Shown one piece after another: positions 1-64,000 of a stretch of DNA of 64,000 nt (positions are counted from its first letter, which is position 1; each line of letters begins with the position of its first letter). The DNA lies in NCBI GenBank assembly GCA_038045825.1, contig JBBSXJ010000004.1, positions 182,185 to 246,184 on the forward strand. Reading direction: 5' to 3'. The notes below the pieces were generated by a model. That model was not told the origin of the DNA. It did not search any database and saw only the letters and a list, made by a program, of their open reading frames with translations. The position numbers were made by a program, and so were the translations under genes. The DNA is from Nanobdellota archaeon. GTDB taxonomy: Archaea; Nanobdellota; Nanobdellia; Pacearchaeales; GW2011-AR1.

Positions 1-1
1 T

Positions 2-286
2 TCACAAGTTTCAAACTTTGCAAATAAGATAATATCGAGTGCTGAATCTGTATTTTACGCAGGGGAACCTTCTAAATTAACTTTAACAGGGTACCTCCCT
101 ATTGGAATAACTAGTCTTGAAATATTACCTACAGAGATAGTTGTAAGTATTACAACAAGCTCTGGACTTACAACAATGTCTTTCACCAGCAATGTTCCAT
201 TATCTGGAAACATATCTCATGTTGACGGGGTAAAGAGAATAGAGGTTTTAGCCCAACAAAATGAGGTATTGATAAGTGAATATTAA
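2..286 (+). CDS. 5'-truncated protein, probably class III signal peptide/pilin-like family
   Basis: Open frame from the window edge (SQVSNFANKIISSAESVFYAGEPSK...NEVLISEY*). It overlaps the next pilin-like gene and is not in the ORF track. Confidence 0.55.
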   Translation, partial: SQVSNFANKIISSAESVFYAGEPSKLTLTGYLPIGITSLEILPTEIVVSITTSSGLTTMSFTSNVPLSGNISHVDGVKRIEVLAQQNEVLISEY

Positions 287-668
287 AGGTCAATCAGCTA
301 TAGAATTTTTAATTCTAATTATGGCAATTCTTTTCTTATTTGTTGGATTACTCTATTTTGTTTATAGTAAAATATCTGATACTCAAAACGAGGCTGTTTC
401 TGTTGCAGTCAATGAAATTGCTTTAACTGTCCAAGATGAAATAAATTTAGCTCACGGTTCTGCTGATGGGTATTCAAGACAGTTCTTTTTACCTTTCAAT
501 ATTAATGGTCTTGAATATGAAGTAAATATAATTGAAGATTCAATTTATGTGAGAACTGTTAATGGCAGACATGCTGTTGCACTTCCTATTTCAGAAGTTA
601 CAGGGGATGTTTTAATTGGAAATAATCTGATTTACAAGATAAATGGGTCTGTTAGATTGAATATTTAA
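276..668 (+). CDS. class III signal peptide (type IV pilin-like) protein
   Basis: N-terminus KG|QSAIEFL followed by a hydrophobic helix, matching the prepilin peptidase cleavage pattern. Confidence 0.75.
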   Translation: MNIKGQSAIEFLILIMAILFLFVGLLYFVYSKISDTQNEAVSVAVNEIALTVQDEINLAHGSADGYSRQFFLPFNINGLEYEVNIIEDSIYVRTVNGRHAVALPISEVTGDVLIGNNLIYKINGSVRLNI

Positions 669-845
669 TGATGTCGATAGTCTCTCACACAAACCACGCC
701 CTTTAGGGTGTGTTCAAGACTTCGATCACTGCAACAGTATCGTCTGTTGCAGGTACTACAACTTCTTTGAAGTTGAAGTCATCCAAAAATCGAGCACCAA
801 TCAAACCACACACTTTAGTATGTGGTGGTGTATCGATTTTTTGAT
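669..845. repeat. dispersed structured non-coding element, copy 1 (candidate ncRNA or IS200/IS605-derived miniature element)
   Basis: 669-694 is identical to 52204-52229 and 714-803 is identical to 52245-52334; both copies end in atcgattttttgat and contain several hairpins. Confidence 0.9.
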
Positions 846-926
846 ATTTCTTGATGTGCTTTATATACTTTTTCGTTCGTTTAATTAGAAAGATATAAAT
901 ACTACTTATTCTGTATTGGCTGTAAC

Positions 927-1430
927 ATGGTTTCAAGAAAGTCCCTAGCTGCTTTTGGTTTGGCTGGGTTGTTATCCGGCTCTACTGCTGGTTATGCTGA
1001 TTCTTTGGCTTGTGATCAACCTTCTTATCAAACTCAGGAGTCTGATTTGTTTAAGGGGAGTAAGGTGATGCTTCTTTATCCTACTCTTGATGGACCTAGA
1101 CTTCCTTCAGATACTAGGTTGTATGAATGGCCGAGACCCGTTGATTCTGTTAATCTTGACTTTATTTCTGGAGTTCAAAAAGAATTGTATGGTCGTGAAG
1201 CTTTTGTTCTGCCTGGCGGAGCCTTTGTCGGATCTGGATCTATAGATTCTGCTCTTTCTCAGACTGCTAAACTTACTCTTGGGTCCCCTAAAACAGGGAT
1301 TGTTCCAGATTATATTGTTATAGTTGGGGGAGATAGAGAATCTAGTTCTTACTCTAGTATGGATAATAATGTTTATTTTGCATCACGTGATGGTCATAGG
1401 TATAATTTTGAAAGAGCTGAGGTCAAATAA
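927..1430 (+). CDS. hypothetical secreted protein
   Basis: ORF with N-terminal signal peptide. Confidence 0.65.
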   Translation: MVSRKSLAAFGLAGLLSGSTAGYADSLACDQPSYQTQESDLFKGSKVMLLYPTLDGPRLPSDTRLYEWPRPVDSVNLDFISGVQKELYGREAFVLPGGAFVGSGSIDSALSQTAKLTLGSPKTGIVPDYIVIVGGDRESSSYSSMDNNVYFASRDGHRYNFERAEVK

Positions 1431-1432
1431 CT

Positions 1433-1762
1433 ATGGAGACCTTTAAGTTTTTGCTTTTTGGTTTCTTTTCTGTTTTTCTTGTTGCTTCTTTAGTTGTTGC
1501 TCAGCCTGCTAGTGAGATTGTGAGGGATGAGACTTTTGTGCCTGTTTCTTCAGCATTTGTTGGTTGTCGTGATAATGGCTGTTTTGTTGCTAGTATGACT
1601 AGTATGCTTGCTTCTCTTAATGATACTCAGATTGGAACGAATACGACAGCTATTCTTAGTGAGTTGAATGTTACATTAGTTAGGTATAATGGAGGTAATT
1701 ATCCTTTTCCGACTTATGTCGTTGTTGAAGCAGCAGTAAATTTTTTAATTAATTTAATTTAA
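1433..1762 (+). CDS. secreted protein resembling the N-terminal (Cys) half of a C39/papain-like peptidase
   Basis: Signal peptide; NGCFVASMTSML resembles the GCxxASxxMxL nucleophile helix. Confidence 0.55.
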   Translation: METFKFLLFGFFSVFLVASLVVAQPASEIVRDETFVPVSSAFVGCRDNGCFVASMTSMLASLNDTQIGTNTTAILSELNVTLVRYNGGNYPFPTYVVVEAAVNFLINLI

Positions 1763-1763
1763 A

Positions 1764-2363
1764 ATGGAAATGAAATATATTCTCTTGTTTACTTTGCTTT
1801 TTTTAGTTGTATTTTCAAGTGAGGCTTCTGCTCAGGTTAAACCTAAGATTATAATTGAGCATATAACTTCTTGGGCTCAAGCTGCTTCTACACCTAAATC
1901 TGGTTCTGGATTTGAAATAGTTAGTACTGTTAGAGTTCCTGTTGTTGAAGATGTTTTAGATGCTATGAAGAAGAAAAAGAAGGTCACTCTTATTGTAGAC
2001 ATGGGCCCTAGGATATCTCATGCTGTTAGGGTTGTTGCTGTAAATTTGACTTCTTATAACGGAACTAATCAAGATAATCAGACTATTCTTTATTGGAATG
2101 CTGAAATTTTTGATCCTACAACTAATGCAATTTATAACTTAACTCTTGCTCATATTCTTGAGAGCAATGCCTCATTTTTACAGTGGGGTGCTCAGTGGTT
2201 ACCATTTTTAGAAGTTGTTACATTGTACAAAGTACCTACTATTCCTCCTTCTCCTGCTAGAACTAAATCAATATGGCTTGTTTCTATTCCTCTTTTAATT
2301 GAGAATTATAAAAAGCCTCTTGCTCGATTTGATTTTTTAAGCCATAGAAGCCTTTTTAAATAG
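1764..2363 (+). CDS. secreted protein resembling the C-terminal (His/Asp) half of a C39/papain-like peptidase
   Basis: Has its own signal peptide (ASA|Q); VTLIV...SHAVRVVAV...EIFDP pattern. Confidence 0.55.
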   Translation: MEMKYILLFTLLFLVVFSSEASAQVKPKIIIEHITSWAQAASTPKSGSGFEIVSTVRVPVVEDVLDAMKKKKKVTLIVDMGPRISHAVRVVAVNLTSYNGTNQDNQTILYWNAEIFDPTTNAIYNLTLAHILESNASFLQWGAQWLPFLEVVTLYKVPTIPPSPARTKSIWLVSIPLLIENYKKPLARFDFLSHRSLFK

Positions 2364-2381
2364 TGATTTGCAAAATCTGGA

Positions 2382-2966
2382 ATGGCACAAAGTATGTATC
2401 ATTATATGCGCGAAGCTTGGAAAAAACCTGACACAGCTACTATGCGTGACAGAATGATTGGATGGAGAGCTTCCGAAGCTATTACTGTTGTTGATAAACC
2501 TCTTAGGCTTGATAGAGCAAGATCTTTAGGTTATAAAGCAAAGAAAGGATTTATTGTTGCTAGAATTAGAGTTATGCGCGGTGGTAGAAAAAGAGTAAGA
2601 GTTGGTGTAAAGGGTAGAAAGACCAGAAAGCAGACTAACAGAAAGACTTTGAAAATGTCATACAGATGGGTAGCTGAAATGAGAGCTTCTAAATTTTTTA
2701 ACAATCTTGAGGTATTGAATTCTTACTGGATTGGAAAAGATGGAAAACATTACTTTTTCGAAGTAATTTTGGTTGATCCTAATATGCCTGAAATTAAGAA
2801 TGATAAGACTATGAACTGGATTTATTCTGGACATCATCGTGGTAGAGTTGAAAGAGGATTAACTTCAGCTGCTAAACAATCTAGAGGACTTACAACAAGA
2901 AGAGGACATTCTCCAACACTTAAAGTAAGACCTTCTTTGAGAGCTTGGAATAGACGCGGAAAGTAA
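2382..2966 (+). CDS. rpl15e: 50S ribosomal protein eL15
   Basis: RLDRARSLGYKAKKG and LEVLNSYWIGKDG...FFEVILVDP motifs. Confidence 0.97.
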   Translation: MAQSMYHYMREAWKKPDTATMRDRMIGWRASEAITVVDKPLRLDRARSLGYKAKKGFIVARIRVMRGGRKRVRVGVKGRKTRKQTNRKTLKMSYRWVAEMRASKFFNNLEVLNSYWIGKDGKHYFFEVILVDPNMPEIKNDKTMNWIYSGHHRGRVERGLTSAAKQSRGLTTRRGHSPTLKVRPSLRAWNRRGK

Positions 2967-2968
2967 TT

Positions 2969-3205
2969 ATGCCTAAAGTTAATTTTGTAGGAAAAGAAGG
3001 ATCTTTTTTTGTTTTAAATAGAGTTGATGGGAGAATTCAAGCTAAAGATCTTCCTAATCTAGTTCAAGCAATTGAACTTTCTATAACTTTAGGGTTAACT
3101 GATAGATCTCAAGTTTATGTTGATAAGCCTAGTCTTAGGCCAAGCCCCGATGCATTAACTACATTAGAATATATGTACTTTTGTAAACTTTTTTATGATA
3201 AATAA
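2969..3205 (+). CDS. hypothetical protein
   Basis: Short ORF tightly packed behind rpl15e. Confidence 0.5.
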   Translation: MPKVNFVGKEGSFFVLNRVDGRIQAKDLPNLVQAIELSITLGLTDRSQVYVDKPSLRPSPDALTTLEYMYFCKLFYDK

Positions 3206-3207
3206 TT

Positions 3208-4992
3208 CTATTCTCCTAGATATCCACCCTTTTGCAGACTCCATAGTTCTCTGTAGATTCCAGGTTTGCTAATTAATTGCTTATGAGTTCCTTGTTGTGC
3301 TATTTTTCCATTGTCTAAAACTACTATTAAATCTGCAGACATTATTGTTGATAGTCTATGTGCTATTATTATTGAGGTTCTTCCTTTCATAAGATTCTGC
3401 AAGTCTTTTTGGATTTCATGTTCTGTTTTTGAGTCTAGGGATGAAGTTGCTTCATCCAATACAAGAACTTTTTTGTCTGCTAGAATTGCTCTGGCTATTG
3501 AAACTCTTTGCTTCTCTCCACCTGACAATTTTACTCCTCTTTCTCCAACTATAGTATTCTCTTTTTGAGGGAAGTTTGATATTGCTTTATCTAGCTGTGC
3601 AAACTTTATTGCTTGTAATACTTGGGCTCTAGATGCTTTTGGATTTGAGAACAATATATTATTGTAAATTGTATCATCAAACAAAACACATTCTTGAGGA
3701 ACAATACTTAGCTCACTTCTTAGAGATTCTTGCCTAACATCTTTGATATTAGTATTATCTATTTTTATTGTTCCTTTATCAAGATCGTATAATCTGTAAA
3801 GAAGTTTTACAAGCGTGGATTTACCTGAGCCTGAATGTCCCACTAATGCTACTTTCTGGTTTTTATTGACTTTTAGATTAAAGTTTTTGAATAAATCTTG
3901 TGAATGATATTTGAAGTTAACATTATCAAATTCAATTACTCCTTCCTTTACTTCTAGGTTTTCTGCGTTTGGTTTGTCTTTTATATCATTCTCAATTTTA
4001 CCATATTGGAATAAATCGTGGAAGTCTGCTACTGATTTATTGTAACCTTTTAATCCATCCATAAATGCTTGAACAGCCATTATTAATGCCCAGTAAGATC
4101 CCCAAGCAAAAGTTACAGTACCTAAAGTTATCTCCTCATTCATGAAGGATTTTAGAGAAATAAGCAGCACTAGTAATGCTCCAGAGTTCATTATAAGGCT
4201 TTCAACAGATCCTGCCCATCTGCCTAACTGCCATTCTTTAAACCATGCATTTTCTGTTTTTTCTACTGCAGAAGAATATCTATTTTTTACATTAACTTCT
4301 TTACCATAATATTTTATAGATTCAATATTTGTAATTGAGTCTGCTGTAAATGCTTTTTCTATATCTTCTAGGTTGTTTGCATTAACTCTGAATGCTCTTT
4401 GTTTTTTCTGAAGTTTATAACTATATAATGCAAAGATTGTTCCTGCGACAGCCATAACTATTATTATATTTTTACTTATGAATATAAGAGCTATAGTTGA
4501 AATTATTAATTCTGCTATTATTGTCATTGTTTGATAAGCTACAAAATCAGTCATTCTTTCCATAGCACTTGATCCTCTCAGAATACGAGAAATTAATGAA
4601 CCTGATTTATGGGTTGTATGGAATTTATGAGATAAACTTATAATGTGATTGTAATAATACTTCTTCACATCAAGAATTAGTTTAAGTTCTAAATTATTTA
4701 GAAAATGCACTCTTAACCATCTACTTACTGATGCTAGCAGTATTGTTCCAGCCCACACAAATGCTATTATTGTTACAATTCCCGCAAATGTCTCTAAATC
4801 TATTGTATTTTTAATAAATAATTCTCCATTGTCAACTACTTTTTTGAATAGGTAACGACCAATAAAATCTGCAAAACGCAAAAGGAATGCAAAAATTATC
4901 ACGCTGAAAATTAGTAGTTTATATCTTCTTAAGAAACTCCAATAAGTCTTTAGAATATACTTGACATCTAACTCTCTCTTACTATTTTTCAT
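3208..4992 (-). CDS. ABC exporter, fused TMD-NBD (MsbA/Atm1-like)
   Basis: TM domain, Walker A GHSGSGKS, signature LSGGEKQR, Walker B LVLDEATS, AHRLST. Confidence 0.95.
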   Translation of the reverse strand: MKNSKRELDVKYILKTYWSFLRRYKLLIFSVIIFAFLLRFADFIGRYLFKKVVDNGELFIKNTIDLETFAGIVTIIAFVWAGTILLASVSRWLRVHFLNNLELKLILDVKKYYYNHIISLSHKFHTTHKSGSLISRILRGSSAMERMTDFVAYQTMTIIAELIISTIALIFISKNIIIVMAVAGTIFALYSYKLQKKQRAFRVNANNLEDIEKAFTADSITNIESIKYYGKEVNVKNRYSSAVEKTENAWFKEWQLGRWAGSVESLIMNSGALLVLLISLKSFMNEEITLGTVTFAWGSYWALIMAVQAFMDGLKGYNKSVADFHDLFQYGKIENDIKDKPNAENLEVKEGVIEFDNVNFKYHSQDLFKNFNLKVNKNQKVALVGHSGSGKSTLVKLLYRLYDLDKGTIKIDNTNIKDVRQESLRSELSIVPQECVLFDDTIYNNILFSNPKASRAQVLQAIKFAQLDKAISNFPQKENTIVGERGVKLSGGEKQRVSIARAILADKKVLVLDEATSSLDSKTEHEIQKDLQNLMKGRTSIIIAHRLSTIMSADLIVVLDNGKIAQQGTHKQLISKPGIYRELWSLQKGGYLGE

Positions 4993-5080
4993 TCTAGATA
5001 CATGAAATGATGTTTTTTAAGATTTTCTACGACGATTGTTTTTAGTGAATGTTTATTACCTGTTTTTCCCATTCTTATGT

Positions 5081-5959
5081 ATGAATTGGGCATTATTTTT
5101 TGCATTCCTATCTGGGGCTATTTTGGGTCTAATGAATGTTTTTGACACTTATATTGTGAAACTAAAAGTTAAAAATGTAATAGGTTTTGCTATGGTAAGT
5201 GCATTTACTAATATCTTATTTGGGATCATTTTAGCTCTTTTTCTAGACTGGAGTAATTACTCTCTTTCTAATTACTTGTTTCCTATTATTGCGGGACTTG
5301 TTATGGGCATTCAATTGTTTTTCTACTATTTTATGTTATCAAAACATGATGCATCTCATGCAATAGGTTTATTTTATATCTACCCTATAATTGTTGCAAT
5401 ATTATCTTTCTTATTTCTTAATGAACAACTTTCTTTTTATGGATATATCGGTATGGCTTTTACTTTGATAGGAGTCTTATTATTAAGTGGAAGAATGAAA
5501 AAAATGAAAGTTAATTTTGCTTTTTGGTCTTTGGCAATTGTTATTATTGGAGCATCTTTGCATGAATTTTTTGCTAAAGTTGCAGTTAATCAAATAAATC
5601 CCTGGCATGGAGCTACCATAAACAGCATTGTTATGGGGTGGTTTGCTATAGTTTTACTTTTCAAAGAGAAATATAGAAATGGCTTTAAATCTGAATTTAA
5701 AAATGTAAAACTGACTTTTATTAGTGAACTGCTTACTTTGGCTGGCATATTATCAATTTATCTGGCAATGGTTGGCCTGCCTGCTACTATAGTTTCTGTG
5801 GTTAGTGTTGTACAGCCACTATTTGTTTTGTTTTTTGAATGGGTAGCTTTCTCTTTTGGAATTAAAATTGTTAAAGATATTAACTGGAAGAATAAACTAT
5901 TTGCAATAGTGATGATTATCATAGGTTTGATATTACTATACTTTAATGATATAATCTAA
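5081..5959 (+). CDS. EamA/DMT family transporter
   Basis: About 10 TM helices in two repeats; YPIIVAILSFLFLNE motif. Start moved to the ATG at 5081. Confidence 0.85.
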   Translation: MNWALFFAFLSGAILGLMNVFDTYIVKLKVKNVIGFAMVSAFTNILFGIILALFLDWSNYSLSNYLFPIIAGLVMGIQLFFYYFMLSKHDASHAIGLFYIYPIIVAILSFLFLNEQLSFYGYIGMAFTLIGVLLLSGRMKKMKVNFAFWSLAIVIIGASLHEFFAKVAVNQINPWHGATINSIVMGWFAIVLLFKEKYRNGFKSEFKNVKLTFISELLTLAGILSIYLAMVGLPATIVSVVSVVQPLFVLFFEWVAFSFGIKIVKDINWKNKLFAIVMIIIGLILLYFNDII

Positions 5960-5962
5960 ACT

Positions 5963-6361
5963 TTATGGAGAGATTCTTTTCAATTCCTTTACTTTGTCAA
6001 AGTCTGGATCGTCTGAAATTATCTCTTTTATTCCATTGTTTATTGCTGTTGCAGCGTGAATTGCATCTCTTGGCTTTAAACTATAATTTTCCATTAATTC
6101 TTGAGCTTTAAAAATAATAGTCTCTTCAGTTTTTAACCAAACTAGATTCTGTGTTTCTATTAAGTTTTTACCCTGCAGAATTGAATTTTCTTTACCTATT
6201 TTTTTTCTTATTCCGTAAACTACTTCATCCCAAGTTAAACATGAAGTTGAAGCATCTTTTTTTTCATTAATATGGTTTTTTATGATTTCTCTGCATTTAT
6301 TACCAATTTCTGTTTCGTCAATGATAGCATAAATAAATATATTTGTATCAAGGTATATCAT
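5963..6361 (-). CDS. vapC: VapC PIN-domain toxin
   Basis: IYLDTNIFIY, PRDAIHAATA and SDDPDFD motifs. Confidence 0.92.
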   Translation of the reverse strand: MIYLDTNIFIYAIIDETEIGNKCREIIKNHINEKKDASTSCLTWDEVVYGIRKKIGKENSILQGKNLIETQNLVWLKTEETIIFKAQELMENYSLKPRDAIHAATAINNGIKEIISDDPDFDKVKELKRISP

Positions 6362-6593
6362 AACTTTCCTCTTCAATTTTTCTTATTTCTCCTAATGTAA
6401 TTTTATTACCTTTTTTTCTGGACAGAGTAAGCAATCTTTCAAGAGCTTCGTTTGAGTTATCCTTTTTAATCAATACAGCATTGTTTTTTACTTCAATAAC
6501 AACATTTTCCTTATTTTTCCATTTAAGATAATTCCTCATATCTTTAGGAATTACTAATTGCCCTTTTTCAGTCAACGATCTTTTAGTTATCAT
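6348..6593 (-). CDS. AbrB/MazE-type antitoxin
   Basis: LTEKGQLVIPKDMR motif; overlaps the vapC start. Confidence 0.9.
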   Translation of the reverse strand: MITKRSLTEKGQLVIPKDMRNYLKWKNKENVVIEVKNNAVLIKKDNSNEALERLLTLSRKKGNKITLGEIRKIEEESYDIP

Positions 6594-6626
6594 GTTTTAT
6601 TTAGTAGGAGTTGGTATTTAAACTTT

Positions 6627-6646
6627 TTCCTACCTTAAGGTAGGAA
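6627..6646. promoter_or_regulatory. perfect 20-bp palindrome, probable antitoxin operator (or topA terminator)
   Basis: ttcctacctt|aaggtaggaa lies directly upstream of the TATA box of the abrB-vapC operon. Confidence 0.55.
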
Positions 6647-6647
6647 T

Positions 6648-8867
6648 TTATTGGTTTGCTGGATTTTCTTTCTTTTTGTAATTTGGATCTGGTTTCCAAT
6701 CTGGATTAAACTCGAATTCCCATGGACGCTTGCCCTTTCTTAAAGATACTAGAATTGGAAGACTATTCTCTGACTTTTTATCTGTTTTTTTAATGAATCC
6801 AGGAGGAAGTGGATATGCTGCATTACAGTTAGGATAGTTGCTACAGCCCACAAATGATTTCATGCTCTTCTTTGAGAAACGGATTTGAAGATTTCCGACA
6901 TTACATTTTGGACATGGCATGATTGTGCTTTGCTCTTTTTGTTGTTCTCTTAAGTCTTTTATGCCTGAAAGAATTTGATCTCCTATTGATCTTTCGTGAG
7001 CTTTGAACTCTTTTGATATATCTACAATTAATCTCTCAACTTGTTGTATTGTTTTGTTTTCTAACTCTATCCATCCTTGCTTTGCATCTAGTATTTCTTC
7101 CGTTTTTTCCTCTACATCTCTTGTTAGATTTTCATCTATGATTATTGGAGAGTATTTTTCAAGAGCTTCAATTAGTCTTGCTCCTAAAGGAGTTGCTTCA
7201 ATGCTTTTTCCATCTAAATATCCTCTGTCGAAAAGAGTATCTACAATTGCAGATCTTGTTGCTTTTGTTCCTAAATTCTTTTTTTCTAATAATGTTATTA
7301 AAGAAGCAGGAGTATATCTCTTTGGAGGCTGAGTTTCTTTTTCTTCAAAAGATATTTTGTCTACATTAACTTGGCCATTAATAGTAGGGATTTGCTCTTC
7401 TTCTAGTGATGCTGGGTATACTTTTGTCCAACCTGCTTCTTGTATTGTTAATCCATTTTTAGTGAACTTCTTTTGATTATCTGAAATTAACTGGATTCTT
7501 TTTGAAATTACTTTTGCATCTGGTGCAAAACATGCTAAAAATCTTTTTACTATTAAATCATATAATTTTTCTTCTTCTTCATTTAGTTTCTTAAATTCTC
7601 CTGTTGGGTATATAGAAGGGTGTGCTGGATCTGACTTTTCACCTTCTATTGGATTATCTCTTATTGCTAATTTTGTTTCAGGATAGTGCTTTGATAGTTT
7701 TGATATTATCTTTTTTGGTTCTATTTCTTTAGGTATCTTCTGAGAAGAAGTTCTAGGATAAGATATTATTCCATCTAGATAGAGAGACTGAGCTAACTGC
7801 AGTGTTCTTGATGGAGATATTCTGTGGTGAGCATATGCTTCTCTTTGCAATGTTGTTAAATCAAAGGGATGAGGTGGTAAATAATTCTCTTCTTTTTCTG
7901 TTGTTTCAGCATTTCCTGATTTGATATTCTTGAATTCTTCCAGTTCTTCTTTCTTAAATATATCCTTTACATGTTTCAACTCAGTATCATTTACTTTTGC
8001 AAATACTTGCCAATATGGTTGTGATTTGAAACTTTGTATTTCTTTATCTCTATCTACTATTATTTTTAATGCAGGACCTTGAACTCGACCTATTGATAGG
8101 ATTTTGAAAGAACCTGCCATTTTTATTGCAGACATTAATGCTCTTGATAAATTGATACCATAAAGCCAGTCTATCTTGTGTCTTGTTTCTCCAGCATAAG
8201 CCTGGCCCCAATCTAGAGTTTTCATTGGGTTTTCGTACGATTTTTCTAACTCTGGTTTTGTTAATGTGGAATATTTCATTCTTTTTGCGTCTTTTTCTCC
8301 TAGGATAAAACGTAATACATTCCATCCAATTAACTCTCCTTCTACATCATAGTCTGTTGCAATTATTACTTCTTTTGCTCTTCTTCCTAATTTCTTTAGA
8401 AGCATGTAGTATGCTTTCGTGAATCCTGCTGATTTGCTTTCATATGAGGGTATCCAATCTAATTTGAATATTGGCCATCCTCTCTGGCCTTGGGCGTATG
8501 TTAAATTGAATAAATGTCCAACAGCAGAAGCTACTATTATTTTCTTACCATTTCTTTCTAATTCATAATAAGGAACATTATTCTCAGAATACTTTCTTGC
8601 ATTTCCAAGGGCTTGTGAGATCTTTAGAGCAGCTTGAGGTTTTTCTGTAACTATTAAAGTAATGTCTTTGTTTGGATTTTCTACTTTTGATGGAGCTTTT
8701 GGTTTTTGAGACTTTGCTCTTTTTGGTTTAGCAACTATTTCTGGTTGTTCTTCCATTTTACCAGGTCGTTCTATTGTTGTTAATTCCTTTGTTGAAGGCT
8801 TTTGTTTGACTTTCTTTTCTACAGTCATTTTAGCTTCACTTGGTGTAAGAAATGCTTCTACTGCCAT
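6648..8867 (-). CDS. topA: DNA topoisomerase IA
   Basis: TOPRIM EKP and ATDYDVEGE, SIGRVQGP, catalytic ISYPRT, C-terminal Zn ribbon. Confidence 0.96.
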   Translation of the reverse strand: MAVEAFLTPSEAKMTVEKKVKQKPSTKELTTIERPGKMEEQPEIVAKPKRAKSQKPKAPSKVENPNKDITLIVTEKPQAALKISQALGNARKYSENNVPYYELERNGKKIIVASAVGHLFNLTYAQGQRGWPIFKLDWIPSYESKSAGFTKAYYMLLKKLGRRAKEVIIATDYDVEGELIGWNVLRFILGEKDAKRMKYSTLTKPELEKSYENPMKTLDWGQAYAGETRHKIDWLYGINLSRALMSAIKMAGSFKILSIGRVQGPALKIIVDRDKEIQSFKSQPYWQVFAKVNDTELKHVKDIFKKEELEEFKNIKSGNAETTEKEENYLPPHPFDLTTLQREAYAHHRISPSRTLQLAQSLYLDGIISYPRTSSQKIPKEIEPKKIISKLSKHYPETKLAIRDNPIEGEKSDPAHPSIYPTGEFKKLNEEEEKLYDLIVKRFLACFAPDAKVISKRIQLISDNQKKFTKNGLTIQEAGWTKVYPASLEEEQIPTINGQVNVDKISFEEKETQPPKRYTPASLITLLEKKNLGTKATRSAIVDTLFDRGYLDGKSIEATPLGARLIEALEKYSPIIIDENLTRDVEEKTEEILDAKQGWIELENKTIQQVERLIVDISKEFKAHERSIGDQILSGIKDLREQQKEQSTIMPCPKCNVGNLQIRFSKKSMKSFVGCSNYPNCNAAYPLPPGFIKKTDKKSENSLPILVSLRKGKRPWEFEFNPDWKPDPNYKKKENPANQ

Positions 8868-8948
8868 ATAAAATTCATAAGTTAACTATATATAACTATT
8901 TGTGGGTTTTTGTATTGTTCAAGAAATTCTCTAGCCATTCTAAGACTG

Positions 8949-9182
8949 TTATCTATCTGATTTATTGATCATTTGCATTGCTAATTTTGTAAGTTCTTTA
9001 ATTGATTTATACTCTTTGGGTCTTATTTCTGGGAAGATTTCATAAAGACTGGAGTAAAACATATCTCTTAGCATAATCAATCTTATATCTTTATCCGTCC
9101 CATTATTAACTTGGGGCCTATTTATTTCATCATCTATTAAAATTCCATATCTTCTGACTTGTTCTGCTAAATTTTGAATCAT
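8949..9182 (-). CDS. hypothetical protein
   Basis: ORF with an upstream TATA-like element. Confidence 0.5.
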   Translation of the reverse strand: MIQNLAEQVRRYGILIDDEINRPQVNNGTDKDIRLIMLRDMFYSSLYEIFPEIRPKEYKSIKELTKLAMQMINKSDR

Positions 9183-9238
9183 TTAAATTTATTATCTTTT
9201 TTACTATATAAACCATTTCTTAGATAAACATAAATACT

Positions 9239-9628
9239 TTGAATGATTTGTTGTTTGTGTCAGCTATGTCTATGCCAGATAGCGATTTGGAATATAAATC
9301 TAAAGCTTGTATTGATGATGTTTTAAGGCGTTATGAAAATGGATGTTTTGTTCTTATAGAAAGCAAGGGTCGAGTTTATTCTGGAGTTAAGCAGGATGTA
9401 ACTGTTCTTGATGATGTTGTTTTAGGATGGATAGTTAGGGTTATTCCTCCGTTAGATCCAGATTTAGCAAAATATATTGAATGTAATGAAAATGTTAGAA
9501 GATATAAAGTAGAAGACTCATTAGAATTTAGATATTCTAACCATGCTTATGTTTCTTTACATGATGGTATGTTTAAGAAGCTAACAGATAGACAGTCTGC
9601 CCATTTACTGCGCCACCTTTCTTTTTGA
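9239..9628 (+). CDS. hypothetical protein
   Basis: ORF only; true start may be the ATG near 9266. Confidence 0.55.
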   Translation: MNDLLFVSAMSMPDSDLEYKSKACIDDVLRRYENGCFVLIESKGRVYSGVKQDVTVLDDVVLGWIVRVIPPLDPDLAKYIECNENVRRYKVEDSLEFRYSNHAYVSLHDGMFKKLTDRQSAHLLRHLSF

Positions 9629-9663
9629 ATAGGCTTTAAAACCCTGTTTTTCCTTTAATTTGT

Positions 9664-10626
9664 ATGGCTAAACCTGAAATGAAACCTCTATTTGAGGAGA
9701 GAATGAAGAAGTTACTTAGTGATGCTGAAGACTTTTCTAGATATAATGAAATAGTTCATACTAAACCCATGAATTATATTAGATGTAATACTTTGAAAAT
9801 ATCTTCAAATGAATTATTTGAAAGATTGAGTAAAAGATGGAATGTTGTTAGACCATTTTCTGAACATTCTGAAATAATGTTAATTAACCAGGAGCTTTTA
9901 CCTGGAGAATTGGGAAATGCTCTTGAACATTTACTTGGTTATTATTATATTCAAGAAGTTTGTAGTATGATGAGTGTTATTGCACTTGATCCTAAACCTG
10001 GAGATCGTGTGCTTGATGTTTGTGCATCTCCTGGAAGCAAAACTACTCAAATGGCTGCTTGCATGCAGAATACTGGAACATTAATTGCTAATGATGTTAA
10101 ACTTGATAGGCTTAGAATTTTAGCTGCTAATTTAGAACGCTGTGGAGTTATGAATTCTGTAGTTGTTAGAAATGACGGTGTAGGACTCTGTAATAGACTT
10201 GCTCGTGATGGTTTTAAGTTTGATAAAATCTTACTTGATGCTCCTTGTTCTGGGGAAGGTACATTACGTAGTTCTGCTAAAGCATTTTTAATGTGGAATA
10301 TTAAAGTTGTTGATAAACTTTCAAGGGAACAGAAGAAGTTGATTGCTAATGCTATTAAATGTTTGAAAGTTGGAGGAACACTTGTTTATTCTACTTGTAC
10401 TCACTCTCCTGAAGAAAATGAAGAAATAGTTGATTTTGCTTTGAAGAATTTTCCTGTTTCTGTTGAGAAAGTTCAGTTGCCTCTTAAGTGCAGACCTGGG
10501 GTTACACAATGGGAAGGAGCTGAATATTCTTCTGAAATGACTAAGACTTGTAGAATCTATCCTCAAGATAATAATAGCGAAGGTTTTTTTGTTTCAAAAA
10601 TTAAATTAATTGAGGAGATAGAATGA
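9664..10626 (+). CDS. RsmB/NOP2-family RNA m5C methyltransferase
   Basis: DVCASPGSKT, LLDAPCSGEG and LVYSTCT motifs. Confidence 0.95.
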   Translation: MAKPEMKPLFEERMKKLLSDAEDFSRYNEIVHTKPMNYIRCNTLKISSNELFERLSKRWNVVRPFSEHSEIMLINQELLPGELGNALEHLLGYYYIQEVCSMMSVIALDPKPGDRVLDVCASPGSKTTQMAACMQNTGTLIANDVKLDRLRILAANLERCGVMNSVVVRNDGVGLCNRLARDGFKFDKILLDAPCSGEGTLRSSAKAFLMWNIKVVDKLSREQKKLIANAIKCLKVGGTLVYSTCTHSPEENEEIVDFALKNFPVSVEKVQLPLKCRPGVTQWEGAEYSSEMTKTCRIYPQDNNSEGFFVSKIKLIEEIE

Positions 10627-11426
10627 AACATTTATTAAAAAATGGAAAAATATCTGTTCTGACCTCAGATGATGGCGGAGAGGGATGGAGTGGAGAAGTT
10701 CATTTACTTGTTTATGAAGGGAAAAAATATGTTTTAAGAAAGTATAAGACTCTAAAGAGAGCTAAATATTTCGAAGAAATATCTAATAAACTCGAGAAAT
10801 ATGGTTTTTTACCTAAGCTTTTAGGAAGGGTTGGAAAAGATGTTCTTTACGAATATATTAAAGGAAGAGATTTGATTAAAAAAGAAAATACTTCTATAAT
10901 TTATCAAATAGGTGAGATATGTGGATACATCAATAAAATAAAAGTAAATGGAAATGTTACTAGAAGATTTAAGAAAAATCTTAAAGAAGTTAAAAAAAGA
11001 AAATTAATCTCTAAAGAAGAGATTATAAAAGTTGAAAATATCTATCAATTCTTATTAGGAAAGGCAAAACCTATTTTTACTTTAGATGCAAATGATCTTC
11101 ATGGTAGTAATCTTAGATTAAGAGATGGTAGGGTTTATCTTGTAGATATTGACAGTATTGCAGAAAGACCAAAGCTTTTTGCTATTGGTAAGGCATTCTT
11201 TAAGTGGTTCAAGAAACCATTACAACAACTAGAATTTAGGAAAGGATATTCTTCAATATCTTCAACTAAATTTTGGACTGGAGAATACCAGGATTTTATT
11301 TATCTAAATTGGCTCATACAAGATATTTATTACTGCCATTATTTTAAGAAGAAAAAATATGCTGGTATTAAATTGAGAAAGGAACAACTTAGAGATTTGT
11401 TAAATAAATATGGAGAATTAAAATGA
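10623..11426 (+). CDS. aminoglycoside phosphotransferase/protein-kinase-like protein
   Basis: GEGWSGEV loop, YVLRK, NDLHGSN and YLVDID motifs. Confidence 0.75.
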   Translation: MKHLLKNGKISVLTSDDGGEGWSGEVHLLVYEGKKYVLRKYKTLKRAKYFEEISNKLEKYGFLPKLLGRVGKDVLYEYIKGRDLIKKENTSIIYQIGEICGYINKIKVNGNVTRRFKKNLKEVKKRKLISKEEIIKVENIYQFLLGKAKPIFTLDANDLHGSNLRLRDGRVYLVDIDSIAERPKLFAIGKAFFKWFKKPLQQLEFRKGYSSISSTKFWTGEYQDFIYLNWLIQDIYYCHYFKKKKYAGIKLRKEQLRDLLNKYGELK

Positions 11427-11845
11427 TTTTCAGAGCTATAATCCATTTACTCGGAATACAGACAGCTGTTGCTGCGATTATTGTTAAAGATGGTAAAGTG
11501 CTCCTTACTAAGAGATCTAGACTTCTTGCTGAAGGGGGCAAATGGTGTTTGCCTGGAGGAGGAATGAAGAAATATGAGAAATCTATTGATGCTACTAAAC
11601 GTGAAGTTATGGAAGAAGTTGGCTTGAATGCTAAGGATTGTAAATTGCTTTTTGTTCATGAAGAGGTAGTTAAGAGACTAGGTTTACATGCTAACGTTTA
11701 TGTTTATTCTGTTAAAGTCTCTGGAAATATTAAGACAAATTGGGAAGTTATTAAGGCTGAATGGTTTACTAGAAATGAAGTTGAAAAGATGAATCTTGCA
11801 TTTACACATAAAGATATTTTGAGAAGATATTGGAGTGGAAAATGA
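11423..11845 (+). CDS. NUDIX hydrolase
   Basis: PGGGMKKYEKSIDATKREVMEEVGL Nudix box. Confidence 0.92.
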   Translation: MIFRAIIHLLGIQTAVAAIIVKDGKVLLTKRSRLLAEGGKWCLPGGGMKKYEKSIDATKREVMEEVGLNAKDCKLLFVHEEVVKRLGLHANVYVYSVKVSGNIKTNWEVIKAEWFTRNEVEKMNLAFTHKDILRRYWSGK

Positions 11846-12300
11846 AGGCTGAATTTTATAATTCCAAACAGAGAAAAGAATTACTTGAGAAACTTAATAG
11901 TATGTTTGGGATTAAAGAGATTCCTAAAACATTGTTTGAAACTGGACGCGAGAAGGTTCGCGGATTTTCTGGGGACTTAACAATTGATGAACTTTATGCA
12001 CTTGATAGAATTACTAATATTGAATTCATGGGGCTTTACTTATTCAAGGAAGAAATGGGACATCTTCGTTTTGGATTTGATGGAACAATACTATTCAAGG
12101 ATCAAATTGTAAAGAATGTTGTTGAAATTAATATGGAGCAACTTGAGAAGTGGATGACTGGACATAATTTAGATATTCAACTTGAACGCGGAATGTGGAT
12201 AGTCAAACACGGAGATGATGTATTTGGATGTGGATTGTCAGATACAAAACATTTAATTAACTTTGTTCCAAAAGAAAGGAGAATTAGACGCGGAAGTTAA
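11842..12300 (+). CDS. NIP7/RsmF-C-terminal PUA-like domain protein
   Basis: GLYLF...R..FDG and GCG...LINFVPKERR patterns; ATGA overlap with the NUDIX gene. Confidence 0.7.
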   Translation: MKAEFYNSKQRKELLEKLNSMFGIKEIPKTLFETGREKVRGFSGDLTIDELYALDRITNIEFMGLYLFKEEMGHLRFGFDGTILFKDQIVKNVVEINMEQLEKWMTGHNLDIQLERGMWIVKHGDDVFGCGLSDTKHLINFVPKERRIRRGS

Positions 12301-12301
12301 C

Positions 12302-13195
12302 ATGGAAAAAAATGTAATTGACAAGATACTCAAGGCTGGCAAAATTGCTCAGGAATTACGAAGGTACGCTAGAGAGATAGTTATTCCTGGAAGAAAATTA
12401 TTTGAAATAGCTACACTGATTGATGATAAAATTGCTGTTCTTGGTGCTAAACCTGCATTTCCTGTTAATTTAAGTATTAATGAAATTGCCGCCCATTATA
12501 CTCCTTCTTATGGGGATGAATTTGTTGCTCATGGACTGATTAAAGTTGATATTGGGATTTCAGTTGATGGATATATTGCAGATACTGCTTTTTCTATGGA
12601 TTTGGAAAATGATTCTGAGAATAAAAAGTTGATTGAAGCTGCTGAAGATGCGGTTACAGTTTCTGTTAAAGAATTTGGAATTGGAAAAGAACTTACTACT
12701 ATTGGTGGAAAAATTAGCGAAGCTATTTCTAAAAAAGGATTTACATCTATTGTTAATTTGTCAGGACATAGTATTGAACGATTTGTTGTTCATGCAGGAT
12801 GGACTGTTCCTAATTATGATTCTGGACAAACTGATACTCTAGAGGAAGGATTGTATGCTACTGAGCCATTTGCTACTAATGGACATGGTAAGGTTCGCGA
12901 TGGTAAAAGTTCTGGAATCTTTAGAATTGATGGTGATGGAAATGTTAGGGATAGATTTGCTCGGGATGTTATTGCTTGGATTGCTGATGAATATAAGACT
13001 CTACCATTTGCTTCGCGTTGGGTACATAAGAAGTTTGGTTCTCGTGGGATGTTAGCAATTAAACAACTGGAAGTTGCTGGTATTCTTTATCAGTATCCTC
13101 AATTGATAGAAGCTTCTGGTGGTAAAGTCGCTCAGGCAGAACATACTGTTCTGCTTTTAGAAGACGGAACTAAGTATATTACAACTAAAGATTAG
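12302..13195 (+). CDS. map: type II methionine aminopeptidase
   Basis: AFPVNLSINEIAAHYTP, DGYIADTA, NLSGHSI, EPFAT and AQAEHT motifs. Confidence 0.96.
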   Translation: MEKNVIDKILKAGKIAQELRRYAREIVIPGRKLFEIATLIDDKIAVLGAKPAFPVNLSINEIAAHYTPSYGDEFVAHGLIKVDIGISVDGYIADTAFSMDLENDSENKKLIEAAEDAVTVSVKEFGIGKELTTIGGKISEAISKKGFTSIVNLSGHSIERFVVHAGWTVPNYDSGQTDTLEEGLYATEPFATNGHGKVRDGKSSGIFRIDGDGNVRDRFARDVIAWIADEYKTLPFASRWVHKKFGSRGMLAIKQLEVAGILYQYPQLIEASGGKVAQAEHTVLLLEDGTKYITTKD

Positions 13196-13602
13196 AGAGA
13201 TTTAACTACCTGTACTATTACATAAATTAGTATTATTGCTACTATTATTTTTATAATATCTAATAAATTAAAATTACCTTTTTTATTACTTTTTCTTTTT
13301 TCTAACATGTCAACTCTCATTTTTAATTCGTATAGTTCCTTTATATAGTTAATTTTCTCTTTGATCTCTTGAATATTCTTTTCTAATTTATCTTTTAATC
13401 TATTTATTATTTCTTCGTTATTGTTTGTTTTGTTTATGTAATAAAATACTACTGCTAATAAGATTGAACTTATTGTAAATATAATCATAATATATTTTTG
13501 ATTTTGACCTTGTATGAATAATGTTAGATTACCGAATATTATTGATATTATTGAAAAAACTATGCTCCAATAATCAATTTTTCTTTTATTATCTTCTTCC
13601 AT
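13192..13602 (-). CDS. hypothetical membrane protein with coiled coil
   Basis: Two N-terminal TMs, a coiled coil and a C-terminal TM. Confidence 0.65.
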   Translation of the reverse strand: MEEDNKRKIDYWSIVFSIISIIFGNLTLFIQGQNQKYIMIIFTISSILLAVVFYYINKTNNNEEIINRLKDKLEKNIQEIKEKINYIKELYELKMRVDMLEKRKSNKKGNFNLLDIIKIIVAIILIYVIVQVVKSL

Positions 13603-13654
13603 ATAATTTATGGAATTTAGGTTTTAAAATGATGATTAAGCTCTATAATCTATC

Positions 13655-13705
13655 TTAATTAGCATACAAAGGACCTAATTCAAGGCCACCGATCTTTGCT
13701 TTCTT
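13655..13705 (-). repeat. orphan duplicate of the cdc48a 3' end (encodes KKAKIGGLELGPLYAN*)
   Basis: 43/51 nt identical to 16249-16299; all differences are synonymous except S>N. Confidence 0.9.
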
Positions 13706-13721
13706 AATAAGATGCAAAATG

Positions 13722-15859
<2,138 letters not shown>

Positions 15860-15863
<4 letters not shown>

Positions 15864-16240
15864 TTTTTATTAAATGTTACCTCTAATATACCATTTCTAA
15901 ATGTTTTCTTGAAATCTTTATTCTTTATTCCTTCTGGTATTTTTTCTCTTAAAGTTATTCCTTCTTTATGCTTTTGAGCCATATAATCCTGATTTTGCGA
16001 CTCTTTATTTGTTTTGGCCGTGATTACCATAAAATCATCTTTTAACTTTATTTCAATATCTTCTTCATTATATCCTGGTAGTTCTGTAATGAAATACACG
16101 TTGTTCTTTTCTTCTATAAATTCGGAGCTTTCTTCTTCACTTTCTCTTAATTTTCTTACCGGTCTTCTTCTAATATTATTGCCTCCAAAAAATTGGTTTA
16201 CAATATCTTCGAAAGGGTCATGGTCATCAAAAAAGCTCAT
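15860..16240 (-). CDS. Hsp20/alpha-crystallin small heat-shock protein
   Basis: ELPGYNEEDI and FRNGILEVTF motifs. Confidence 0.9.
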
Positions 16241-16248
16241 TTTTTCTC

Positions 16249-18614
<2,366 letters not shown>

Positions 18615-18615
<1 letters not shown>

Positions 18616-18968
18616 TACCAGTTTTCCTCCCTATTATGGAATCTTAAACTTAATCTATCCATATCTTCAAAACATAGTTTTACCATATCATCCATCATTT
18701 TTTCTTGTTGGTGCATAAATTCAACTATTTCTTTAGGAATACTTATTGCATGACTATTTCCTATGACTCTTAATTTTACATTGTATGTTTTATCTTTCAA
18801 ATTCTTGAAATTTTCAGCGCTGTTTATATCTGCCGGGTGAATAATTTGAGACTTGCATTTATTGCATGTAATTGCTCTCAACTCTAGTCCGTTTTTACTA
18901 ACTATTGTTTTCTGCATTTTAATATTGCAGTTCTTGCATAGTATTATGTTATCGAAAATGTCTGTCAT
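18615..18968 (-). CDS. Zn-ribbon plus AbrB-like DNA-binding protein, probable operon regulator
   Basis: CKNC/CNKC pairs, then VKLRVIGNSHAISIPKEI. Confidence 0.75.
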
Positions 18969-19029
18969 GTGTATCTTTTATGTATATACGGTTAGGGATA
19001 TACTATTTAAACTTTATTGTGATAAAGAA

Positions 19030-19524
19030 TTAGTTTCTTCTCTTTGCAATCTTTACCATTGCTGCTACCAGTATGAGAACTGCTAAGATTAGGGCTGTTA
19101 TTGCTACTATTGCAACAGTATTTATCGAAGGAGCAACTGATTTTATTATGAATGACTTTACCACTGCAAGATTCATTCCAACTGTTCCCGAACCTGTTGT
19201 TGATACTACAGGGCTTAATTGTATTTTTACTTCTGCATTATCGCAAGATTTTGTTGTCTTGACTATCACTGTCTTATATGCCGTGTCTTTATCATCGAAA
19301 TCTACATTTACTCCATCAGGGAATGATATACATTCTTGCCCTTGTTTTACTGTTAATACTGCTCTGTCGCTTTTATCTCCGAATGTAAATAAAGTTAAAG
19401 TGTGTTCTTCTTGCGTATTTTTTTCTTGGTTTACTTCTCCAGTGAAACCTATCCCTAAAGCTGCACTTGTGATACTTGCAAGTAAGAATACTGTTATTAC
19501 AGAGGATATTATTATTTTATTCAT
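19030..19524 (-). CDS. secreted Ig-like protein with C-terminal membrane anchor
   Basis: Signal peptide, beta-rich body, C-terminal TM followed by basic tail. Confidence 0.7.
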   Translation of the reverse strand: MNKIIISSVITVFLLASITSAALGIGFTGEVNQEKNTQEEHTLTLFTFGDKSDRAVLTVKQGQECISFPDGVNVDFDDKDTAYKTVIVKTTKSCDNAEVKIQLSPVVSTTGSGTVGMNLAVVKSFIIKSVAPSINTVAIVAITALILAVLILVAAMVKIAKRRN

Positions 19525-19525
19525 A

Positions 19526-20602
19526 TTAAGATGCGACTACGTTCCAGACGCCTCCATAAGTTGAACTTGATGGTCCCGTTATTATTCCAGGAGTATTTAG
19601 TTGCTGATAAGCGCAAACGAATAATTGGTCTCTATCTATTGATGGTCCTGCTGAGGAGTAAGGAATGCTGACTCCTGGGACTATTACTTCTCCATTGTTT
19701 AACTGGACTGCTGTTGCAGGAACTTGACAGGATGCGTCTGGATTTCCTCCAGATTGACCTGAGGCGCTAAATGCAGATGTACTCAGAATTGCAGAAGGAT
19801 TGGCAGGGTTTGTTCCGATTAAATCTGATCCTGTTATTTCAACTGTTGTTAAAGGCACGTTACCATAATTTTCTATTATCAATGGTGCACTTGCAACTTG
19901 GTTTGGTGTTGTTATGCTTAATGAGTTCCAGTTAAGTGCTGTTGTTGCTAAATTATATGCGCTTAACTCATTTATTTGAACGTAATCTTGTGGAAGTGAA
20001 TTAAATCCTGTCTGACCGCTTGATACAATTATGCTAGGGTTTCCAGATAAATCAATTGTTTGAGCTCTTATTGTCCATAAGTCATTTGGATTTGGGCTTG
20101 CTCCTGAATATGATGAAGGTGGGTCTGAAGGTAAGAACGAGCCTCCGCAAACATACATCATTTGTTTTGACGGATTGTCACAATTTAAGCCTAATGTAGG
20201 ATGTGAACACAAGTAAGAGTCACAACTTAGAACTTGTCTAGTGATAGAGGGATTGACGCTATTTAAAGGAGAATTTATTTCAAAATATGCACTTGATGAA
20301 GGGATAAGGTTAGTTCCTTGCAGTAAATCTGAAGGTCCATTTGCATCTTCCACTACTACTCCTACAAAGTAAGCTCCAAACCCTATTCCAGGATTTGCTG
20401 TGAAAGGTTGTGTAAATGAAGGACCTAATGAACTAGGTAAAATAAATCTTTTTATTGTAGGGGGTGAATTTTGTAGTTCTACTCCTACATCTACAGGGGA
20501 CAAGTCAGGTTTATTGAAAAAATCATTAAACCATCCAGCGCTTGCAAAAGTGATTAGAGTAAGAGAGAAAATTGATAAACTTAATAATAATTTTTTCTCC
20601 AT
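19526..20602 (-). CDS. secreted beta-rich surface protein
   Basis: Signal peptide (ASA|G), Cys pairs, IIENYGNV motif, C-terminal YGGVWNV. Confidence 0.7.
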   Translation of the reverse strand: MEKKLLLSLSIFSLTLITFASAGWFNDFFNKPDLSPVDVGVELQNSPPTIKRFILPSSLGPSFTQPFTANPGIGFGAYFVGVVVEDANGPSDLLQGTNLIPSSSAYFEINSPLNSVNPSITRQVLSCDSYLCSHPTLGLNCDNPSKQMMYVCGGSFLPSDPPSSYSGASPNPNDLWTIRAQTIDLSGNPSIIVSSGQTGFNSLPQDYVQINELSAYNLATTALNWNSLSITTPNQVASAPLIIENYGNVPLTTVEITGSDLIGTNPANPSAILSTSAFSASGQSGGNPDASCQVPATAVQLNNGEVIVPGVSIPYSSAGPSIDRDQLFVCAYQQLNTPGIITGPSSSTYGGVWNVVAS

Positions 20603-20751
20603 CTTTTGTAACTACAGAGTTTTCTTCTTTATAAAGTTTGTTAGGTTGAACTTAAATTTAAATCTTTTATTTAACCAATAACAAAGGCTTATAGACTGAA
20701 TGTCCTTTGTCATTAGATTAGATTTTTAAAGATGCAATTGCTGAAGATTTT

Positions 20752-21324
20752 ATGAATTGGTTTTTATCTAGTTTAAAGAGGTTTTGGACTTTTCTTAAAA
20801 AAGATACTTGGCAGTCTTGGATAGTTTCACTTATTCTTGCTTTTATATTAATTAAATTTGTTTTCTTTCCTTTATTATCTTGGATTTTTGCTACATCTTT
20901 ACCTCTTGTTGTCGTTGAATCTTGTTCTATGTATCATCAAGATGACTTTGAATCTTGGTGGTCTAGGAATGGATTATGGTATGAGGAACATGGTATAAGC
21001 AAAGAAGATTTCGAGTCTTCTTCTTTTAAGAATGGATTGAATAAAGGAGATATTGTTCTAGTTTCTGGTCGAGGAAGTTATGAGAAAGGAGATATTTTGA
21101 TTTTTAACTCTCAATATAGATATCCATTGATACATAGAATTGTTAGAGCCGATCCTTATGATACTAAAGGAGATAATAATTTTGCCCAATTACCTGGAGA
21201 GCTTGGAATTGAGGAAGAACAGTTTATTGGAAAGGCTATAGGTAGATTACCTGGACTTGGGTGGATAAAGTTGATATTCTTTGAAGCTGCAAGGCCTGCT
21301 GATCAAAGAGGATTCTGTAAGTAG
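20752..21324 (+). CDS. signal peptidase I (Sec11/SipW type)
   Basis: VVVESCSM, LNKGDIV, LIHRIV and TKGDNN motifs. Confidence 0.9.
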   Translation: MNWFLSSLKRFWTFLKKDTWQSWIVSLILAFILIKFVFFPLLSWIFATSLPLVVVESCSMYHQDDFESWWSRNGLWYEEHGISKEDFESSSFKNGLNKGDIVLVSGRGSYEKGDILIFNSQYRYPLIHRIVRADPYDTKGDNNFAQLPGELGIEEEQFIGKAIGRLPGLGWIKLIFFEAARPADQRGFCK

Positions 21325-21327
21325 ATA

Positions 21328-21717
21328 ATGGATTTTAAAGGTGTTATAATAGAAGAAAGTCTTGAAAATAAAGAAGTATTAAAAAAAGTTAAAATTGTAA
21401 AAACAGAGATTGAAAAAGTTACATTAGAGCATAAAACTCCTTGGATAAAACAATGGACTTTACATACTGTTGAAATTCCAGAAAAAATGGCAAGAAAGAT
21501 TGCTGATGAAATAAGTAAATCATTAGATTCTCAACATAATTGGTATGCTGATATCAAGAATGAAACTATCCATTTTATTATTTATAGAAATAAAGTGTTT
21601 AAAATAAACAGGTCTAAAAAAGAAGAATATAATAAAGCTACAGTCTATGGCATTTCATTAGGAATCCCTGATTATCAGCTTGACTTTTCTTCGTATGTTA
21701 AATTTTGGAATAGGTAG
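21328..21717 (+). CDS. hypothetical protein
   Basis: Intact ORF (GVIIEESL...WYAD...GIPDYQLDF). Confidence 0.7.
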   Translation: MDFKGVIIEESLENKEVLKKVKIVKTEIEKVTLEHKTPWIKQWTLHTVEIPEKMARKIADEISKSLDSQHNWYADIKNETIHFIIYRNKVFKINRSKKEEYNKATVYGISLGIPDYQLDFSSYVKFWNR

Positions 21718-21802
21718 CTTCTAAGTAAAAGTAAAATATTTTGAAAACGAAACATTAATATACTTTTGATATTCAATCTGGTAAATTATTTTAAGGAAAC
21801 CA

Positions 21803-22114
21803 ATGGAATTTTGTCCAAAATGTGGAGGTATGTTAATGATTGATGGCGATAAAGCTCCAACTTGTGCTAAATGTGGGTATCGTCATAAGGGCAAGTTAAA
21901 GCTTCAAGCTTCTGAGAAAATGGCTGTTCCTGAGAGGATTGCTGTTGTTGATGAGTCTAAATTGACCACATTGCCTATTGTTGAAATCAAATGTCCTGAC
22001 TGCAAACATAAAGAAGCTTACTTTTGGACTATGCAGACTCGCTCATCTGACGAATCAGAAACTAAGTTCTACAAGTGCACCAAGTGTGAGCATACTTGGA
22101 GAATTTACAGATAA
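21803..22114 (+). CDS. tfs: transcription factor S
   Basis: MEFCPKCG and QTRSSDE...FYKCTKC; two Zn ribbons. Confidence 0.93.
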   Translation: MEFCPKCGGMLMIDGDKAPTCAKCGYRHKGKLKLQASEKMAVPERIAVVDESKLTTLPIVEIKCPDCKHKEAYFWTMQTRSSDESETKFYKCTKCEHTWRIYR

Positions 22115-22117
22115 TTA

Positions 22118-22705
22118 ATGGATATTTTATTCAATAAGATTCTAGATATTCATAAAACTCAATTAAATTACCTTAATATTTCTCATAAAAAATTATTAAT
22201 ATGTTTTTCTGCTATTCCTGCTGCTGGAAAGACTCATATTTCTAAGATATTAGAAGAAAAATATAAGGCTGTCAGAATAAATAATAATAGTATTCGAGAG
22301 ATAATTAAGTCTATTATTCCAGGTACAAAAAATGAAATACTTGATAAAAGGCAGGAGATATTGCAAGATTATTTATTATGGTTTCTTAATAATTATAGTT
22401 TTTTAAATAAACTTATTATAATTGATAGCGGTATTGACAGAAAATATTCTAAGATTAAAGAATTTGCAGATAAGAATGACTTTGATTTATTTCTTATACA
22501 TCTTAAGGTTTCGAGAGAAGTTGCTTATAAAAGGGCTATATTAAGAAATGGAGGAAAGGAGGACAGTAACTTTACTCAAAACATAGAAAGATGGATAAAA
22601 GAAAATAAAAAATTGCTTTCTAATGTTCTTCCTGATATTCTATTAGATGGAGAAAATTTAAAATTAGAAGAACTCTTTTCTAATCTGAATAGAATTATTT
22701 CTTAA
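22118..22705 (+). CDS. P-loop kinase (AAA_33-like)
   Basis: AIPAAGKT Walker A, IIIDS, RAILR lid. Confidence 0.7.
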   Translation: MDILFNKILDIHKTQLNYLNISHKKLLICFSAIPAAGKTHISKILEEKYKAVRINNNSIREIIKSIIPGTKNEILDKRQEILQDYLLWFLNNYSFLNKLIIIDSGIDRKYSKIKEFADKNDFDLFLIHLKVSREVAYKRAILRNGGKEDSNFTQNIERWIKENKKLLSNVLPDILLDGENLKLEELFSNLNRIIS

Positions 22706-22757
22706 AGATGCTCATGGCCAATGTTTAAAAAACCAGTTTTGTTTTGATTTTTGCTAC

Positions 22758-22833
22758 GGCCTCGTAGCTCAGCCTGGTTTAGAGCACCGGCCTTTTAAGC
22801 CGGGTGTCGGGGGTTCAAATCCCCTCGGGGCCA
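22758..22833 (+). tRNA. tRNA-Lys(UUU)
   Basis: Cloverleaf with anticodon arm ccggc-ctTTTaa-gccgg and T-loop gttcaaatc. Confidence 0.96.
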
Positions 22834-22959
22834 TATATACTTTTTGTAGAGAGTCTCCGAGCATGTTGAGAAGAGTCGAACAAGAGAGTTGAAAATCGCT
22901 CAGGTTTTAACAATAAAAACTAGAATTAGATTTATTAAATTGAATAAACTCTATTTGTT

Positions 22960-23586
22960 ATGGATAAGTGGGAGAAGACTTGGTTTTCTATTGATGGGAG
23001 ATTGGAAAAAATAAAATTTGATGGACCTAGTTATTTCCGTTTTCCTCAAAAATTAGCAGAAATTGTTATTTCAAAATATTCTAATAATGGTGAATGGGTG
23101 TTTGACCCTTTTTGTGGCTTTGGTACAACTTTAGCTGCTGCAAAAAAACTTGGTAGGAGGTCTATTGGTTTCGAGATAGATTCTAAGATGGCCAATTTTG
23201 CTAGAAATAGAAATGATGGTGTTCTTATTCAAGATAGTATTGATAATATCTCCAAACATAAACTACCTCAATTTGATTTACTATTTACTAGCCCTCCTTA
23301 TATTTCTTTAAGAAATTCAAATATTATGCGTGATAAAAATTATATTAAGGACATTCAAAGAATTTTTAGAAAGATTAAACACTATATGAAGAAAGACTCT
23401 TATATTATTATTGAAATTGCTAATCTTGCAATGGGTAAAGAGTTTAGAACACAGGCTTGGGATGTTGGTTTAGCTTTATCTAAGATATTCAAACTTGAGG
23501 GAGAAGTAATTAGAGCAGACACAAGTGATATTAATGTTGGTGGAAATCAAAACCATAGCTATTTGTTAGTCTTTAGAAATTCTTAA
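22960..23586 (+). CDS. orphan amino (N4C/N6A) DNA methyltransferase-like protein
   Basis: DPFCGFGTT then FTSPPY; no adjacent restriction endonuclease seen. Confidence 0.8.
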   Translation: MDKWEKTWFSIDGRLEKIKFDGPSYFRFPQKLAEIVISKYSNNGEWVFDPFCGFGTTLAAAKKLGRRSIGFEIDSKMANFARNRNDGVLIQDSIDNISKHKLPQFDLLFTSPPYISLRNSNIMRDKNYIKDIQRIFRKIKHYMKKDSYIIIEIANLAMGKEFRTQAWDVGLALSKIFKLEGEVIRADTSDINVGGNQNHSYLLVFRNS

Positions 23587-23864
23587 TCAGAAATAATTCT
23601 TTTAATGTTGTCTATATTGTTAGCTACTTCTTCTCCTCTCTTTGTTAACTTGATTAACTTTATTCTTCCTTTCTTTTCGAAAACAACTAATTCAAGTTTC
23701 TCTAACATTTGTAATATTTTAACGGCGTGGCTGTAAGTGCAGTCCACTTCTTTTGCAAGTATTGATCCGTATCTAGCTCTTGTTAATTTCTTTAGAGAGA
23801 CTAGCATCAATGCTGGTTTTCTTCTGAAGAAAACATCAAAACTGTCTTTTGGTTTTTGTGTCAT
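23583..23864 (-). CDS. winged-helix DNA-binding protein
   Basis: LAKEVDCTYSHAVKIL...GRIKLIKLTKRG pattern. Confidence 0.85.
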   Translation of the reverse strand: MTQKPKDSFDVFFRRKPALMLVSLKKLTRARYGSILAKEVDCTYSHAVKILQMLEKLELVVFEKKGRIKLIKLTKRGEEVANNIDNIKRIISD

Positions 23865-24044
23865 TTTAGGATATATCTTTTGTAACCTCTATATTCCAAC
23901 CAGTATATCGCTTTTAAGTCTTTCTGCTACATTGTTATCTTCTTTAGTAGTTATTCGACTTCACTTTTTTTTGGTAACTTCTTTTATAATATTCCCTTAC
24001 ATTAATAAACAAGGTTTTATATTCTATAAACGTAACTGAATTAT

Positions 24045-24662
24045 ATGGCTAAAGGAAAGATAAAAATATTGGCTGCATCTGATTTGCATGGAGATAGCAG
24101 AGTAACTAAAAAATTGGCTGACAGAGCTCTAAAGGAAAAAGTTGATTTAGTTGTATTATGCGGGGACTTGACTGGATTTAATGATGGAAAAGATTTGATT
24201 AAACCTTTCAAAGATAAAAATCAGAAAGTCTTGATTTTACCTGGAAATTGGGATTCTTTTGCTACTACTGATTTTTTAGCTCAACTTTACAATGTGACTA
24301 ACATTCATGGATATAGTGCTGTTTATGAAGGTGTTGGATTTTTTGGAGCCGGAAGTGCTTCAACTGCTTTAGGTCCTAGATCTGGAATAAGTGAGGCTGA
24401 ATTATGGAAGACTTTGGAGAAAGCTCATTCTGGGCTTAAAGGAATAGAGAAGAAAATAATGCTTACCCATATGCATCCATCTGGAGGCATTTCAGAGGCG
24501 ACTGGATTTAGAGGAAGTGATTCTATTGTAAGGGCTATTGAAAAATTTAAGCCAGATTTGGTTTTGCATGGACACATACATGAGACTTTTGGAATTGAAG
24601 ATAAAATAGGGAATACTAGAGTAATTAATGTAGGGCCCAAAGGCATTATTTTAGAAATTTAA
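24045..24662 (+). CDS. calcineurin-like metallophosphoesterase
   Basis: SDLHG, CGD, PGNWD and HGHIHE motifs. Confidence 0.92.
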   Translation: MAKGKIKILAASDLHGDSRVTKKLADRALKEKVDLVVLCGDLTGFNDGKDLIKPFKDKNQKVLILPGNWDSFATTDFLAQLYNVTNIHGYSAVYEGVGFFGAGSASTALGPRSGISEAELWKTLEKAHSGLKGIEKKIMLTHMHPSGGISEATGFRGSDSIVRAIEKFKPDLVLHGHIHETFGIEDKIGNTRVINVGPKGIILEI

Positions 24663-24696
24663 TTAAGATTATAAAGTAGTTTCTCTTTTATTTTTT

Positions 24697-25224
24697 ATGA
24701 CAAAGGTGGATGATAAAAGAAGACCTCTTCCTAATGCTCCTGGAACTTCTAAATTAATAGGAGACTTTTATGAACATGAATGGCAGGGAAATAAAAGGAC
24801 TAGAGGAAGAACTGCTGGCTCTTATAGACTAGAGTCTTATGATCATATGGCAGCTGCAGGTGAATATAGAAGGGCTTTAGATTCTTCAATAGGAGAACAT
24901 TCTAAGAAAGGGCTAGAGAATTTGGAAGCTCGCGCATTAAAACAAGCTGCAGAAGCAGAAAGAATGGCTGAATTATATGAGCAGACTAAAAATTACATTG
25001 CTCCTTTTAGATGGTTTTTAAGATTTATTAGAGGAAGTCATATATTCGGATTTTTCATATTTTCTCTTCTTTTATCAGACCCTTTAATTACAGGGAGTTT
25101 GATAAGGAGTAGTGGAGAATTTAATTCTTTTCTTGGGATTATTTTATTCTTCTTGGGAATTGTTGGTTGTTATTTGCTTTTTTGGAAGAATCATTTAATG
25201 AATAGAGCAAGAGACAAATATTGA
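24697..25224 (+). CDS. hypothetical protein with two C-terminal TM helices
   Basis: TM-[ITG]-TM C-terminus. Confidence 0.6.
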   Translation: MTKVDDKRRPLPNAPGTSKLIGDFYEHEWQGNKRTRGRTAGSYRLESYDHMAAAGEYRRALDSSIGEHSKKGLENLEARALKQAAEAERMAELYEQTKNYIAPFRWFLRFIRGSHIFGFFIFSLLLSDPLITGSLIRSSGEFNSFLGIILFFLGIVGCYLLFWKNHLMNRARDKY

Positions 25225-25387
25225 TTTTTTAAGTGTGGAGTTTGCTAGTCTTTTTCGTGATTTTTGGGCTTTATTACTAATTAAGAAAATTTGCCTCGGT
25301 AAGGGTGAGGCGCGAAGCGCCGAACTGCGCCGACAACGTTTATAAATCTGTTTGCTTTTTGTAAAAAGTGAGAGTTGTGATAATTTT

Positions 25388-27358
25388 ATGATTCAAAAAG
25401 AGATTTTGCCAAGAGTTCCGTTATACTATAGTGTTCCGATGATTGTTATCTGCATAATTGCTCTTTTGATTTTAGTTTTACTTTTCAAGATGGACTACTC
25501 TGATTTACGTTTACAGCCTTTTCCTGTAAGTCCGATAAATGTTAGCTCTTGCGGTGTTTTGAGTCAAGACAATGCTTACTATTTTATTAATCAAACTCTT
25601 AATGCAACTTCATTTGCTCAAAATACTTTTGGGGCGTGTCTTCTTATAAATGGTACTAATATTTTTGTAGATGGCAATTTGAGAAATATAATTGGTGAAA
25701 ATGGATTAGTCTTTAATGCCATCAATGTTACAGGTTTTGGGGTCACTATTACTGGATTTAATATAAGTGGCACTTCTCAATCTGTTCTTCGTAACGGCAT
25801 TATGTCTACTGGTGCTCAAACTATAATAGATGGTAATTATATCTCTAACGTTGCTGAAAGCGCTATAAATTTGAAGAATAGCTTGGGTAGTATAGTAGTT
25901 AGCAACTCAATATTTAATTCTCTTTATGGGATATATCTTGATTATTCAAATTATACTATAGTTGTTGAAAACTCAATTGTAAATCCTATTTCTTTAAACT
26001 CTAATGGGATTTATCTATCTTATAGCAAGAATAATTATCTTAATCGTAATTTTATTAGATCATCGAATTATTCATTGACTCTATGGCATTCGAGCCAAAA
26101 TATAATTGAAAATAGCTCATTTTTAGAACCCATTTATGCCGGGATATTCTCTGTTGAAGGAGACTCTAATTATATTACAGATGTAAATATAATAAATCCT
26201 CGTCAATATGGCTTAATTGGTTTTATTACAGGTCTTTTTGAGATTAATAAATTAAATGTTATTAATGGCAGTCAAGCATATTACGATTTAGAGTTTAATA
26301 ATCCTTACTTTCCATCATATGTAAGCGGGTTTATTATAATAAAAAATAGCTCGATTGGTTCTTATAGGTTTAATAATACTTATCTAATTTATACGGATAC
26401 TTATAATATTACCAATATAAACTTTAATGATCTGTTATCCACTTCTGGAAGTAATTTGAGTGATCATATAAAGGTTAATTATAACTATGCAGATGTTAAA
26501 TCCAATTTGAATCCTGGATTAAATAAACCTGCATCGATTACTTTTTCCGGTTTACCGACTAACATTACTAACCAGACGGTTTATCGCAATGGTGTTCCTT
26601 GTCCTTTAAATATTTGCAACATTATTAATTTTAGCAACGGGACTATTATTTTTAATGTTACTGGGTGGACCAATTATACCTTTGGCAACTTGACTGGTCA
26701 AACACAACCTCAACAACCATCTCAAACTATGACTATTAATGAACCTGATCCAAATGAACAATATACTACAGCAGCGTTCCCTGTAACATTCAGAGTCATC
26801 TTGGGCACTCTAAATGGGAGTGTTAAATTTAGTTTGAATAATGGTGTTGCGAATACTACGATGACTAATGATAGCACTGGTGTTGAATTCGAATATATTC
26901 AAAGCTCTCTTTATACCGGCAACTACACTTTCACTGCTTTTGCAAACTTTACCAATGGTACAAGACTAAGAACTTCAGTTAACTTTAGTGTTGTAAATAC
27001 CACTGGTTCAAACTCTGGATCTGGGTCAGGAAGTGGTTCTGGATCAGGAAGTAGCAGTGGAACAAGTTCATCTGGAACTACTGGCAGAGGCAACATAACT
27101 CTTCCTCCATTTAATTCTACTACCGGGTCAGCTTCTGGAACTGGATCGACTCAGACGTTGCCTGGTGGAAATCAATCTTCAAGCATGGCTTTGAGAAGTA
27201 TGATATTCTGGCTTATTATTGCAGTAATATCTATTATGATAATTATACTAACAATATTAATAGTTAAAGCTATTAAACAGAGAAAGAGCAAATTATCATC
27301 AAGCATGTCTGTTTCAAATTCCGTTAACTCTGGTGGATTAATAAGTAATCTTAGATGA
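25388..27358 (+). CDS. NosD/right-handed beta-helix surface protein with Gly-Ser linker and membrane anchor
   Basis: GIYL..S..N.I..N repeats, a (GS)n tract, N- and C-terminal TMs. Confidence 0.8.
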   Translation: MIQKEILPRVPLYYSVPMIVICIIALLILVLLFKMDYSDLRLQPFPVSPINVSSCGVLSQDNAYYFINQTLNATSFAQNTFGACLLINGTNIFVDGNLRNIIGENGLVFNAINVTGFGVTITGFNISGTSQSVLRNGIMSTGAQTIIDGNYISNVAESAINLKNSLGSIVVSNSIFNSLYGIYLDYSNYTIVVENSIVNPISLNSNGIYLSYSKNNYLNRNFIRSSNYSLTLWHSSQNIIENSSFLEPIYAGIFSVEGDSNYITDVNIINPRQYGLIGFITGLFEINKLNVINGSQAYYDLEFNNPYFPSYVSGFIIIKNSSIGSYRFNNTYLIYTDTYNITNINFNDLLSTSGSNLSDHIKVNYNYADVKSNLNPGLNKPASITFSGLPTNITNQTVYRNGVPCPLNICNIINFSNGTIIFNVTGWTNYTFGNLTGQTQPQQPSQTMTINEPDPNEQYTTAAFPVTFRVILGTLNGSVKFSLNNGVANTTMTNDSTGVEFEYIQSSLYTGNYTFTAFANFTNGTRLRTSVNFSVVNTTGSNSGSGSGSGSGSGSSSGTSSSGTTGRGNITLPPFNSTTGSASGTGSTQTLPGGNQSSSMALRSMIFWLIIAVISIMIIILTILIVKAIKQRKSKLSSSMSVSNSVNSGGLISNLR

Positions 27359-29680
27359 CTAGAAAAGTTTCTTTTGTTTTGAATTCTTTAGTATATCTTC
27401 TGTTGATGTGTTGAAAAAGTGAAGTATCGTATCAGCTATAGGGGTTATCTGCTTCTCTATATAGTGTTCATAGTCTATCTTATGTTTTAACTTTTGAACC
27501 GGCTCAGGACCATTTTTAGTTATATAATATTCTATTATGTTTGATTCTAAATTATCCAGTAATCTTGCTGCTTTAACATGAGGGGGAGTTGTTTTAGTAT
27601 ACTGGTCTAAGTCTTTTCTTATTGACTTTCTGTAAACTAGTTTTTTGTCTAATTTTCCTTGATTTATTTTTTTAATGTATTCTTTTATGAATTGTATTGG
27701 GTCTTCTTTGTGGAATATTTTGTTCAATAATTCTATTTGGAAGTCTTTTGCAGCTTCTGTCCAATCTCCACGGATTGCTTCTAGACCTACTATTTCTAAC
27801 TCTTCTTTTCCATCTTTTTCTATAAGTCCAGCATATCTTTTCTTTGAACCTGTTTCTAATTTTGCATTTCTCACTTTAGGAAGCATAAATGCTTTGTAAT
27901 ATTTCTTGAATTCTAGTTCAAGATATGATTTTCTATCATATTTTTCTTTTATGTAATTATTGTAAAAATCATTTATGTATTTTTGAATCTCATTTCCAAT
28001 TTCTTTTGGATTCTTTTTAGAGTTCATTTTTAGAAAGACTGAATCAGTATCTGAATATATTGTGTTAAGCCCCATTTCTTCTATTTTTTTTGCTGTTAAT
28101 TGAATTAGTTCCTGACCGAAATGAGTTATCGCATTTGCCATGTCAAGACTAAAATATCTGCAATTTGGAGACGCAAGAACACCAAAAAACGAATTCATTA
28201 TTATTTTTATTGCATAACTCGATAATTCTCTGTTTTCTCTTTTTGCTTTTTCCCTTTCATTGTGTAATTTTTCTATTATTTCTGGGAGAATTCCATTATC
28301 ATTTCTAAAATATGCTTTATTTGGAGACTCTATTGAATTCTTTTCTTTTTTTTCAAGCATTGAAATTGGGTCAATGTTAAATGTTTTTATTATGGATGGA
28401 TACAGTGATTTGAAGTCCAGGACTAAAACATTCTCGTATATTCCTGGAATTGGTTCCATTACATAGCCACCCTTTATTCTTTCTTCTTTTTGTTTGTAAT
28501 GGAGTGTTGGAGATACTATTCCTCTCTTTCTTGCTTCTCTTATATATAGAGAATCAAATGCAACTATTGAACCTGTTAATTTGTTTATGGGCAATCCTAT
28601 AAGTGTAGTTCTCTCTATCGCTAAATCTAAGATTTTTGTTTTTGTTAGTAGATTATATGCTAACTTGCAATCTTGTATATTGTATTTTATTAGTTTTTCT
28701 TTATCCTTTTTATATAATATTTCTATTTCATCATGTCTATCTTTTCCAGAAATTAATTTTCCCTCTCCAAGCATTACTTGAGATACATTTTCTAAGGTGT
28801 AAGATTCAAACTCTTTATTCTTTATTGATGGAGCTTCTTGTATGAATGGGTCCTTTATCAAGTTTAAACCATCTAGGACTTGTCTTCCTGGAATTTTTGC
28901 TGTTGAGCTTCTGAAGAAGTTATTTTCTATTTTTATTCTAACATTTTCATTTGTTCTTCCTATGTCAAAACTTATGTTGTGCTCTTCAAATTTTTTCTTT
29001 AGATAGTTTAAGTCAAAGTCGATTACATGCCATCCTGTAATTATATCAGGGTCAAATCTTTCTATTTCTGATTTGAATTTTACTAAAAGCTCTGCTTCTG
29101 TTTTGCAGGCTATTGCTCCTTTTACTTCTTCTTTGCTTACTATGAAGCTTTTCTCATAATTATGGCTGTATAAACCTATACAGAATAAGTCTCCTCCTTT
29201 TTTGTCGGTTTCTATGTCTAATGATAGGACTTTTAATTGAATATCTGATTTTGATGGTTTAATTATTGGATTTTTGTATACAACATCTACTTTTTCTGCT
29301 GTTTCTGTTTCGCCAGATATTTCTATTACGCTGTAAATATCATTATCTATTAGGTATCTTAATGTAGGGCTTAAGTCTGATTCGTATGTGTTTATTTCTT
29401 TTTGATGAACTGCTTTTACTATCTTTGTAATGTCTGTTTTATTTTCATGAGATATTTTTAGTACTTTTTCTTTGTTTTTGTTAACAAGATCTGTTTTTTC
29501 TATTTTACAATTTGTTAGTACATTTTTTGCTTTTTGCAAGTCTGTTTCTCTGATGTAAAAGTACTGTGTAAATAGTACAACTGCTGCGAATGATTTCTCA
29601 TTCTCCAGGCGACCAAATATTTGGATGTAAGTCTTTTCATCTTGAGATATTGATGATATATTTACAATGTAACCTTTCAT
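27359..29680 (-). CDS. polB: family B DNA polymerase (bacterial Pol II-like)
   Basis: Exo I DIETD, DFKSLYPS, KIIMNSFFG, YSDTDS, KKRYAG; C-terminal PIP-like QKKLF. Confidence 0.95.
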   Translation of the reverse strand: MKGYIVNISSISQDEKTYIQIFGRLENEKSFAAVVLFTQYFYIRETDLQKAKNVLTNCKIEKTDLVNKNKEKVLKISHENKTDITKIVKAVHQKEINTYESDLSPTLRYLIDNDIYSVIEISGETETAEKVDVVYKNPIIKPSKSDIQLKVLSLDIETDKKGGDLFCIGLYSHNYEKSFIVSKEEVKGAIACKTEAELLVKFKSEIERFDPDIITGWHVIDFDLNYLKKKFEEHNISFDIGRTNENVRIKIENNFFRSSTAKIPGRQVLDGLNLIKDPFIQEAPSIKNKEFESYTLENVSQVMLGEGKLISGKDRHDEIEILYKKDKEKLIKYNIQDCKLAYNLLTKTKILDLAIERTTLIGLPINKLTGSIVAFDSLYIREARKRGIVSPTLHYKQKEERIKGGYVMEPIPGIYENVLVLDFKSLYPSIIKTFNIDPISMLEKKEKNSIESPNKAYFRNDNGILPEIIEKLHNEREKAKRENRELSSYAIKIIMNSFFGVLASPNCRYFSLDMANAITHFGQELIQLTAKKIEEMGLNTIYSDTDSVFLKMNSKKNPKEIGNEIQKYINDFYNNYIKEKYDRKSYLELEFKKYYKAFMLPKVRNAKLETGSKKRYAGLIEKDGKEELEIVGLEAIRGDWTEAAKDFQIELLNKIFHKEDPIQFIKEYIKKINQGKLDKKLVYRKSIRKDLDQYTKTTPPHVKAARLLDNLESNIIEYYITKNGPEPVQKLKHKIDYEHYIEKQITPIADTILHFFNTSTEDILKNSKQKKLF

Positions 29681-29740
29681 ATTATTTTTATGCTTAATGT
29701 GTTTTTAATTGTTTTACTAGTGTTTAGATAATGTTTAAAA

Positions 29741-30220
29741 ATGGACTTTTATTGGGTTTTTGTGGTAACTAGAGATATAGCAAATATGGAAGCGGATAGA
29801 TCTGGAGCCATGAAGTCAGGAGATGCTTTGAGATATCATATTTTATGTGTTGAACTTAATTATGGTCAACATGCAATAGAAGACATAGAATTATTCTTGA
29901 GAGGCAAATCTCTCAAAGAAGAAACCAATATAGGAGGGGATATGGAAAATATTGAAATAATATCTCTTGATGAAGTTGAAGACGATGTTATTTTAAGTGC
30001 ATATAGGATAGTGCGTCCTATTATAAACAATCCTGATTGGAGAAAAGAAGGATATGCTGCTGAATTAAAGAAAAGGCTTAGAATGATTAAGGCTACAGGA
30101 TATCCTTTAGAGTCACATGGTTCTTCTGATAATCTTGAGGTAATAGTTTCAGCTTATACGAATACAAAAGGAACTATTCTTCAACAAGTTTTAAGGAGGG
30201 GACTTAAATACAAAAAATAA
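29741..30220 (+). CDS. hypothetical protein
   Basis: ORF only; start uncertain. Confidence 0.55.
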   Translation: MDFYWVFVVTRDIANMEADRSGAMKSGDALRYHILCVELNYGQHAIEDIELFLRGKSLKEETNIGGDMENIEIISLDEVEDDVILSAYRIVRPIINNPDWRKEGYAAELKKRLRMIKATGYPLESHGSSDNLEVIVSAYTNTKGTILQQVLRRGLKYKK

Positions 30221-30467
30221 TTTTATTATTGCTGTTAGGTTAAAATAGGAATAAATGGAAGAGCAAACAAAACAAGCGGGAGTTTCTGAGTTCTTATAAG
30301 AGAGATTAAATAATAGATTGTTAAAATGTTCTTTAGATGAGTTGCAAATTTTACGTGTGAAGATAGTCTTTATTTGATTAATTTGCTAGGTTGAATTGTT
30401 ACTTATAGGTTCTTATGAATGTTCTAACTACAATAATTTTTATTAACTCCAGATACCACTTTTTCAT

Positions 30468-31484
30468 ATGGGTTTGCAAATAGGTGATTTGGTTAATCGT
30501 AAGGAGGTTGCTTTTAAAGATTTGAAAGGCAAGACTGTTGCTGTTGATGCTTTCAATGCAATATATCAATTTCTTTCTTCTGTAAGGCAGCCTGATGGAA
30601 CTCCTTTGATGGATTCTTCTGGAAATATTACTTCTCATTTATCTGGATTGTTTTATAGGAATATTGCTTTGCTTGTTGAAGGTCTTAATTTGATTTATGT
30701 TTTTGATGGAGAATATCATATATTGAAGGGAAAGACTCATGAAATTCGCCAAGCTGCTAAAGATAAGATGACTGAAAAATATGAGAAAGCCCTGGAAGAT
30801 GAAGATATTGATGGAATGGGTAAATACTCTAGAGGCTTTATGAAACTTGATACTAAGATGATTACTGAAAGTAAAGAATTACTTGAGGCTATGGGTATTG
30901 CTGTTGTTCAAGCTCCTGGAGAGGGGGAAATGCAGGCTGCTGAGATTGTTAAGTCAGGTCAAGCGTATGCTGTTGCTTCTCAAGATTATGATGCTTTGGT
31001 TGTTGGAGGTACAAGATTAATTCAAAATTTGACTTTGTCCCGCAAGAGAAAAACTGTTTCTGGTTTTGTTTATATTGCTCCTGAAATGATTGAATTTGAG
31101 AATGTAATTAATCAGTTAGGTATTACAGGAGATCAGCTTATTTGCTTAGCTATTCTTGTGGGAACTGATTTTAATCCTGGTGGTGTAAGGGGAATAGGTC
31201 CAAAAAAGGCTCTTGCTCTTGTAAAGCAGAAAATTTATCCCGTTGCAATATTCGAAGATGTTGTTGAAAGACATGGAGATTTAGGATTTAACTGGAAAGA
31301 GATATTTGAAATTTTTAAGAAACCAAATGTTTCAAAGCATAAGGTTGTTTTTTCTAAGTTTGATGAGAAAAAGATTAAGGAGATATTAGTTGAAAGACAT
31401 GAGTTCTCTGAAGAAAGAGTTGAGAATCAAATTGCTAAATTACGTGAGCTTCATTCTAAGAAAGGACAGATGAGTTTGTTTTAG
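30468..31484 (+). CDS. fen: flap endonuclease 1
   Basis: DAFNAIYQFL, APGEGE, SQDYD, GTDFNPGG; C-terminal PIP box QMSLF. Confidence 0.97.
   Translation: MGLQIGDLVNRKEVAFKDLKGKTVAVDAFNAIYQFLSSVRQPDGTPLMDSSGNITSHLSGLFYRNIALLVEGLNLIYVFDGEYHILKGKTHEIRQAAKDKMTEKYEKALEDEDIDGMGKYSRGFMKLDTKMITESKELLEAMGIAVVQAPGEGEMQAAEIVKSGQAYAVASQDYDALVVGGTRLIQNLTLSRKRKTVSGFVYIAPEMIEFENVINQLGITGDQLICLAILVGTDFNPGGVRGIGPKKALALVKQKIYPVAIFEDVVERHGDLGFNWKEIFEIFKKPNVSKHKVVFSKFDEKKIKEILVERHEFSEERVENQIAKLRELHSKKGQMSLF
31428..31484 (+). repeat. fen1 3' end, copy 1 of an imperfect direct repeat
   Basis: 48/57 nt identical to 32293-32349. Confidence 0.9.
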
Positions 31485-31523
31485 TATAGAAATTGATATA
31501 TATCTGATTATTTTATTTTTTAT

Positions 31524-32096
31524 ATGGAAAGAGGTGTTGGAGATAGAAATATTTTAGATAAATTTGCTTTAGAGTTTTGTGAAATTATGGAGAAATATGC
31601 TAAATATATTGTTGTTTCTGGTTTTGTTGCTATATCTCATGGGAGAAAAAGAACTACTGAAGATATAGATATGATTATTGAAAAAATTTCATTTGATAAA
31701 TTTAGATCTCTTCATGAAGATTTGTTTAGGAATGGTTTTCATTGTATGCAGTCTACTAAAATGGATGATGTCTATGATTATTTGATTCATGGAGATAGTG
31801 TGAGATATGTTAGACAAGGTACTCTTATGCCTCCTGAAATGGAAGTAAAATTTGTAAAAGATGAGATAGATGAGTTACAGATTATGACAAGAAAGAAACT
31901 TGAGTTTACTGGTTTAGATATATGGTTTTCTTCTATTGATTTTAATATAGCTTTTAAAGAGGAATTATTAAAGGCACCGAAAGATATGGAAGATGCCAAA
32001 CATTTAAGGATAATCTACAGAGATGAAATTGATGAAAATTTTATTAATGAAATTAAAAAAATGATTAGAATGTTGAGGTTGAACAAAAATGACTAG
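31524..32096 (+). CDS. nucleotidyltransferase (DUF6036/AbiEii-like)
   Basis: SGFVAISHG..RTTEDIDMI and KD..D motifs. Confidence 0.75.
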   Translation: MERGVGDRNILDKFALEFCEIMEKYAKYIVVSGFVAISHGRKRTTEDIDMIIEKISFDKFRSLHEDLFRNGFHCMQSTKMDDVYDYLIHGDSVRYVRQGTLMPPEMEVKFVKDEIDELQIMTRKKLEFTGLDIWFSSIDFNIAFKEELLKAPKDMEDAKHLRIIYRDEIDENFINEIKKMIRMLRLNKND

Positions 32097-32349
32097 AGAT
32101 AAATCACATATGGAAGCTGTTGAAAAGTGGGCTGAATTTGTTAGAATATCCCCAAGAAGTGAATGGAAGCATTCAGTGGATATGCTTATCAATGCTGTTT
32201 ATGAAAAAGCAGATGAATTTTATAAAAGGCTTGAAAAAACTGAAAAAGGACGTGAAATTTTGAAGAGGTTAAATGAAGATAAAATTAATAGTCAAATTGC
32301 TAAATTGCGTGAGCTTAAAGCTAAGAAGGGACAGACCAGCTTGTTCTAG
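32089..32349 (+). CDS. small helical protein ending in a FEN1-derived PIP-box tail
   Basis: C-terminus QIAKLRELKAKKGQTSLF versus FEN1 QIAKLRELHSKKGQMSLF. Confidence 0.75.
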   Translation: MTRDKSHMEAVEKWAEFVRISPRSEWKHSVDMLINAVYEKADEFYKRLEKTEKGREILKRLNEDKINSQIAKLRELKAKKGQTSLF

Positions 32350-32413
32350 TTTGTCATGACTCCATAGTTACTACAATAGAAAGATTTAAATAGTAAATAT
32401 TTGGACTATTTTT

Positions 32414-32971
32414 ATGACAATAGGAAGTTTTATTGGAAGACATAAGGGAAAATTGCTTGGATTAGCTCTTGCAGCTGGAGCATTTACTTGGGCTTATACG
32501 CGTCCAAATAGAGGTGAAATCCTTATAGTTGATGATATTCTTTATTCTGTTGGTATTGAGCAGGAAACAATATATAATGGGAAGTTGGGTAGTTGGAATG
32601 TCTTTTATGAAGAAAGAAAAGATGGTAATCATATGTCTGCCAAAAAAGGATCTGTTAGAGTACAATATACAGATGACGATGACTTTAAACCATTGAACTG
32701 GGATGCAAATGCTGGTTGGGATGATGAAAAGAAGAGACCTAAACCTCTTAATGGCAAGCTAGAGCATGTTGTTTTTACTGATAAAAAGGGCACTTTGGAA
32801 TTCTCACGTGCAGATATAGATGAGTCTACATATAGCTCGCGTAACAAGAATGAAGTATTTACTAATGCGAATGCACATTATGAAGCCTTTCTTAATGCTA
32901 TAATATTGGCTAAGCGTGGAGAATCTGACGAAGAACTTTCTAGATATTTAGAAGCAGTTAAGGGTAATTAA
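32414..32971 (+). CDS. membrane-anchored hypothetical protein
   Basis: N-terminal hydrophobic helix; TATA box upstream. Confidence 0.65.
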   Translation: MTIGSFIGRHKGKLLGLALAAGAFTWAYTRPNRGEILIVDDILYSVGIEQETIYNGKLGSWNVFYEERKDGNHMSAKKGSVRVQYTDDDDFKPLNWDANAGWDDEKKRPKPLNGKLEHVVFTDKKGTLEFSRADIDESTYSSRNKNEVFTNANAHYEAFLNAIILAKRGESDEELSRYLEAVKGN

Positions 32972-33014
32972 CCTACTCGTTAAATTATTTAAAGAGATAT
33001 AACTGTCTTGTTAT

Positions 33015-33698
33015 ATGATGAGGTGGGTGCATTTTAGAGTTATATTATTTTGTTTAGTTTTACTCGTTAGTGCTGTTTCAGGACAACTTGATCAAACTCA
33101 AAAAGATATTGAAAAATCTGGAGAGGAAGTCCAAAAGGCTGTTGAGAAGGCGAGAGGATTTACGGAGGCAGATTATTGGGAGAATATAGGGTTGCAATGG
33201 AAGGAGTTTCTATTAAGAAATAAGTTTGTTTCTTCAGTTAATGTCTTTTTTACTAAAATAAACATAGTTTTCTTGATTTTATTTGGAATGAATTGGAGTC
33301 TTTCTTTCAATATGTTTTTTGCATTTTTGTTTTGGGTGTTTACTCTTTATTCAATAATCAAATATATGTCTTCGGTAGATAAAAAAGCTATAGGCATTCT
33401 CTATTCTTTCATAATTGTTATTTTGCTTGCCCAGATTAATTTATTTGAGTATATTGGAAAGTGGTCTGTTGCATTAGTTTTCTATAAAAGTTCTCTATTG
33501 TGGAAAGTTTTGTTCTTTTTAGCAGTAATTGGATTTTTTGTTGGATTCTGGGGTCTTAATAGATCTATTGCTAAATGGATAAAGAAGAAAAGAGAAGAAT
33601 GGGAAGCTGATGTAGAAAAGGATGCCAAAATGACATTTGTACAATGGATTAAAGCTACTACTGGTGGAAACTGGAGAACTACTAAAAAGTTTGGCTGA
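33015..33698 (+). CDS. signal peptide plus multi-TM membrane protein
   Basis: VSG|Q signal, about 4 TMs, charged tail. Confidence 0.75.
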   Translation: MMRWVHFRVILFCLVLLVSAVSGQLDQTQKDIEKSGEEVQKAVEKARGFTEADYWENIGLQWKEFLLRNKFVSSVNVFFTKINIVFLILFGMNWSLSFNMFFAFLFWVFTLYSIIKYMSSVDKKAIGILYSFIIVILLAQINLFEYIGKWSVALVFYKSSLLWKVLFFLAVIGFFVGFWGLNRSIAKWIKKKREEWEADVEKDAKMTFVQWIKATTGGNWRTTKKFG

Positions 33699-34319
33699 TT
33701 ACTTTTTTCTTAATCTTGATTTGGCTTCTTCTGCAATAGTATCAAGAGCCTCTTCTTTTTGATCTCTTTCTATTTCTTTCTTTATCTTTTCTTTTAACCA
33801 GAATACTACTACACCTACAATAACTAACGCAAAGATTGTTATTAATAGATTTCCGAATTCCCAGCCGTTAATAAATATGAAAATGTCTTCGTTTTCCAAC
33901 CACTTTTCTGTTGCTACTGAAAACGCTTTTGTTGATCCTATTATCATAGTTATACAAAAGGCACTAATTGATACTGCAATTTGGCTAATTGTTTGTATTG
34001 ATTTTAATGTAGAATAAGATGCAATTAATACAAAAGTCCATAATGCAATTACTATTATTAAATTTGAAATAGGTATTGGTTCTTGAGAGTTTATTCCTAA
34101 ACCTATTCTAGTTATTGTTTTAAGACCTGTGGGTATTGTTATTTCTTCCTCTAGTTTTTCATCTATTTTGGGAGTTGGGTCTTTGGTGTTTATTTTTGGT
34201 ATTAGTAACTTTTCTGTTGTAGTGCTTGTACCTGGCTCTTGAGTAGTTGTTGTTTGCGCTGAGATTAGGATACTTATGAAAAGGATCGATAATACTAAAA
34301 TGCTCAAGCTCTTTTTCAT
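33699..34319 (-). CDS. signal peptide plus multi-TM membrane protein
   Basis: ISA|Q signal, 3 TMs, charged coiled-coil tail. Confidence 0.75.
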   Translation of the reverse strand: MKKSLSILVLSILFISILISAQTTTTQEPGTSTTTEKLLIPKINTKDPTPKIDEKLEEEITIPTGLKTITRIGLGINSQEPIPISNLIIVIALWTFVLIASYSTLKSIQTISQIAVSISAFCITMIIGSTKAFSVATEKWLENEDIFIFINGWEFGNLLITIFALVIVGVVVFWLKEKIKKEIERDQKEEALDTIAEEAKSRLRKK

Positions 34320-34395
34320 ATTGTTTTTTATTTGAGATTTAATATAAATGTTTGTTTCGAGAAATGTTTAAATACCTCTTTGAGCATTTGTCACT

Positions 34396-35196
34396 ATGAA
34401 AAAGTTAGGTGTTTTGTTTTTACTTTCTATATTTTTAGTTTCATCTTTTGTTAGTGCTCAAGGTACTTCTAATGCAAATGTCGAAAGTTTTTTGAATGAT
34501 GTTTCAAGCGCTATCTTTCCTGTTGCTAAGTACTTATTGGGATCTGGTGAAACAAACGATACTGCAGACTCACTAGCAGTTAAACTCTTCGCATTCATTT
34601 TAGTTATGGTCTTTGTTGCTGCTGCACTTAAGAATCTACCCTTGTTTGAAGATAAGCCTGTTTATTCTTTTATAGCATCTAGTATTGTAGCTATTTTAGG
34701 AGTAAGATTCATAACTACTCCTGAATTGATTAATCTTATATGGCTGCCTTCAACTGTTCTTACTGTTGCTCTTACTGCAATTATTCCTTTTGCAGTATTC
34801 TTTTTTGTAATTGAAGGATTCAGAAGTACTGTTTTACGCAAGGCTGGATGGGCTGCATATCTTGTAATTTATGTTTATTTTGCAGTCTCAAGATGGAATG
34901 ATCCTACATTATTAATTGGAAGTAGTAATAGTACTACTGGTGCTTGGATATATTTGATTATTGCTGGAATTTCTGGAGTATGCCTTATTGCAGATAGAGA
35001 GATTCGTTTGTTATGGAGAAACCAATCCATTGCTAATATTAGTGATAGGCATAAGAGAATTCAGGCTATACAAGTGCAGACAGATATTGAAGACTTAGCT
35101 AAGAAACTAGTTAATGCTCAGAACCCTCAAGATAGAGCTGCAATAAATACAGAGCTTCTGCAAAAAAAAGCTAACCTTTTGGCTCTAATGAGATAA
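34396..35196 (+). CDS. signal peptide plus multi-TM membrane protein
   Basis: VSA|Q signal; LKNLPLF...AILGVR; coiled-coil tail. Confidence 0.8.
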   Translation: MKKLGVLFLLSIFLVSSFVSAQGTSNANVESFLNDVSSAIFPVAKYLLGSGETNDTADSLAVKLFAFILVMVFVAAALKNLPLFEDKPVYSFIASSIVAILGVRFITTPELINLIWLPSTVLTVALTAIIPFAVFFFVIEGFRSTVLRKAGWAAYLVIYVYFAVSRWNDPTLLIGSSNSTTGAWIYLIIAGISGVCLIADREIRLLWRNQSIANISDRHKRIQAIQVQTDIEDLAKKLVNAQNPQDRAAINTELLQKKANLLALMR

Positions 35197-35237
35197 GTCT
35201 CAAAAGCTTTATAATCTATTTGACGTTAATAAGTAAT

Positions 35238-36029
35238 ATGAAGGGGAATATATTTTTTGTTTTGTTTTTACTTTCTTTGCTTTTAGTCCCTGGGTTTGTT
35301 AGTGCTCAATATTATGGTGGCGGATTTTGGTATGGAACTGAACAAGTAATTGATTCTTTAGTTATGAATTTGGAACCAATACTTAGAGCGCTTCTAGGAG
35401 GGAATGATTGGACTGGATATTTGTTGTTTGAAAAAACTCTTTTGTTTATGCTCATCTCTATTATTGTTGGAGTTATACTTGGAAACTTGCCATTCTTTCA
35501 AGGATATGGGCATAAAGGAATCTTAAGATTAGTTGCAATAATTATTGGTTTGCTTGGAGTTAGAAATCTTAATTATATATGGGTTTCAACCATAATTACT
35601 CAATATCAAGTTTTATTTATTGCCATTACGGGAATATTACCTTTTATGATTTATTGGTATTTTGTAAATGGTCTAAATGGTTTGGTTAAAAAAGTTGCTT
35701 GGGTGTTTTATGCTGTAATTTACTTTGGTTTGTGGGCTACAAGTGACTTGGAAGCTTATGAAGGTGTTTACTTATGGAGTGCTCTTATTTCTTTGGCCTA
35801 TGGGTTATTTTTAGATACTATGGTTACTCAGTGGTTGAAGACTCAAGAAATGAAGAAGCAATTTTCAAGACACACTTGGAATCAAATTGCTGAATTGAAT
35901 GAAAGAATAGGCAAACTACATAAACAAATTGCTGAAAACTATCATCCAGATCCTCAAGAGGCACGTAGACAAATACACGAATTAGAAGACCATAGGAATA
36001 AATTAGCCAGGGGAAGACGTAGTTTTTAA
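35238..36029 (+). CDS. signal peptide plus multi-TM membrane protein, paralogue of 34396
   Basis: VSA|Q signal; LGNLPFF...GLLGVR; coiled-coil tail. Confidence 0.8.
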   Translation: MKGNIFFVLFLLSLLLVPGFVSAQYYGGGFWYGTEQVIDSLVMNLEPILRALLGGNDWTGYLLFEKTLLFMLISIIVGVILGNLPFFQGYGHKGILRLVAIIIGLLGVRNLNYIWVSTIITQYQVLFIAITGILPFMIYWYFVNGLNGLVKKVAWVFYAVIYFGLWATSDLEAYEGVYLWSALISLAYGLFLDTMVTQWLKTQEMKKQFSRHTWNQIAELNERIGKLHKQIAENYHPDPQEARRQIHELEDHRNKLARGRRSF

Positions 36030-36081
36030 TTTCACCATATAGCTTTAAATAGGGTTCTTAGTTTGAATTTCTGGTATAAAA

Positions 36082-36156
36082 ATGGCACAAACAAAGTTTG
36101 TTTATGATTCAGAACTAAACTGGCATGACTTCTCATGCAATACTGGAAAGTTCTGA
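36082..36156 (+). CDS. candidate 24-aa small ORF (MAQTKFVYDSELNWHDFSCNTGKF)
   Basis: First ATG after the TATA-like ctttaaata; its stop lies 2 nt before the next ATG. Confidence 0.35.
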   Translation: MAQTKFVYDSELNWHDFSCNTGKF

Positions 36157-36158
36157 AC

Positions 36159-37091
36159 ATGGCAAAAGCTGTAAATAAATCCAGAAGAAGATTCTTAGGT
36201 GCCGCAGTTGGCGGAGCCGCTGGTGGACTTGTTGGTTATGTAGCTGGAGATTATCTTAGTGGTATTTTTGGTGCTGCTGAGGAAGCTGCTCGTGACTCTA
36301 AAGTAGTTTATCAATTTAGTAGGGCCGACAATAATCATTTGGAAGGAATTTTAGGCAGTGTTTCTCAAGGCACTAGGGAAACTTATTCTTCTAATCTTGA
36401 GCAAAGAAGTGGATTGTATAAGGGAACTTGGGATTATGTAGAGGCTTTGCAGAGACAGGCTCTAAAGACTCCTGGTGCTGAATCTGCACCTGTAAAGGGA
36501 GCTAGAGATATAAAGAAAGATATTCTTACATGGACTAAGGGATTATTTGGAGATGAGAAGAAAAAAGATGCAGAAGTACAAACTCAACCTCAATATACAG
36601 GTAATTACAATGATCTTGCTAAATTGCGTATGAGTCTAATGGAAAGAATAACTGAGATTGAATATGGTATGAATGAAGCGGCTTACAAAGTAAGAGCTAA
36701 TGAAAATAATACTCATAAATCTGATGAATCTGGAAGAGTTTTATTGGGAGATCTTTTTAGAGAACATGAAAAATCATTTGCATTGCTTAGAGGATTTAAA
36801 GAACTAAAACCTGAACAAATATCGGAAGGATCTAATGATATTCAATACTTTGAAGTTATTAAGAGAGCTAATGAATACGGAATTAAACCTTATGAGCCAA
36901 ATGGATTTTTGAGTAAAAATGCTGCACTTGGATTGACTGCTATTGGATTTGGTCTTGGAGCTATAGTTGGAAATTTTGTAACGACCAAGGGTGAGTATGC
37001 TGTTAGAACTACTGGGGGCGCTGTTCGTGAATTAGGTAAAATGGCTTGGAAACCTATAAGTTGGGCTATTGGATCATTTAGAAAGAAATAA
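36159..37091 (+). CDS. helical protein with twin-arginine-like N-terminus and C-terminal Gly-rich TM
   Basis: SRRRFLGAAVGGAAGG; C-terminal GLTAIGFGLGAIVG. Confidence 0.7.
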   Translation: MAKAVNKSRRRFLGAAVGGAAGGLVGYVAGDYLSGIFGAAEEAARDSKVVYQFSRADNNHLEGILGSVSQGTRETYSSNLEQRSGLYKGTWDYVEALQRQALKTPGAESAPVKGARDIKKDILTWTKGLFGDEKKKDAEVQTQPQYTGNYNDLAKLRMSLMERITEIEYGMNEAAYKVRANENNTHKSDESGRVLLGDLFREHEKSFALLRGFKELKPEQISEGSNDIQYFEVIKRANEYGIKPYEPNGFLSKNAALGLTAIGFGLGAIVGNFVTTKGEYAVRTTGGAVRELGKMAWKPISWAIGSFRKK

Positions 37092-37115
37092 ATACACAAA
37101 TATATACGATAAAAC

Positions 37116-37511
37116 ATGGAAACTGAAAGCATAAAGAAAATAACAATAAATAAGGCTCTTACTTGTAGCTTAGATGAATCTGTAATGGATATTGCTAAAA
37201 AACTAAGAACTGGAAAAGAAAGAAGGATTTTTGTTGTTGATAAGAATGGAAAGATGGAAGGAATTATCACAACTACTGATTTGGTTTACAAGGCATTATG
37301 TGATGGGGATAAATGCTCTAAAATGAATGCTAAAGAGTTAATGGTAAAGGCAGTTAAATCTGTTGATTTAAATGATGATTTTGAAAAAGCTCTTGAAATT
37401 ATGAATGAACTTAAGACATTTAATTGTCCCGTTACTGATAATGGTAAACTTGTAGGAGTTATTTCTTATCATGAACTTGTGGACTACTTGTTTAACTCTG
37501 TCAAAAAATAA
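37116..37511 (+). CDS. CBS-pair domain protein
   Basis: VVD..GKMEGIITTTDL and PVTDNGKLVGVIS motifs. Confidence 0.92.
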   Translation: METESIKKITINKALTCSLDESVMDIAKKLRTGKERRIFVVDKNGKMEGIITTTDLVYKALCDGDKCSKMNAKELMVKAVKSVDLNDDFEKALEIMNELKTFNCPVTDNGKLVGVISYHELVDYLFNSVKK

Positions 37512-37523
37512 TTTTATACTAAT

Positions 37524-38165
37524 ATGAGTCTTGAAAAATTACTAGCAAAAGTGAAAACGGATTTTCTTCCATCTAGCAAGGCAAGGACTAGAGATTATGT
37601 TGCTAAATACGAGCTAAAGGATTATTTTGGAGATGATGTTCCTCAAGAATATAGGGATAAATTTTCTAAAGGATTAGATAGAATTACTAATGAAGTTACT
37701 GACAAATATGCAAGTGAATTGCGCAGTTTGGTAAGGACTCCTGTTGGAAAAGGTACAATGGCTTTGGCTGTTGCTAATGATTTGAGTGCATATATTACTA
37801 CAACCCCATTTGATAATGTAACTGCTTTGGGCTATGCTTTATTTGCTGCTAAGACTGCTGTTGAAGTTCCTGCAGCAATAAGATATATGCGCAAGACTAA
37901 GAGTTGGTATGGCGCACTTGATGTTGCTGGACACTTCTTGCTTAAGCCTGTTAGATATCTTCTTCCTATAATTGGACCTGCGCTTGAATCTGGGGCATTT
38001 GAAAGAATGGTTAAGAGAAGGGTAAGAAAAGAAATTGTAAGGAAATTCGCAGAAGCTTATGGTAAATATGAACCTCTTGAGGATAGAATTAAGGAAAGAG
38101 TTAAGGAACCTTTACGTGAACATGTATATATTAAGGAAAAAGAAGAAGAATTAGTTGGAGTTTGA
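37524..38165 (+). CDS. hypothetical protein
   Basis: Intact ORF with moderately hydrophobic helices. Confidence 0.7.
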   Translation: MSLEKLLAKVKTDFLPSSKARTRDYVAKYELKDYFGDDVPQEYRDKFSKGLDRITNEVTDKYASELRSLVRTPVGKGTMALAVANDLSAYITTTPFDNVTALGYALFAAKTAVEVPAAIRYMRKTKSWYGALDVAGHFLLKPVRYLLPIIGPALESGAFERMVKRRVRKEIVRKFAEAYGKYEPLEDRIKERVKEPLREHVYIKEKEEELVGV

Positions 38166-38199
38166 TAGACTTTTATAGCCAATATATTTGTTTTTGTAA

Positions 38200-38526
38200 T
38201 TAGGCAAGAATTTCTGATTTTTCTGAACCAATTGTTAACTTCCAATCTAATTTTATTAGCTCTTTTACTGCAGGATTATTTGTGTTAAGTTTGAACAAGT
38301 CTGATTTTCCCACTCTTCTTGTTTTTATCACTATGTTATTTGATTCTAATCTGTTCCAAAAAGACTGCAATGTTGAATAACTTACTGAAGAATTTTTAGC
38401 TATTTCTGTTAAGGGATAATCAAATGCTTGAAAAGTTATGAGAAAATCCAAGACTTTCATTACAGGGTTGTTACCAAATACTTCTATGAACACGCTGTTG
38501 TTATCTAATCCATTTTGTGTTTTCAT
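38200..38526 (-). CDS. winged-helix protein, possible antitoxin/regulator
   Basis: KVLDFL...LTEIAKNSSVSYSTL...TRRVGKS pattern. Confidence 0.8.
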   Translation of the reverse strand: MKTQNGLDNNSVFIEVFGNNPVMKVLDFLITFQAFDYPLTEIAKNSSVSYSTLQSFWNRLESNNIVIKTRRVGKSDLFKLNTNNPAVKELIKLDWKLTIGSEKSEILA

Positions 38527-38623
38527 GTTATTATGATAAGATTCTCTTTTATAAATGTTTCTCTTTATGTTATTATGTTATTAATATAGCAACATTTAAA
38601 TATTTCTCCTTGCTTTTTTATGT

Positions 38624-38899
38624 ATGAAATTTTCTACAGAAGAAGACATCATGGCAACTATTCTTTATCATTTACGAAGAGGTAATATTATTGGTGGTAA
38701 ACATACTCATTTTGATACTTTGAAAAGAGGATTTCCTAAGCATTTAGGAAAACAAGTAGAATATGTTGCTCATCAATTGATTAAAGCTGGCTGGTTACTC
38801 ACAAAACCTACATCTTATGGTTTACAAGTTTCTTTAAACAAAGAATTGTTAGTAGAAATTGAGGCATTCATTTTAAAAGTTCTAAATCTTAGGTTATGA
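38624..38899 (+). CDS. small winged-helix-like protein, divergent partner of 38200
   Basis: GGKHT...GFPKH...KPTSYG; leaderless, TATA at 38595-38602. Confidence 0.65.
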   Translation: MKFSTEEDIMATILYHLRRGNIIGGKHTHFDTLKRGFPKHLGKQVEYVAHQLIKAGWLLTKPTSYGLQVSLNKELLVEIEAFILKVLNLRL

Positions 38900-38900
38900 T

Positions 38901-39683
38901 ATGCGCTTGGGATATGACGTTGTGGGTAATATTGCAATCATTAAATTTGACAAAGATTTCTCTTTGAAGAATAAGAAAAAGTTTGCTGTTGATTATTTAT
39001 CTACACATAAAAGTGTTACAACCGTACTTGAGAAGGTTGGTAAGTTTTCTGGTCGCTTGCGCACTTTAAAGACAAAATGGCTTGCCGGGGATAAAACTCT
39101 TGAGGCTTTATATCGTGAAAATGGATGTGAATTTAGATTTAATGTTGAAACTTGCTATTTCTCACCTAGATTAAGTGAAGAGAGAAAAAATATTGCTAAG
39201 CTTGTGAAGAAAAATGAGCGAGTGCTTATTATGTTTGCAGGTGTCGGACCATTTTCTATTGTAATTGGAAAGAATTCTAAACCTTCTGAAGTTTATGGTG
39301 TTGAACTTGGAAAAGATTGCTCTAGGTATGCATTGGAGAATGTTAAGCGCAATAAATTGATTGGTAAAGTTCATGTTGTTCAAGGGGACGTTAGAAGAGT
39401 TATAGGTCATGGAAAAAAGGTTACTGGGACCTTTGATAGGATAGTTATGTCTAGGCCTAATTTAGAAGATGACTTTCTTGATGTAGCTTTTAGAGTCTGC
39501 AAAAAAGGAACAGTTATACATTATTATGGGTTTTATCTTGAAGATGAAGTTGGTCAATTAAAGGATTTGATAATTAATGAGGCTTTGAAAGCTAAAAAGA
39601 AAGTTAAGATAATGAAAATTGTGAAAGCTGGGGATATTGGAGCTAGGAAGTTCAGGTATAGAGCTGATATTAAGCTAATCTAA
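38901..39683 (+). CDS. Trm5/TYW2 (Met-10+) family tRNA methyltransferase
   Basis: YDVVGNIAI, YFSPRLSEER and MFAGVGPFSI motifs. Confidence 0.9.
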   Translation: MRLGYDVVGNIAIIKFDKDFSLKNKKKFAVDYLSTHKSVTTVLEKVGKFSGRLRTLKTKWLAGDKTLEALYRENGCEFRFNVETCYFSPRLSEERKNIAKLVKKNERVLIMFAGVGPFSIVIGKNSKPSEVYGVELGKDCSRYALENVKRNKLIGKVHVVQGDVRRVIGHGKKVTGTFDRIVMSRPNLEDDFLDVAFRVCKKGTVIHYYGFYLEDEVGQLKDLIINEALKAKKKVKIMKIVKAGDIGARKFRYRADIKLI

Positions 39684-40404
39684 GCTCTAAAGTTTTCACT
39701 AGAAAATCTACAATTGGTTTTCTCGAAACTTCGTAAGGGATCCAGTGATCATATTCTACAGTTAACATATTTTCATCTGTTCCATTTAACATCCTATGAC
39801 ACTCTACAGTTACTTGATTGTCTACCACACTATCTCTTTTAGCTAATAATGTGAATGTTTGAAATCTGTATTGTGGAGATAATCTTTTCAAATTTTCTCT
39901 TGCGTCAAAATCTAATAAATAAGGTAAGGAAGTGGTACGAACAGATCTGTTAACTCTTCTCATCCTATCATATCTGGAGCTAAAATTAAATGGTTCTCCT
40001 CTTTCGATTGCTTCTCTTCCTCTCGAGGTTAGCCCTTCATTTCTTCTAGTAAATGGAACGTTTTGCGCTATCGCTTTTAACCCTAAGGCTAGATCCTCAC
40101 TTTCTCCTAGATATTCAAACAATTTTAATGCCCCTATACTTGAAGTTATTATTGCTACTCTAGAGGTATCTGCTTCTGGGTTCTCTCTAGCTGCGCTTAC
40201 TGCTTCAACAATCTCTTTTCTATCTTCAGGAGATAAAGTAAAGAGATAATTTGTTCCATCTATTACAACTTCTGCAGGTCTTATAGCATAAGTTTTACAC
40301 CCATATGTTTCTGCCATAATACTAAGCATGTCGTCTATTTTTCCTCTTTCTTCTTTTCCTAATAGACCTCCTATTCCGAAGACTACTGGTTTTCTTTCAG
40401 TCAT
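39670..40404 (-). CDS. alpha/beta-hydrolase-like protein
   Basis: ITSSIGA nucleophile-elbow-like motif, then D..V and YDH. Confidence 0.5.
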   Translation of the reverse strand: MTERKPVVFGIGGLLGKEERGKIDDMLSIMAETYGCKTYAIRPAEVVIDGTNYLFTLSPEDRKEIVEAVSAARENPEADTSRVAIITSSIGALKLFEYLGESEDLALGLKAIAQNVPFTRRNEGLTSRGREAIERGEPFNFSSRYDRMRRVNRSVRTTSLPYLLDFDARENLKRLSPQYRFQTFTLLAKRDSVVDNQVTVECHRMLNGTDENMLTVEYDHWIPYEVSRKPIVDFLVKTLELRLA

Positions 40405-40438
40405 AATGTTACTATCAAAAAGTGGTTTAAAAATCTTA

Positions 40439-40801
40439 CTATTTTACAAATTCTACATTATCTAGATCTTTGAATTCTTTGTCTCCTGTTAGAAAAAGTA
40501 TTCCAAGTTTTTTAGCCATAATGTATCCTATGCAGTCTGGAACAGACACTTTTCTATCTTTCCACTCCGCTCTGAACTTCATGGCTTCTTCAATCCAATC
40601 TGGGTTAACAGATACTATATGCTTTGAATATTTTTTGATATAAATTTCAACATTTTTCTCTTTATTTCTGAACCACCCATAGCATAATTCCGCGAAATTA
40701 AAGTTATTTATTACAATTTCGGAGTCTAAGTAAATTTCGTAATTCGAGTTTCCCTCAATTATTTCCATAATTGCATAAGAATCAAAAAAATATCTAACCA
40801 A
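40439..40801 (-). CDS. vapC: VapC PIN-domain toxin
   Basis: YFFDSYA, SVPDCIGY and LTGDKEF motifs. Confidence 0.9.
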   Translation of the reverse strand: MVRYFFDSYAIMEIIEGNSNYEIYLDSEIVINNFNFAELCYGWFRNKEKNVEIYIKKYSKHIVSVNPDWIEEAMKFRAEWKDRKVSVPDCIGYIMAKKLGILFLTGDKEFKDLDNVEFVK

Positions 40802-41018
40802 AATCTAATTCCTCATCAATTTCTTTCATCAATTTCTTTACTGATTTTTTTGACTTTGAGGTGCCGAAAGTCTCTCTTAACACATTCCCTTTTTCTTTTT
40901 TCATCAAAACTATTACTTCATCTCCATCTTTTGCTCCTTCTTTTTCAACTAAATTTATCGGTACAACTACTCCAAATGAATTACCCCATTTTCTTAATTT
41001 TGTTTTTACTTCAATCAT
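40794..41018 (-). CDS. AbrB/MazE antitoxin
   Basis: LRKWGNSFGVVVP motif. Confidence 0.9.
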   Translation of the reverse strand: MIEVKTKLRKWGNSFGVVVPINLVEKEGAKDGDEVIVLMKKEKGNVLRETFGTSKSKKSVKKLMKEIDEELDFG

Positions 41019-41052
41019 ATGTATAAACGGTATAATTATTATTTAAACTTTC

Positions 41053-44000
41053 CTATAAAGATGATTGTCCTTTCACAGCTGAAGGAGACTCTCCACCGTG
41101 CCAAGTTAATCTTGGACGCATTCTCATTGGATAGATTCTTTCTGAATTATCATCTAGTATAATTGCTGAACCTTTGCTTGACGGCAGTTTGTCCATTGAA
41201 GACTTGATGCTTTCTAAGAGATATGACTGCATTATTTGGTTTAAGGCTTCTACATCTGGTTTGGATGTGACTCTATGAGATATTACTATATCTGACTGAG
41301 TCATTACGTCATTGTGTATTTGCCCTGGTTGCTGGGTTGCTAGAACTAGAGAAATACCAGGCTGACGTCCTTCTCTTAAAATTTGAACTAATGCATCTGT
41401 AGCAGGGGTTTTATAGCTCTTTGGAAGAAATTCGTGACAATTATGAGTAATAAATCCATTTGAAACAAAATTGTGAACTTCATCTATAGATAAGTCATAG
41501 ACTTCTTCTTCTTCTAGTTCTTTAATTCTAAAAACTTTTTCATATAGTAAATTATTAATTATTCTTTTTTCAGTCCACTCATCAAAATCAAGGAATGTCT
41601 TTGGAAGGCCTGGTTTGTTTCTATTACTTGCCCAGTCTCTTATTTGAGGATAAGGGAAATTAAGTATTTGTGAGATCTTAGTTTCTCCTAATCCTTGTTT
41701 TTTCAATTCATTGGCTTTTACCCATATATTTTCTCTTTCTTTCTTGAGAAATAACCTTGCTTTTAGATATTTAGCCCACTTAATTCCCCCTATTTCTTTA
41801 TTTGAACAATATCTATAACCTATCTTTTCTATGAATGCTATTACATTTTCTAGATTTTTTTCTAATGTTATGACTATCTTTAATGTTTTATTGCCATCTT
41901 TTCTTATATTTCCAGGCCTTTTTGCAATGCTACTTGTTTTTACTCCTAAACTTTCAAATAGTTCTTTTATTTCATAAGCATATTCCCAGGCTTCTTTTTC
42001 CAACTGTTCTATTTTATTAAAGCTTAATCTTATAGCATTAAAGTCTCCTTTTGCATTTTTAGCTTTAGTTATTCTCATCCCATCGCTTCCCATTAAAGCT
42101 GCAAGAAACTCAGCTTTTACTTTATTTTCTGACTTTTTTATCCATTCAGGAATATTGGTTGGTTGAATAATTTTACTTCCTTTAATTATTCCTAATTTAT
42201 CAAAATATTTGAAAGCATTATAACTTGCTTGAATGCTGTGGCTTGTTCCATTTATTATTATTCTCTTATTTTTATTGTCTGTTATTTGAGATGTAGTTTT
42301 TCTTGAGTAAATATTTGTTGATTTTAAACCTAAGAATGATAGATCATCCTTTATTTTATTAAGATCATTTGGATTGATTTTTCCGCTAAATCCTAAAGAC
42401 TGTTGTTTTTGACTTGCCCATCCGTCTCCAAATAAATGCCCTAATAATCTTGCTTCTATACATTTTTTATCTTGTGAATAATGTTGAATTAACGGAGTGC
42501 CTATTTCATCTACACTAAATAATGAAGCAAAACCATTTCTTGTTAATACTCTATGTTCTGGAGTTCCTTTTAATTCTTTACCTGTTTCAGTAGTTATTTT
42601 AATTATTTTTCTTTTTCCTTTTTCATAAATATCTTTAACCTTTTTATGCATAAATTCTTTTTTTTCAAGATCATATGTTAAAACCTCTATTTTCTCGCCC
42701 TTTCTAAATTTGTTTACAACCTCTTGTAATTGGGTATGGTTTGTAGAAGTTATTATTTCTGAATCTCCAGTTAAGCATTCATCCACAAATAACCATATCA
42801 GAGGGTTTTCTCTTGTTGGATTATAGTTCATATAATCAATACCATGCTGAATTGATTGAATTTCTTCCTTTTTTCTTGCATTTATTCTTTGAATGAATAG
42901 TTTTCTGCTTACTAATCCTATTACCAGGCCTCTTACATTGAATGATCCTATAGAAGAGTAAACTGATAGGTCTATAATTGTTGTCTTTCCTGCATTCACT
43001 AAGTCTGTAATTTCTGTTCCTTCATTTGACTTTGAGAATATACCCCAGCTTTCTGCTGCCTGGAATAGTGAGCTTGCTACATTTTTTGTTTCTTGATTTA
43101 CATTATGTGTGTGCGTTATTTGTTTTATTATATCTTGAATTGTGAAGCTGTCTGTTTCTTGCTTTAGTTTTGATATTGTATTAGTTATTAGAACTCCTTC
43201 TTGAGATGTCATTAATAAATTGAAAGTGATTATCCAGTCTTCTGCTTCTAGTTCACTGGCTTTCAAAGCGAATGGTTCATCAACTGGGATTCCTTTTTCT
43301 TTGTACTCTTCAATTTTACCTATTGGAGCAAATACTTTTACTGGAGATTCTTTTGCTTCTAAGTTCCATTCATTTAGAATATCTTTGTCTTTTTCGTTCT
43401 TGAATTTCATTGTCCAGAAAATTCCCATTGTGTCAAAGATGATTGGAGCTATGTTTCTTGCAGTTTCTTGTGGTAGATTTGCTATTTCCTCAGTGATGAC
43501 TCCTAAAGTATACGATTTTCCACTATTATGTGAGATTATTCCATTAGCGATAAATGAATGATTCTTTGGAACTGATAGATCATATACTTCTTCGATATTA
43601 TCTATTTCTTTAATCTCTTTAATAAAAATTGGATTAATGTCTTTAAAAGAATTAACTGTTTCTAGTAATAAGTCTCCGACTTTTAAATTTTCTCCATTTC
43701 TCCATAATAATGATAACTGTTTTTTACCTGTTGTTATTAGTAAAGGGTGTTCTTTTGTAATAATTAGTTCTTTGTTATTTTCTAATTTAATTTTGATTAA
43801 TTTTTCATCTCTTACATGGTATCTTATTAAATCTGCTTTTTCCCACTCAAATATTTGATTTTCTGGGTTAAACGATAATATTTTATCAAGTAACGGATTA
43901 AACTCCTTTATTTTTTTATAACCTTTGTCTGTAAAAACTAAAGTATTTCCTTCTAGACAACCTCTTTTTCCTGCTACTAAAATTACATGGGACCTGGCTA

Positions 44001-44136
44001 CATCTAATAATATATTATTTGACATGGAAGTATAGTTACCCATTGTAACATATCCCTTTCCTATCTTGATTAGACCAGAACTTCCAAACTTCTTTTTATC
44101 AGAGGCATCTCTGCCTAAGATTATATCATAAGACAT
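41053..44136 (-). CDS. HerA/FtsK-superfamily (DUF87-like) ATPase containing two inteins
   Basis: After splicing: Walker A GKRGSGKS, IFDTMG, Walker B LFVDECH, REGRQPG, LATQQP; extein about 436 aa. Confidence 0.9.
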   Translation of the reverse strand: MSYDIILGRDASDKKKFGSSGLIKIGKGYVTMGNYTSMSNNILLDVARSHVILVAGKRGCLEGNTLVFTDKGYKKIKEFNPLLDKILSFNPENQIFEWEKADLIRYHVRDEKLIKIKLENNKELIITKEHPLLITTGKKQLSLLWRNGENLKVGDLLLETVNSFKDINPIFIKEIKEIDNIEEVYDLSVPKNHSFIANGIISHNSGKSYTLGVITEEIANLPQETARNIAPIIFDTMGIFWTMKFKNEKDKDILNEWNLEAKESPVKVFAPIGKIEEYKEKGIPVDEPFALKASELEAEDWIITFNLLMTSQEGVLITNTISKLKQETDSFTIQDIIKQITHTHNVNQETKNVASSLFQAAESWGIFSKSNEGTEITDLVNAGKTTIIDLSVYSSIGSFNVRGLVIGLVSRKLFIQRINARKKEEIQSIQHGIDYMNYNPTRENPLIWLFVDECLTGDSEIITSTNHTQLQEVVNKFRKGEKIEVLTYDLEKKEFMHKKVKDIYEKGKRKIIKITTETGKELKGTPEHRVLTRNGFASLFSVDEIGTPLIQHYSQDKKCIEARLLGHLFGDGWASQKQQSLGFSGKINPNDLNKIKDDLSFLGLKSTNIYSRKTTSQITDNKNKRIIINGTSHSIQASYNAFKYFDKLGIIKGSKIIQPTNIPEWIKKSENKVKAEFLAALMGSDGMRITKAKNAKGDFNAIRLSFNKIEQLEKEAWEYAYEIKELFESLGVKTSSIAKRPGNIRKDGNKTLKIVITLEKNLENVIAFIEKIGYRYCSNKEIGGIKWAKYLKARLFLKKERENIWVKANELKKQGLGETKISQILNFPYPQIRDWASNRNKPGLPKTFLDFDEWTEKRIINNLLYEKVFRIKELEEEEVYDLSIDEVHNFVSNGFITHNCHEFLPKSYKTPATDALVQILREGRQPGISLVLATQQPGQIHNDVMTQSDIVISHRVTSKPDVEALNQIMQSYLLESIKSSMDKLPSSKGSAIILDDNSERIYPMRMRPRLTWHGGESPSAVKGQSSL
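41440..42777 (-). mobile_element. intein with LAGLIDADG homing endonuclease (446 aa) in Walker B
   Basis: FVDE|CLTGDS...TPEH...LLGHLFGDG...FLAALMGSDG...VYDLS...ITHN|CHEF. Confidence 0.93.
43525..43959 (-). mobile_element. mini-intein (145 aa) in Walker A
   Basis: GKRG|CLEGNT...TKEHP...VYDLSV...ISHN|SGKS. Confidence 0.93.
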
Positions 44137-44186
44137 AACCTCTTTTACATGTCTATGTTTATAAATTTGGCTTACTTAGTTGCTTA

Positions 44187-44429
44187 ATGAGTATGAAGTT
44201 TGATTTATCTCGAAGAGATATTTTTCATCTTCTTTTATTAGATATAATGTTTATTACTATTCTTATTGAGAGATATTTTTCCCCTTTTATTTTGTTGTCT
44301 CCCAGACTTGGGGGTTTATTTAATGTCACTCCTTTCCTTTGGTTATTTATCGGGTTTCTTGTTTTTTCTCTAGCTTTATTTTTAATTTTATTCTATATTT
44401 TAGTGCATAAACCTTCAGATAATTTATAG
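44187..44429 (+). CDS. small two-TM membrane protein
   Basis: Hydrophobic ORF with TATA upstream. Confidence 0.55.
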   Translation: MSMKFDLSRRDIFHLLLLDIMFITILIERYFSPFILLSPRLGGLFNVTPFLWLFIGFLVFSLALFLILFYILVHKPSDNL

Positions 44430-44463
44430 AAAGTTTTATATATAGTTATACATTATACATTAT

Positions 44464-44715
44464 ATGAAGATAGTAGTCAAACCAAAAATATGGGGGAATT
44501 CCTTGGGAATAGTTATACCTAGAGATATTGTCAAACGAGCAAAGATAACTCCTGAAACTGAAATAGTAGTAATTATTGAGCGTGAAAACCCAATTAAAGA
44601 GTTATTTGGATCATTAAGGGGTTGGAAAATTGATGCTCAAAAAATGAAAGATGATATAAGAAGAGAAGAATTTGAAGCAGAAAAAAGAAAATGGAAGAAA
44701 TTAAATACTTTTTAG
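44464..44715 (+). CDS. AbrB/MazE antitoxin
   Basis: KIWGNSLGIVIP motif. Confidence 0.9.
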   Translation: MKIVVKPKIWGNSLGIVIPRDIVKRAKITPETEIVVIIERENPIKELFGSLRGWKIDAQKMKDDIRREEFEAEKRKWKKLNTF

Positions 44716-45062
44716 ATAGTTATACTTTGATTGAGATAGCAAAAGAAAATCCTAACTTTTCTATTTTTAAAGATTCAATAAACTTTACTGGTTTTACAAA
44801 TTTGCTTGAATTACATTATCGGTTAATGCAAGACTTTGGAGAAAAGAAAGCTGACGAAATAACAGATTTAATGAGAAGTATAGTTATTAATGAAGACCTT
44901 AAAGATATAAAACTAGCATCAAAATTTAGAATAAGAAATATAAAAAGAAAATTTAGTTATATAGATTGTTTGGGCTACACTATGGCACTAAATAGAAAAA
45001 TGAAGTTTGTAACTGGAGACATGGAATTCAAAGATTTGCCAAATGTGGAATTTATCAAATAA
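44691..45062 (+). CDS. vapC: VapC PIN-domain toxin
   Basis: YFLDSY, SYIDCLGY and VTGDMEF motifs. Confidence 0.9.
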   Translation: MEEIKYFLDSYTLIEIAKENPNFSIFKDSINFTGFTNLLELHYRLMQDFGEKKADEITDLMRSIVINEDLKDIKLASKFRIRNIKRKFSYIDCLGYTMALNRKMKFVTGDMEFKDLPNVEFIK

Positions 45063-45105
45063 TTAAGCTAGAAATTTTTATAAAGAGCCTTAACTGTCCT
45101 TTTTT

Positions 45106-45711
45106 ATGAATAAACATGTCTTGCCTAAATTACCTTATGCTTTTGATGCTTTAGAGCCATATATGGATGCTAAAACAGTTGAGATACACTATTCTAAACA
45201 TCATCAGACATATTGTGATAAGTTGAATTTGGCTTTGGAAAAACATCCCGCATTGTTTGATAGGAAAGTTGAAGAGTTACTTGTTGATTTAGATAAAATG
45301 CCTGCTGAAATAAAGACAGCTGTTAGGAATTTTGGGGGTGGGTATGTGAATCACAATGTATTCTGGGAATGTATGGCTCCTCATTCCAAATCAGCTCCTA
45401 AGGGAAAAATTATTGAGAAAATAAATAAGGATTTTGGTAGCTTTGAAGAATTCAGAAATCAGTTTACCACCCATGCTGCTTCTTTATTTGGGTCAGGTTA
45501 CACTTGGCTTGTTTTGTCAGATGGTAAATTAGAGATAATGACTACTAAAGATCAGGACTCTCCTCTTACACTTGGAAAGAAACCCTTGCTTGTTATAGAT
45601 GTCTGGGAACATAGCTATTATTTGAAATTTATGAACAAACGTGCTGATTATATTGAAGCATGGTGGAATGTTGTTAATTGGGGACAGGTCGAGAAGAACT
45701 ATTCTAGTTAA
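45106..45711 (+). CDS. sod: Fe/Mn superoxide dismutase
   Basis: LPYAFDALEP, HYSKHH, NHNVFW and DVWEHSYY motifs. Confidence 0.97.
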   Translation: MNKHVLPKLPYAFDALEPYMDAKTVEIHYSKHHQTYCDKLNLALEKHPALFDRKVEELLVDLDKMPAEIKTAVRNFGGGYVNHNVFWECMAPHSKSAPKGKIIEKINKDFGSFEEFRNQFTTHAASLFGSGYTWLVLSDGKLEIMTTKDQDSPLTLGKKPLLVIDVWEHSYYLKFMNKRADYIEAWWNVVNWGQVEKNYSS

Positions 45712-46223
45712 TTCTTGTTTTTACTGTGCATTTTATTTCTACCTGCTGTAATTAATCTTTGATAAGTTTCAGCGTCAATAAAGTATCTACTTTCCGATAA
45801 TTCTTTTAATGATTTTTCATATTCATCTAAATTTATAATATTCTTGTCTAATAATATTAAGAATAAACCTGTTGTTCTTATAGGGTTCAATCCTAAAATT
45901 TCTGCTATATTATATCCATCTTTGTCATCAATCAATAAGTTTTTTATTTTTAGTTCTTGGCAGAGATTTATTGCTTTTCTTTCTCCAATGTGAATATTAT
46001 TAACTTCAAGATTTAGTGAGGTTTCCTTTATTTCTATAAATTTTTCTTTTAATTTTTCTTCAATAAGAAATATTTCATTTTGGCTTTTTTCTTTACCATT
46101 TATAACTACTTCTTGATATACTTCATTTGGAATATATATTTTTTTAAAGAGGACTTTTAGTAAATCTATTTTTTTAATTTTGGCTAGATGAATCAAAGGA
46201 GTTGAATCAGAAACAGCAAGCAT
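45708..46223 (-). CDS. DUF3368-like PIN-domain protein
   Basis: VSDSTPLIHLAK, HIGE..AI and LLIDD motifs. Confidence 0.88.
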   Translation of the reverse strand: MLAVSDSTPLIHLAKIKKIDLLKVLFKKIYIPNEVYQEVVINGKEKSQNEIFLIEEKLKEKFIEIKETSLNLEVNNIHIGERKAINLCQELKIKNLLIDDKDGYNIAEILGLNPIRTTGLFLILLDKNIINLDEYEKSLKELSESRYFIDAETYQRLITAGRNKMHSKNKN

Positions 46224-46224
46224 T

Positions 46225-46527
46225 TTATTCCTTTAAAGTCGCGTTTATGTCTTTTTCAGCGTCTTCCATTGTATAAGGCATAGGTATTTTTCTTTCTTTT
46301 ACTATGGCCATTATTTCCCATAAAGAAATTCCCGCTATTTCTGCTGCTTTCCAGAGAGTTATTTTTCCTTTTTTGTATAATTCTAGTGCATATTCTAATT
46401 TAGTATCTCTTAGTCCTATTTCCAGTATTTTTCTAAAAGCTATAGATAAACCTATTCTTTCTTTTTCAGCATACCATTGTAGGTCTTTTTTTATATCATC
46501 TGGGATGCGTGTTGATATTAATGTCAT
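46225..46527 (-). CDS. UPF0175 family antitoxin (RHH plus HTH)
   Basis: ISTRIP...ALELYKKGKITLWKAAEIAG pattern. Confidence 0.88.
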   Translation of the reverse strand: MTLISTRIPDDIKKDLQWYAEKERIGLSIAFRKILEIGLRDTKLEYALELYKKGKITLWKAAEIAGISLWEIMAIVKERKIPMPYTMEDAEKDINATLKE

Positions 46528-46656
46528 TTTGTATACAAATATGTAGTATTGTATACTATTTAAGTTTTTAGATTCTTTTTGAAGAAAGTTGATGAGTTAT
46601 TTAGTTGATATTTTGCTCTTAAAACGAACATTTAGATAAGCTTAAATAAAGAAGTT

Positions 46657-47613
46657 ATGGTTTTTTATATGGATCACATACAACTTCACGTTTTACCAAG
46701 AGAATCAATGACTTGGCAACAGTTCTTAGATAGAGCTCCTTCTAATTCTATTGCTTTAGATGGGATAGTAATGGGTGGTCCTGCTTGGGATGCATCTACT
46801 AAACATGTAAACTTCGATCATCATGATGGAGTTGTTCGCGAAGCTACTATGAGCACTTGTAAACAAGTATTGTATGCAATTAAAGGAGGATTATTTCAGG
46901 CCTTTAGGGATGAAAATGGAAGACCCTTTGCAAATGTATATGTTAATGATCCTGATCAAGATACTGCTTTAGCCGTATGGGAATTACAAAATTACAAACA
47001 ACTTGAAGGGACAAATGGTTCTCCTTCTTTAGGTCGCTTAATTGAATTGAATGATCGTTTAGACGTGACTGGTGGAGCTTTTCCAATGAGTTTAAGAGAA
47101 AGATTAGTTCGTCAACATGCATGGGTGTTTCAACCATATTCTGATTTAAGAAAATCTGGAAGACTTAGTGGAGCTACCGCTGCAGATATGAGGACTTGTT
47201 TAGAATCCGTTGGTTCTAGAGTAATGGCTTTCTTACTTGGTCAAGGAGAAGAAATAGACTTAGATACTAAGCATGAAATATTACATGAAGATCCTAGGTT
47301 TAAAGTTGTTAATGAAATTGGGGGAAATGATGCTCGTTATGTTTTGTTCTCTCAAGGAATGAATGCATTTTTAAGCTTAGTAGCTACTCGCCAAGATGGT
47401 AACAGAGTTTATACTGTCGGAAGAAGAAGTAGGTATATACCTTTTCCAGTTTCTGATTTATATGGTGTTTACAATCAAGCTGAAGGGCTTACTCTTGCTA
47501 ATGGTTGGAATGGTTCTGATATAATAGGTGGTTCTTCAAGACTACAGGGAAGTAAACTTTCTCCTGATCAGGTATTTGAATTAACCAAAGACTATTTAGA
47601 TAAAAATAAATAA
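46657..47613 (+). CDS. DHH-related phosphoesterase-like protein
   Basis: NFDHH, then NDPDQD, with C-terminal WNG...IGGS. Confidence 0.6.
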   Translation: MVFYMDHIQLHVLPRESMTWQQFLDRAPSNSIALDGIVMGGPAWDASTKHVNFDHHDGVVREATMSTCKQVLYAIKGGLFQAFRDENGRPFANVYVNDPDQDTALAVWELQNYKQLEGTNGSPSLGRLIELNDRLDVTGGAFPMSLRERLVRQHAWVFQPYSDLRKSGRLSGATAADMRTCLESVGSRVMAFLLGQGEEIDLDTKHEILHEDPRFKVVNEIGGNDARYVLFSQGMNAFLSLVATRQDGNRVYTVGRRSRYIPFPVSDLYGVYNQAEGLTLANGWNGSDIIGGSSRLQGSKLSPDQVFELTKDYLDKNK

Positions 47614-47614
47614 T

Positions 47615-48784
47615 TTATTTCTTGATAAAATCCATTTCTTCGTCTGAGAGGTTGAGATTCTTGGCTATTTCCTGATTGGATGCGATGATTTTCTTTATTA
47701 CTTGGAAATCCATCATTGCCCTATGTGTTGAACAGTGGACATATCTTGCATACTTTTGGCTTATTGTTTTCTTTTTTCCCATTATTCTATTGTTTAACCA
47801 TATTTTTAGGATTCTTTGTGGTCTTTCATATTTTGTGAAAGAGGATTTTGGTTTGTCTTTTGCGTAGCTTATTCCTGCGCTTTGGAATATGTTTTGATAT
47901 ACTAGAAATCTCCAGAATTGCTGCCTGTATATTCTGCCTCTGAATATGTCTGCTTGTGCTAGAGCTAAATATGCTTTTGCTAGAGCTTTTCCTTTATACT
48001 CTCTTGGGATATTTTCTTCTATCCATAATAGTATTTCATCTAAAGACATTTTAGTCGTGTCAAATAGATTAAGGTTGTCTGCTCTTTGCTGGAAGAGCTT
48101 TTTTAGGATGTTGAATATTGTATCTTGTTTTGATCTTTCTTCTAAGAAATCTACATTTGTTTGATCTGAAAATACATATGTTTGCAAGTCATTTACAGCT
48201 GCTCTTAGATCTCCTTGTGACTTTATTGCTATTTGTTTAAGATAATGCACATTTTCATTTATATTTTCTTTTTTTAGTATTGCTTGAAGAACCTTTACAG
48301 TGTTATCTACTGAAAGAGGCTTCATTTCAACTAATTTACATTTAGGTCTTAGCTCTGAAAACTTTGAATCCCAAATATCATTTCCAGTCATAATTATAGG
48401 ATGTGCTGTTTTTTCTAAGATTCTAATTAATTCTGGAACTCCCCCAATATCTGTTCCCGTTACCCCATCTACTTCATCCATCAGCAATATTTTGCCTGAT
48501 TTGAATAAGCTATGTTGCTCGCTAGCTGGTTTAAGAATTTCTTCTAATTTTAGTCTGTTTCTTAAATCTGAAGAATTTAATTCGAATATATCTAGATTGT
48601 GTTCTTTTGCTATTGCATGTACTAGTGTTGTCTTTCCCGTACCTGATTGTCCATGCAGAATTAATCCTTTCTTTTTTGGGAATTCTTTTATGAATTTTTG
48701 AGTATCTGTTATTGCTTGTTCCTGACCAACTATTTCTTGAACTAAAGAAGGTCTGTATTTCTCAGCGAAGTTTGATTTAGTCAT
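47615..48784 (-). CDS. rfcL: replication factor C large subunit
   Basis: EKYRP, GQSGTGKT, ELNSSD, DEVDG, GDLRAAVNDLQ and WIEEN motifs. Confidence 0.95.
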   Translation of the reverse strand: MTKSNFAEKYRPSLVQEIVGQEQAITDTQKFIKEFPKKKGLILHGQSGTGKTTLVHAIAKEHNLDIFELNSSDLRNRLKLEEILKPASEQHSLFKSGKILLMDEVDGVTGTDIGGVPELIRILEKTAHPIIMTGNDIWDSKFSELRPKCKLVEMKPLSVDNTVKVLQAILKKENINENVHYLKQIAIKSQGDLRAAVNDLQTYVFSDQTNVDFLEERSKQDTIFNILKKLFQQRADNLNLFDTTKMSLDEILLWIEENIPREYKGKALAKAYLALAQADIFRGRIYRQQFWRFLVYQNIFQSAGISYAKDKPKSSFTKYERPQRILKIWLNNRIMGKKKTISQKYARYVHCSTHRAMMDFQVIKKIIASNQEIAKNLNLSDEEMDFIKK

Positions 48785-48874
48785 TTTTGTTCTCTTTTAT
48801 CTATTATTTTTGAATTTCCTTTATTTAAGGATATATGTGAAAACATTTAAATACATCAACATGTATGCAAACTC

Positions 48875-49114
48875 ATGCAAGTAGAAGATGGTCAGACAAG
48901 TATTAGAGTAAGTAAACGTATACTTCATTTACTTCAAAGTATGAAAACCCACTCTAAAGAAAGTTACGATGAAATTATTTGGGATTTAATTGAACCTCAT
49001 CTTGAACTTAATGAAAAAACTAAAAGATCTATAGAAGAATCTCGAAAAGAGATTGAAAAAGGAAATTATTATACTCTGGAAGAGATTAAACAGAAATACG
49101 GGTTTAAGGAATGA
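48875..49114 (+). CDS. RelB-like antitoxin
   Basis: TSIRVS...ESYDEII...YTLEEIK; overlaps relE. Confidence 0.85.
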   Translation: MQVEDGQTSIRVSKRILHLLQSMKTHSKESYDEIIWDLIEPHLELNEKTKRSIEESRKEIEKGNYYTLEEIKQKYGFKE

Positions 49115-49365
49115 AGGTAATCTTTTCTAAAAAAGCAGATAAACAACTTTCTTGTTTTAATCCATTCATAAGGCAAAAAATCGTTAATTCTCTAGAAAAG
49201 TTTCAAAATGGAGAAAGGGTAGATATTCAAAAGTTGCAAGGAAGAGGAAGTGAATTTCGTATTAAGGTTGGAGATTATAGAATTATTATTGAAAAATTAT
49301 CTTCTGGGGATTTTTCTGTTTTAGAGATAGGTCAAAGAGAGAACATTTATTTTTTTGCTTTTTAA
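49111..49365 (+). CDS. RelE/ParE toxin
   Basis: FSKKADKQL...FRIKVGDYRII...RENIY pattern. Confidence 0.9.
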   Translation: MKVIFSKKADKQLSCFNPFIRQKIVNSLEKFQNGERVDIQKLQGRGSEFRIKVGDYRIIIEKLSSGDFSVLEIGQRENIYFFAF

Positions 49366-50330
49366 ATTTCTTCTTTTAATCCTGCTAAGACAAAAGAAGC
49401 TAACAAGGCTTGTAATTGAACGAATTCATCGCTACCTTCCACAATTCTGAATTCTGCTTCACCTGTTTTTTCTGTTAGTTTTACTTTTATTTGGGGTTCT
49501 ATCTGTAGATTCCATACTTCTTTTTGAATTGATTTTATTATATCTGTACCACTGACACTGTCTTTTAGCATTATGTCTAGAAGTTTTTCTCTTGCATTTA
49601 GGAAGTCTCCTGCTAAGGCATAGTCTAAAACAATTTTTACATTTGTTGGCTTGGCTGAAGATGCAATCATTTTTACTATCTCTGAATTAATATCTAGGGC
49701 AATTGAGGATGTAGCTTGAAGCAAGTTAATTGCTCTTCTGCAGTCTCCTTCTGACATTTCGTATAAAGTTTCTAAAGCATCTTCTGTAATTTTTAGTTTT
49801 TCTCTTTCAGCTATTCTTTTTATTACTTCTATAATATCTTTCTTTTCTAGAAGTTTGAATCTAAATACTACACATCTTGATTGAATGGGATCTATAATTT
49901 TACTTGAGTAGTTGCATGACATAATGAATCTGCAAGTATTTGTGTAGTTTTCCATTGTTCTTCTTAGAGCTTGTTGAGCTTCTTGTGTCAGGGCATCTGC
50001 TTCATCTAGGAAGATTACTTTGAAAGGTACTGCTCCAATTGACTTTGTTCTTGCAAAATCTTTTACTTTCTGTCTTACTACATCTATACCTCGCTCGTCA
50101 GATGCATTTAATTCTAAATAGTTTTCTTTCCATTTATCTTTGAAGAGTTCTTTTACTATTATTAAGGCGAGAGTTGATTTTCCTGTTCCAGAAGGGCCTG
50201 CGAACATAATGTGAGGTATGTTCATTGCAGTTACTAGTGCGCTAGCTCTTTTCACTATTTCTTGCTGACCAACCATATCGTTGAATAAAGAAGGTCTGTA
50301 TTTTTCTGTCCAGATTTCGCTTTGACTCAT
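49362..50330 (-). CDS. rfcS: replication factor C small subunit
   Basis: WTEKYRP, GPSGTGKS, ELNASDERG, LDEAD and SRC motifs. Start reassigned to MSQSEIW. Confidence 0.96.
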   Translation of the reverse strand: MSQSEIWTEKYRPSLFNDMVGQQEIVKRASALVTAMNIPHIMFAGPSGTGKSTLALIIVKELFKDKWKENYLELNASDERGIDVVRQKVKDFARTKSIGAVPFKVIFLDEADALTQEAQQALRRTMENYTNTCRFIMSCNYSSKIIDPIQSRCVVFRFKLLEKKDIIEVIKRIAEREKLKITEDALETLYEMSEGDCRRAINLLQATSSIALDINSEIVKMIASSAKPTNVKIVLDYALAGDFLNAREKLLDIMLKDSVSGTDIIKSIQKEVWNLQIEPQIKVKLTEKTGEAEFRIVEGSDEFVQLQALLASFVLAGLKEEI

Positions 50331-50425
50331 TTTTACACCCTTTTTGATATATTTGAATTCAAGGACTTTCATATATAATCATTGTGGTGACAAAATGTTT
50401 ATTACTTGTTTTTATTTGAGTTTTT

Positions 50426-50911
50426 GTGGTTAAAGTCTACACTAGTAATGGTGATTCTGGATTTACTAAAGATTATGCTGGTAATCCTATTCCAAAAGAT
50501 GATTTGATTGTTTTGGTTAATGGTAAGATTGATTTTTTACAGAGTGCTTTGGATATGACTCTTCTTTTGAGTGTTGAACACTCTGATTTCTTGAAAATAG
50601 TTCAACAAAAATTATGGCAGGCTTCTGGAGAAATTGCTAATTGTCCTGGTGAGTGTATTATTGCTCCTATTACTAATGAAGATTTAGTTAAATTGGAAGA
50701 ATATGTTGATTCTCTAGGGGAGCCTCCAAATAAATTTGTACGTTTTACTAATGAAAGAAGTATTTGGTTTAATGAATGTCGTGTACGCTGTCGTGAACTT
50801 GAGACATTTCTTGTTAAAATGCTTAGGGAAGGGAAACTAAGACCTGAGATTTATAGATACGTTAATAGATTAAGTAGCTTGTTTTTTATGCTAGGGTACA
50901 AAAGTAGTTAG
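50426..50911 (+). CDS. PduO-type ATP:cob(I)alamin adenosyltransferase-like protein
   Basis: KVYT..GDSG.T, R..CRELE and YVNRLSS.FF motifs. Confidence 0.8.
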   Translation: MVKVYTSNGDSGFTKDYAGNPIPKDDLIVLVNGKIDFLQSALDMTLLLSVEHSDFLKIVQQKLWQASGEIANCPGECIIAPITNEDLVKLEEYVDSLGEPPNKFVRFTNERSIWFNECRVRCRELETFLVKMLREGKLRPEIYRYVNRLSSLFFMLGYKSS

Positions 50912-50919
50912 AAATCTAA

Positions 50920-51030
50920 TTAACTAGACTTTCTCATTTTTCTCTTACGCTTTTCCTTCTTCAGACGCTTGCGTTGCCATTTCCAACGCATTTGACCTTT
51001 CTTTTTCCAACGTCTTGATGATCTTTTCAT
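50920..51030 (-). CDS. rpl41e: ribosomal protein eL41 (eS32), archaeal long form
   Basis: MKRSSRRWKKKGQMRWKWQRKRLKKEKRKRKMRKSS; below the ORF-track size cut-off. Confidence 0.88.
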   Translation of the reverse strand: MKRSSRRWKKKGQMRWKWQRKRLKKEKRKRKMRKSS

Positions 51031-51067
51031 ATTTTACTCTGGAATTTATGGTTTTTAAATGTGACTT

Positions 51068-52159
51068 TTATGTGAAATAAGCCCTCTTTATCTCATCCAC
51101 TTCTTGTTTGAATATATTAGCCTTCTCTTCTCCTATTATTGTTTTGTAAGAATTTAGGTTGGAATATATTGTTTTCCCTAGACTTGCTAGTTCTTTTGTA
51201 AGGGCTGCTATATCTGATTCATCTAAAGATGTTTTTGATAAGACTCTCCATCCTCTTATTTTATCTACTTTTATGTTTTCTCCATATGCAAGGGATTTTA
51301 TTATATTATCTGAGTCTAGAATCTCTTCATAAGATAGGCTATTTATTAGAATTCTTGACTTTTTGAGATCTACCTTTGTATAATCTTTTATTACTAGATT
51401 TACTTCTTTTTCTACATTTGACGTTAGCTCTTTTAATCTTGTTTTTAGTATTGTTCCTTCATTTCCTAGTTCTAAAAAGAAGTCTTTTACATCATTAGTC
51501 ATCTTTTCTATAAGTCTTCCTTTTTGAATTACTGTTGATGCCTGCTGAAGACTTGGATAGTTTCTTAGTTCCATTTGAGTTAACTTTTCAACATTTGAAT
51601 CAAACAATTCTCTTTGTTTTTCTATTATTTGTGTCTGTTCATTTACTTTTCTTAATATTTCATTTACATTCTTTATTACATGTCTAAAGTTTTTGTAGTA
51701 AATAGTCATCTCAGATCTTCTTTCTGATACTGTTGCAACTAGAGTTCCCAACATTTTTGCAGTTCTTTCTGCCGTTTTATGTCTTGTTCCTGTTTCTCTT
51801 GTTGATATTTTTTTATCTGGATAAACCATGACATTTGCTTGAGTTATTCTTTTCATGTCCTTTGAAAGAATTATTGCTCCATCCATTTTTGAGAGTTCTA
51901 CTATTTTTTGAGGGGTAAATTTAGAATTTATTTTAAATCCTCCGTCAAGAACTTGATGTATTCCTTCTATTTCTACAACTATAATAGCTCCTTTTTTTGC
52001 ATGAACTACTCCTTCCAAGGCGCTTCTGAAGTTTGTTCCTGGAGCAACTATTCTTAGAATTTGATCTGTTTCTTCTTCTGTTGCCTTCAGCTTACCATTT
52101 TTTTCTTCTTCTTGTAGGATTTGTGTTTGAAACTCTTTTTTCTCTTCTTTTTCTTCCAT
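51068..52159 (-). CDS. disA: DisA-type diadenylate cyclase / DNA integrity scanning protein
   Basis: VAPGT..R, ELSKMDGAIIL and ETGTRHKTAER motifs, helical linker, degenerate HhH. Confidence 0.9.
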   Translation of the reverse strand: MEEKEEKKEFQTQILQEEEKNGKLKATEEETDQILRIVAPGTNFRSALEGVVHAKKGAIIVVEIEGIHQVLDGGFKINSKFTPQKIVELSKMDGAIILSKDMKRITQANVMVYPDKKISTRETGTRHKTAERTAKMLGTLVATVSERRSEMTIYYKNFRHVIKNVNEILRKVNEQTQIIEKQRELFDSNVEKLTQMELRNYPSLQQASTVIQKGRLIEKMTNDVKDFFLELGNEGTILKTRLKELTSNVEKEVNLVIKDYTKVDLKKSRILINSLSYEEILDSDNIIKSLAYGENIKVDKIRGWRVLSKTSLDESDIAALTKELASLGKTIYSNLNSYKTIIGEEKANIFKQEVDEIKRAYFT

Positions 52160-52203
52160 TTTATTATTTTGCCGAACTTATATTTAATCTTATTTGTTTT
52201 TTT

Positions 52204-52351
52204 TGATGTCGATAGTCTCTCACACAAACTATATACCCTCTAGGTCAAGACTTCGATCACTGCAACAGTATCGTCTGTTGCAGGTACTACAACTTCTTTG
52301 AAGTTGAAGTCATCCAAAAATCGAGCACCAATCACGCATCGATTTTTTGAT
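52204..52351. repeat. dispersed structured non-coding element, copy 2
   Basis: Shares 26-bp and 90-bp identical blocks with 669-845; the two flanking hairpins are degenerate or absent. Confidence 0.9.
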
Positions 52352-52578
52352 TTTAATATACTTTAAATTTAATGTTGCTCTAAATCTTTTGTCTTTAGAT
52401 TAGAGTTGATATATTTTCAGCTACTTTTTAATACTAGTTGAAATCTCTCTTTAGATTGGAGTTAGTATCTATTTTGTGGAGATTATCAACTGTACTCCCA
52501 AAACTCTAGCAAAATCATCAGAGTTTTGTGATAATTAATGCTCTTTGGTTTGAGTCAAAAAATTATATTGTCTTTGAT

Positions 52579-53211
52579 TTATGCTGTTGCGAATGCAGTT
52601 GCAGTTATAGTATCTCCAAGTGCTCCGATTTTAGAGTCTGATGGAATTATTAGCCGAAAATCTATTCTTATTGAATCATTTGAATCTTTAAATCTAAATC
52701 TACCACATACTTCAGTAGTTGTTGTGTAAACTGAACCATAGTCCTGAAATACTATGGTTCCTCCTGTCGAATTGAGGCAGCTACCTGATTCCAATTGAGA
52801 AAATATCCATTCGTATGAAGGTGAACTACCTCCAATCATTTGTGCTGCTGTTTTTGTTCCGCTAATATTTAATGTGAGATTAACATTACCCAGATTCTCA
52901 ATTCTTAAACCACCTGAATTTTGCAAAGTCCAATTACCATTGGTTACATTATTTGTTTCTTCAGTAGTTAGCGTAGCAGATTGAGATCCAGCATTAACCC
53001 TTCCAGACCCCCAGTTTATTTGAGAGTTTGTGAAATTGATTATCCCAGATGTTTCTACGGTCAAATTGGCTTCTCCAGTTGATGTAATATAACCTAAAAT
53101 TGTTTTAAGAGGATTTTTAAATGAAAAATAAAACATCCATGTAGAGAATATGAAAAGTATAAGAATTACTACCATTGATACTTTTAAATAATTTAGTTTT
53201 GCGTTTTTCAT
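52579..53211 (-). CDS. membrane-anchored or secreted beta-rich surface protein
   Basis: N-terminal TM, INWGSG and LRIENLGNV (similar to the motif in 19526-20602). Confidence 0.7.
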   Translation of the reverse strand: MKNAKLNYLKVSMVVILILFIFSTWMFYFSFKNPLKTILGYITSTGEANLTVETSGIINFTNSQINWGSGRVNAGSQSATLTTEETNNVTNGNWTLQNSGGLRIENLGNVNLTLNISGTKTAAQMIGGSSPSYEWIFSQLESGSCLNSTGGTIVFQDYGSVYTTTTEVCGRFRFKDSNDSIRIDFRLIIPSDSKIGALGDTITATAFATA

Positions 53212-53318
53212 CTTTTATTTCAACTCTTTGTATTTTAGTTAACTTATATATTAACTGCTTATGCTTAATAGATCATTTGAACCTATAATTTTATAACTTG
53301 TGGATTATTAGATAAATC

Positions 53319-54557
53319 ATGAAATATGCATTGTTTTGGTCATTTATTTTAGTTTTATTAATTGTTTCAACAGCTTCTTATTATTTTGAATTAAGAAATT
53401 CCTATTTTTCGTCAAATGCTGTTTCTGCTAAATCTTCTATTCCAGGATTGTTTTGTGGATATAACGATATCACTTCTCTTTTTGCAAGGCATGGTTTGCC
53501 TCAGAATTTTATAATAGAAGATATAGAGAAAATAGGCCTGCATCATTTAAGTATATTTCTTACAGATTTGTCCAATAATTTAACAGGTTTATATTATTAT
53601 GATTTAGGTGCAGACTTAAGACTAGATACTTCAGATGATTTTTCTTTCTCATTGGGAACATCTCCTAGACTATCTAATTATGCCTCTCCCGTGGTTGTTT
53701 TGGATAACGGTACTATTTCTAATTATACTCTTTATTGGGTAGATCACCAACCATTGCATAAAGAGATAAAGTCTTGCAAGGTGCGGGCAATGGGTTGTTT
53801 CAATGTTACTACAGTTGCTAATTTCTCTATTAGTTATTTTGGAGGGTCTTTAATGGCTATAAATCCCTCATCTTATCAAGATAAGATTTATTTTGCAATT
53901 AATCATAAGACTATACTTAGAAGTCAAAATTATTCTTCTTTTAGATCCTGCACCATACGGCCTGGATCTGCTAATTATTGTATGAGTAATTTTACTAATT
54001 ATACTTTGTATCCTATTCTTTATAATTATAATGTATCTTATAAATATTATTCTAATATTGAAAGTTTAGGTTTTATAATAACTCCTAATTACCCTTCTAC
54101 TTATCCATTTATAATAAATTATCCTGATTATACCTATTTTTTTAGCATTAAGGACAATAATAATTCAATTATCACACTTCCTACTTTAGATCATGATTCA
54201 GCTACTTTTCTCGCACCAGATAATCTTGTTGCTGTAAGGAAAGATATTAATCTTGTTAATGATGCTATTTCTGTGATAAATATCCCATCGATTACTTATT
54301 CAGATATAGACATTTTACCTGTGTCCATTAATAAGGCCTTTTTTCTTGAATTTTCACCTAGTAATATAGTTTTACTTTATAGAATCCATAATTTATTAAC
54401 ATTTGGCAAGGCTTTTGGCCGTCCTGTTACTTTAGTTTATAATAATACTCTTGGGCCGGAGGTCACTCCTAAATTTGCTCTTGATGACAATTCAATTATA
54501 GGGTTTACTAGTGGAAATAGTGGCGGATCTATCGTTAAATTTGATTGTTCTCCTTAG
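53319..54557 (+). CDS. secreted hypothetical protein
   Basis: Signal/TM helix; Asn/Tyr-rich with several Cys. Confidence 0.7.
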   Translation: MKYALFWSFILVLLIVSTASYYFELRNSYFSSNAVSAKSSIPGLFCGYNDITSLFARHGLPQNFIIEDIEKIGLHHLSIFLTDLSNNLTGLYYYDLGADLRLDTSDDFSFSLGTSPRLSNYASPVVVLDNGTISNYTLYWVDHQPLHKEIKSCKVRAMGCFNVTTVANFSISYFGGSLMAINPSSYQDKIYFAINHKTILRSQNYSSFRSCTIRPGSANYCMSNFTNYTLYPILYNYNVSYKYYSNIESLGFIITPNYPSTYPFIINYPDYTYFFSIKDNNNSIITLPTLDHDSATFLAPDNLVAVRKDINLVNDAISVINIPSITYSDIDILPVSINKAFFLEFSPSNIVLLYRIHNLLTFGKAFGRPVTLVYNNTLGPEVTPKFALDDNSIIGFTSGNSGGSIVKFDCSP

Positions 54558-54694
54558 ATTAATATATTTACTAATTTATTTATCTGTATGTTTTTTAAAT
54601 CCTTAAGCAGATAAGACGTCGATTTTTGATTATTTTTTGAGAAATTCTCTGTTGGAAATCCTTAAATAGTATTTTTATTGGTTTGAAATAAGAA

Positions 54695-54767
54695 AGCCCC
54701 GTAGTATAGTGGTCAAGTATTCGGGCCTCTGGCGCCCGAGACCCCGGTTCGAATCCGGGCGGGGCTA
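54695..54767 (+). tRNA. tRNA-Gln(CUG)
   Basis: A1-U72 acceptor, anticodon arm cgggc-ctCTGgc-gcccg, T-loop gttcgaatc. Confidence 0.96.
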
Positions 54768-54800
54768 TAAATTTATAACTTGTTTTTACTTTGAATTATT

Positions 54801-55349
54801 ATGAGGAGATTTTTTATTTTTACATACCCTAAACTTACTTTGTATGTTATTGCTATTTTTGTTGCTTACTTTGTTTTTCAGATACCCGCTGTTTCTGAAG
54901 CTGTAAGTTCATTTGATAGTTTTATTTATTTACCTATGTTTTTTGGAGGATTGCTTTATTCAGCAGGATTTACTACGTCTCTTGCAACTGGATTCTTTTT
55001 GAGCTATAGTGTTGATAATATATTGATTTCTGCTTTAATTGGTGGATTAGGGGCTTTAGTTGCTGATTTAGGAATATTTTCTTTCATAAGATTATCTTTC
55101 ATGAATGAATTTCATAAACTGGAAAAGACTTCTTTTATTAGGCATATAATTGATTCTACAAAATCTTTGAATCCTAAAATAAGGTATTTTTTTGTTTATA
55201 CTTGTGCTTGTATAATTATTGCTTCGCCTTTGCCTGATGAACTTGCTGTTGCGATGCTTGCTGGCTTTACTAAAGTGCACCCTTATGGGTTTGCATTTAT
55301 TAGTTATGCAGGAAATTTTGTAGGAATTTATGTGCTTCTTTCTATTTAG
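54801..55349 (+). CDS. membrane protein (DedA/VTT-like)
   Basis: Several TMs; GGLGALVAD and ASPLPDE motifs. Confidence 0.65.
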   Translation: MRRFFIFTYPKLTLYVIAIFVAYFVFQIPAVSEAVSSFDSFIYLPMFFGGLLYSAGFTTSLATGFFLSYSVDNILISALIGGLGALVADLGIFSFIRLSFMNEFHKLEKTSFIRHIIDSTKSLNPKIRYFFVYTCACIIIASPLPDELAVAMLAGFTKVHPYGFAFISYAGNFVGIYVLLSI

Positions 55350-55386
55350 TATAGTTTTTAAATGTCTTAATTTAAGCTTTATAGTT

Positions 55387-55560
55387 GCCCTTGTAGTCTA
55401 GTGGTCAAGGACACGGCCCTCTCGAACTGGTTTACCAGCATGCAAGGTGATGTCGCTGAGACTATATCTGTGCTCGCTCTCGAGTAGCATGGTGTTGAAG
55501 CTGTCGCGCAAGCGATAGTGGAGAACGGCCGAAACCCGGGTTCAAATCCCGGCAGGGGCA
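55387..55560 (+). tRNA. tRNA-Glu(CUC) with a 101-nt intron at 37/38 (55425-55525)
   Basis: Acceptor gcccttg/caggggc, anticodon stem cggcc/ggccg, canonical bulge-helix-bulge (CUCU:GGAG helix, bulges CGA and AAC). Confidence 0.92.
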
Positions 55561-55688
55561 TTAGGTTATTGAGGTATCCGAGCGTGATCTATTAGAAAAA
55601 AGTATGTCTCTGTATATCTATGTCTGCCAGAGGCTCTCAAAATGCTCTCTGTCGATTATTTTATTAACCTAAAAACATCTTAGGCATA

Positions 55689-57170
55689 ATGAAAAAGAGA
55701 CTTATTTGGTCACTAGTTTTTATAGGTATTTTTCTATATATTTGTCTCTTTTTATTTTCTATAAATAAAGTTAAGGAAAATTCAGAAAATGTTCTTATTA
55801 AGGATGTTGGGCATCTTTATCCAACATATGTTAAGAAAATAGTAAAAGAAAATCAATTAGATCAAATAAAAGAAATAATTACAGATGCAAATAATAATGG
55901 TCTAAAGGTGTCTATTGCAGGAAGTCAACATAGTCAGGGAGGACACACTTACTATGATGATGCTGTGGTTCTAAATATGAGGGGTTTTAATAAAATTATT
56001 AATTTAGATACTAATACTAAAATTTTAACTGTTCAAAGTGGGACAACATGGGATGAAGTTCAACGTTATATTAACCCTTATAATTTATCCATTAAAGTGA
56101 TGCAGTCTTCTAACATCTTTACTGTAGGAGGAACTCTAAGTGCAAATGCTCATGGCAGAGATCTTGATAGCAATGCAATGGTAGAAACAGTTACAGGATT
56201 TAGATTTCTATTAGCTAATGGGACAATTTTAAACGTAAGTAGAATAGAAAATTCAGAACTTTTCTCTCTAGTTATAGGAGGTTATGGTATGTTTGGAGTC
56301 ATATTAGATGTAGACTTAGAGTTAACAGATAATGAGGTTTACAAAACTACAACTAATCTAATAGATTACAAGGATTTTCCAAATTATTTCGAGGACCATA
56401 TAAAGAAAAATGAGAGTATAGCATTGATGCTAGTCAGACCCTCTATCAGTCCAAGTAATTTGTTTGAAGAATTCGCAGTTTTGACATGGGAAAAAACCAA
56501 CGAGCCTTTAGATCCTTTCTTTGAATTAACAGAAGAAAAAAATGTAATTAGAGATAAATTTTTGTTCGGATTATCAAGAAAATATGATTGGGGAAAGGAG
56601 TTAAGATGGAATCTTCAAAAAAAGATTGAATCTAAGCAAAATAGATTTATTAGCCGAAATAATGGTATGCGACCTCCAGAAGCCCCTCTTGAACTTTTAG
56701 AACACAACTCACTTAGGGACACAGATATATTACAAGAATATTTTATTCCAACTAGAAGCTTCATTAATTTTTCTGAGACATTTATTAAAATATTAAAAGA
56801 AGATGAAGTAAATGTGCTTAGTTTTACTATAAGATATGTCTCTCCAAATAATGATTCATTACTCTCCTATGCCCCAAAAGAAGAAGCATTTGCTATAATT
56901 TATTACAGCAATATAAAAATATCTGAAAAAGAATTAAAAAAGACTGAAAAAACTGTGCAAAAAATTGTTGATGCAGCAATACAAAATGATGGAACTTACT
57001 ATTTGACCTATAATTTATACCCCACACAAGAACAGATAAGAGCATCTTATCCTTCTATAGACCTTGCTTTTTTAAAAAAGAAAGAATATGATCCAAATGA
57101 AACATTTATGAGCAAGTTTTACGCTAAATATGCAAATGGAGAAGAAGATGAAAAATACTGGCAAATCTAA
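55689..57170 (+). CDS. FAD-binding PCMH-type oxidoreductase (aldonolactone oxidase/DprE1-like), membrane-anchored
   Basis: AGSQHSQGG, TVGGTLSANAHG, GGYGMFGVI and KKEYDP motifs. Confidence 0.9.
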   Translation: MKKRLIWSLVFIGIFLYICLFLFSINKVKENSENVLIKDVGHLYPTYVKKIVKENQLDQIKEIITDANNNGLKVSIAGSQHSQGGHTYYDDAVVLNMRGFNKIINLDTNTKILTVQSGTTWDEVQRYINPYNLSIKVMQSSNIFTVGGTLSANAHGRDLDSNAMVETVTGFRFLLANGTILNVSRIENSELFSLVIGGYGMFGVILDVDLELTDNEVYKTTTNLIDYKDFPNYFEDHIKKNESIALMLVRPSISPSNLFEEFAVLTWEKTNEPLDPFFELTEEKNVIRDKFLFGLSRKYDWGKELRWNLQKKIESKQNRFISRNNGMRPPEAPLELLEHNSLRDTDILQEYFIPTRSFINFSETFIKILKEDEVNVLSFTIRYVSPNNDSLLSYAPKEEAFAIIYYSNIKISEKELKKTEKTVQKIVDAAIQNDGTYYLTYNLYPTQEQIRASYPSIDLAFLKKKEYDPNETFMSKFYAKYANGEEDEKYWQI

Positions 57171-58068
57171 AAGAAAAAGATTAATTTGGACTATTCTCCT
57201 AAGTATTCTAGTAATATTTCTTGGTTATTTCTTTTTATACGAACCTAGATATTCTGGAGAAATAGCCATTCCAGAAGAATCATTAGTAATAGCCCATAGA
57301 GGATTTGGAGTCCATGCCCCAGATAATAGCTTGGCTGGAGCTAAGTTAGCTTTGAATAATGGTATGGATGGCATAGATGTTGATGGGCAAATGACATCAG
57401 ATGGCGAACTGATTATATTTCACGATTTAACATTAGGTCGTTTAACAAACTCTACAGGAAGAGTCAGCGATAAAACATTAAATGAAATGCTTCAGCTTGA
57501 TTTAGGTCCAAGATTTAATGAAAGTTTCAATGGTTCTTATGTGGCAACATTCGAAGATTTTCTTACTGCAATTAATGGAAGTGCAATTTATATGGTAGAA
57601 TTAAAGGTTGCTACTGCTTCTGAAACAGGAATTGAAAAAAGAGCTGCAGAAATAATAAAAAAACATAATGCTTATGATTGGGTTTACTTAAGTTCATTCA
57701 ACCCAATTGTTCTTTACAGATTAAATAAAATTGATCCAAAAATAAATACTGTTTTCATCTTTATGGATACAAATTGGAACAAGGAGCTATTAGCAGAAGT
57801 TGAAGAGGGAGTAAGAGTTGATCTTCCTTGGTTTTTGAGGCAAGAACCTATTAGAATGGCTATAAGAAAAATCATAAAACCAGACTTGTTAAGCGTAAAT
57901 TATAGAGTTAATGAAAATACAGTAGACAAATTACTAAGAAAGGGATATCCTATCTTTTTGTGGTCTCCCAACAATCAATCAGATATTCAAGATAACTTAG
58001 AAAAGAGCCCATATGGTTTGATAACAGATCAACCTTTAATGGGTAAGGAATTGAGGGATAAAATATGA
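57130..58068 (+). CDS. glycerophosphodiester phosphodiesterase (GDPD)
   Basis: IAHRG..PDNS, IIFHD, VELK, SSFN and LITD motifs; N-terminal TM. Confidence 0.9.
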   Translation: MQMEKKMKNTGKSKRKRLIWTILLSILVIFLGYFFLYEPRYSGEIAIPEESLVIAHRGFGVHAPDNSLAGAKLALNNGMDGIDVDGQMTSDGELIIFHDLTLGRLTNSTGRVSDKTLNEMLQLDLGPRFNESFNGSYVATFEDFLTAINGSAIYMVELKVATASETGIEKRAAEIIKKHNAYDWVYLSSFNPIVLYRLNKIDPKINTVFIFMDTNWNKELLAEVEEGVRVDLPWFLRQEPIRMAIRKIIKPDLLSVNYRVNENTVDKLLRKGYPIFLWSPNNQSDIQDNLEKSPYGLITDQPLMGKELRDKI

Positions 58069-58607
58069 AAGATATGAAATGGTTGACTATAACTCAAAGC
58101 GTTTTATTATTTGGAACGGGAATAGTATTTCCATTTTATATTGTATTTATTAAACAAATTGGAGCAAATTTCACTGAATTTGGTATTGCTTATGCTCTGT
58201 TTGCCTTAAGCTCTGCTTTTTTCCATAAAATTATAGGGAAAAGTTCTGATAAACTTGGAAGAAAGATGTTTTTAGTAATAAACAGTTGGGGAGTTGCTGT
58301 CTTATTTCTTCTTTTTCCAATTGCTACCAAGATAACTGAAGTTTATATTCTCCAGATAATCTTGGGAATTTTTGGAGCGATGCAAAAAACAAGTGAAAAG
58401 GCAATTGTTGCAGATTTCACAGACAAAAAAGATAGAGGAAGACAAATAGGAAACTATCATGGCTGGATAGCTATTTTTTCAGCATTAGCAGTTGTTGTTG
58501 GAGGTTATATCATTGATCTATTTACTCTTGAAATTATTTTCTATGTTGGTTCAGTTATATTATTTATTAGCGGTATACTCACATTAAAGAAAATAGAGGA
58601 AAACTAA
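58065..58607 (+). CDS. half-size (6-TM) MFS transporter
   Basis: GKSSDKLGRK MFS motif A and DRGRQIG. Confidence 0.8.
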   Translation: MKDMKWLTITQSVLLFGTGIVFPFYIVFIKQIGANFTEFGIAYALFALSSAFFHKIIGKSSDKLGRKMFLVINSWGVAVLFLLFPIATKITEVYILQIILGIFGAMQKTSEKAIVADFTDKKDRGRQIGNYHGWIAIFSALAVVVGGYIIDLFTLEIIFYVGSVILFISGILTLKKIEEN

Positions 58608-58608
58608 T

Positions 58609-59268
58609 ATGTTTTTACAACAACCAGATGTAGCTATTACAGATTTTTTACTAATGTTAGAAGCAATTACTTTAGCCTGCCTTATTTTACAGATTAAAGG
58701 AAAGAATAAAATAAGATCATCTACTTTTCTTTTTTATATCTCACTAGCATTAGGCTCATTCATAGGAGGAATTGTTCATGGCTTTTTCCCAGAAAGTGGA
58801 TCACTAGTAAACTTTGTTTTATGGAAAGCTACTATGATTTCATTAGGTTTAGTTACTCTATTTTCCTGGATTATTGCTGGAACTATTCTACTACCTAAGC
58901 GCAATAAGTTAATCATCTTTTTAGCATCATTAGAATTTGTATTTTATGCAGTTTATACATTATTCATCAATAGCGATTTTAAGATTGCAATTTATAATTA
59001 TATACCAGCTATTTTATTATTACTGATTTCATTCTTTTACACCTGCTTTAAACTAAAAAATTATAATTCAATCTTCGGAATAATTGGAGTTGTTTTAACA
59101 TTTATTGCTGCATGGATTCAACAAGCTCAAGTATCAATTCATCCAATTTACTTTAATTACAACGCCCTGTACCATGTTATCCAAGCGATTGCAATATTAT
59201 TGATATTTGTTTCTTTAAGGTATATTATTTCAACTAAAGAAGGTAAAAATGAATTTAAGAAAAATTAG
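58609..59268 (+). CDS. 7-TM membrane protein with conserved-looking His motifs (DUF6962-like)
   Basis: TDFLL, GGIVHG and NYNALYH motifs. Confidence 0.7.
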   Translation: MFLQQPDVAITDFLLMLEAITLACLILQIKGKNKIRSSTFLFYISLALGSFIGGIVHGFFPESGSLVNFVLWKATMISLGLVTLFSWIIAGTILLPKRNKLIIFLASLEFVFYAVYTLFINSDFKIAIYNYIPAILLLLISFFYTCFKLKNYNSIFGIIGVVLTFIAAWIQQAQVSIHPIYFNYNALYHVIQAIAILLIFVSLRYIISTKEGKNEFKKN

Positions 59269-59621
59269 TCAATTATCTTATATTAAACTAAACTTTTTGA
59301 CTATGGCCGCTGGTGAAATTATATTGCTTGCTTTATAGTCATTTTTTGAAGAGAGCATATGGTTTATACTTCCAGATTTTCTTTTTTTAATGTTATGTAT
59401 ATTTTCTCCAAAAAAATATAAAACATTCTTTATTATAAGTATTATATTCTCTATAATAGGTACAATTTCATACTTTTTGTTCGTTTCTTACAATTTAACA
59501 TTATCCCATGATATTTTCATTGATGGGTAAAAAGTATCAAAGATTCATACGCAATTATACCTTACCATTTCTATTATTCTATATTGTGCTATTTTTCATT
59601 GTTCTTTCTTATATTAAATAG
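59249..59621 (+). pseudogene. YqaA/DedA-like membrane protein pseudogene
   Basis: LAL*SFFEESIWFILPDFL with an in-frame TAG at 59336 where Trp is expected; the C-terminal piece is in another frame. Confidence 0.6.
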
Positions 59622-59624
59622 TTT

Positions 59625-59658
59625 TACCCCGCAGCTTGCTCCGGTTGGGTAGTTCATT
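59625..59658. mobile_element. degenerate IS200/IS605-like terminal palindrome
   Basis: taccccgcagcttgctccggttgggtagttcatt is a GC-rich imperfect hairpin in AT-rich DNA; family call is from recalled resemblance. Confidence 0.4.
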
Positions 59659-59735
59659 ACTTAAAATTAGTAAACGATAAATCACATCATTATGCCAAGT
59701 GAGCCCAGAACGAGGTAGAAAGATTTATATACTTG

Positions 59736-59751
59736 GTAAGAATAATCTTAC
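59736..59751. promoter_or_regulatory. inverted repeat between TATA and start codon, probable AbrB operator
   Basis: gtaaga-ataa-tcttac. Confidence 0.45.
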
Positions 59752-59752
59752 T

Positions 59753-60019
59753 ATGGAAATTAATATGACTAAGATGAGTTCTAAGGGACAAGTAGTAATT
59801 CCTCAAGAACTTAGGAAAGACATTAAAGAAGGAGATAAGCTTCTTGTTATTCGCAATGCTGATCAAATAATAATAAAGAAAGCAAGTAAAATGGATAAAC
59901 AGCTTGCAGAAGACCTTGAATTTGCTAAAAGAACAGAAGAAGCTTACAAGAGAATAGAAGCTGGAGAATATATCTCTATAGATTCTGATAAATTAGTAGA
60001 AGAAATGTCTAAATGGTAG
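59753..60019 (+). CDS. AbrB-type antitoxin
   Basis: KMSSKGQVVIPQELR motif. Confidence 0.88.
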   Translation: MEINMTKMSSKGQVVIPQELRKDIKEGDKLLVIRNADQIIIKKASKMDKQLAEDLEFAKRTEEAYKRIEAGEYISIDSDKLVEEMSKW

Positions 60020-60261
60020 AGATCCGCTTTGATAAAAAATTTGTTGCTTTATTTTCTAAATTAAAAGATCCTATAATAAAACATAGGATATCTGTGCAAA
60101 TTAAAAAAACCTCTGAAAATCCAGAAGTGGGAAAACCTATGATGCATACAAGGACTGGGACAAGAGAATTATATGTTAGTTCTTTTAGACTCTCATATGA
60201 GTATTTTAAAAATAAAGAGATAGTTTATATTTTAGATTTGTATCATAAAGATGAACAGTAA
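60013..60261 (+). CDS. RelE/ParE toxin
   Basis: NPEVGKPM...RELYV..FRLSY...YHKDEQ pattern. Confidence 0.88.
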   Translation: MVEIRFDKKFVALFSKLKDPIIKHRISVQIKKTSENPEVGKPMMHTRTGTRELYVSSFRLSYEYFKNKEIVYILDLYHKDEQ

Positions 60262-60301
60262 GAAATAAATTCCATGCAGATGCCGTTAGAACCTAGAACG
60301 T

Positions 60302-60312
60302 GGCAGGGGCAT
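60302..60312 (+). repeat. possible attR: duplicate of the tRNA-Glu 3' end
   Basis: ggcaggggcat is identical to 55551-55561. Confidence 0.5.
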
Positions 60313-60341
60313 ATCTATTTCATTTGAGATCATCTTTTTAG

Positions 60342-60378
60342 ACGTCTACACGGAAAGATTTATATATTATGTGGACGT
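60342..60378. promoter_or_regulatory. TATA box flanked by an inverted repeat, operator of the MNT-HEPN operon
   Basis: acgtctaca ... tttatata ... tgtggacgt. Confidence 0.5.
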
Positions 60379-60387
60379 ACACTTTTT

Positions 60388-60849
60388 ATGCCATACACAG
60401 AAGTTAAAGAACGCAACGGAAAAAAGTATTTTTATAGAGTTCTCTCTGTGAGAAAATCTAGCAAGGTTTGCAAAGATAGGGTTTATTTAGGAAGAGATTT
60501 GTCTAATGAAGACTTGCTTGTGAAGCAAAGTGATGCTGATATTTCATTTAATAAAAAGAAAATAACTAAAGGTCTTGACAAGATAAGACCAATAATCTAT
60601 AAAATTGTAAAACAAAGAGGGATTAAAAAAGCAGGTATTTTTGGGAGTTATGCTAGGGGCGAACAAAAAAAGAATAGCGACATTGATATTTTAATTGAAC
60701 CTAGCAAAGATATGGGTTTATTTGAGGTTATTGAACTTGAAGATGAACTTAAAAAAAAGTTAAAGAAAAAAGTAGACTTACTAACCTATGCTAGTATACA
60801 TAAACTTCTTCACGATAGAATATTGAAAGAAGAAGTTAGAATATTATGA
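60388..60849 (+). CDS. minimal nucleotidyltransferase (MntA) antitoxin with N-terminal extension
   Basis: FGSYARGE...SDIDILI...KVDL motifs. Confidence 0.9.
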   Translation: MPYTEVKERNGKKYFYRVLSVRKSSKVCKDRVYLGRDLSNEDLLVKQSDADISFNKKKITKGLDKIRPIIYKIVKQRGIKKAGIFGSYARGEQKKNSDIDILIEPSKDMGLFEVIELEDELKKKLKKKVDLLTYASIHKLLHDRILKEEVRIL

Positions 60850-61202
60850 AAGACTCCTCTTTATTTATAGATCATGTCATTGAGAATATTGAAGATATAG
60901 AAATTTTTATCAAAAATATTGATGAAGATGATTTTTTGACGAATAAAGAAAAACAAAACGCTGTAACAAGAAGTTTAGAAATAATAGGGGAAGCTGTAAA
61001 AAATATTCCTGAAAAAATAAGAATAAAATATCCTAAAGTTCCTTGGAAAGGAGTGGCTGGAATAAGAGATAAAATAACTCATCACTACTTCGGAATTGAT
61101 TTAAAGTTAATATGGAAAGTTGTTAAAGAGTATATCTTGCCTTTGAAAAAACAAATGTTACAGATTAAGAAAGAATTTAATGAAGCTAAAGAAGTAGCTT
61201 AG
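60846..61202 (+). CDS. HEPN (DUF86/HepT) RNase toxin
   Basis: LEIIGEA and RDKITHHY (RX4HXY) motifs. Confidence 0.92.
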   Translation: MKDSSLFIDHVIENIEDIEIFIKNIDEDDFLTNKEKQNAVTRSLEIIGEAVKNIPEKIRIKYPKVPWKGVAGIRDKITHHYFGIDLKLIWKVVKEYILPLKKQMLQIKKEFNEAKEVA

Positions 61203-61353
61203 AATAATAAATCCAATTGAAAAAATGAATCCCATCGAAATGCTCATTGAGCTTAGAGTGCTGATGGGAATAGAGAGATTCCTAAAAGTTTTCTCTCTGC
61301 CTTTGATTTAGTAAGATATTTATACAACTAAAATGTTAGTTTTTTGATTAAAA

Positions 61354-61647
61354 ATGGTGAATTTCATATTTATTGGTCTTATAATCCTAGCCGTGTTTCT
61401 TTTCTTTAAGATTACTTCTTTTAGATATGAGAGATGGTGGACATATCTTATTGCCATATTGTTGATTTTTGTATTGTTTTCATTCTTTAATGTGGTTAAG
61501 GCCAATCAGATAGATATGAACTCATTTGATGGTTTTCTTTCAGCTACTAAGGTTTATCTTGCATGGATTGTAGATTTTGGGAAAACTACTGCTTCTATAA
61601 CTGGAAAGGCTACTTTGGGTTGGAACGTCACAAACTCATCTACTTAA
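61354..61647 (+). CDS. small membrane protein
   Basis: Two TMs plus an amphipathic tail. Confidence 0.7.
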   Translation: MVNFIFIGLIILAVFLFFKITSFRYERWWTYLIAILLIFVLFSFFNVVKANQIDMNSFDGFLSATKVYLAWIVDFGKTTASITGKATLGWNVTNSST

Positions 61648-61648
61648 A

Positions 61649-61852
61649 ATGAAATTTGCTTTGATTTTGATGAAGGTATTTATTATAGGAGCTCTACTTA
61701 TAATAAGCAATCAGAGCCTCGCTATGGGAATATCTGAGAATAGAATACAGTTTGTTACAGAGTATACTTCTTGGGTTGCTAACTTATTTGAAAAGACTTT
61801 GTCCATTGCTAGTTATGTAATTGAGAGCAGGTGGCTTCCTGAAACTGGTTGA
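61649..61852 (+). CDS. small membrane protein
   Basis: TM plus YTSW...WLP; coupled to the previous gene. Confidence 0.65.
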   Translation: MKFALILMKVFIIGALLIISNQSLAMGISENRIQFVTEYTSWVANLFEKTLSIASYVIESRWLPETG

Positions 61853-61922
61853 TTCTTTTTACATACCATATTAAGACATCATCAATTCTTTTTATTGGAC
61901 TTCCTAACAAACTGCTTAATTT

Positions 61923-62282
61923 TTATTCAATTGTTCTGTATATATCTTCTGCTGTTCTTTTATCTCTTAAAATTATATTTCTTCTATATTGCATTATCTG
62001 ATTAGTGTTATCAGGACTACAGGTATGTTCTAGATCCCATTGATTTGTATCATATAATGGATTTAGGCTTACTCTAAGATTTTCTTTGACATTGGCTAAA
62101 CCTGTTAGATCTGCCACTTCTTTATCAAGATACCACCATGAATAAGTACAGCTTTTGTCTCCTGGGATAGATCTTGTGGAATAAACTTGTATTGGATTAA
62201 ATTTCTTTTCTAATTCTGTTTCTATTTTTATTTTTAATTCTTCTAACTTTGGAAATCTGTCAAAATGTAAGATATTTCCCAT
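61923..62282 (-). CDS. hypothetical protein
   Basis: ORF only. Confidence 0.55.
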   Translation of the reverse strand: MGNILHFDRFPKLEELKIKIETELEKKFNPIQVYSTRSIPGDKSCTYSWWYLDKEVADLTGLANVKENLRVSLNPLYDTNQWDLEHTCSPDNTNQIMQYRRNIILRDKRTAEDIYRTIE

Positions 62283-62415
62283 AGGAATAATTTATTAAAT
62301 TTAGGTTCTTAAATCTAGTATAGACCTGATTTTTTTAGGAGTTGGTATTTTATTTACTTTGTTATTTTATCGAACTATTAAGAAAGATTTAAAAAAGCAA
62401 GTTAGATAGAAAAGT

Positions 62416-62679
62416 ATGGAAGATCAAGAAAGATTACAGGTCCAAACAACAAGAAATTGGAAGACTTTAGAGAATAAAGTTGGAAAGGATCCTAAAGACT
62501 TTATACCCTTATATGGTCTCTGGAATTATGGAATAAGAGCTTGGCCGATTATAAAACAGACAAGAGACCAAGACTATCAAGGATTTCATTTCGGATATAT
62601 GGACAAGGTTATGCTCTGTCAGTTTGTTACCTCAACAGGTGTTGCAATTGCTTATGCAATTAATTCTCTATTTAATTAA
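62416..62679 (+). CDS. hypothetical protein
   Basis: ORF with upstream TATA; C-terminal TM. Confidence 0.55.
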   Translation: MEDQERLQVQTTRNWKTLENKVGKDPKDFIPLYGLWNYGIRAWPIIKQTRDQDYQGFHFGYMDKVMLCQFVTSTGVAIAYAINSLFN

Positions 62680-62683
62680 AATA

Positions 62684-62755
62684 AGCCTCCGCCGAGGATC
62701 GAACTCGGGATCTCGTCCTTACCAAGGACGCATTCTACCACTGAACCACGGAGGC
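62684..62755 (-). tRNA. tRNA-Thr(GGU)
   Basis: Minus-strand cloverleaf with anticodon arm cgtcc-ttGGTaa-ggacg. Confidence 0.96.
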
Positions 62756-62990
62756 TTAATCTCATTTTATTGTTTTTCTATTTTAAACATTGCTAATTGA
62801 GATTAACAAGCTTAAAACTTGACTACTAGAACAAGTTTTAAACGTTCAGGTGGATTTTTATACTAATTATTTTAGTTAATGATATGAAAATTTACTCTAA
62901 ATTTCCAATACAAGAAAAATCTATAGATTTTTCTGTCTGTTTAATTTGCAACTGCTCGCCTACGCTCACATCAGGAGGAAGAAATTAAAC

Positions 62991-63470
62991 ATGAAACTTA
63001 TTGAATTCAAGAAAGTTTATGAAGAAATTAAAAAGAAACATTCTCTTCCTTCATTTGAAGATTTGAATATTGACTTCGACATAGGAAGAATAAGAAGAGA
63101 CTCTGGGAATTTAATAAGAGATATAAGAAGAATAATGATGGAGAAGATTGTTTATTATGTAAGACTTGTAGAGGTCATGGTTAATCCATCACAGGCTTCC
63201 CCTATAATGCTTATGCTTCTAAAAGATATAAACTCTGATGATAAGAAGGTTATAGACTCTGTCATGGATTCATTTGTAGAACTTGAAATTGCTTCACATA
63301 AACTTGATGTTTTATCTGGTGTTGATGAAGAGTCTAAGCTTGTTAATCACATTAACTCTACTTGGAATAAGAAGAGGGGTGAAGTTATGCATCTTGTTAA
63401 GATATTAGAGAAGAATCTTGGGAATAAACCACAGAATTCTAACAAAAAGAGCAGAGATTACTTTAATTAA
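62991..63470 (+). CDS. hypothetical helical protein
   Basis: LPSFEDLN.DF...NP...YFN; start moved to the ATG at 62991. Confidence 0.7.
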   Translation: MKLIEFKKVYEEIKKKHSLPSFEDLNIDFDIGRIRRDSGNLIRDIRRIMMEKIVYYVRLVEVMVNPSQASPIMLMLLKDINSDDKKVIDSVMDSFVELEIASHKLDVLSGVDEESKLVNHINSTWNKKRGEVMHLVKILEKNLGNKPQNSNKKSRDYFN

Positions 63471-63999
63471 TTGAGTTATAAACTTCTTCTAGAGATATTT
63501 CTGCTACAGATAATGGCATGTTTAAATTATTGTTTCTTAATGTTTCTGGGTGAACTTCCCCGAAATAACCTATTTGTTTATCATTAACTAGGATTGCACA
63601 AGTTCTTCCCTCTATTAATTCAGTTTTGCTTATTTCTTTTATTTTATATTCAAGATTAAGCATTTTGAATAGATAATCTAAGTGCTTTTTGATATCTGTT
63701 GCATTTGCTGGTGTAATACTAATAATTAGATTTTCTTTTTCTTCTATTCCATTTTCTTTTTGAGAGTCTTTATTGAATGTTCTTCCTATTTCAAATAATT
63801 TCTGAGGATATTCGCTGTCTTTGTTTTCAGATAATATTCTTAATGATGGGACTAAAAGATTTGGTCTCAGATATTTGTATTCATTTTTTGAGTCTAATAG
63901 CTCTAATGACTCTTTTAAGTTATATTTCTCAACTTCATCTTGTTTTATCAAGTGATATGTTGATATCTCCAACATATCAAGACCTATCAATATTTCAGA
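63463..63999 (-). CDS. pheT: phenylalanyl-tRNA synthetase beta subunit, C-terminal part (runs off the window)
   Basis: LRPNLLVPSL, YPQKLFEIG, EGR and GYFGEVHP motifs. Confidence 0.9.
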   Translation of the reverse strand, partial: SEILIGLDMLEISTYHLIKQDEVEKYNLKESLELLDSKNEYKYLRPNLLVPSLRILSENKDSEYPQKLFEIGRTFNKDSQKENGIEEKENLIISITPANATDIKKHLDYLFKMLNLEYKIKEISKTELIEGRTCAILVNDKQIGYFGEVHPETLRNNNLNMPLSVAEISLEEVYNSIN

Positions 64000-64000
64000 T

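Follow-up and report, generated by a model that had tools for sequence, protein, structure and literature searches.

A likely PATE-like family of gene-less IS200/IS605-type elements in DPANN archaea, traced from two copies in a Nanobdellota genome

Introduction

The PATEs of Haloquadratum walsbyi, as described in the relevant sections of PMC3119063, derive from IS605-type transposons and show strain-specific insertions even where intact IS200-type transposases are lacking. For IS608, the relevant sections of PMC5934647 and PMC3201880 describe how a guide pairs with the cleavage site, the transposase being no direct reader of that site. The sequences given there are CL TTAC with GL AAAG and CR TCAA with GR GAAT; C-3 pairs with G-35 and T-4 with A-34, A-2 stays unpaired, CL is located outside the IS, 19 nt upstream of the hairpin foot, and CR is located within the IS. 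ISDra2, according to the corresponding sections of PMC2806898 and PMC5934647, inserts 3' of TTGAT, mostly before a G.

Here, we analyze a 64,000-nt stretch of DNA from a Nanobdellota archaeon (GCA_038045825.1, contig JBBSXJ010000004.1, positions 182,185-246,184), hereafter the window, in which two related intergenic stretches are likely to be members of a PATE-like family of non-autonomous, gene-less IS200/IS605-type elements of DPANN archaea. The family is new, while its kind (PATE, IS200/IS605-derived) is already known. In the features for which PATEs are described in PMC3119063, the likeness extends to the lack of terminal inverted repeats and of target duplication, to palindromes near both termini akin to those of the IS200/IS605 type, to a conserved short terminal oligonucleotide, and to small repeats inserted into palindromes, comparable with the core and apical modules reported below. 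The element differs from PATEs in occurring in DPANN archaea and not in Halobacteria, in its unrelated sequence, in having TnpA-type hairpins that top longer family-wide stems (H1 and H2), and in that many copies are without TnpA-type hairpins and no parent IS with the same ends was found. With IS608 and ISDra2, as far as the sources cited above describe them, it shares insertion 3' of a tetra- or pentanucleotide lying outside the element, the lack of duplication and subterminal hairpins, and its commonest targets, T(G/T)AT followed by G, resemble the TTGAT|G of ISDra2; unlike both, it carries no tnpA or tnpB. In the texts covered by our literature search, parts of PMC13343696 among them, we found no description of such elements in Nanoarchaeota, Pacearchaeota or Woesearchaeota.

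Results

Two copies in the window

The + strand of the window carries two copies, at 669-847 and 52204-52351 (from reading the window and from alignment), and these are the only ones within its 64 kb. An earlier note on this DNA had described two structured copies sharing a 26-nt block, a 90-nt core and a common end, which alignment confirmed. Positions 669-694 are identical to 52204-52229, the 90-nt core at 714-803 of copy 1 is identical in copy 2, and the two have the same 3' end, a T-run plus GAT (at 845 and 52351). The hairpins named in the note exist, and the differences between the copies are indeed confined to two spots, which are the TTTA-loop hairpins of copy 1 (694-713 and 806-825), each of 8 bp and each preceded by CAAA(C). 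The strand, which the note had called ambiguous, can be assigned, since the active GTC...TGAT strand of both copies is on +. The features are as follows.

669..672, + strand: TGAT, predicted left cleavage/target tetranucleotide of copy 1, in the flank and outside the mobile unit
673..845, + strand: mobile unit of copy 1, 173 nt, consisting of long H1, core1 and long H2
673..728, + strand: left end of copy 1, hairpin H1, from the covarying stem and the fold
690..693, + strand: CAAA, putative left guide tetranucleotide, directly 5' of the foot of the apical hairpin
694..713, + strand: apical hairpin A, putative left TnpA-binding hairpin, 8-bp stem and TTTA loop
729..781, + strand: core1, a 53-nt two-hairpin insert between the ends, which ends in TCA and is preceded by TCA
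785..842, + strand: right end of copy 1, hairpin H2, in which an A-run and a T-run close a sequence-variable stem
802..805, + strand: CAAA, putative right guide tetranucleotide, for which the pairing rule predicts TGAT, as found at 842-845
806..825, + strand: apical hairpin B, putative right TnpA-binding hairpin, 8 bp with one mismatch and TTTA loop
842..845, + strand: TGAT, predicted right cleavage tetranucleotide, the last four bases of the unit
52204..52207, + strand: TGAT, left flank tetranucleotide of copy 2
52208..52351, + strand: copy 2, 144 nt, with the backbone of copy 1 and core1, from alignment and fold

The lower stem of H1, a hairpin found family-wide, is formed in copy 1 by 671-684 with 717-728, and the foot of apical hairpin A lies 21 nt from the predicted cleavage point. 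The flanking TGAT at 669-672 pairs with the CAAA at 690-693 by the guide rule set out below. Copy 2 has both apical hairpins lost or degenerate, its backbone and core1 being identical to those of copy 1, and its short H2 variant is common to copies on two other contigs of the genome (C7 and C5). When folded as single-stranded DNA, copy 1 reached -38.6 kcal/mol (z -7.4) and copy 2 reached -26.8 kcal/mol (z -5.7), with none of 200 shuffles as good in either case. The minimum-energy fold of both copies consists of four hairpins in a row and is preferred to the three-way junction proposed in the note, whose closing pair gacttc/gaagtc can form only in competition with the family-wide H1 stem.

The family in the source genome

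The genome from which the window comes amounts to 836,590 bp on 16 contigs and is 89.6% complete. The earlier note had taken the element to be present twice, which is correct for the window but not for the genome. BLAST gave 19 matches in this genome, and shorter words and a profile search gave further ones. We then used a covariance model built from an alignment of 11 short forms, with two stems as structure. It produced 45 matches at E<=1, and 30 rows at E<=0.01 that represent 28 distinct elements, two of which were matched twice. Copy 1 scores only E 0.011 and falls outside these 28, because core1 splits it, and there are several degenerate copies besides. The copies are spread over 12 of the 16 contigs in different contexts, many of them directly after stop codons or between convergent genes and some in divergent promoter regions.

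All share one plan, which from 5' to 3' comprises ATGTC, H1, the linker GA(G/T)CATCC, an A-run, H2 with its variable stem, and a T-run plus GAT. Copies may carry further modules in addition: a TTTA-loop hairpin at the top of H1, a comparable one at the top of H2, and, between H1 and H2, either the 53-nt core1 or an unrelated core2. H1 and H2 each occur in a short and a long form, which are combined in various ways with the two core inserts. The units measure 53-187 nt. Core1 is present in only three copies of the genome, both window copies among them, and contigs of other sequencing runs skip it in other copies, with three letters shared at the joint. Hairpins of the apical type were found in this genome solely inside the element. 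The units are too short for a transposase and have no conserved ORF; a minus-strand ORF in the core and a small ORF starting at the conserved ATG were considered as coding candidates and rejected, as other copies have stops or frame shifts in them.

The two stems covary. Among the 11 short forms, 95.0% of the cells are paired, and both partners vary in 9 of the 20 pairs. On four of five measures, no shuffle out of 500 did as well as the real alignment; on the remaining one, further pair types, 2 of 500 did. In an alignment of 59 copies (56 distinct), which leans towards the structure because it was fitted to the model, 97.4% of the cells are paired and both partners vary in 16 of the 20 pairs, while controls in which the pairing was slid gave 40-49%; here too no shuffle out of 500 did as well on four measures, and 18 of 500 did on the fifth. 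G-U pairs account for about 6 of the 1,074 cells of this alignment, and such scarcity is as expected for DNA hairpins.

No known RNA family matches the element. In the window, only four tRNA matches reached the gathering score of Rfam 15, and the six weak matches at four element loci (E 0.3-8.6) were all far below it. Box C/D, H/ACA and bulge-helix-bulge motifs, compared by eye, do not fit the conserved positions, and a simple terminator scan around copy 1 (400-1100) yielded no site.

Empty sites and boundaries

Eight public runs from two studies contain the window stretch, all as DNA contigs. We aligned the contigs of four of these runs to a 19.9-kb stretch around copy 1. Three of the four runs (X3, X4 and X5) skip copy 1, by exactly 173 nt each. 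In X3, a 14,459-nt contig bridges the copy, with 7 and 11 other letters in the 4,478 and 1,870 nt on its two sides; the same skip is seen in a 1,002-nt contig of X4, with 162 nt on the shorter side, and in a contig of X5, with 27 nt on the shorter side. A further joint (411 to 526) near another element, C4:165440, was left out, one side being 27 nt and the intervening letters not known. Near-identical strains thus carry an empty site at copy 1. Four letters are shared at the joint, so that the unit is 673-845 or one of four equivalent registers, and the empty allele retains a single TGAT because target and right end are the same tetranucleotide. A TGAT like that at 842-845 is conserved at the right end of nearly all copies, in agreement with the position of the 173-nt joint. 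In the summed contig depth, the bin of the element stands 3 to about 60 times above neighbouring bins, in keeping with a repeat abundant in these communities.

Empty sites are found between species as well. Copy 1 is absent from the orthologous intergenic regions of two congeners (G013 and G010). The short-form element C4:74271 is absent in at least six congeners and C4:79002 in at least seven, where the flanking genes abut. Conversely, short-form elements of three congeners (G007, G001 and G011) are missing at the orthologous sites of our genome, and base-level alignment of these three cases gives an insert of exactly GTC...T(G/T)AT, placed 3' of a pre-existing ..AT, with no target duplication. 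The ends GTC... and ...T-run+GAT recur in the 59 aligned copies, whose flanks are otherwise unrelated, and AT is present at both junctions. On inspection of the sequences, neither terminus is the reverse complement of the other, and there are no terminal inverted repeats.

The empty allele of copy 1 is flanked by a 4-nt repeat. This allele could also stem from replication slippage between two TGATs, across the hairpins; the cross-species cases show true insertion without such a repeat. These findings show that the element is polymorphic in present-day populations and still coming and going.

Guide and target pairing

For each long-form copy, we tabulated the four bases before the apical hairpin of H1 against the four bases before GTC. 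As can be seen from the pairs that match, the two change together: AAAA occurs with TTAT (19 rows), CAAA with TGAT (13), GAAA with TCAT (4), ATAA with ATAT (3) and CAAG with TGAT (1). Both Watson-Crick pairs, g1:c2 and g2:c1, are thus present in 40 of the 49 long-form rows. Shuffling gave a mean of 15.8 (sd 3.0), and none of 10,000 shuffles came to 40, a test that overstates independence because copies within one subfamily are kin. Leaving out one duplicate and one row that is not an element, 39 of 47 rows obey the rule, which is broken in eight rows among element copies. For each of four guide types, the commonest flank is the one that the rule predicts, and the CAAA guide by itself has a TGAT flank in 13 of its 14 rows. 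The same rule does not fit core1, nor H1 and H2 themselves.

The left cleavage point predicted in this way lies 17-21 nt from the hairpin foot, with its site outside the unit, and the right site 16-20 nt from the hairpin foot, inside the unit, as its last four bases. At the right end there is little variation, the guide being CAAA in almost all copies and the unit ending in TGAT, which is what the rule predicts. As IS608 is described in the sections cited above, the likeness includes a guide located 5' of the foot, the pairs g1:c2 and g2:c1 with A at c3, and a left site at about 19 nt (17-21 nt in the element) from the foot. The right site of IS608 differs in being 10 nt from its hairpin, compared with the 16-20 nt of the element.

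Two observations bear on whether kinship could account for the pattern. One and the same backbone was found with four different guides, each accompanied by the matching flank. Furthermore, elements of identical sequence in one congener (G003) have the flanks TCAT (three times), TGAT and TTAT, and therefore the tetranucleotide is a chosen target and not an inherited part of the element. Both the variety of guides and the G003 flanks speak against mere shared descent. As a correlation between sequences, the rule suggests that the cleavage site of the long forms may be recognized by guide pairing, as in IS608.

Although the short forms have no apical hairpins, they too were inserted in a lineage-specific manner, and their boundaries are the same. 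Their flanks share only ..AT, and we saw no position in them that follows the flank as a guide would; one identical short-form H1 stands behind six different flanks (TAAT, TCAT, TGAT, TTAT, GTAT and ATAT). In some short forms, the loop still has the bases found just before the hairpin of the long forms.

Relatives and transposase genes

Of 61 related genomes, the covariance model matched 27. These include every one of the 16 others in the genus, with 1-58 matches each, many matches in relatives lying at contig ends of fragmented assemblies. In other genera of the family, 5 of 20 genomes were matched, and in one further family all four; another family gave one weak match and five families none. 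A pattern scan of public genomes located the linker in at least some metagenome-assembled genomes labelled Nanoarchaeota, Candidatus Pacearchaeota and Candidatus Woesearchaeota; it also returned chance bacterial matches, and only archaeal loci confirmed by the model were used.

We looked for an enzyme that could move the family. A six-frame search of the source genome with the Y1 transposase profile (PF01797) gave no match, and neither did tblastn with two TnpA proteins of congeners, which is no proof of absence because the genome is incomplete (89.6%). Among relatives, 18 of the 61 genomes have Y1 genes, including 6 of the 16 congeners. Such genes are present in 10 of 27 element-bearing genomes versus 8 of 34 element-free ones, and no Y1 gene was found in two high-copy genomes (G008 and G016); this co-occurrence says little either way because the genomes are kin and incomplete. 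TnpB-type genes (PF07282, PF01385) had no match in the source genome, PF07282 gave only two sub-threshold matches in five congeners, IS110-type genes (PF01548) were found neither in the source genome nor in four congeners, and the assembly of the source genome contains no IS-sized repeats.

The Y1 loci of relatives are ordinary IS200-like units with ends of their own, present in several copies or as fragments. At their right ends, AAA precedes a G+C-rich hairpin (8 bp, TTTA loop), which is followed by a conserved tail, and a hairpin of this class was seen at the tnpA elements of five genomes (G004, G015, G002, G035 and G021). The apical hairpins of the long forms belong to the same class and differ from the G004 hairpin by compensatory changes, which bears out the resemblance to IS200/IS605 termini that the earlier note had remarked on for the TTTA-loop hairpins. 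The pairing rule holds at these IS200-like ends too, with GAAA and TCAT, 6 nt past the hairpin, at five loci and a GACG guide with TCAC at one. In 14 tnpA loci examined, we found no convincing ends of the element, the best match, of 16.7 bits, lying within a tnpA gene and those elsewhere having 10-13 bits, and no full-length parent IS with the ends of the element.

Discussion

We propose that a Y1 (HUH) transposase supplied in trans would bind both apical hairpins on the single-stranded top strand. The four-base guide 5' of each hairpin foot would pair with the cleavage tetranucleotide, the left one being located in the flank, 17-21 nt upstream, and the right one being the last four bases of the unit. 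The unit would be excised precisely and pasted 3' of a matching tetranucleotide, with no target duplication. This scheme starts from boundaries, presence or absence, lack of duplication, guide pairing and a shared hairpin class that the sequences show; from these we infer the enzyme, the place where it is encoded and the single-stranded intermediate. The earlier note had offered a TnpA-mobilised, PATE-like element as one of its readings, and this is the one that the data support, with further homologues, covarying stems, empty sites in strains and in congeners, lack of duplication, guide covariation and the hairpin class of relatives; of the genes one would expect for it, none was found in the source genome, and Y1 genes do occur in relatives.

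Other explanations have to account for the same evidence. The note had also considered a new structured noncoding RNA, and the family could act at the RNA level, as a cis-acting module such as a 3'-end or terminator cassette or as a gene for a small RNA with a T-run at its end, and its spread would then be secondary. The strong folds and covarying stems would suit this, as would the resemblance of H2 to a two-way terminator (A-run, stem and T-run) and the many copies right behind stop codons or between convergent genes. Nevertheless, it is quite improbable, since no Rfam family matches, the element is missing, with exact boundaries, from near-identical strains and from orthologous sites, copy number ranges from 1 to 58 among congeners, some copies lie within divergent promoter regions, G-U pairs are nearly absent, and the terminator scan has no site at copy 1. 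The guide covaries with a tetranucleotide outside the unit, which an RNA fold would not need. A different enzyme is improbable too: a serine or tyrosine recombinase acting at the shared AT, a nuclease, or hairpin-stimulated template switching could have moved the units, with the apical hairpins added later. Short forms do insert with the same boundaries and need only a ..AT flank, AT is found at both junctions, and the source genome is without a detected tnpA. Against this, the searches for other transposases, which covered the IS110 (PF01548) and TnpB (PF07282, PF01385) types, found none, the assembly has no IS-sized repeat, and the guide rule of the long forms is specific to the IS200/IS605 mechanism.

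REP/REPIN sequences are short hairpin repeats between genes, on which a Y1 HUH protein (RAYT) acts. That the family should be of this sort, made of palindromes that a domesticated single-copy Y1 protein of the RAYT type maintains and mobilises for a host function, is highly improbable. These repeats too are hairpin-based, intergenic and multi-copy, and Y1 proteins occur in the clade, but the REPIN-like reading mentioned in the note is unsupported: no Y1 gene was found in the source genome at its 89.6% completeness, none of those at the 14 loci in relatives is flanked by the element, Y1 genes there sit in ordinary IS200-like units, multi-copy or fragmentary, and copy number varies widely among congeners. 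The element further differs from REPINs in being without a flanking single-copy RAYT and in having two distinct ends with guide and cleavage sites instead of an inverted pair. It resembles a MITE, as MITEs are characterized in the relevant part of PMC3119063, in being small, intergenic, multi-copy, non-autonomous and mobilised in trans; a MITE is excluded by the absence of inverted repeats at the ends and of a target-site duplication. A misassembled duplication, raised in the note as a possible refutation, has already been refuted. Repeats often break assemblies, and nothing more speaks for it, while copies occur in varied contexts on 12 of the 16 contigs, the family is present in 26 other genomes, and independently assembled contigs of four runs carry it.

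The preferred reading, an IS200/IS605-type element moved in trans, has to accommodate the short forms, which either lost their hairpins after insertion or were mobilised another way. The loop bases that some of them retain would fit hairpin loss after insertion. We consider it unlikely, yet worth stating, that the short forms (H1 plus H2 with conserved ends) are the original element, moved by an undescribed route, and that the long forms are hybrids. In that case, an HUH or other nuclease might read a cleavage site within the basal part of the H1 stem, at which the AT of the flank would pair with the AT of the conserved CAT, or the enzyme might be encoded by a virus, a plasmid or the host of the episymbiont. 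The long forms would then have gained IS200-type hairpins plus guides, and with these target specificity and bursts of copying.

The missing transposase and the natural covariation of guide and target are the most interesting sides of the family. The former repeats the puzzle of Haloquadratum, recent insertions with no intact transposase in sight; the latter makes the family a natural experiment on programmable IS200/IS605 targeting, in which four guide variants face complementary targets. About 30 active-looking parasitic elements in 0.84 Mb indicate that streamlined DPANN genomes are not free of mobile DNA, and their number changes from 1 to 58 among the species of one genus, where these repeats also break assemblies. 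For annotation, we advise masking the elements as repeats; they should not be reported as small RNAs or small ORFs.

The orientation of the copies in the source genome shows no clear bias, agreeing with the sign of the GC skew in 21 of 34 cases and with gene-strand bias in 19 of 34. On contig C4, 9 of 10 copies are in one orientation.

A variable gene cassette around copy 1

Copy 1 of the element lies in a block (window 669-2325) that also holds three small ORFs:

927-1430, small ORF, hydrophobic N-terminus
1433-1762, small ORF, hydrophobic N-terminus
1764-2363, small ORF, hydrophobic N-terminus

When we compared congeners, three (G001, G002, and G014) were found to have orthologs of the flanking genes without the entire block between them, while the block is found, at lower identity, in four others (G007, G010, G011, and G013). 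Since it is missing in the former and present in the latter, the block is a variable gene cassette, which adjoins the L15e gene.

Loop and core variants of the element

Some copies in the same genome, all outside the window, have an apical hairpin loop that reads TAAA rather than TTTA on the same strand, with unaltered stems. These copies, listed below, look as if either the loop or the entire palindrome had been inverted:

C4:99148, TAAA-loop copy
C13:38112, TAAA-loop copy
C5:56318, TAAA-loop copy

There is also a second type of insert, core2, which occupies the position of the 53-nt core1 between hairpins H1 and H2. This insert, which is also present in the congener G016, comprises two hairpins with stems that covary among copies. 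Its locations are:

C5:98122-98266, core2, own genome
C12:2632-2816, core2, own genome
C13:19450-19576, core2, own genome
L036:1596-1661, core2

Hairpin-within-hairpin growth, as in the studied element, is seen in two IS200-like elements of congeners (L082:490-560 and L081, in G004 and G002), where the right-end hairpin is expanded by two nested small hairpins. Immediately upstream of an IS200-like tnpA in G004, two neighboring ORFs (L079:214-1267) have reverse transcriptase–like motifs (YVDD box), and the pair could represent a split reverse transcriptase of the group II intron or retron type.

Neighboring features

Just 3' of copy 2 lies a member of another small repeat family (window 52425-52516), which contains an inverted repeat and TTTA/TAAA-loop hairpins. 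It is 86% alike over 95 nt to C11:2013-2105, with three further short matches on C4, C5, and C1. At two of these five places, a copy of the studied element is no more than ~80 nt away.

Finally, the 174 nt at window 55387-55560, where ARAGORN called no gene, match the Rfam tRNA model end to end (49.3 bits) and probably represent a tRNA gene interrupted by a long intron (~100 nt).

Follow-up and report, generated by a model that had tools for sequence, protein, structure and literature searches.

A toxin-like gene pair behind an archaeal fen1 gene whose small partner appears to carry a displaced FEN1 tail with a putative PCNA motif

How does the C-terminal tail of FEN1, a core replication enzyme, come to stand at the end of an unrelated 86-residue protein encoded two genes downstream, and could the tail bind PCNA there? 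The question is raised by a locus whose host is a tiny groundwater archaeon.

A direct repeat of the fen1 3' end encloses two genes

Across the window (the whole stretch of 64,000 nt that was analyzed), the reading frames are as described in the initial annotation: fen1 is followed by a 190-aa open reading frame (ORF) and then by an 86-aa ORF, all on the + strand. The features discussed below are the following.

27359..29680, - strand: family-B DNA polymerase (PolB), ending QKKLF, given for context only as a second PCNA client with this short C-terminal motif (Pfam DNA_pol_B, motif scan)
30468..31484, + strand: fen1, 338 aa, ending QIAKLRELHSKKGQMSLF before the stop codon (Pfam XPG_N and XPG_I)
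31409..31485, + strand: direct-repeat copy 1, the present and apparently replacement fen1 3' end (repeat search, local alignment)
31485..31523, + strand: left end of the module, 5' of the NTase gene (comparison with relatives)
31524..32096, + strand: 190-aa nucleotidyltransferase (NTase) with a predicted MenT1/AbiEii-like fold (AF2 model, Foldseek)
32089..32292, + strand: native part of the small partner (residues 1-68), three predicted helices (ORF, homologue ends, structure model)
32274..32350, + strand: direct-repeat copy 2 (repeat search, local alignment)
32293..32349, + strand: captured tail QIAKLRELKAKKGQTSLF and stop codon, the putative displaced original fen1 3' end (comparison with relative L098, QxxLF motif)
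32350..32413, + strand: native fen1-downstream DNA (comparison with relatives L098, G013, and G006)
32414..32971: 185-aa gene 3' of the native fen1-downstream DNA (context)

The complete small-partner ORF (32089..32349, 86 aa) ends with QIAKLRELKAKKGQTSLF and shares its first 8 nt with the end of the NTase gene. A repeat search returned a 77-nt direct repeat (31409-31485 and 32274-32350; 81% identical, spacing 865), both copies of which are in frame and end with TAG. Their last 57 nt are identical at 48 positions, confirming the near-copy of the fen1 tail that had been reported at the end of the 86-aa ORF, and the codon differences comprise 4 synonymous and 3 non-synonymous changes. This similarity is not a product of chance; the local alignment scores 36.5, whereas none of 200 shuffles exceeded 12.5. 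The whole genome holds only these two copies. The 865 bp between the repeats contain two ORFs only, with no recombinase, and base composition across the module gave no signal of foreign DNA.

The enclosed genes form a conserved pair with a toxin-like fold

The NTase was modeled with AF2 at a pLDDT of 91.2, and a Foldseek search of the PDB returned MenT1 as top match (8an4, E 6.5e-8, TM 0.64), followed by MenT3/TglT and MenT4. The predicted fold is Pol-beta-like, of the MenT/AbiEii toxin type, which bears out the assignment of the intervening gene as a nucleotidyltransferase. The motif S32-G33 ... E46-D47-x-D49, together with E107, K145, K153, D154, and D157, is invariant in 15 sequences, and these residues may be equivalent to T39, D41, K137, and D152 of MenT1. 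With an E cutoff of 1, neither Pfam nor NCBIfam matched the NTase, and a PDB profile search gave 0 matches; one distant homologue shows sub-threshold matches to DUF6036/DUF2204, and PADLOC gave only a weak match to PDC-M21B (E 3.5e-4). Presumably the NTase is a toxin and the small partner its neutralizer, both roles being read solely from the predicted fold.

The small partner is modeled as three helices, of which helix 3 extends from residue 52 to 83, with a pLDDT of 59 in the last residue block. A fold search returned no match (best E 8.5), and sequence family searches (Pfam, NCBIfam, PADLOC, PDB profile) gave nothing usable. A database listing gives PF26477 for homologues of the protein.

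An NTase homologue is present in 14 of 61 relatives, this genome included, and in 16/16 loci examined the small ORF begins at or beside the NTase stop; from these comparisons, the two genes are a conserved overlapping pair. Homologues of the small protein end about 62-75 residues in, shortly past a conserved TEKGRE-ILKRL stretch and 0-10 residues past the point matching native residue 68. The tail is missing from 14 of the 16 genome loci and from all but 3 of the 94 database proteins; in a family sample, 63 of 401 genomes gave a match, and none save the one from this genome aligned past query residue 78 of 86. Homologues therefore do stop near EILKRL without the tail, which is the check that the initial annotation had proposed.

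The tail of the small partner matches the fen1 end of cassette-free relatives

In relative L098, FEN1 is 93% identical to that of the present genome (G000), no module lies within 2.5 kb, and the FEN1 tail reads QISKLRELKAKKGQTSLF. The captured tail agrees with it in 17 of 18 residues and 50 of 57 nt. The agreement continues beyond the coding sequence, where the DNA 3' of the small gene is identical to the DNA 3' of the L098 fen1 stop at 44 of 46 nt, compared with only 10 of 46 for the DNA that follows the present genome's own fen1 stop. The same downstream block stands 3' of fen1 in G013 and G006. By this match to cassette-free relatives, the tail of the small partner and the DNA following it are the original fen1 3' end. 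The origin of the captured tail from a displaced fen1 end, as the initial annotation had proposed, is thus well supported by the three genomes compared.

Across the fen1 stop codon, G000 and G001 are identical at 59 of 61 nt. Judged by sequence, the present fen1 tail of G000 is a replacement, common to G001 and unlike the tail of the closest cassette-free relatives. The gene itself combines L098-like with G001-like tracts in a mosaic (186 informative sites, maximum chi-square 20.9, reached in 0/5000 permutations), and its last 10 informative sites are all G001-like. At the left end of the module, G001 has an identical sequence over the first 18 nt. The initial 14 nt also stand 3' of fen1 in G008, and in L090, L092, and L093 they lie 5' of the NTase gene, there either complete or with their first base altered or absent. 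A fen1 tree built without the tail leaves G000, G001, and G008 as an unresolved fork and therefore cannot date the event: the module may have entered an empty site, or the repeat may be older and the empty sites may have arisen through subsequent deletions. A partial fen1 on a G008 contig (C109) was considered as a second displaced end and rejected, given its position at a contig end, an adapter-like artefact, and neighbors of its own; it probably belongs to a second population in the bin. An apparent fen1 deletion in G010 proved to be a run of N.

The junctions are found in assemblies from two studies

An assembly chimera, which had been named as the finding that would overturn the fusion, or a collapsed repeat in a metagenome bin, would produce a similar arrangement, and two circumstances speak for such an error: the genome is a bin of 16 contigs, and G001-like DNA was found in the same water. 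We nonetheless regard it as extremely improbable. The two repeat copies are merely 81% identical, and a single 16,081-nt contig from another sample of the same study (run X3) covers 31000-32800 with 2 differences, even if this contig may itself be the source of the DNA. In a second study (run X5), a 323-nt piece (31429-31751) crosses the left junction and a 318-nt piece (32073-32390) crosses the right one, and the order fen1-NTase-small gene is repeated in G001, L090, L092, and L093. Run X5 and protein P0001 represent a second population, differing by E9D, A71V, and 3 synonymous changes, with no insertion or deletion. The suspected chimera was accordingly not borne out.

The tail carries a putative PCNA motif and is predicted to dock on PCNA

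Among 2,223 ORFs of at least 50 aa, five end with Qxx[LIM]F, namely PolB, FEN1, RNase HII, UDG, and the small partner. The tail of the latter ends QTSLF-COOH and, by its sequence, carries this lineage's QxxLF C-terminal PCNA motif. The canonical form, Qxx[LIM]xx[FY][FY], is absent from the tail, and a genome-wide search for canonical C-terminal PIP motifs found them on no recognized PCNA client ORF (2 unrelated matches).

Models of the complex with PCNA gave a median score of 0.67 over three runs (0.67, 0.34, and 0.68), compared with 0.00 for the best of 3 controls; of the pairs used to gauge this mark, 116 of 157 solved complexes and 2 of 215 mismatched ones attain it. Contacts agree between runs to at least 78%, with a partner pLDDT of at least 57. 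Only tail residues of the partner (70, 73-74, 77, and 80-86) contact PCNA, where they face residues 39, 41-46, 123, 150-151, 192, 218, 233, and 235-240. The tail plausibly docks in the hydrophobic PIP pocket of PCNA, under the interdomain connecting loop, but the passing score may reflect mere likeness to solved PCNA-peptide complexes. The proposal of a small PCNA-binding protein is thus favored only in silico, by the restricted occurrence of the motif and by the difference between 0.67 and 0.00, while its tail departs from the canonical PIP sequence.

The fate of the tail differs among relatives

Of 27 further loci, which come from many genera, 16 show the gene order fen1-NTase-small gene. 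This recurrence makes the fen1 3' end look like a recurrent recombination spot, and it corrects the initial annotation in one part, since the module is not a unique recent insertion. A repeat of the fen1 end at the small-gene end was significant at 0/200 shuffles in 4 of the 20 loci in which both gene ends are present, with local-alignment lengths of 59 nt (G000), 28 nt (L090), 27 nt (G375), and 26 nt (G001); in 14 of the 20 loci, no repeat attained a shuffle p of 0.02 or less.

An intact QxxLF is fused in frame at three junctions: an 18-residue tail in G000/P0001, an 8-residue tail (RSAQESLF) in L088-L090, and a tail ending QQTLF in P0030. In G001 the tail is in frame and its Q is lost (ending LRSLF), G375 and G366 hold remnants out of frame, and in L092 a remnant with the Q codon lost lies 35-55 nt past the native stop of the small gene. 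P0211 is a 40-aa fragment, and a metagenome scan for the DNA context of P0030 and P0211 found none. Compared with an expectation of one third, 4 in-frame versus 2 out-of-frame remnants are not significant (binomial estimate ~0.1), and one of the in-frame cases comes from a protein database, which can hold in-frame forms only. At motif positions, no non-synonymous change separates the G000 tail from those of FEN1 in L098, G011, and G013. Given this mixed fate in relatives, there is no clear sign of selection. As far as the sequences compared can tell, the fusion is rare and lineage-restricted: beyond G000/P0001 it recurs in frame only in L088-L090 and P0030, at other junctions, and it is degenerate in G001, lies in the wrong frame in G375 and G366, and is absent from about 90 other homologues. 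In G375, a possible -1 slippery run was noticed 5' of the out-of-frame remnant, with no support for frameshifting.

Proposed origin and alternatives

We think that a module accompanied by a replacement fen1 end probably displaced the original end into the frame of the partner gene, and that the fusion is a young, lineage-restricted, and tolerated by-product. The two-gene module would sit between the coding end of fen1 and the native downstream DNA of that gene, having arrived with, or recombined in alongside, the replacement end. The old fen1 end, comprising 18 codons with their stop codon and native intergenic DNA, would have been pushed to the far side of the module and joined in frame at partner codon 68, at a short chance similarity between NEDKIN of the partner and SEERVEN of FEN1. 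The likeliest route would be recombination that used fen1 homology as its left anchor and was closed on the right by an illegitimate join at a microhomology, at a site that may see repeated gain, swap, and loss of modules. The outcome would be an 86-aa protein whose helix 3 is lengthened by the clamp-binding tail of FEN1 and which, if made, should fill the PIP pocket of PCNA. The sequences directly establish the repeat, the orthology of the tail to the old fen1 end, the conservation of the module, and the restriction of the motif to five ORFs; the recombination route, the PCNA binding, and the toxin and antitoxin roles we infer. The cell or the module may possibly make use of the fusion. The runs listed for 31300-32500 included no RNA run, which is neutral as to expression.

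The tail might instead be kept by selection, coupling the module to the replisome: the small protein might contend for PCNA with FEN1, PolB, RNase HII, and UDG, park the antitoxin-toxin complex on the clamp, or sense stalled replication. The intact QxxLF in frame at three different junctions, the motif positions of the G000 tail being free of non-synonymous changes, the presence of the fusion in populations of two studies, and the passing docking model are all consistent with this proposal. A tail at the C-terminus would also be compatible with neutralization, judging from the outward and dispensable C-terminus of MenA1 (PMC10435456). Against retention by selection, however, about 90 of 94 database homologues and the other matches of the family sample (63/401 genomes) have no tail, Q is lost in G001, the remnants of G375 and G366 are out of frame, in-frame forms are not in statistical excess, and the few changes in the G000 tail fit a young event equally well. 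We consider such an adaptive role rather unlikely. Another explanation would make the module a mobile, recombinase-less cassette whose fen1-like tail is att-like, so that it enters by a single crossover, leaves through the repeats, and uses the tail mainly as a recombination site and secondarily as coding sequence. Repeats stop exactly at the fen1 stop in four lineages, and in G000, G001, and G008 the fen1 stop adjoins one and the same sequence of 14-18 nt, before three different cargos. The G001 NTase is only 33% identical to that of G000 by BLASTP, yet the two loci have in common their left junction and, within the small gene, its 3' half; moreover, G000-like and G001-like forms co-occur in run X2, and fen1 is a patchy mosaic. 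However, the 865 bp with two ORFs include no recombinase, 14 of 20 loci lack a repeat at p of 0.02 or below (only 4 reaching 0/200 shuffles), and no circular or empty-site joint was found in the contigs of four runs, which cannot reveal rare forms. The copy-2 tail also runs on into native host DNA, which a host origin explains at least as well. Mobility of this kind is in our view unlikely.

The small-protein family could also be natively PIP-tailed, its likeness to FEN1 stemming from convergence or from gene conversion between neighbors. The genes fen1 and the small gene are neighbors in many genera, and there is a faint likeness between SEERVEN of FEN1 and the small protein's native end (EDR/EER...). 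Yet nearly all family members end without a tail, and the similarity continues through the 46 nt of non-coding DNA that follow fen1 in cassette-free relatives; because of this extension, conversion of the coding tail alone is disfavored, and a native tail is highly improbable. Displacement of the original fen1 end by the module remains the reading that we prefer. A bolder version, to which we give little credence, would hold that recombinase-less toxin modules of Pacearchaeota repeatedly enter the fen1 3' end and capture the clamp peptide, and that the PIP-tailed partner is kept as a link to the replisome.

Comparison with known systems and implications

Some integrative elements target the 3' end of a gene, bring a replacement end, and leave direct repeats. 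The fen1 locus resembles them in the flanking repeats of the target 3' end, in the target kept intact through a replacement end, and in the occurrence of several cargos. It differs in having no integrase, an insert of 865 bp, and a repeat that varies from 26 to 59 nt by lineage (local alignment), and in that the displaced end became coding sequence of the cargo. In homology-facilitated illegitimate recombination, one end is anchored by homology and the other is closed on a short chance match of a few bases; the fen1 anchor with its mosaic tracts and the join at a chance similarity would fit this process, here deduced from sequence alone. To our knowledge, neither DNA uptake nor recombination has been studied in archaea of this kind.

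MenAT1 and the MenT/AbiEii (DUF1814) systems provide the best structural matches of the NTase and likewise have a short all-helical partner. The present module differs from MenAT1 in giving no Pfam, NCBIfam, or PDB profile match, in a small protein without structural match, in its archaeal host, and in a toxin activity predicted from fold. MenA1 is the 68-aa antitoxin of MenT1, and its C-terminal 17 residues are disordered, outward-facing, and dispensable for antitoxicity (PMC10435456); a tail at that position therefore need not disturb neutralization. Most menA1 genes lie 5' of menT1 (PMC10435456), unlike the small gene here, which lies 3' of the NTase gene and overlaps it. The three-helix model and the conserved overlap would fit a MenA1-like antitoxin, and the missing fold match and the reversed gene order speak against one. 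A literature search at the level of listings turned up no MenA-type partner with a clamp-binding tail.

Small or accessory PCNA binders are known from other archaea, and the small partner, for which binding is predicted, may be compared with them, no homology being expected. TIP is a 64-aa inhibitor of PCNA from Thermococcales that blocks the PCNA stimulation of PolB and Fen1 in vitro, and NucS and NreA bind PCNA through a C-terminal PIP (PMC4929162). The PIP of TIP is described there as only proposed and N-terminal (PMC4929162), unlike the motif discussed here, which is traceable to a host FEN1 tail apparently moved by recombination.

The locus presents base by base how, through a single recombination event, an unrelated protein may acquire a short linear interaction motif that belonged to a core enzyme of replication. 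Were the tailed protein to bind PCNA in the cell, it would create a physical tie between a toxin-antitoxin-like module and the archaeal replisome, a link for which a literature search at the level of listings gave no precedent. Should the partner indeed be kept as a replisome link, the state of replication would be a trigger or a target of the toxin, and the locus would be a natural case of a selfish module whose insertion scar brought it a short linear motif. In these reduced genomes, the 3' end of fen1 would in addition be a hot spot for the gain, swap, and loss of small modules, which bears on gene exchange in DPANN archaea. Even as a mere scar, the locus offers a clean natural experiment, in which PIP-tailed, degenerate, frame-shifted, and tail-less versions of one small protein can be compared.

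The fen1 locus and its direct repeat

The source genome (G000) comprises 0.84 Mb in 16 contigs, the window has a GC content of about 30%, and the named relatives of its proteins belong to Candidatus Pacearchaeota and Nanoarchaeota. The following features make up the locus.

Features at the fen1 locus.
29741-30220, +, 159-aa ORF, left flank
30468..31484, +, fen1 (Pfam XPG_N and XPG_I), C-terminal end QIAKLRELHSKKGQMSLF
31524..32096, 190-aa ORF, nucleotidyltransferase (NTase)
32089..32349, 86-aa ORF, small protein, overlapping the 190-aa ORF by 8 nt, C-terminal end QIAKLRELKAKKGQTSLF
31409-31485 and 32274-32350, two copies of a 77-nt direct repeat, 81% identical, 865 nt apart
32414-32971, +, 185-aa ORF, right flank

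Neither flanking ORF belongs to a Pfam or NCBIfam family; in cassette-free relatives, synteny with fen1 is seen for the 185-aa gene. The initial annotation had noted a fen1-like end in frame on the 86-aa ORF, and this is confirmed: the final 57 nt of the two repeat copies are identical at 48 positions, and of the codons that differ, 4 are synonymous and 3 non-synonymous. The local alignment score of the repeat is 36.5, where the highest of 200 shuffles was 12.5, and G000 has no third copy.

The assembly holds up at this locus, and the evidence is against a chimera. A single 16,081-nt contig of sequencing run X3, from another sample of the same study, covers 31000-32800 with two differences from the window, although this near-identical contig may be the window DNA's own source. 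From a second study, run X5 provides two pieces, one of 323 nt joining fen1 to the NTase gene and one of 318 nt that contains the entire small gene, tail included, and runs 41 nt further.

The inserted module

The 190-aa protein has no sequence match in Pfam, NCBIfam or PDB. Its structure model, built with 15 homologues (pLDDT 91.2), best matches nucleotidyltransferase toxins, namely MenT1 (8an4; E 6.5e-8, TM 0.64), MenT3/TglT and MenT4, and its invariant residues (S32-G33, E46-D47-x-D49, E107, K145, K153-D154, D157) would fit an active enzyme. The small protein is modelled as three helices (2-20, 23-49 and 52-83), for which a fold search gave no structural match. An NTase homologue occurs in 14 of 61 relatives, G000 included, and each of the 16 loci examined has a short ORF starting at the NTase stop or next to it; the NTase and its small partner are a conserved module.

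For the module, the closest known system is MenAT1, in which, according to PMC10435456, two MenT1 protomers are blocked by MenA1, a helical protein of 68 aa; the module here has its two genes in the opposite order. By analogy with MenAT1, and on the basis of fold and pairing only, the pair is read as a putative toxin and its neutraliser. A relative's contig, G002:C7 (loci L005/L024), carries a small-partner gene, a 44-aa NTase remnant and transposase-like fragments distant from fen1, and looks like a broken module.

Origin of the tail

The small protein does not natively have the tail. It is absent from 14 of 16 genome loci, where the protein stops at 49-88 residues, and only three of 94 database homologues have it: P0001 (98% identical), P0030 (ending QQTLF) and P0211 (a 40-aa fragment). 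A homologue was found in 63 of 401 sampled genomes of the family and, apart from G000's own, none aligned past residue 78 of 86.

The initial annotation had proposed that an insertion left the old fen1 tail on the second gene of the cassette. A metagenome contig, L098, bears on this directly: no module occurs within 2.5 kb, and the FEN1 it encodes, 93% identical to that of G000, ends in QISKLRELKAKKGQTSLF, which matches the small-protein tail at 17 of 18 residues. The first 46 nt past its fen1 stop agree at 44 positions with those past the small-gene stop, and at only 10 with those past G000's own fen1 stop. The next downstream gene is the same in L098 and G000, and in two relatives, G013 and G006, the same block immediately follows fen1. 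On these matches, the proposal that repeat copy 2 and the DNA beyond it represent the original fen1 3' end is well supported.

The present fen1 end of G000 differs in origin from copy 2. Across the fen1 stop, 59 of 61 nt are common to G000 and its relative G001. The G000 fen1 combines L098-like tracts with G001-like ones in a mosaic (186 informative sites; none of 5000 permutations reached the maximum chi-square of 20.9), its last ten informative sites all being G001-like. The simplest route would be recombination that used fen1 as its anchor on the left, together with a microhomology-guided illegitimate join on the right; the join to the small gene falls where the native end NEDKIN chances to resemble SEERVEN of FEN1. 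Alternatively, the repeat may be older than the empty sites, which later deletions would have made; the fen1 tree, in which G000, G001 and G008 are not separated, is compatible with either order.

A probable recurrent recombination spot

The picture first drawn needs widening: 27 additional loci from other genera include 16 in which the small gene adjoins fen1, and in 15 of these the NTase gene lies between them. From such comparisons, small NTase modules appear to have recombined repeatedly at the fen1 3' end. A stretch of 14-18 nt past the fen1 stop is common to G000, G001 and G008, and the cargo behind it differs: the 190-aa NTase in G000, an NTase only 33% identical to it (BLASTP) in G001, beside a small gene that resembles that of G000 in its 3' half, and a 294-aa gene on the opposite strand in G008. 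The same stretch, whole or with its first base missing or changed, precedes the NTase gene in loci L090, L092 and L093. Among the 20 loci holding both gene ends, the fen1-end repeat at the small-gene end was significant (0/200 shuffles) in four: G000 (59 nt), L090 (28 nt), G375 (27 nt) and G001 (26 nt).

Across loci L040 (G009), L058 (G008:C109), L057 (G008:C4), L088/L090 and L092/L093, the post-fen1 stretch is a variable islet holding, depending on the genome, HEPN and MNT-like pairs, a second MNT-like gene (opposite strand), the 294-aa gene or nothing. L058 also has a second fen1 3' part (3094-3330, 73% identical), at a contig end opening with an adapter-like artefact, which probably reflects a second population in the G008 bin. 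The joint 31502>32209 in run X2 belongs to the contig of a G001-like organism co-occurring with a G000-like one in the same water; the two contigs have in common only the fen1 end, the left junction and the small-gene 3' half.

Fate of the displaced end

What became of the displaced end differs among loci, as listed.

States of the displaced fen1 end.
In frame, QxxLF intact: G000/P0001; L088-L090 (NEERV joined to RSAQESLF); P0030
In frame, without the Q: G001 (C-terminal end LRSLF)
Out of frame at the small-gene stop, overlapping it or shortly past it: G375, G366
Decayed remnant: L092, 35-55 nt past the native stop
Remnant gone: L093

With four cases in frame and two out of frame, there is no excess over one third (estimate, about 0.1), and one of the four comes from a protein database, able to hold in-frame forms only. 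The out-of-frame remnants of G375 (L069, about 1450-1500, -) and G366 (L076, about 1700-1735, +) end in GGQKTLF and ASQQTLF, respectively, and an A-rich run lies ahead of the frame shift in G375. In the X5 population, equivalent to P0001, the small gene differs from that of G000 by three synonymous changes, E9D and A71V, with no indel; the fusion is therefore older than about 2% divergence and present in two studies. The captured tail differs from the L098 FEN1 tail by 6 synonymous changes and 1 non-synonymous, a ratio that cannot be taken to show that the fused copy is under selection, because most of these changes may predate the displacement.

Predicted PCNA binding

Only 5 of the 2,223 G000 ORFs with 50 aa or more have a C-terminal Qxx[LIM]F, where composition would give an estimated fewer than one by chance: PolB (window 27359-29680, -), FEN1 (30468-31484, +), RNase HII (G000 C5:129237-129905, -), family-4 UDG (C4:26727-27332, +) and the 86-aa protein. 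FEN1 of other families of the order has a longer QxxLxxWF end, so QxxLF-COOH is the form of the PCNA-binding (PIP) motif in the family of G000.

We modelled the small protein in complex with PCNA (242 aa; alignment of 37 rows) in three runs and three controls. The complex scored 0.67, 0.34 and 0.68 (median 0.67; best control 0.00), with contact agreement of at least 78% and partner pLDDT of at least 57, and passed a mark that 116 of 157 solved complexes and 2 of 215 mismatched pairs attain. The partner contacts PCNA solely through its residues 70, 73-74, 77 and 80-86, at PCNA residues 39, 41-46, 123, 150-151, 192, 218, 233 and 235-240, the usual PIP pocket. Because PCNA-peptide complexes are textbook structures, this pass indicates likeness and is no proof of binding by this copy. 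The PCNA binding first proposed for the tail is plausible in silico; hypothetically, the protein could compete with FEN1 or PolB, or deliver the NTase to the replisome. Among the literature entries listed, none described a PCNA motif on a toxin-antitoxin partner. For the proposed activity of the small protein, the closest known systems are small PCNA binders of archaea, such as TIP (PMC4929162).
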